Positions 1 through 32,000 of a DNA stretch of 32,000 nucleotides are shown here, in pieces. The position numbers and the translations under genes are program-made. Origin of the DNA: Promethearchaeum syntrophicum (GTDB lineage Archaea; Asgardarchaeota; Lokiarchaeia; Sigyniarchaeales; Promethearchaeaceae); the NCBI RefSeq assembly GCF_008000775.2, contig NZ_CP042905.2, positions 330,001 to 362,000 on the forward strand. Direction: 5' to 3'. Below the pieces are notes generated by a model. That model saw nothing but the letters and a program-made list of their open reading frames with translations. It was not told the origin of the DNA and ran no database searches. The number at the start of each line of letters is the position of its first letter. The first letter of the stretch is position 1.

Positions 1-7632: not shown

Positions 7633-8892
7633 TTATTCCTGATTTTTATTTGATATAAGTTTTGGAAGTATTTTAAATGTGTTTAGAAATGGTTCCACAA
7701 CGCTCGTAAAAAGCGTATTTATTCCATCATATTTTTCCTTCGAATCGAATATTTCTGCGATTTCTGGAGGTTCAATGTAGGTATCTTGAAATTTTGGGTT
7801 ATTTTTTTTATTTAATTTCATTAAATCAATAAATGCTTCTAATCGTGTACGCATGCCTTCATATCCAGTGTGTTCATCAAAACTATAGAATTGAATCGGT
7901 AAATAAAAAGGGTCTGGTTGTTGACCTTCAATTATACCCCGAGCTGAGACTTCTGGCATGCAAGTAAATGGATAAGCGTGAATAAAGCCATCGAATCCTT
8001 TTTTTTGGCATTCTATATAGTGGCCTACCACCCATATTGCTTCTCCTCCTATATCCATGGGGATATAATCCTTAGCTATTCGTTCAAGAACTTTGCGTTT
8101 AAAATTTACGTGTAATTTATGCATTACCCATCCGTATAGGCTATTTCCTTGATGGACCTCTATGCCTTCATCTCCAAATTTTTTAACTATATCCATATTT
8201 ATATAAGGTTCCAGTACAATGTGATTTTCTCCCGCTATCATTATTCTAAGCGGTTTTTTATCTCTGTTTATTGGTATTTTTTTAAATTCTCTTTTTATTA
8301 CTTTATTGAATTGGTGCAATTTCTGAAAGTCCCATTCATTATCTAATAATTTTAGCAATTTTTCCGCAGTTTTAGTGGTATCTCCTCTATTAATTTCTCG
8401 ACACCTAATTAATCCTTCATAACGGGTGATATCTTCAATATAACTACCTTTTAAAAAAGCAAACCGGATCCCCCGAATGATATCCACCATACGCATTAGT
8501 TTGCCCTTTACGTTAGTAATTTTGTAAAAAGGTTCCAGCCATTGAAAATCAAGTAAATCATCTTGCTGAATTGGAATAATTGTTACATCATATCCTAAAT
8601 CTTTCAGAATTCTCTCTTGAATTGGAGCATAAAATCCAAGACGACAAGGACCACAATCAATTGACATTATGAAAACATTGCAATTATAATTCTCAATCAT
8701 ATTGATAAATTCTCCAAGAGTTACTTTGAAAGGAAGACATACAAATTCGGGTGAGTATTTTGCACCAATTTCTACAATTTCTCTTGTTACTACAGGAGGA
8801 TCTACAACTTCTACACCTGGAATTGGATAATATAATCCCTTGAAACCAATTTTACTCCACCCCATGCTTGGAAAGCTTACTCTAAGTACCAT
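7633..8892 (-). CDS. HgdB/BcrC-fold subunit (HGD-D-like; PlsR-like) of an ATP-dependent dehydratase/reductase-family enzyme
   Basis: The 419-aa ORF starts 13 nt after the upstream gene and ends 2 nt before the ATPase gene. Cys contexts typical of this fold are EFVCLPFK, SIDCGPCRLGFY and PFTCMPEV. Confidence 0.65.
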   Translation of the reverse strand: MVLRVSFPSMGWSKIGFKGLYYPIPGVEVVDPPVVTREIVEIGAKYSPEFVCLPFKVTLGEFINMIENYNCNVFIMSIDCGPCRLGFYAPIQERILKDLGYDVTIIPIQQDDLLDFQWLEPFYKITNVKGKLMRMVDIIRGIRFAFLKGSYIEDITRYEGLIRCREINRGDTTKTAEKLLKLLDNEWDFQKLHQFNKVIKREFKKIPINRDKKPLRIMIAGENHIVLEPYINMDIVKKFGDEGIEVHQGNSLYGWVMHKLHVNFKRKVLERIAKDYIPMDIGGEAIWVVGHYIECQKKGFDGFIHAYPFTCMPEVSARGIIEGQQPDPFYLPIQFYSFDEHTGYEGMRTRLEAFIDLMKLNKKNNPKFQDTYIEPPEIAEIFDSKEKYDGINTLFTSVVEPFLNTFKILPKLISNKNQE

Positions 8893-8905
8893 TTTCTGTC
8901 TACCT

Positions 8906-9958
8906 TTATTGAAATTTTTCTCGACGGATCATATCGGTAAAAGATTCGATTCGAGTAATTAAACCCGACTCTCCTGAATGTTCATCTAATACAAGATCTA
9001 AATAAGGAATCTTCCTTTTTTTCATATCACGCATTATAATTTCCTGTATAAGACTATCAGGCCCACACGCAAATGATATTAAAAATATTATACCATCTAT
9101 TTTATTGCTACCATTACTTAAACAATATCGAGCAGTTTTTAATATTTCATCTTCGCTTTGCCAATATTGATGATATTGCTCATTTATTGTTATTTTCTCA
9201 CTAAATTCTGATTTTGGGAGATTTTCTATTGTTGTAATATTACAATCCATTGCTTGAAGCCGACTAATTAAATCCCTGTTTATATGGGTTTCATAGACAT
9301 TATATGCATGACCCAAAACTAAAATATTTACAGGAAATTTTCCTCGAATTGCTTCTGGAATAATTTGTTTTATAATTTTTTTTTTACGTTTGTGTTTGGG
9401 ATTACTATCAAGTTCATTGAGAAGTTCAATATAATCTCCTTCGCGAGCTTTATTTTGAAATTCTTCATATTTTCGAGTAGCATAATCCCATGCCTTTATC
9501 ATGGTTTCTCCATTATAACCCAAGATTTTTCCAAAATTTATTGCACTTTCGTGTTCACTATTTTTTTTCACATTGATTTCCAAAGTTATTATTGAAGTAT
9601 TTAAATTTAATCCATATTTCACTGCTTCTGGCAGAATTAGGAATTTTGGGCAAAAAAATTGTTCTTTATGACTTGAGACATAACGAGGAATAAAGATATA
9701 ATCCAAATCCGGAAATTCCGATAATAATTCTTTTACGTGCCCGAAATAAATTTTCATGGGAACACATAATTCAGAATTAGCTTCTTTTGTGCCCTCCTCA
9801 ACAATAACTGATGTAGTAGGACCTGATATTTTTACATCGCAATTTAAATAATCCAGAAAAGCTGTCCAAAATGGACCATATTTATAAAAATATAATGCTC
9901 TTGGTATTCCAATCTTTAATCGGTGCTTTTCTGTTTGACTCATTTTCGTGAACGACAC
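8906..9958 (-). CDS. DUF2229-like subunit (as in the C-terminal part of 'CoA-substrate-specific enzyme activase'/PlsA-type proteins)
   Basis: The N-terminal signature LKIGIPRALYFYKYGPFWTAFLDYLNCDVKISGPT matches my memory of the DUF2229 opening (IGIPRxLxxYExYPFWxTFF). ELCVPMKIYFGH and ISFACGPDS supply the Cys motifs. Confidence 0.65.
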   Translation of the reverse strand: MSFTKMSQTEKHRLKIGIPRALYFYKYGPFWTAFLDYLNCDVKISGPTTSVIVEEGTKEANSELCVPMKIYFGHVKELLSEFPDLDYIFIPRYVSSHKEQFFCPKFLILPEAVKYGLNLNTSIITLEINVKKNSEHESAINFGKILGYNGETMIKAWDYATRKYEEFQNKAREGDYIELLNELDSNPKHKRKKKIIKQIIPEAIRGKFPVNILVLGHAYNVYETHINRDLISRLQAMDCNITTIENLPKSEFSEKITINEQYHQYWQSEDEILKTARYCLSNGSNKIDGIIFLISFACGPDSLIQEIIMRDMKKRKIPYLDLVLDEHSGESGLITRIESFTDMIRREKFQ

Positions 9959-10070
9959 TTTAAATGTATCAATCTAATTAAAATTAACTCTTATTTTAAT
10001 ACATTTTTCCATTTATTTTGGTTCTAAAATTGCTGGATTTTGCAATTAAAAAAAAATGAGAAAAGTAATT

Positions 10071-10997
10071 TTATGAAATACTAAAATCTTTAGTGGAATC
10101 GGAAATTTTTTCTCCAATATCTTTCATTGGTGGTCTTGATGTTAAATTCTCTTCAATTTGAACTCGATCTTGATCAATAGAAATTGAAATTCCCTTACGA
10201 ATTATTCTCGAAACATTCATCTCTCCAGATTGAAGTATTAATACATCTTTTCGCATCTCATTTTTTATTTTTTGAACGTTTTCATAATTTAATTCCATTG
10301 AAGGGTCAATGTAAACCGGTTTTCCAATTACGACTTTAATTATACTTCCGTCACGTATCTTTATTTTATTTAAACTAGCATGTTTAGGAAAAACTTTGTA
10401 TGCTCCGAAAATTGAACATGGAACATATGGAACACCAACTTCTAAACAAAGTTTTGCTGCGCCACTATGAAATGGGGCTAATTCTCCATCTGGACTTCTT
10501 GTTCCTTCAGGAAACATACCAACACACCCTCCATTTTCAAGTACTGCTTTAACCTTTTCTAATGCATCAACATCTTGTTGTCCACGTTTTATTGGTATTG
10601 TTCCAAATGGTTTTATAATAGATTTAAAGATTGGGATATCGAAGTTTTCAATTTTAGATAACCATTGAACTTTTTTATTTACTGCACTTCCAACTAACCA
10701 AGGATCCAATTCACTTTGGTGATTGCTTATAACCATTGCTCCACCATGCTGAGGAAAATTTTCTTTTCCGACAATTGGATATTCCCACAATAATTTAAAA
10801 ATTCGGATAAAATTAGCTCGACCTACATTCCAATAGATAAAATCATCAAAAACTTCTAACACTCCCAGTTTTCCCATAAAAATTCTGCTTAAATCTGCAA
10901 TTTTATCAAAAGGATTATTTTCGAGCAGAATTCGTGCAAGTGATTTTTTTTTAACTTTGAGATTTTCCTTCTTCTCAATTATTTTATCATTTACCAT
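10071..10997 (-). CDS. plsC: 1-acyl-sn-glycerol-3-phosphate acyltransferase family (PlsC/LPLAT) protein
   Basis: Acyltransferase motif I is SNHQSELD (HX4D). Motif III is FPEGTRSPDG. Motif IV-like is VPYVPCSIFG. The length is 308 aa. Confidence 0.8.
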   Translation of the reverse strand: MVNDKIIEKKENLKVKKKSLARILLENNPFDKIADLSRIFMGKLGVLEVFDDFIYWNVGRANFIRIFKLLWEYPIVGKENFPQHGGAMVISNHQSELDPWLVGSAVNKKVQWLSKIENFDIPIFKSIIKPFGTIPIKRGQQDVDALEKVKAVLENGGCVGMFPEGTRSPDGELAPFHSGAAKLCLEVGVPYVPCSIFGAYKVFPKHASLNKIKIRDGSIIKVVIGKPVYIDPSMELNYENVQKIKNEMRKDVLILQSGEMNVSRIIRKGISISIDQDRVQIEENLTSRPPMKDIGEKISDSTKDFSIS

Positions 10998-11124
10998 TCA
11001 AGTAAACTCCAATAAAACCTTACCAAAGTCGTTAATCAAACGATTAGGATTAAAAATTAATAAATCAATTTAAACAATTTCACCAGAAGCATAAGGTGAT
11101 TTGTAGCGAAGTTAACAAAATCAA

Positions 11125-11751
11125 TCACTCATTACTCTGTAAATCCATATAATTCACTATTCGAGTAATATGCGATTTCAATAATATATTGCAAGCCTCA
11201 ATTTGTTCAATAGATTTTTCAATTTCTTTTTGTAATGTTTCCAACTCATCTTTAGGGGTATCAAGTGAAACCATTTTCGATATTTTATCTTCAAAATGTA
11301 TCAGAATTGGAGCTAAGTATTGAGTAGTAAAATTTTTCTTTGGAATTTTGGATATTTCTTTAACTTGGGTGTCGTCGTGAATGTTTCCCTCTTTTAACGC
11401 CATATCAAGAGCTTCGGGATTTAAAGATATAATTTCATCAATTAGTTTTCTACCAAATTTATTAATTTTATAGAATATTTGTTGCCTATTGGAATCTTTT
11501 TGCATATTGGTTTGCATAACAATTAAATTATCTTGTTTTAATTTCTTCAAAATGGGGTAAACAGTCCCTGATTTCACATTCCAACTATATTTATTCTGTA
11601 GGTGCTGCATGATTTGATATCCATATACTACTCTTGCTTTATTTAAGGGATCATCCTCTAATTCTGCAATTGCCATTAATACAAGAGTTGTTGCTACAGA
11701 AACGGTTTTATTTCTTGATTTTGAATCCAACCGAATTTTTTTTGAAAACAT
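11125..11751 (-). CDS. PadR-family winged-helix transcriptional regulator with long C-terminal helical extension
   Basis: The PadR core reads VVYGYQIMQHLQNKYSWNVKSGTVYPILKKLKQDNLIVMQ. The start lies 9 nt after the upstream membrane-protein gene. Confidence 0.75.
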   Translation of the reverse strand: MFSKKIRLDSKSRNKTVSVATTLVLMAIAELEDDPLNKARVVYGYQIMQHLQNKYSWNVKSGTVYPILKKLKQDNLIVMQTNMQKDSNRQQIFYKINKFGRKLIDEIISLNPEALDMALKEGNIHDDTQVKEISKIPKKNFTTQYLAPILIHFEDKISKMVSLDTPKDELETLQKEIEKSIEQIEACNILLKSHITRIVNYMDLQSNE

Positions 11752-11760
11752 TTTTTTTTC

Positions 11761-12408
11761 TTAGTCCTTATCATTAACACTATAATTTGAATCTGAAACT
11801 GTTTTTCTGACTTCTTCTTCTTCCATAGTTTTTTTTGCTTCAATTTCTCTCAATTTTTCAAATTCTTTTCTGATTTTTTTTTCTAATTTAGTTTTATCAG
11901 AATCTCTGAAGACAACCCAAGCATGTACTGTTATAAAAAATCCAAGAAAAGTGAATACATATATCCACCACTTTGAGTTTATATCAATTAAATAATTTGT
12001 TAAATAATTTATATATACCAAAAGCCCTCCGATTGCAATATTCATAACCGTAGTAATTAGAAATACTCGTTTATCATAATCATTAATGTTCATGGTGATT
12101 ACTATCATTGCATGTGCGATTAATCCTACACCCCATATTAAAATAGGCCACGCTGCCCAAAAATCCGTAATTTCATTAATTGGGATTGGATCTTCAAAAA
12201 CGTTCAAATTTATCAATATCAATAATGTATTTGTAAGTAAATATATGATGGTATGGCTTTTTAAAGTGGATTTTATCAAAACTCGCTTTCGTGCAATTTC
12301 AGCTAATTCTAAATGTTCAATTGGAATATCTTCTTCTTCTTCTATTGAAGATTCATCATCTTCACTTTTATTTACTTCCTTTACTAAACGCCTTATTATT
12401 GAAGACAT
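11761..12408 (-). CDS. Membrane protein with two tandem 2TM-type domains and charged termini
   Basis: There are two hydrophobic-pair modules: IIYLLTNTLLILINLNVF...FWAAWPILIWGVGLIAHAMIV, then LITTVMNIAIGGLLVYINY...WWIYVFTFLGFFITVHAWVVF. These resemble the 2TM domain pattern (N-rich helix, then W-P-x-x-x-WG-x-G-L-x-x-H). The N-terminus is acidic and the C-terminus is Lys/Glu-rich. Confidence 0.65.
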   Translation of the reverse strand: MSSIIRRLVKEVNKSEDDESSIEEEEDIPIEHLELAEIARKRVLIKSTLKSHTIIYLLTNTLLILINLNVFEDPIPINEITDFWAAWPILIWGVGLIAHAMIVITMNINDYDKRVFLITTVMNIAIGGLLVYINYLTNYLIDINSKWWIYVFTFLGFFITVHAWVVFRDSDKTKLEKKIRKEFEKLREIEAKKTMEEEEVRKTVSDSNYSVNDKD

Positions 12409-12412
12409 ATTC

Positions 12413-12601
12413 TCACTTCTTTAATTTACGTGGTTGCCAACCTTCACACGGCTCGGTAGTCGTCCGTTCCCCTTCCCATAAATGGCAATATCCTACAGAT
12501 TCTGGGTTAGAAAAACATTTTCCTTGGGGATCTTTACCATCTATATCACAAGAATGAAAATGAATACAAGTTAAACAAGATTTTTTTTTTTTATCGCTCA
12601 T
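12413..12601 (-). CDS. Small Cys-rich protein (62 aa), putative metal/Fe-S binding
   Basis: It has six Cys: CLTC-x5-C-x10-C-x9-C-x12-C, plus conserved-looking aromatic residues (HFH, HLW, EGW). The stop lies 4 nt before the 2TM gene start. The sequence is locally GC-richer than its surroundings. Codons 4-7 are an A12 run (KKKK). Confidence 0.55.
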   Translation of the reverse strand: MSDKKKKSCLTCIHFHSCDIDGKDPQGKCFSNPESVGYCHLWEGERTTTEPCEGWQPRKLKK

Positions 12602-12669
12602 TAGTTCAAAATACGAAAAGAAATAATAATATATATTTCTTCTTAACCTAATTAATTCAATAATTATTA

Positions 12670-12697
12670 TTTAAAATTTAAAATTTAAAATTTAAAA
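12670..12697. repeat. (TTTAAAA)x4 perfect tandem heptamer in a divergent promoter region
   Basis: Four exact copies sit at 12670-12676, 12677-12683, 12684-12690 and 12691-12697. They lie between the minus-strand start at 12601 and the plus-strand GTG at 12717. Each unit contains a TATA-box-like TTTAAA. Confidence 0.9.
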
Positions 12698-12716
12698 TTA
12701 AAAGAAGTGAAAAAAA

Positions 12717-13595
12717 GTGAAAATTGGCTGGATTGGAACAGGTACCACAGGAAAACCAATGGTTTCTCATCTTATCAAAGCAGGTAATGATGTGATTGTC
12801 TATAATCGAACTCTTAGTAAATGCGATGATTTAACTGAATTAGGTGCAAAGGTTTGTACTACACCTAAAGAAGTCACTGAAAAAGCAGATATAATCTTTA
12901 CAATGTTAGGTTTCCCATCAGATGTCGAAAATGTGTATTTCGGAGAAAATGGGATTTTATCGGGAGTTAACCCTGGCAAGATCCTTATTGACATGACAAC
13001 CTCTAGTCCCCGATTAGCAAAACGAATATATGATGATGCTAAAGAGAAAGGTGCCTTTTCACTGGATGCACCTATTGAGGGTGATGATTTAGCTGCACGG
13101 AAAAAGACTTTACATGTTATGGCTGGTGGAGATGAAGAAATATTTGAAGATGTTTATCAATTATTCATGACAGTTGCAGAAAATGCAACATATATGGGTG
13201 AAGCCGGTTCAGGTCAAAATACCAAAATGGCTAATCAAATTTTAATAGCCGATACGATGATTGGTGTTGTAGAATCGTTATTATATGCATATAAAACCGG
13301 TTTGGATTTAAAAAAAGTAATTGGTGTAATTGGTAAAGGAACTGCTTCTTCTTGGTCAATTAATAATTTAGGAAGGAGAATAATTAAAAAGAAATTCAAT
13401 CCTGGTTTTTATATAAAGCATTTTGTCAAAGATATGGGTATTATTTTAGAAGAATCAGAACGTATGCGTCTCGCTCTCCCTGGACTTTCATTAGTTCGTC
13501 AATTCTATATCGCTGCAATGAACTTGGGGATGGAAAATTTAGGAACTCAAGGAATTTATAAAGTTTTTGCGAAAATGAATGGAATTGATTTATAA
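12717..13595 (+). CDS. NAD(P)-dependent beta-hydroxyacid dehydrogenase (3-hydroxyisobutyrate / tartronate-semialdehyde reductase family)
   Basis: GTG start. The N-terminal Rossmann motif is KIGWIGTGTTGKPMVSHL. DMTTSSP and the catalytic-Lys context GSGQNTKMANQI are typical of the HIBADH/6PGDH-like family. The length is 292 aa. Confidence 0.8.
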   Translation: MKIGWIGTGTTGKPMVSHLIKAGNDVIVYNRTLSKCDDLTELGAKVCTTPKEVTEKADIIFTMLGFPSDVENVYFGENGILSGVNPGKILIDMTTSSPRLAKRIYDDAKEKGAFSLDAPIEGDDLAARKKTLHVMAGGDEEIFEDVYQLFMTVAENATYMGEAGSGQNTKMANQILIADTMIGVVESLLYAYKTGLDLKKVIGVIGKGTASSWSINNLGRRIIKKKFNPGFYIKHFVKDMGIILEESERMRLALPGLSLVRQFYIAAMNLGMENLGTQGIYKVFAKMNGIDL

Positions 13596-13651
13596 TCTTT
13601 TTTTGTTCGCATTATCACAAACAATAAATATAATATTCGGGAGAAAAAAAG

Positions 13652-14914
13652 TTGTTTTCTAAATTAAAAAGTACTTATCACGAATTTCCAAAGAATTTTT
13701 GGTTAATTGTTGTCGCGGCTTTTGTTGATGGCATTGGTATGTATATTCTCTTTCCATTTTTTGGTCTTTATATTACTGGTCATTTTGATGTAGGAGTAAC
13801 TGAAGTTGGTGTGGTCTTTATGTTATTTTCTATGGGAGGAATTATTGGAGGGATTCTAGGAGGTACTATTGCTGATAAACTAGGGCGTAAAGGAATAATC
13901 CTTTTTGGAATGATTACGAGTGGTTTATCCAGTGTATTTTTAGGTTATTTTATAGATATATCTTTTTTTTATTTCGCTGCTATTATTGTTGGAGTTTTTG
14001 GTAATATTGGAGGACCTGGGCGTCAAGCTATGGTCTCTGATATTTTACCCGGGAAACAATATGTAGAGGGTTTTGGGATTCTGCGTGTAGCTTCAAATTT
14101 AGCTGCCATAATAGGACCAGCGATAGGAGGGTTTCTTGCCGTAAAAGATTTCATGCTTATTTTTTATGCAGATGCAATACTCGGCATCGGAATGGCTATT
14201 ATTTTATGGATATTTCTTCCTGAGACCAAACCAGAGAAAAAAGGGGGTGAAAAATTGCATTCTCTTGTAGAAACTTTAAAAGGATACCGTTTAGTAATAA
14301 AAGATAGGATTTTTATGGCATTCTTTGGTGTTTTTACCTTAACCACAATGGTTTTTATACAATTAAATACTACGCTTTCTGTTTTTTTATTTGGAGCCTA
14401 CAACTTTCCGGCTGATAAATTTGGCCTATTATTAACAATGAATGCCACAATAATAGTTGTTTTTCAATTCTGGGTCACGCGAAAAATTAAAAAATTTCCT
14501 CCAATGATTATGATGGCTATTGGATCTTTGCTTTATACAATCGGATTTACAATGTTCGGTTTTGTTTCTCAAGAAATATTGTTCTTAGTGGCAATGATAA
14601 TCATAACTATGGGAAATATGATAACAGCCCCATTTTCTCAGAGTTTAGTTTCCTTTTTTGCCTTGGAAGATAAAAGAGGGAGGTATATGGCAATATTTGG
14701 TTTTTCTTGGATTCTTCCTATGCTGATTGGTGTTTTGGGTGCTGGGATTATATTAGATGGACCACATCCCAATTGGCTATGGTACTTAAGCGGAATTCTT
14801 TTAATCTTAGCTGTGATGGGATATTTATGGTTACATCAAGTATTAAAGCAGAAAACAGTTGAAGAAAAAGGAAATTTCCCAAATGAAGATAATGGTGGAA
14901 ACCCAATAAGATAA
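13652..14914 (+). CDS. MFS transporter (12 TMS)
   Basis: TTG start. MFS motif A is GGTIADKLGRKGIILFG. About 12 hydrophobic segments are arranged 6+6 around a charged central loop (ETKPEKKGGEK). Confidence 0.8.
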   Translation: MFSKLKSTYHEFPKNFWLIVVAAFVDGIGMYILFPFFGLYITGHFDVGVTEVGVVFMLFSMGGIIGGILGGTIADKLGRKGIILFGMITSGLSSVFLGYFIDISFFYFAAIIVGVFGNIGGPGRQAMVSDILPGKQYVEGFGILRVASNLAAIIGPAIGGFLAVKDFMLIFYADAILGIGMAIILWIFLPETKPEKKGGEKLHSLVETLKGYRLVIKDRIFMAFFGVFTLTTMVFIQLNTTLSVFLFGAYNFPADKFGLLLTMNATIIVVFQFWVTRKIKKFPPMIMMAIGSLLYTIGFTMFGFVSQEILFLVAMIIITMGNMITAPFSQSLVSFFALEDKRGRYMAIFGFSWILPMLIGVLGAGIILDGPHPNWLWYLSGILLILAVMGYLWLHQVLKQKTVEEKGNFPNEDNGGNPIR

Positions 14915-14928
14915 CTTAGTTTTATTTC

Positions 14929-16341
14929 TTATCTGTTTTTTAATTTTACTTTCTGAAGGAAAAAAAGTCCAATTCCATAAATTAAACCAATAACAGGGAA
15001 AATAAAAATAATTATCTGAGGATTCTCGGCATTATCTCCAACAAATATTATGCCTAATATTAAATTTGCAATTCCCGAAGAAATATTCATACTAAAAAGA
15101 TTTAACCCAAAGTAGGCTCCTGACAGATCTTCCTCCTGATTGTTCTCTTCACTTTGGGATTTTTCCACTTTGATTTCATCTACTAAAGCTGATGTTATTG
15201 GATTTGGAAATATAAATCCCGCGAGTAAACATGAAACTAAAAGACCAAAAATAATTACTCCTAATAAGATTCCAATCCACAATTTTGGAAAATTAAATAA
15301 GAATATCAAACCTGATATTGAAATACCAATACTTAATTTTATACTAATCGAAAATCCATTAATTAAACCAGTTTTTGAGATTAATTTCTGCCAAAAGAAA
15401 AATCCACTAATTGCAAAAGGTGCAATAAGTAAGAAGAAAATAAAATAATTCTCTTCCTTTAGATGCAATACAAAAGTTAAAAATGGGATCATTACAACGA
15501 TACAAAGTCTAAATGCCATATTGTAAAATATCGTTTGCCAAAGGAAGTTTTTGTTGTTAATATGCTTGGTTGGAGCAAATATTTGTTCAATACTTTTCTT
15601 AAAGTTAGTTCTTTTGAAGTTTGTTGATTCAATTTCAGTATCATCTTGTTTATAATTTTCTTGTGTGCTGAAAAAGGTGATAACTATTGCAATTGTAGAA
15701 ATTATTGTAATTATCCCCCCAATCCAAGGGGTTATTGATAAAATATGTTGTCCAGATAATTGCCACCATTTACTATTAAGTGGGTCAGATAATTGGCTTT
15801 GTAGGACCATAACTACTGCCATACCTCCTACAACACCAATAATATTAAATAATCCTTGTATTGAAGCAACTTTTACTCTTTCCTTTTCAGTGGGTGCTTG
15901 TTCAGGTAACATTGAATAGTATGGTGCAAAACCCATTGCTACAGATCCAGAAAATCCCACACCCACAACCCATAAGTAAATCGCTGTTGGCCAATACATT
16001 GTTTGACCATCAGGGCAGTTAGGAGGCATCCATATTAAAATCATGAAAAATATCATTCCAGGAAGGCTTAATAAGAGAAAAGGGCGACGCTTACCGAATT
16101 TTCCTATTTTCATATTATCAGAAATAACGCCAGAGAGAATTGCTCCAAGTGAGAAAACAACTAACCCAATAAACATTCCAATTGAAACTAGTAAAGCATC
16201 TAATCCTACTGTGTAAACGTAAAATTGAAAAGTATATGCGTTAACAAATGTTATTGGGAGCATAAAACCCATAGTTCCTATCGCAAATCCAATATAGTTT
16301 ATATTTTTCGATTTCAAATCTGTTTTTAAATTCATTTTCAA
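14929..16341 (-). CDS. Glycoside-pentoside-hexuronide (GPH)/MelB-like cation symporter family transporter
   Basis: It is a polytopic 470-aa protein. The GPH-like loop motif is SDNMKIGKFGKRRPFLLLSLPG. It sits next to glycoside hydrolase genes. Confidence 0.7.
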   Translation of the reverse strand: MKMNLKTDLKSKNINYIGFAIGTMGFMLPITFVNAYTFQFYVYTVGLDALLVSIGMFIGLVVFSLGAILSGVISDNMKIGKFGKRRPFLLLSLPGMIFFMILIWMPPNCPDGQTMYWPTAIYLWVVGVGFSGSVAMGFAPYYSMLPEQAPTEKERVKVASIQGLFNIIGVVGGMAVVMVLQSQLSDPLNSKWWQLSGQHILSITPWIGGIITIISTIAIVITFFSTQENYKQDDTEIESTNFKRTNFKKSIEQIFAPTKHINNKNFLWQTIFYNMAFRLCIVVMIPFLTFVLHLKEENYFIFFLLIAPFAISGFFFWQKLISKTGLINGFSISIKLSIGISISGLIFLFNFPKLWIGILLGVIIFGLLVSCLLAGFIFPNPITSALVDEIKVEKSQSEENNQEEDLSGAYFGLNLFSMNISSGIANLILGIIFVGDNAENPQIIIFIFPVIGLIYGIGLFFLQKVKLKNR

Positions 16342-16493
16342 CTTCCAAAATGTCTGAATTAATTGTATAACACACGAAATTATGTTTTTATTTATTTTGC
16401 CTCTAAAATAACCTTTCGACTTCAGTGAAAATTAAAACATTTTTAAAACTCATCTACCCAAATACAAGTAATATCAAAAAAAATATATAGAAA

Positions 16494-17750
16494 TTGATTA
16501 AAATGATTGAAAATATTTTTGGATCCACTTCCCTTCGTGATATCATGAGATTAAGACCTTTTAAACGCAGAAGAGAATCTTCTTTTGATAAAACTGGGGG
16601 AAATATGGATAATATTAGAATCAAACCAGGAGAAAAAGTCACAATTTTTCAGAAAAATGGACCTGGATGTATTAATCATATTTGGACAACGCAAATGTGT
16701 TTTGGAGAGCCATTTTTTTTAAGACATCTTATTATAAGGATTTTTTGGGATGACGAAGAATTCCCTAGTGTTGAATGCCCTCTTGGAGATTTTTTCGGAC
16801 TCGGTCATGGTGAACGAATAAATTTTATTAGTGAACCTTTGCAAATGAGTCCGCAAAAGGGTAAAGGCTTTAATTGTTGGTGGCCAATGCCTTTTAAGAA
16901 AAATGCGCGTATAGAAATTGAAAATGATAATCCCAACTCTTTTACTCCGGGAGGTGATGGATTAAAATCTCCTGGATTAATATTTTATTATTATGTCGAT
17001 TATGAAATTTACGAAAAATGGCCACAAGATGAGGGTACAAGTCCAATTGGTTATTTTCATAGTTGTTTTAGAACTGTTGATTACAAAACCGATATGAAAA
17101 GGAATCCCGATACCGGAAAAAAATATAGAAAACTGGAATGGCAAGCTACGGCTGGAAAAAATACACGCGCAAATGGTGGTTATGACAGAAATCATGTTAT
17201 TTTAGAAGCTACAGGGAAGGGACAATATGTGGGATGTAATGTTAATATCGATAATAAATTTCGTCTAAATTACAATTGGCCTGGTGAAGGAGATGATATG
17301 ATATTTATTGATGACGACATTGGGAAAGAACCCACTATTTATGGAACAGGGACAGAAGATTATTTCAATACTGCATTCTGTCCAACAGAAAAATATAGTG
17401 CTCCTTATCATGGTGTTATAAAGGGAGGAGATTTTAATTGGTTAGGAAAAATAACTTATTATCGATATCACATTCAAGATCCAATACCTTTTGAAAAAGA
17501 AATTCAAGTTACAATCGAACATGGTCACAATAATCATAGGGGGGATAGGTGGGATTCAACTGCGTATTGGTATCAATTAGAACCCCATAAAAAACTTCCA
17601 GATTTTCCTCCTCGAAAGGAAAGAATGCCTCGAAAAGAATCAAAATTATTAAAAATAATTTTAAAGTGTCTTAAATTCATTTTTAAGATAGGTGTCTACG
17701 GGATTATTGCTTATGGTGCATTTTATCTATTTAATTTTTTTAACAAGTAA
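16494..17750 (+). CDS. DUF2961 / GH172-family glycoside hydrolase-like protein with C-terminal TM helix
   Basis: Family hallmarks are RRRESSFDKTGGNMDNIRIKPGE near the N-terminus and GTGTEDYFNTAF. The C-terminal hydrophobic helix IFKIGVYGIIAYGAFYLFNFF follows a basic stretch. The start is either TTG 16494 or ATG 16503. Confidence 0.75.
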   Translation: MIKMIENIFGSTSLRDIMRLRPFKRRRESSFDKTGGNMDNIRIKPGEKVTIFQKNGPGCINHIWTTQMCFGEPFFLRHLIIRIFWDDEEFPSVECPLGDFFGLGHGERINFISEPLQMSPQKGKGFNCWWPMPFKKNARIEIENDNPNSFTPGGDGLKSPGLIFYYYVDYEIYEKWPQDEGTSPIGYFHSCFRTVDYKTDMKRNPDTGKKYRKLEWQATAGKNTRANGGYDRNHVILEATGKGQYVGCNVNIDNKFRLNYNWPGEGDDMIFIDDDIGKEPTIYGTGTEDYFNTAFCPTEKYSAPYHGVIKGGDFNWLGKITYYRYHIQDPIPFEKEIQVTIEHGHNNHRGDRWDSTAYWYQLEPHKKLPDFPPRKERMPRKESKLLKIILKCLKFIFKIGVYGIIAYGAFYLFNFFNK

Positions 17751-17758
17751 AGAAATTT

Positions 17759-18586
17759 ATGTTTGTTAGGAGAAAAAAATGTATGCAAAATGAAATTAAA
17801 AAAAAAATTGTATTAATTACTGGCGCTTCAAGAGGAATCGGAAAAGCAATAGCTGAAACATTAAATGCATCTGGTTATAAAGTAATTGGGACTTCACGCA
17901 ATGTAGAAACAATTCCTAAAGAAGATAAAATCACAGGAGTACGATATTTGCAATTAGACCTGACAATTAATGATAGCATCGAAATTTTGATCCAAGATGT
18001 TGGTACTGTTGATGTTTTAATTAATAATGCAGGAATTAGCCAAGTGGGACCTATCGAAGAAGTTCCAATGAAAAAAATTAGAGAATTATTTGAACCGAAT
18101 TTATTTGGTTTGATTTATCTAACTCAAGGATTATTACCTCAGATGAGAATTAGGAAAGAGGGATTAATCATTAATATTACTTCAATGACAAGCCGAAGTC
18201 CAGTTCCGTTTTCCACTTTTTACGGAATAACTAAAGCAGGTGTTGAAGCTTTTTCAAAAGGACTTCAAAATGAGGTAGAACGCTTTGGAATAAAAACTGT
18301 AGTTATCTCGCCCTTTGAAATGAACACAACAATTCCACAAGAAATTATACTTAAAGAAAATTCACCATATTATGACATAACTATGAAAGCGAAGAAAATT
18401 CGTGATAAAAATCTTGCAAATGCCCCTGATCCGCGTCTTGTGGGAAAATTAGTTTTAAAAATTCTCAAATCGAAAAACCCGAAGTTTTTCTATCCGGTTG
18501 GAAATAATGGATTTATAAAGAATTTTTTAATTAAACATGCCTCAAGGAATTTTATTAAGAAACAAACAATCAAAAGGTATCAATAA
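17759..18586 (+). CDS. Short-chain dehydrogenase/reductase (classical SDR)
   Basis: TGASRGIGKA is the cofactor motif. NNAG is present, and the catalytic YGITK matches YxxxK. The start is probably the internal Met (MQNEIKKKIVLITG). Confidence 0.85.
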   Translation: MFVRRKKCMQNEIKKKIVLITGASRGIGKAIAETLNASGYKVIGTSRNVETIPKEDKITGVRYLQLDLTINDSIEILIQDVGTVDVLINNAGISQVGPIEEVPMKKIRELFEPNLFGLIYLTQGLLPQMRIRKEGLIINITSMTSRSPVPFSTFYGITKAGVEAFSKGLQNEVERFGIKTVVISPFEMNTTIPQEIILKENSPYYDITMKAKKIRDKNLANAPDPRLVGKLVLKILKSKNPKFFYPVGNNGFIKNFLIKHASRNFIKKQTIKRYQ

Positions 18587-18609
18587 ATAAGTAAAAAAAA
18601 ATCTTTTTT

Positions 18610-21843
<3,234 letters not shown>

Positions 21844-21845
21844 TC

Positions 21846-22190
21846 ATGAAGCATTTTCATTATTCAGAAATTGATGAAAAGAAAGTAGATGCATTTGGAT
21901 CAACAGAGACTACTATCCGAGTTTTTATTAGTGAAGAAGAAGCACCAAATTTTATTATGAGACGCTTTGAAATTAAACCACTCGGGCAAATTGGTGTGCA
22001 TTCCCACGATTGGGAACACGAAATTTTCATTCTAAATGGTAATGTTGTTTTAATTAATGATAAAGGAGATCGGGAGTTAGTTAACAGCGGAGAATTCGTA
22101 TTCATTCCACCAAATGAATCTCATGGTTATATAAATGAAGGAAATGAAACAGTAGCCTTTATATGTATGATTCCCAAAAAAAAGATATAA
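21846..22190 (+). CDS. Cupin-domain protein (metal-binding bicupin motif set in a single 114-aa domain)
   Basis: Cupin motif 1 is GQIGVHSHDWEHEIFILNG. Motif 2 is GEFVFIPPNESHGYIN. Confidence 0.8.
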   Translation: MKHFHYSEIDEKKVDAFGSTETTIRVFISEEEAPNFIMRRFEIKPLGQIGVHSHDWEHEIFILNGNVVLINDKGDRELVNSGEFVFIPPNESHGYINEGNETVAFICMIPKKKI

Positions 22191-22205
22191 TTAAAAATCA
22201 AGAAA

Positions 22206-22217
22206 TTTTTTTTTTTT
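22206..22217 (+). terminator. Oligo-T run (T12) after the cupin gene; archaeal-style terminator candidate
   Basis: Twelve consecutive T begin 16 nt after the stop at 22190, in the 31-nt gap between convergent genes. Confidence 0.4.
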
Positions 22218-22221
22218 AATT

Positions 22222-23019
22222 TCAAAATACTCTTTTAATTAATTCATCTGCTCTGGGTATATTCGGCAATCCATCATACATTATCGATCCCATTAACATT
22301 ATTAGTCTAGAGCAATATGGTCGAAGAATTTCTAGATTATGTTGGATCACAATTAATGTTAACCCGTAATTTTGATTCAAATCTTGTAGAAGTTTTAGCA
22401 AATTTTCTACCATTGTAAAATCTAAGGCTGAAGTTGGTTCATCTAAAAGTAATATTTCCGGATCTCTTACTAAAGCTTGGGCAACAAGAACTTTTTGTTG
22501 TTCTCCTCCAGATAAATGTCCAATAGGTCTATCAAAAAAGGATCCCATATTTACTTTATGAAGGGCTAATTTTATCCGATCTTTATCTTCTTTTCTAAAT
22601 GGTTTGAAAAGGTTCTTTTTATACAAGCCCATTCCAACAATATCACCTACAGTTGCTGGAAATTCTCTCTGGATTGGGTGCATTTGAGGCACATAACCAA
22701 TTTTATCATACATCTCAGATTGAATTGGATTTCCAAACACCTTTATTGTTCCAGATTCTGGGTGGATGAGTCCTAAAATTGATTTCATTAACGTACTCTT
22801 ACCAGAACCATTTTTTCCAATTAAACCAATATATTCTCCTCTATAAATCTTCAAATCTATACCTTTAAGTATTACATTTTTCCCATAATTAACAGAAACT
22901 CTCTCTAATTCTATAATGGGTGATATATTTGTGGTGTTAAATAATATTGGTTTAACCTCGTGTTTGTTAATGAGATGTTCGTGATTATGATTTTTATGAG
23001 TGTGATGATGATCATTCAT
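22222..23019 (-). CDS. ABC transporter ATP-binding protein, Zn/Mn (ZnuC/MntB-like) type, with His-rich N-terminal tail
   Basis: Walker A is GKNGSGKST, the signature is LSGGEQQK and Walker B is ILLLDEPTSALD. The H-loop is at VIQHN. The N-terminus MNDHHHTHKNHNHEHLINKH has 8 His in the first 20 residues. Confidence 0.85.
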   Translation of the reverse strand: MNDHHHTHKNHNHEHLINKHEVKPILFNTTNISPIIELERVSVNYGKNVILKGIDLKIYRGEYIGLIGKNGSGKSTLMKSILGLIHPESGTIKVFGNPIQSEMYDKIGYVPQMHPIQREFPATVGDIVGMGLYKKNLFKPFRKEDKDRIKLALHKVNMGSFFDRPIGHLSGGEQQKVLVAQALVRDPEILLLDEPTSALDFTMVENLLKLLQDLNQNYGLTLIVIQHNLEILRPYCSRLIMLMGSIMYDGLPNIPRADELIKRVF

Positions 23020-23028
23020 TCTTTTTGA

Positions 23029-23976
23029 TTACACCTCTTTTTTTTGGAGATCATTATTTATCTCACCATCCATTTCACAATAAGAACAATGAGTTTCATG
23101 TACAACTTTTACACATTGAGGACACATTTCTCCTATCTGTGGAAGTTTACTACGACGTTTCGGAGATATAATCATTGAAATACTAAAAATTATTGTTAAA
23201 ATAATCACTATTGTTGCCCCCCCTGATATATCAAAAATAAATGCAATTGCGAAACCAATTATTGATCCAAATATTGCAAAAAAGGTAGAATATATGAGCA
23301 TACGGTTTATTTTATACGTGAATTGATAGGCACTTGCTGCAGGAACTACTATAAATGCCATAACTAGAATTATACCAACAGTTGAAATACACATCACAAT
23401 AGTCAAAGCCACAGTAAAGAGAAAATAAAAAGAAAGGAAATTTACAGGCATTCCATTAGCTTTAGCAAGCTCTTCATCAAATGTGATGAAATATAACTCT
23501 TTTTTTACTGCAAAAATCAGAAATAAAATAATAATTCCAAGTATCATAATAATCGTAAATTCTGAAACACTAATTGAGGATAAGCTACCAAAAAGCATTG
23601 AACCAATATCTGTACTATAAGTATTATACAAAGATATAAAAAGAACGCCCAACGCCATACTAAATGAAAAAAATATCCCAATAGCAATTTCATTAGAAAT
23701 TTTATTTCGCTTATTGATATATCCGATTCCAAATGCTGTTAAAATGGCAAAACCTGCAATTGGAAAAATTGGGTTCCATCCCAATAAATACCCTAAGGCA
23801 CCACCAGCAAATGCTGAATGAGCAATTCCGTTTCCAAAAAATATTAACTTGCGGAGAACCATGAAGACTCCCACAATCGCACACACAATTCCTATTATAA
23901 TTGATGTAATAAATGGACGCCAAACAACAGGATATTGAAGGGCACTTATAAAATCTAATATGCTTGTCATTATCAC
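23029..23976 (-). CDS. ABC-3 family (ZnuB/MntC-like) metal-importer permease with C-terminal CxxC-x8-CxxC tail
   Basis: It is polytopic and Gly/Ala-rich, with helices typical of ABC-3 permeases (GNGIAHSAFAGGALG). The C-terminal soluble tail is GEMCPQCVKVVHETHCSYCEMDG. GTG start at 23976 (ATG at 23970). Confidence 0.8.
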   Translation of the reverse strand: MIMTSILDFISALQYPVVWRPFITSIIIGIVCAIVGVFMVLRKLIFFGNGIAHSAFAGGALGYLLGWNPIFPIAGFAILTAFGIGYINKRNKISNEIAIGIFFSFSMALGVLFISLYNTYSTDIGSMLFGSLSSISVSEFTIIMILGIIILFLIFAVKKELYFITFDEELAKANGMPVNFLSFYFLFTVALTIVMCISTVGIILVMAFIVVPAASAYQFTYKINRMLIYSTFFAIFGSIIGFAIAFIFDISGGATIVIILTIIFSISMIISPKRRSKLPQIGEMCPQCVKVVHETHCSYCEMDGEINNDLQKKEV

Positions 23977-24007
23977 ATAATTTTAATTTTTTATTAAATA
24001 TAAAATT

Positions 24008-24023
24008 TTACGATACATCGTAA
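24008..24023. promoter_or_regulatory. Perfect 7-2-7 palindrome TTACGAT-AC-ATCGTAA; candidate operator for the adjacent DtxR/MntR-family regulator
   Basis: This is the only G/C-containing island in the 58-nt divergent intergenic region between the permease (start 23976) and the binding protein (start 24035). It lies just downstream of a TATA-like TTAAATATAAAA (23994-24005) and 11 nt upstream of the ATG at 24035. Confidence 0.5.
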
Positions 24024-24034
24024 TTTTTATAAAT

Positions 24035-25117
24035 ATGGTAAAATTCCATATATTAATGATCAATATTCCAAATTTTCATCATTTAAGAGTTAATAGTTAT
24101 CCAATATTCATACTCATTATTATTTTAGGAATTATTACTCCATCTTTAGCAATTACAGATAATCCCACTGGTTCTAAAATTGAAGATCCATTGCTAAATA
24201 TATTAACAACGATTGCAGTCCCTTATGATATTATTAGATCAATTACAGGTGTGGATGCTAATGTTGAATCCATTGTAGATAGTTCAACAGATGTTCACTC
24301 TTTTGAAGGACCTACTATCCAACAAATCCAGAATATGTTAGATTCGGATGTAATATTTTCATTGGGCGTATCCGGATCTGAACCTTGGTTAGAAAATATT
24401 GTGCAAGATAATCCAAGTTTAAATGAGAAAATAATCCCTTTGGGTAATTTAACAGAAGATGGTTATGAAGATCCTCTTTTAGATAATGAAATTAATCCTC
24501 ATATTTGGATGAATCCAAATGTTGTGAAAAAAATGGTAAATAAGGCGACATTTTCATTGATTGAACTAGATCCCGTTCATTCAACAGAATTTTCTGCCAA
24601 TAATATCACCTTTCAAGAAAAATTAACAAATCTATTAATTGATATCGAATCAAATAAAACTGCTTATTTTGATGGATTAAAAGTAGTTGTAAGTCATCCG
24701 GCATATTATTATTTATTCGATCTTTTAGGAATTGAACGCCTTGCGACAATAGAAGACCATTCGGGCGGAGAACCTGGGCAATCGACAATTGTCGAAATTA
24801 TTAATTTAATGAAGGAAGAAAATTGCACCTTAATTGTTACTTCCCCTCAACACTCGGATGAGGACGCTCTTGAAATTGCTCGATCAGCTGGAGCAAAAAT
24901 TACAGAATTGAGTGCAATTCCTGGTATTTATGAGAATTTTCAAGTTGTAGATTATATATCTATGATTGAACATTGTATGATTGCTTTAAGAAACCCCGGA
25001 GATGTTGAACCAGATAATAATATTAATGGGTTCGTTTCTTGGGGGATTTATGCTCTTATTGGGTTAAGTTCAATTGCTTTGATATTTTTATCTAAAGGAA
25101 AAATTGATGCATTTTAA
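24035..25117 (+). CDS. Metal (Zn/Mn) ABC transporter substrate-binding protein, ZnuA/TroA cluster-9 type, with C-terminal TM anchor
   Basis: Metal-ligand contexts are STDVHSFEGPT, INPHIWMNP and VVVSHPAYYYLF. The N-terminal signal/anchor is YPIFILIIILGIITPSLA. The C-terminal hydrophobic helix is WGIYALIGLSSIALIFL. Confidence 0.8.
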   Translation: MVKFHILMINIPNFHHLRVNSYPIFILIIILGIITPSLAITDNPTGSKIEDPLLNILTTIAVPYDIIRSITGVDANVESIVDSSTDVHSFEGPTIQQIQNMLDSDVIFSLGVSGSEPWLENIVQDNPSLNEKIIPLGNLTEDGYEDPLLDNEINPHIWMNPNVVKKMVNKATFSLIELDPVHSTEFSANNITFQEKLTNLLIDIESNKTAYFDGLKVVVSHPAYYYLFDLLGIERLATIEDHSGGEPGQSTIVEIINLMKEENCTLIVTSPQHSDEDALEIARSAGAKITELSAIPGIYENFQVVDYISMIEHCMIALRNPGDVEPDNNINGFVSWGIYALIGLSSIALIFLSKGKIDAF

Positions 25118-25145
25118 AAAATTTCAAATAATTTGGGTTGATTAA

Positions 25146-25568
25146 TTGATAAACACTAGTCTGGTCAAAGAAAAGGAAAATTTAGTATTAGATTTTCTAT
25201 TTTTTTGGAACTGTCCAATTACAGCAGGATGTCTTAAATCTGAATTAAACTTTAAACATTCAACTTTAAATTCTATATTAAAACGCCTGGAAAAGCAAGA
25301 ATTACTTACATGGGAAAAATATAAAGAAATTAAACTCACGGAAAAAGGAAGAGAATCTGCTATGCATGTTTCTAATCACCATTTTATCATTGAAAGATTT
25401 TTAAAAGATTCTCTAAATTGTTCTGAAGAATTAGCTCATAATGAAGCCTTACATCTTGCAGGAGCTTTTAGTTGTGAGCTAATTGAAGAGATTTGTAAAA
25501 AATTAAAAATCTCTCATAATGATTCTCATGGTAATTTTTGTGATATACGTAAATATTTCACCGACTAA
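25146..25568 (+). CDS. DtxR/MntR-family metal-dependent transcriptional regulator
   Basis: TTG start. The wHTH reads LKSELNFKHSTLNSILKRLEKQELLTWEKYKEIKLTEKG. It is followed by the DtxR dimerisation/metal region HVSNHHFIIERFLKDSL...EELAHNEALHLAGAFSCELIEEI. Confidence 0.8.
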   Translation: MINTSLVKEKENLVLDFLFFWNCPITAGCLKSELNFKHSTLNSILKRLEKQELLTWEKYKEIKLTEKGRESAMHVSNHHFIIERFLKDSLNCSEELAHNEALHLAGAFSCELIEEICKKLKISHNDSHGNFCDIRKYFTD

Positions 25569-25613
25569 AATTAATAATCGAAAATTTTATTTTTTTTTGA
25601 CTATATTAGATAT

Positions 25614-25925
25614 TTGATGAGCACCGAAAGTGAAGAATTAAATAATACTTTCAAAGCTTTATTTTTTGGACCTTTTTGGGCAATAACAAAAAAAAAGGAG
25701 ATCCTATATAGCATTGTAGGAAATTCTCATACAATCCATCAATTAATCCTAAAAATTATTACAGATTTCCCCAAACTAGAAGAATATTTCTTTGAAGGAG
25801 ATAATATTGCTGATAATACCTCGATAATTATTAATGGAGAAGATATTCGTGGAGGATTAGGTTTAAATACGATTATTTCCCCAAATGATAGAATTACGTT
25901 TTTCAAAGCGGCAGGGGGAGGTTAA
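25614..25925 (+). CDS. MoaD/ThiS-family beta-grasp ubiquitin-like protein (SAMP-like) ending in Gly-Gly-Gly
   Basis: The C-terminal half IIINGEDIRGGLGLNTIISPNDRITFFKAAGGG-stop mirrors the MoaD end (...DGDEVAFFPPVTGG). FKALFFGPF near the N-terminus resembles MoaD beta-1. The ATG at 25617 is the likely start. Confidence 0.7.
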   Translation: MMSTESEELNNTFKALFFGPFWAITKKKEILYSIVGNSHTIHQLILKIITDFPKLEEYFFEGDNIADNTSIIINGEDIRGGLGLNTIISPNDRITFFKAAGGG

Positions 25926-25929
25926 AAAC

Positions 25930-26364
25930 ATGTCAGATGCAGAAGATGAATTAAAAAAAATAATTAAAACTCGTACTAGTAAAAAATCAAATCCAATTTG
26001 TGTCTTTATAAAAGTTCGTGAAGCTAAAGATGTCGTTGATTTAAAAATGAAAGATTTAACAGAGGGTCTTCTAGAATTACGGGTTTCTAGTACGAACGAA
26101 CATTTTCCTAAGTGGTATACTCACGGATATTTAATTTCTTTGTCAAATCTTAGGCTAAATTATAAAGATGTTAAGAAAAAGGAACAAATCTTGGAAGTTT
26201 TAACAAATCCAAATCGAATTAAACAACCAATTACAAAACAACTTATCGCAAAATTAGATAAAGATTTTGGAGGAATTCTAAGTGACGGAAAGAAGCTCTT
26301 TTTCAAAACTGAAAAATTCAAGAAAACTAAAGATCCTTTCAAGGTTCGAATGAAAACTATGTAA
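25930..26364 (+). CDS. Lys-rich basic hypothetical protein (144 aa), translationally coupled to the Ubl gene
   Basis: The ATG at 25930 lies 4 nt after the Ubl stop, with GGGGGAGGT 7 nt upstream acting as a Shine-Dalgarno sequence. I count about 27 Lys in 144 aa. I recognised no family. The ORF-track start at 25885 overlaps the Ubl gene and is not preferred. Confidence 0.6.
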   Translation: MSDAEDELKKIIKTRTSKKSNPICVFIKVREAKDVVDLKMKDLTEGLLELRVSSTNEHFPKWYTHGYLISLSNLRLNYKDVKKKEQILEVLTNPNRIKQPITKQLIAKLDKDFGGILSDGKKLFFKTEKFKKTKDPFKVRMKTM

Positions 26365-26480
26365 TATAATTGATACATCACTAGTTTCTTTTTTCTAATT
26401 TTAAATTACCTTATTACTACCCTAAAAAAATATATAGTTGTTCCTTGATATTTTACTAAGGATAAATGGATTGAATTCAC

Positions 26481-32000: not shown

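Follow-up and report, generated by a model that had tools for sequence, protein, structure and literature searches.

The GG-terminated beta-grasp carrier MoaD of E. coli is encoded directly ahead of its physical partner, the downstream protein MoaE of about 150 aa, and the last two codons of its gene, GGA GGT, together with the TAA stop, supply the ribosome-binding site GGAGGT for the gene that follows. Eukaryotes possess ubiquitin-ribosomal protein fusion genes, namely Ub-eL40, Ub-eS31, and FUBI-eS30. Fusions of ubiquitin-like (Ubl) proteins to Cgi121, as well as Sulfolobales Urm1 genes located beside those of S17, a small unknown protein and a HerA-like ATPase, were described by Makarova and Koonin (2010; PMC2948915). 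Among large helicase-nucleases, the Prometheus/Hhe-type family has been reported as a single-protein defence system, and Lokiarchaeial variants without DUF3320 are known (PMC13700489).

In this study, we report the analysis of a locus within a 32,000-nucleotide stretch of the Promethearchaeum syntrophicum genome (the window, genome positions 330001-362000), in which a Ubl gene is followed by a gene for a Lys-rich protein and then by a helicase-nuclease gene. A search of the literature retrieved no description of the Ubl/Lys-rich pair. The reading that we favor, with moderate confidence in it as a whole, is that of a two-gene operon whose proteins act together and whose neighboring helicase is independent. 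The features on which the analysis is based, numbered from the first position of the window, are the following:

25576..25599, + strand: A/T-rich block AATCGAAAATTTTATTTTTTTTT, some 20-40 nt ahead of the start codon of the Ubl gene
25617..25925, + strand: Ubl gene, a beta-grasp protein of the ThiS/MoaD/SAMP1 branch, 102 aa, acidic, pI 5.0, with the invariant C-terminus DRITFFKAAGGG
25914..25922, + strand: Shine-Dalgarno site GGGGGAGGT (core GGAGG, 25917-25921), made up of the last three Gly codons of the Ubl
25930..26364, + strand: Lys-rich gene, 144 aa, 27 Lys, pI 9.8, with a disordered basic C-terminal tail
26385..26396, + strand: oligo-T tract TTTCTTTTTTCT, 21 nt past the Lys-rich stop
26424..26437, + strand: TATA-like box AAAAAAATATATAG, preceding the start of the helicase gene by about 45 nt
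26481..30791, + strand: helicase-nuclease gene with DUF4011, SF1 (AAA_11/AAA_12) and MTES_1575 nuclease domains, 1436 aa

The open reading frame of the Ubl extends from 25614/25617 to 25925 and its last residues, FFKAAGGG, are followed by TAA. An earlier description of this DNA, made from the letters alone and hereafter called the sequence-only reading, had noted this end in a MoaD/ThiS-like frame, and both the sequence and the match to Pfam PF02597 (ThiS; 33.1 bits, cut-off 22.5) bear it out. Since the relatives of the protein begin with MSTESEE, its start codon is likely ATG 25617, which yields 102 aa and corrects the position 25614. All the homologues carry the PF02597 annotation, the C-terminus was identical across 13 of them, and the Gly-Gly forms the extreme C-terminus, not followed by any extension that would need processing. 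The GG end is retained throughout the relatives, as AAGGG/GVGGG or GQHGG. The nearest solved structure in a PDB sequence search was Thermoplasma Ta0895 (2G1E; E 1.4e-9), while the scores were under the cut-offs of the NCBIfam SAMP1 equivalog NF041918 (36.4 bits, cut-off 60) and of the NCBIfam archaeal MoaD family (30.2). An assignment to Urm1 was rejected (PF09138, 15.1 bits vs. 21.8; NF053661, 16.8 vs. 70; PDB Urm1, E 0.4). The same applies to MoaD proper, given that no MoaE (PF02391) was matched in the whole genome and that the downstream protein is not MoaE, and to a Bil-type or type II CBASS Cap2/Cap3 module, neither E1/E2 nor JAB genes being present in the window. Neither the Ubl nor the Lys-rich protein had a match in PADLOC or PHROGs, and the viral contig scans for both were empty.

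The window is also free of MoaE, MoeB/E1-like, and JAMM genes, as had been stated from the sequence. The search of the whole genome for E1-like and JAMM genes that the same reading had proposed found both, always outside positions 330001-362000: there are five ThiF E1 loci (PF00899), candidates for a cognate E1-like adenylating enzyme, and four Prok-JAB loci. One of the five, a UbaA-type gene of 283 aa (genome positions 3411484-3412335), adjoins a TusA-like gene. In the reading that we favor, the first gene encodes a beta-grasp protein of the SAMP1/MoaD branch whose free Gly-Gly-Gly end would be the substrate of one of these UbaA/MoeB-type E1 enzymes.

The sequence-only reading proposed in addition that the Gly codons of the Ubl double as a near-perfect ribosome-binding site of the next gene. 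The position, 25914-25922, was confirmed: the codons GGG GGA GGT plus TAA put GGAGG 13 nt ahead of the ATG of the Lys-rich gene at 25930, with 7 nt between GGGGGAGGT and this ATG, and the 3' end of the 16S rRNA, GGATCACCTCC, terminates in CCUCC. However, the likeness to a Shine-Dalgarno sequence is no greater than expected by chance for a protein with a GGG end, the probability of finding GGAGG within GGN GGN GGN being 0.74 with the Gly codon usage of this genome. The site is well placed, at the position typical of the genome, where Shine-Dalgarno 5-mers are most frequent from -15 to -12 in front of genes that follow a short gap (their frequencies sum to 0.54, vs. 0.10 for long-gap genes) and about half of the operon-internal genes have such a site at that distance. 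As a control, E. coli moaD-moaE presents the same GGAGGTTAA junction (GGA GGT TAA g ATG). Therefore, there is nothing unusual in Gly codons that double as a ribosome-binding site, which is generic to carrier genes with a GG end. At two of the six independent tight junctions GGCGGCGGC or GGGGGCGGT is found, and the GGAGG core is absent there. Translation of the Lys-rich protein would start from the Shine-Dalgarno site in the last Gly codons of the first gene, which is the normal mode of initiation for internal genes here, as at the E. coli junction.

The flanks of the pair contain putative transcription signals. The block AATCGAAAATTTTATTTTTTTTT is conserved in four loci of the genus Promethearchaeum, in contrast to its variable surroundings, and it probably combines an oligo-T terminator, serving the repressor gene that lies upstream, with a TATA-like promoter of the Ubl gene, whose mRNA is probably leaderless or near-leaderless. 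A T-tract occurs at the position of TTTCTTTTTTCT in 4/4 aligned genus-level loci, being the probable archaeal transcription terminator of the two-gene operon. In the 116-nt spacer before the helicase gene, the best-conserved block in four Promethearchaeum-genus loci is AAAAAAATATATAG, a probable separate promoter of the helicase.

The protein of 144 aa starting at 25930, for which about 27 Lys had been estimated, contains 27 by count. They represent 18.8% of its residues, corresponding to the 99.6th percentile of the proteome. Its family is single-copy. Of the 161 Lokiarchaeia genomes, 146 contain it, whereas the 239 genomes of other Asgard archaea all lack it. When 1.8 billion representatives were searched with a profile, only 21 clusters of the same narrow family were recovered, and a metagenome scan yielded only six short contigs. 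Besides PADLOC and PHROGs, the protein had no match in Pfam, its ribosomal families included, in NCBIfam or among PDB sequences; PDB profile searches with the family gave nothing, and no weak match recurred consistently in Pfam scans of 22 diverse members. Two AF2 models shared one topology, with pLDDT values of 82.6 and 76.4. The latter was obtained with a deeper alignment, which reproduced the topology and did not improve the model. In the predicted order, a helix at the N-terminus precedes four antiparallel strands, after which further helices follow, and with neither model did Foldseek find a relative in the PDB (best TM-score 0.29). Thus the HMM and structure searches that had been suggested for this protein returned no relative in Pfam, PDB, or Foldseek.

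In this regard, it must be considered whether the second protein is a diverged MoaE, Cgi121 or E2/UEV-like partner of the Ubl. Its size of about 145 aa and its place after a GG-terminated Ubl recall MoaE and the Ubl-Cgi121 fusions, MoaE is missing from the genome, and the predicted succession of helix, strands and helices is compatible with such a partner. This explanation is largely refuted and has a barely appreciable probability, since no Pfam or PDB sequence match was obtained, profiles included, and since none of the best 50 Foldseek PDB matches of either model was MoaE, Cgi121 or an E2. A canonical Cgi121 is encoded elsewhere (genome positions 4045360-4045749), PF08617 did not match the Lys-rich protein, and relatives with a canonical MoaE retain the Lys-rich gene too. 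The E2/UEV candidate was moreover rejected because the single Cys of the protein varies within the family, which has no conserved Cys, and because neither an E2 nor a UEV was among the best 50 Foldseek matches of either model.

The sequence-only reading had proposed that the Lys-rich protein might be a dedicated target. In that case the Ubl, once activated by an E1, would be conjugated to its lysines as in sampylation or urmylation, both partners being co-produced in fixed proportion. The free and invariant GG(G) end of the Ubl, the E1 and JAB genes of this genome, the residues K131, K132, K134, and K142, which are invariant class-wide, and the sampylation precedent for proteins encoded beside Ubl genes (PMC2948915) are in line with it. 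However, the Lys content of 16-22% and the pI of about 10 are alike in the proteins of clades that never had the Ubl and, therefore, the Lys-richness is no adaptation to a role as Ubl target. Additionally, the coupling is not kept in Lokiarchaeum and Harpocratesius, and a translationally coupled Shine-Dalgarno site alone sets no stoichiometry. We consider a dedicated target improbable.

The distribution of the Ubl gene is much narrower than that of the Lys-rich gene, as it was detected in 11/161 Lokiarchaeia genomes, all from a single family (Promethearchaeum, Lokiarchaeum, Harpocratesius, and relatives), in which it occurs in five genera. The tight coupling noted in the sequence-only reading holds for Promethearchaeum, genus g3 and several metagenomic lineages, six independent lineages in which the two genes are separated by 0-6 nt, but not for Lokiarchaeum and Harpocratesius, with 36-773 nt between them and no Shine-Dalgarno site. 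In one genome, a PIN gene lies between the two. The Lys-rich gene, class-wide and single-copy, is older than the Ubl at the locus. About 72 of the 80 species loci have it in a YjbQ / Lys-rich / tRNA_bind / TrmI neighborhood, its usual neighbors being YjbQ, a tRNA-binding-domain gene and the gene of the tRNA methyltransferase TrmI/GCD14. In one family, the Ubl gene entered the space between YjbQ and its Lys-rich neighbor, and YjbQ is still directly upstream of the Ubl at several loci (L018, L155/L156, and G134). Its closest relatives outside this family, which are reciprocal best matches, occur in clusters of E1, TusA, DsrE, and PP-loop ATPase genes. The setting of the pair is probably linked to tRNA or translation.

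These data bear on the possibility that the adjacency is fortuitous, the Ubl gene having entered the gap that separates YjbQ from the Lys-rich gene, close to the promoter of the latter, which it uses, with unrelated functions: the Ubl would be a sulfur carrier or a SAMP for tRNA thiolation and its neighbor just a basic protein. The Lys-rich gene is monocistronic and Ubl-free in about 135 genomes, its Lys-richness predates the Ubl, and the two genes may be interrupted by the PIN gene or lie up to 773 nt apart. Conversely, the Ubl persists without a Lys-rich gene downstream in G134 and L152/L153 and, therefore, a functional partnership is not obligatory; the adjacency might reflect only promoter sharing. 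Nevertheless, at least five genera and several metagenomic lineages share the order and orientation of the pair, with 48-66% protein identity, the gap was compacted to 0-6 nt several times, and archaeal Ubl genes often adjoin those of their targets or partners (PMC2948915). We regard a fortuitous adjacency as possible but rather unlikely. By analogy with MoaD-MoaE and with sampylated neighbors, the coupling suggests that the two proteins act together, and the pair may be a real partnership. In the operon that we favor, a very basic protein exclusive to Lokiarchaeia would either form a non-covalent complex with the Ubl or be its substrate.

The helicase gene starts with GTG at 26481, on the same strand and 116 nt past the Lys-rich stop at 26364, as had been indicated. 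Its product scored 1057 bits with PDC-S37 (PADLOC), 1035 with ProA and 719 with Hhe. It was rejected as a ProA equivalog (NF058533, cut-off 1500), DUF3320 being absent, and as an Hhe equivalog (NF042953, cut-off 2000). From its sequence it fits the class of variants lacking DUF3320 (PMC13700489), and it is a candidate for Prometheus (ProA)/Hhe/PDC-S37-like defence.

The sequence-only reading had suggested that the three genes might form one functional unit. The Ubl and the Lys-rich protein would then regulate or assist the helicase-nuclease, for instance in a Ubl-controlled defence. The three genes are co-directional, and the helicase directly follows the pair in Promethearchaeum, Lokiarchaeum, Harpocratesius, genus g3 and one further locus (L154); it was downstream in every GTDB species representative with the Ubl beside the Lys-rich gene and enough flanking sequence. 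However, GH172, LacZ, the pair, the helicase, a 213-aa gene and tRNA_bind are syntenic among these genera. As the whole neighborhood is shared, the adjacency of the helicase carries no specific signal. The proposed check of the conservation of the triad had a negative outcome, the Lys-rich gene being present in 146/161 genomes, the Ubl in 11 and an adjacent helicase in part of those 11. The pair is followed by a 213-aa coiled-coil gene instead of the helicase on at least four metagenomic contigs (L016-L018 and L156), and the loci mentioned above have the Ubl but no Lys-rich gene downstream of it. Helicase paralogues elsewhere have no Ubl or Lys-rich neighbor, and bacterial ProA/Hhe act or occur without such partners. 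One helicase copy within the genus has an internal stop, and in two relatives the helicase is interrupted while the pair is intact. The spacer has terminator-like and promoter-like elements, and the lack of PADLOC matches for both small proteins also argues against a joint defence role. Since the helicase is missing beside the pair on those contigs and has a promoter-like box to itself, the three genes do not constitute one unit and the helicase is a neighbor of the Ubl operon; a regulatory or assisting role of the pair is thus highly unlikely. The helicase-nuclease would be an independently transcribed gene of the Prometheus/Hhe type, inserted beside the pair, and it should be annotated as such and not as a component of a Ubl system.

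If the Ubl and the Lys-rich protein cooperate, they would constitute a simple, genetically linked pair of modifier and partner in cultured relatives of the eukaryotic ancestor, which would allow the acquisition of protein-directed roles by sulfur-carrier Ubls to be studied. Few single-copy genes are, like the Lys-rich gene, confined to Lokiarchaeia and at the same time present in nearly all of them. The Lys-rich protein is without a known fold and, therefore, its function is worth finding.

With respect to known systems, the helicase resembles Prometheus (ProA)/Hhe/PDC-S37 in its DUF4011, SF1 core, and nuclease, although it is under the equivalog cut-offs and has no DUF3320, its defence role being that of a candidate. 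The resemblance to the eukaryotic ubiquitin-ribosomal protein fusions is by analogy only, in that a ubiquitin-fold gene is co-expressed with that of a small, very basic protein. Here, in contrast, there are two cistrons, the Ubl is of the ThiS/MoaD type and the basic protein belongs to no ribosomal family. It seems very unlikely to us that, in this archaeal family, the closest one to the cultured Asgard models, the Ubl is coupled to a Lokiarchaeial basic RNA- or ribosome-associated protein of novel fold, as dedicated covalent or chaperone-like partner, in a two-cistron counterpart of those fusions.

The E. coli moaD-moaE pair shares with this locus the GG-terminated carrier whose terminal codons provide the ribosome-binding site of the next gene, while the Lys-rich protein, unlike the E. 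coli partner, is not MoaE by sequence or predicted fold and belongs to a genome without MoaE. The best sequence relatives of the Ubl are SAMP1 and archaeal MoaD proteins (Haloferax volcanii SAMP1, Ta0895 2G1E, and Methanosarcina 2L52), with which it shares the free Gly-Gly and, as in Haloferax, UbaA-type E1 and JAB genes elsewhere in the genome. It differs from SAMP1 in its score under the equivalog cut-off, its distinctive and invariant FFKAAGGG or GQHGG end and its restriction to one Lokiarchaeial family. Finally, the neighborhoods described in PMC2948915 differ in that the partner here is an orphan exclusive to Lokiarchaeia and Cgi121 is encoded elsewhere, but they agree with this locus in placing an archaeal Ubl beside small proteins that have a connection with translation or tRNA, and in some cases beside a large NTPase, and the ancestral context found here is equally tRNA-related, as indicated by TrmI, the tRNA-binding domain and the E1/TusA/PP-loop origin of the Ubl.

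The genome consisted of a single contig of 4.32 Mb with a G+C content of 31%, of which the window covers positions 330001-362000. Among named relatives, the locus was closest to MAGs assigned to Promethearchaeum sp. (protein identity 86-88%), and identity at the locus was 67% to Candidatus Lokiarchaeum ossiferum and 56% to Candidatus Harpocratesius repetitus. This places the organism in the genus Promethearchaeum of the Lokiarchaeia. Re-reading confirmed what the sequence-only reading had stated of the layout: a ubiquitin-like protein (Ubl) ending in FFKAAGGG, a Shine-Dalgarno (SD) sequence in its Gly codons, a Lys-rich ORF and a 116-nt spacer. The Ubl start is more likely ATG 25617, since the N-termini of its relatives read MSTESEE.

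25617-25925, + strand: Ubl ORF, stop at 25925, C-terminal end FFKAAGGG-TAA
25914-25922, + strand: Gly codons GGG GGA GGT, read from the sequence
25930-26364, + strand: Lys-rich ORF, start ATG 25930, 144 aa, 27 Lys, pI 9.8
26481-30791, + strand: helicase ORF, start GTG 26481, 1436 aa, 116 nt past the Lys-rich stop

Searches of Pfam, NCBIfam, PADLOC, PHROGs and PDB sequences, profiles included, gave no match for the Lys-rich protein, and just 21 clusters were recovered when 1.84 billion cluster representatives were searched with a profile. Of the 400 Asgard genomes searched, 146 of 161 Lokiarchaeia carried its gene as a single copy, and none of the 239 from other classes had it. Two AlphaFold2 models, built from 14 (pLDDT 82.6) and 72 sequences (pLDDT 76.4), shared a predicted topology in which an N-terminal helix leads into four antiparallel strands, followed by three helices, a small hairpin and a basic tail that is disordered; Foldseek found nothing significant in the PDB for either (top TM-score 0.29). 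The candidacy of the protein as Cgi121, considered in the light of the Ubl-Cgi121 fusions described by Makarova and Koonin (2010; PMC2948915), was rejected: it had no Pfam match, and a canonical Cgi121 is encoded elsewhere in the genome. The Lys content of the protein lies at the 99.6th percentile of the proteome, and all clades of the family are alike in this respect (Lys 16-22%, pI 9.7-10.4). Residues T127, K131, K132, K134 and K142 are invariant class-wide, and the single Cys is not conserved.

In approximately 72 of 80 species-level loci the Lys-rich gene is alone on its strand and is flanked on one side by YjbQ/UPF0047, often accompanied by a Roc-like GTPase gene, and on the other by a Trbp111/CsaA-like tRNA-binding-domain gene and TrmI/GCD14, a tRNA m1A methyltransferase gene. 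This neighbourhood is very stable in the Lokiarchaeia families lacking the Ubl:

Loci L034-L050 and L065-L140: Lys-rich gene near 6001-6420 in most
Gene order there: YjbQ/UPF0047 (-), often Roc-like 346-aa GTPase (-), Lys-rich (+), tRNA_bind (-), TrmI/GCD14 (-)

The same type of neighbourhood was seen in MAGs submitted under the names Hermod-, Hod-, Odin- or Thorarchaeota (L071, L081, L087, L088, L091, L109-L113, L115, L118, L119, L126, L131 and L132). Given that the taxonomy-based search found the gene in class Lokiarchaeia only, the submitted names are probably at odds with the placement of these MAGs in GTDB.

The Ubl belongs to the ThiS/MoaD family by Pfam (33.1 bits, cut-off 22.5). Its best NCBIfam models, SAMP1 and archaeal MoaD, both scored under their cut-offs, and its closest solved relative is Thermoplasma Ta0895. 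This specific Ubl, defined as scoring >79 bits to its own profile, was restricted to 11 genomes in five genera of one family, outside which the best matches were other paralogues (40-50 bits). Beyond this family, the nearest relatives of the window's Ubl, to which reciprocal best hits link it, are encoded in clusters together with a UbaA-type E1, a PP-loop ATPase and proteins resembling TusA and DsrE; the E1-TusA pair is present in the window's genome without a Ubl beside it. No relatives of the Ubl or of the Lys-rich protein were found in the viral contigs scanned.

The genome-wide search for E1-like and JAMM genes proposed from the sequence revealed five ThiF-type E1 and four JAB loci, together with six GG-ended beta-grasp genes and no MoaE. 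Three loci of the same contig, outside the window, deserve mention. A sixth beta-grasp-like ORF (561288-561683), missed by the Pfam ThiS search, has a Urm1-like end (SSIHGG) and is the best match of a sister-family Ubl that ends in HGG followed by AT. At 4130731-4134344, a MoaD-like gene with a PPVGGG end adjoins radical-SAM and aldehyde:ferredoxin oxidoreductase-like genes, despite no MoaE (PF02391) being detectable in the genome, a single contig with 92.7% completeness. At 611991-617260, a 328-aa nucleotidyltransferase-like ORF precedes ORFs of 601 aa (E1-like), 152 aa (Prok-JAB) and 635 aa (ATPase-like), a layout resembling type II CBASS (CD-NTase, Cap2, Cap3, effector).

The Ubl gene lies directly 5' of the Lys-rich gene, on the same strand, in Promethearchaeum, Lokiarchaeum, Harpocratesius, a further genus of the family (g3) and at least six metagenomic lineages. 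In genome G134 and loci L018 and L155/L156 YjbQ is directly upstream of the Ubl, a position showing that the Ubl gene entered the interval from YjbQ to the Lys-rich gene. The tight coupling initially proposed holds for the form ending in FFKAAGGG or FFKGVGGG (gap 0-6 nt), but not for that of Lokiarchaeum and Harpocratesius, which ends in F(F/L)(Q/K)GQHGG and has an A/T-rich gap of 36-773 nt without SD. The 773-nt gap, in a Harpocratesius-genus genome (G136), has been widened by an inserted PIN-domain gene of opposite orientation (L052:3222-3629). No Lys-rich gene follows the Ubl in G134 or on contigs L152/L153. In the latter (L152:7001-7416, L153:526-941) the stop codon of a close FFKAAGGG orthologue overlaps the next ATG as TAATG, and an unrelated 41-aa Pro/Lys-rich ORF and then a different gene follow.

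The evidence best supports a two-gene operon in which an older, Lokiarchaeia-specific basic protein was joined by a SAMP/MoaD-type Ubl, beside an unrelated defence-type helicase. The two proteins may interact, as a complex or as modifier and target. The conserved gene order argues for this, while caution is called for by a Lys-richness older than the Ubl and by several lineages in which the linkage is looser or missing.

The helicase carries DUF4011, an SF1 helicase core and an MTES_1575 nuclease, and scored 1057 bits to PADLOC PDC-S37. Its scores to NCBIfam ProA (1035 bits) and Hhe (719 bits) were below the respective cut-offs of 1500 and 2000. Prometheus/ProA has been described as a single-protein defence system, and variants without DUF3320 have been reported from Lokiarchaeia (PMC13700489). 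An orthologue lies 3' of the pair in Promethearchaeum, Lokiarchaeum, Harpocratesius, g3 and the metagenomic contig L154, and with one intervening gene in L019/L020. Among the genera having it, the wider order (GH172, LacZ, pair, helicase, 213-aa coiled-coil gene, tRNA-binding gene) is syntenic, and its adjacency to the pair therefore adds little. It is missing beside the pair in L016, L017, L018 and L156, the first three of which have the 213-aa gene homologue directly 3' of the Lys-rich gene. Longer paralogues elsewhere have neither neighbour, and in two relatives the helicase gene beside an intact pair is split, through an internal stop or a broken reading frame (L062:6518-10822, a Promethearchaeum MAG; L154:1729-5606). 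Members of the genus share, in the 116-nt spacer, a T-tract just past the Lys-rich stop and a strongly conserved AAAAAATATATAG box approximately 45 nt before the helicase start. Taken together, these data point to an independent, inserted gene, and the three-gene functional unit suggested earlier is not supported. In the window (30788-31888) the 213-aa gene lies 3' of the helicase; relatives (L016, L018 and L053) keep it next to the pair, but with variable strand and order relative to a 126-aa gene, which was found within the genus only.

With respect to translation, the 16S rRNA 3' end is GGATCACCTCC. SD 5-mers showed strong enrichment 12-15 nt upstream of the start of genes closely 3' of another gene (summed frequency 0.54), and were rare ahead of genes with long upstream spacers (0.10). 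GGAGG before the Lys-rich ATG begins at -13, on this peak, and is therefore very probably used; such use is the standard start mode of operon-internal genes in this genome. Since GGA represents 49% of Gly codons, the probability of GGAGG in three consecutive Gly codons is 0.74. It was present in four of six independent tight junctions, the other two reading GGCGGCGGC or GGGGGCGGT. The most eye-catching element of the observation is ordinary. The same arrangement is found at the E. coli moaD-moaE junction (GGA GGT TAA g ATG), which indicates that an SD within Gly codons is a generic by-product of close packing between a GG-terminated carrier gene and the gene that follows it.
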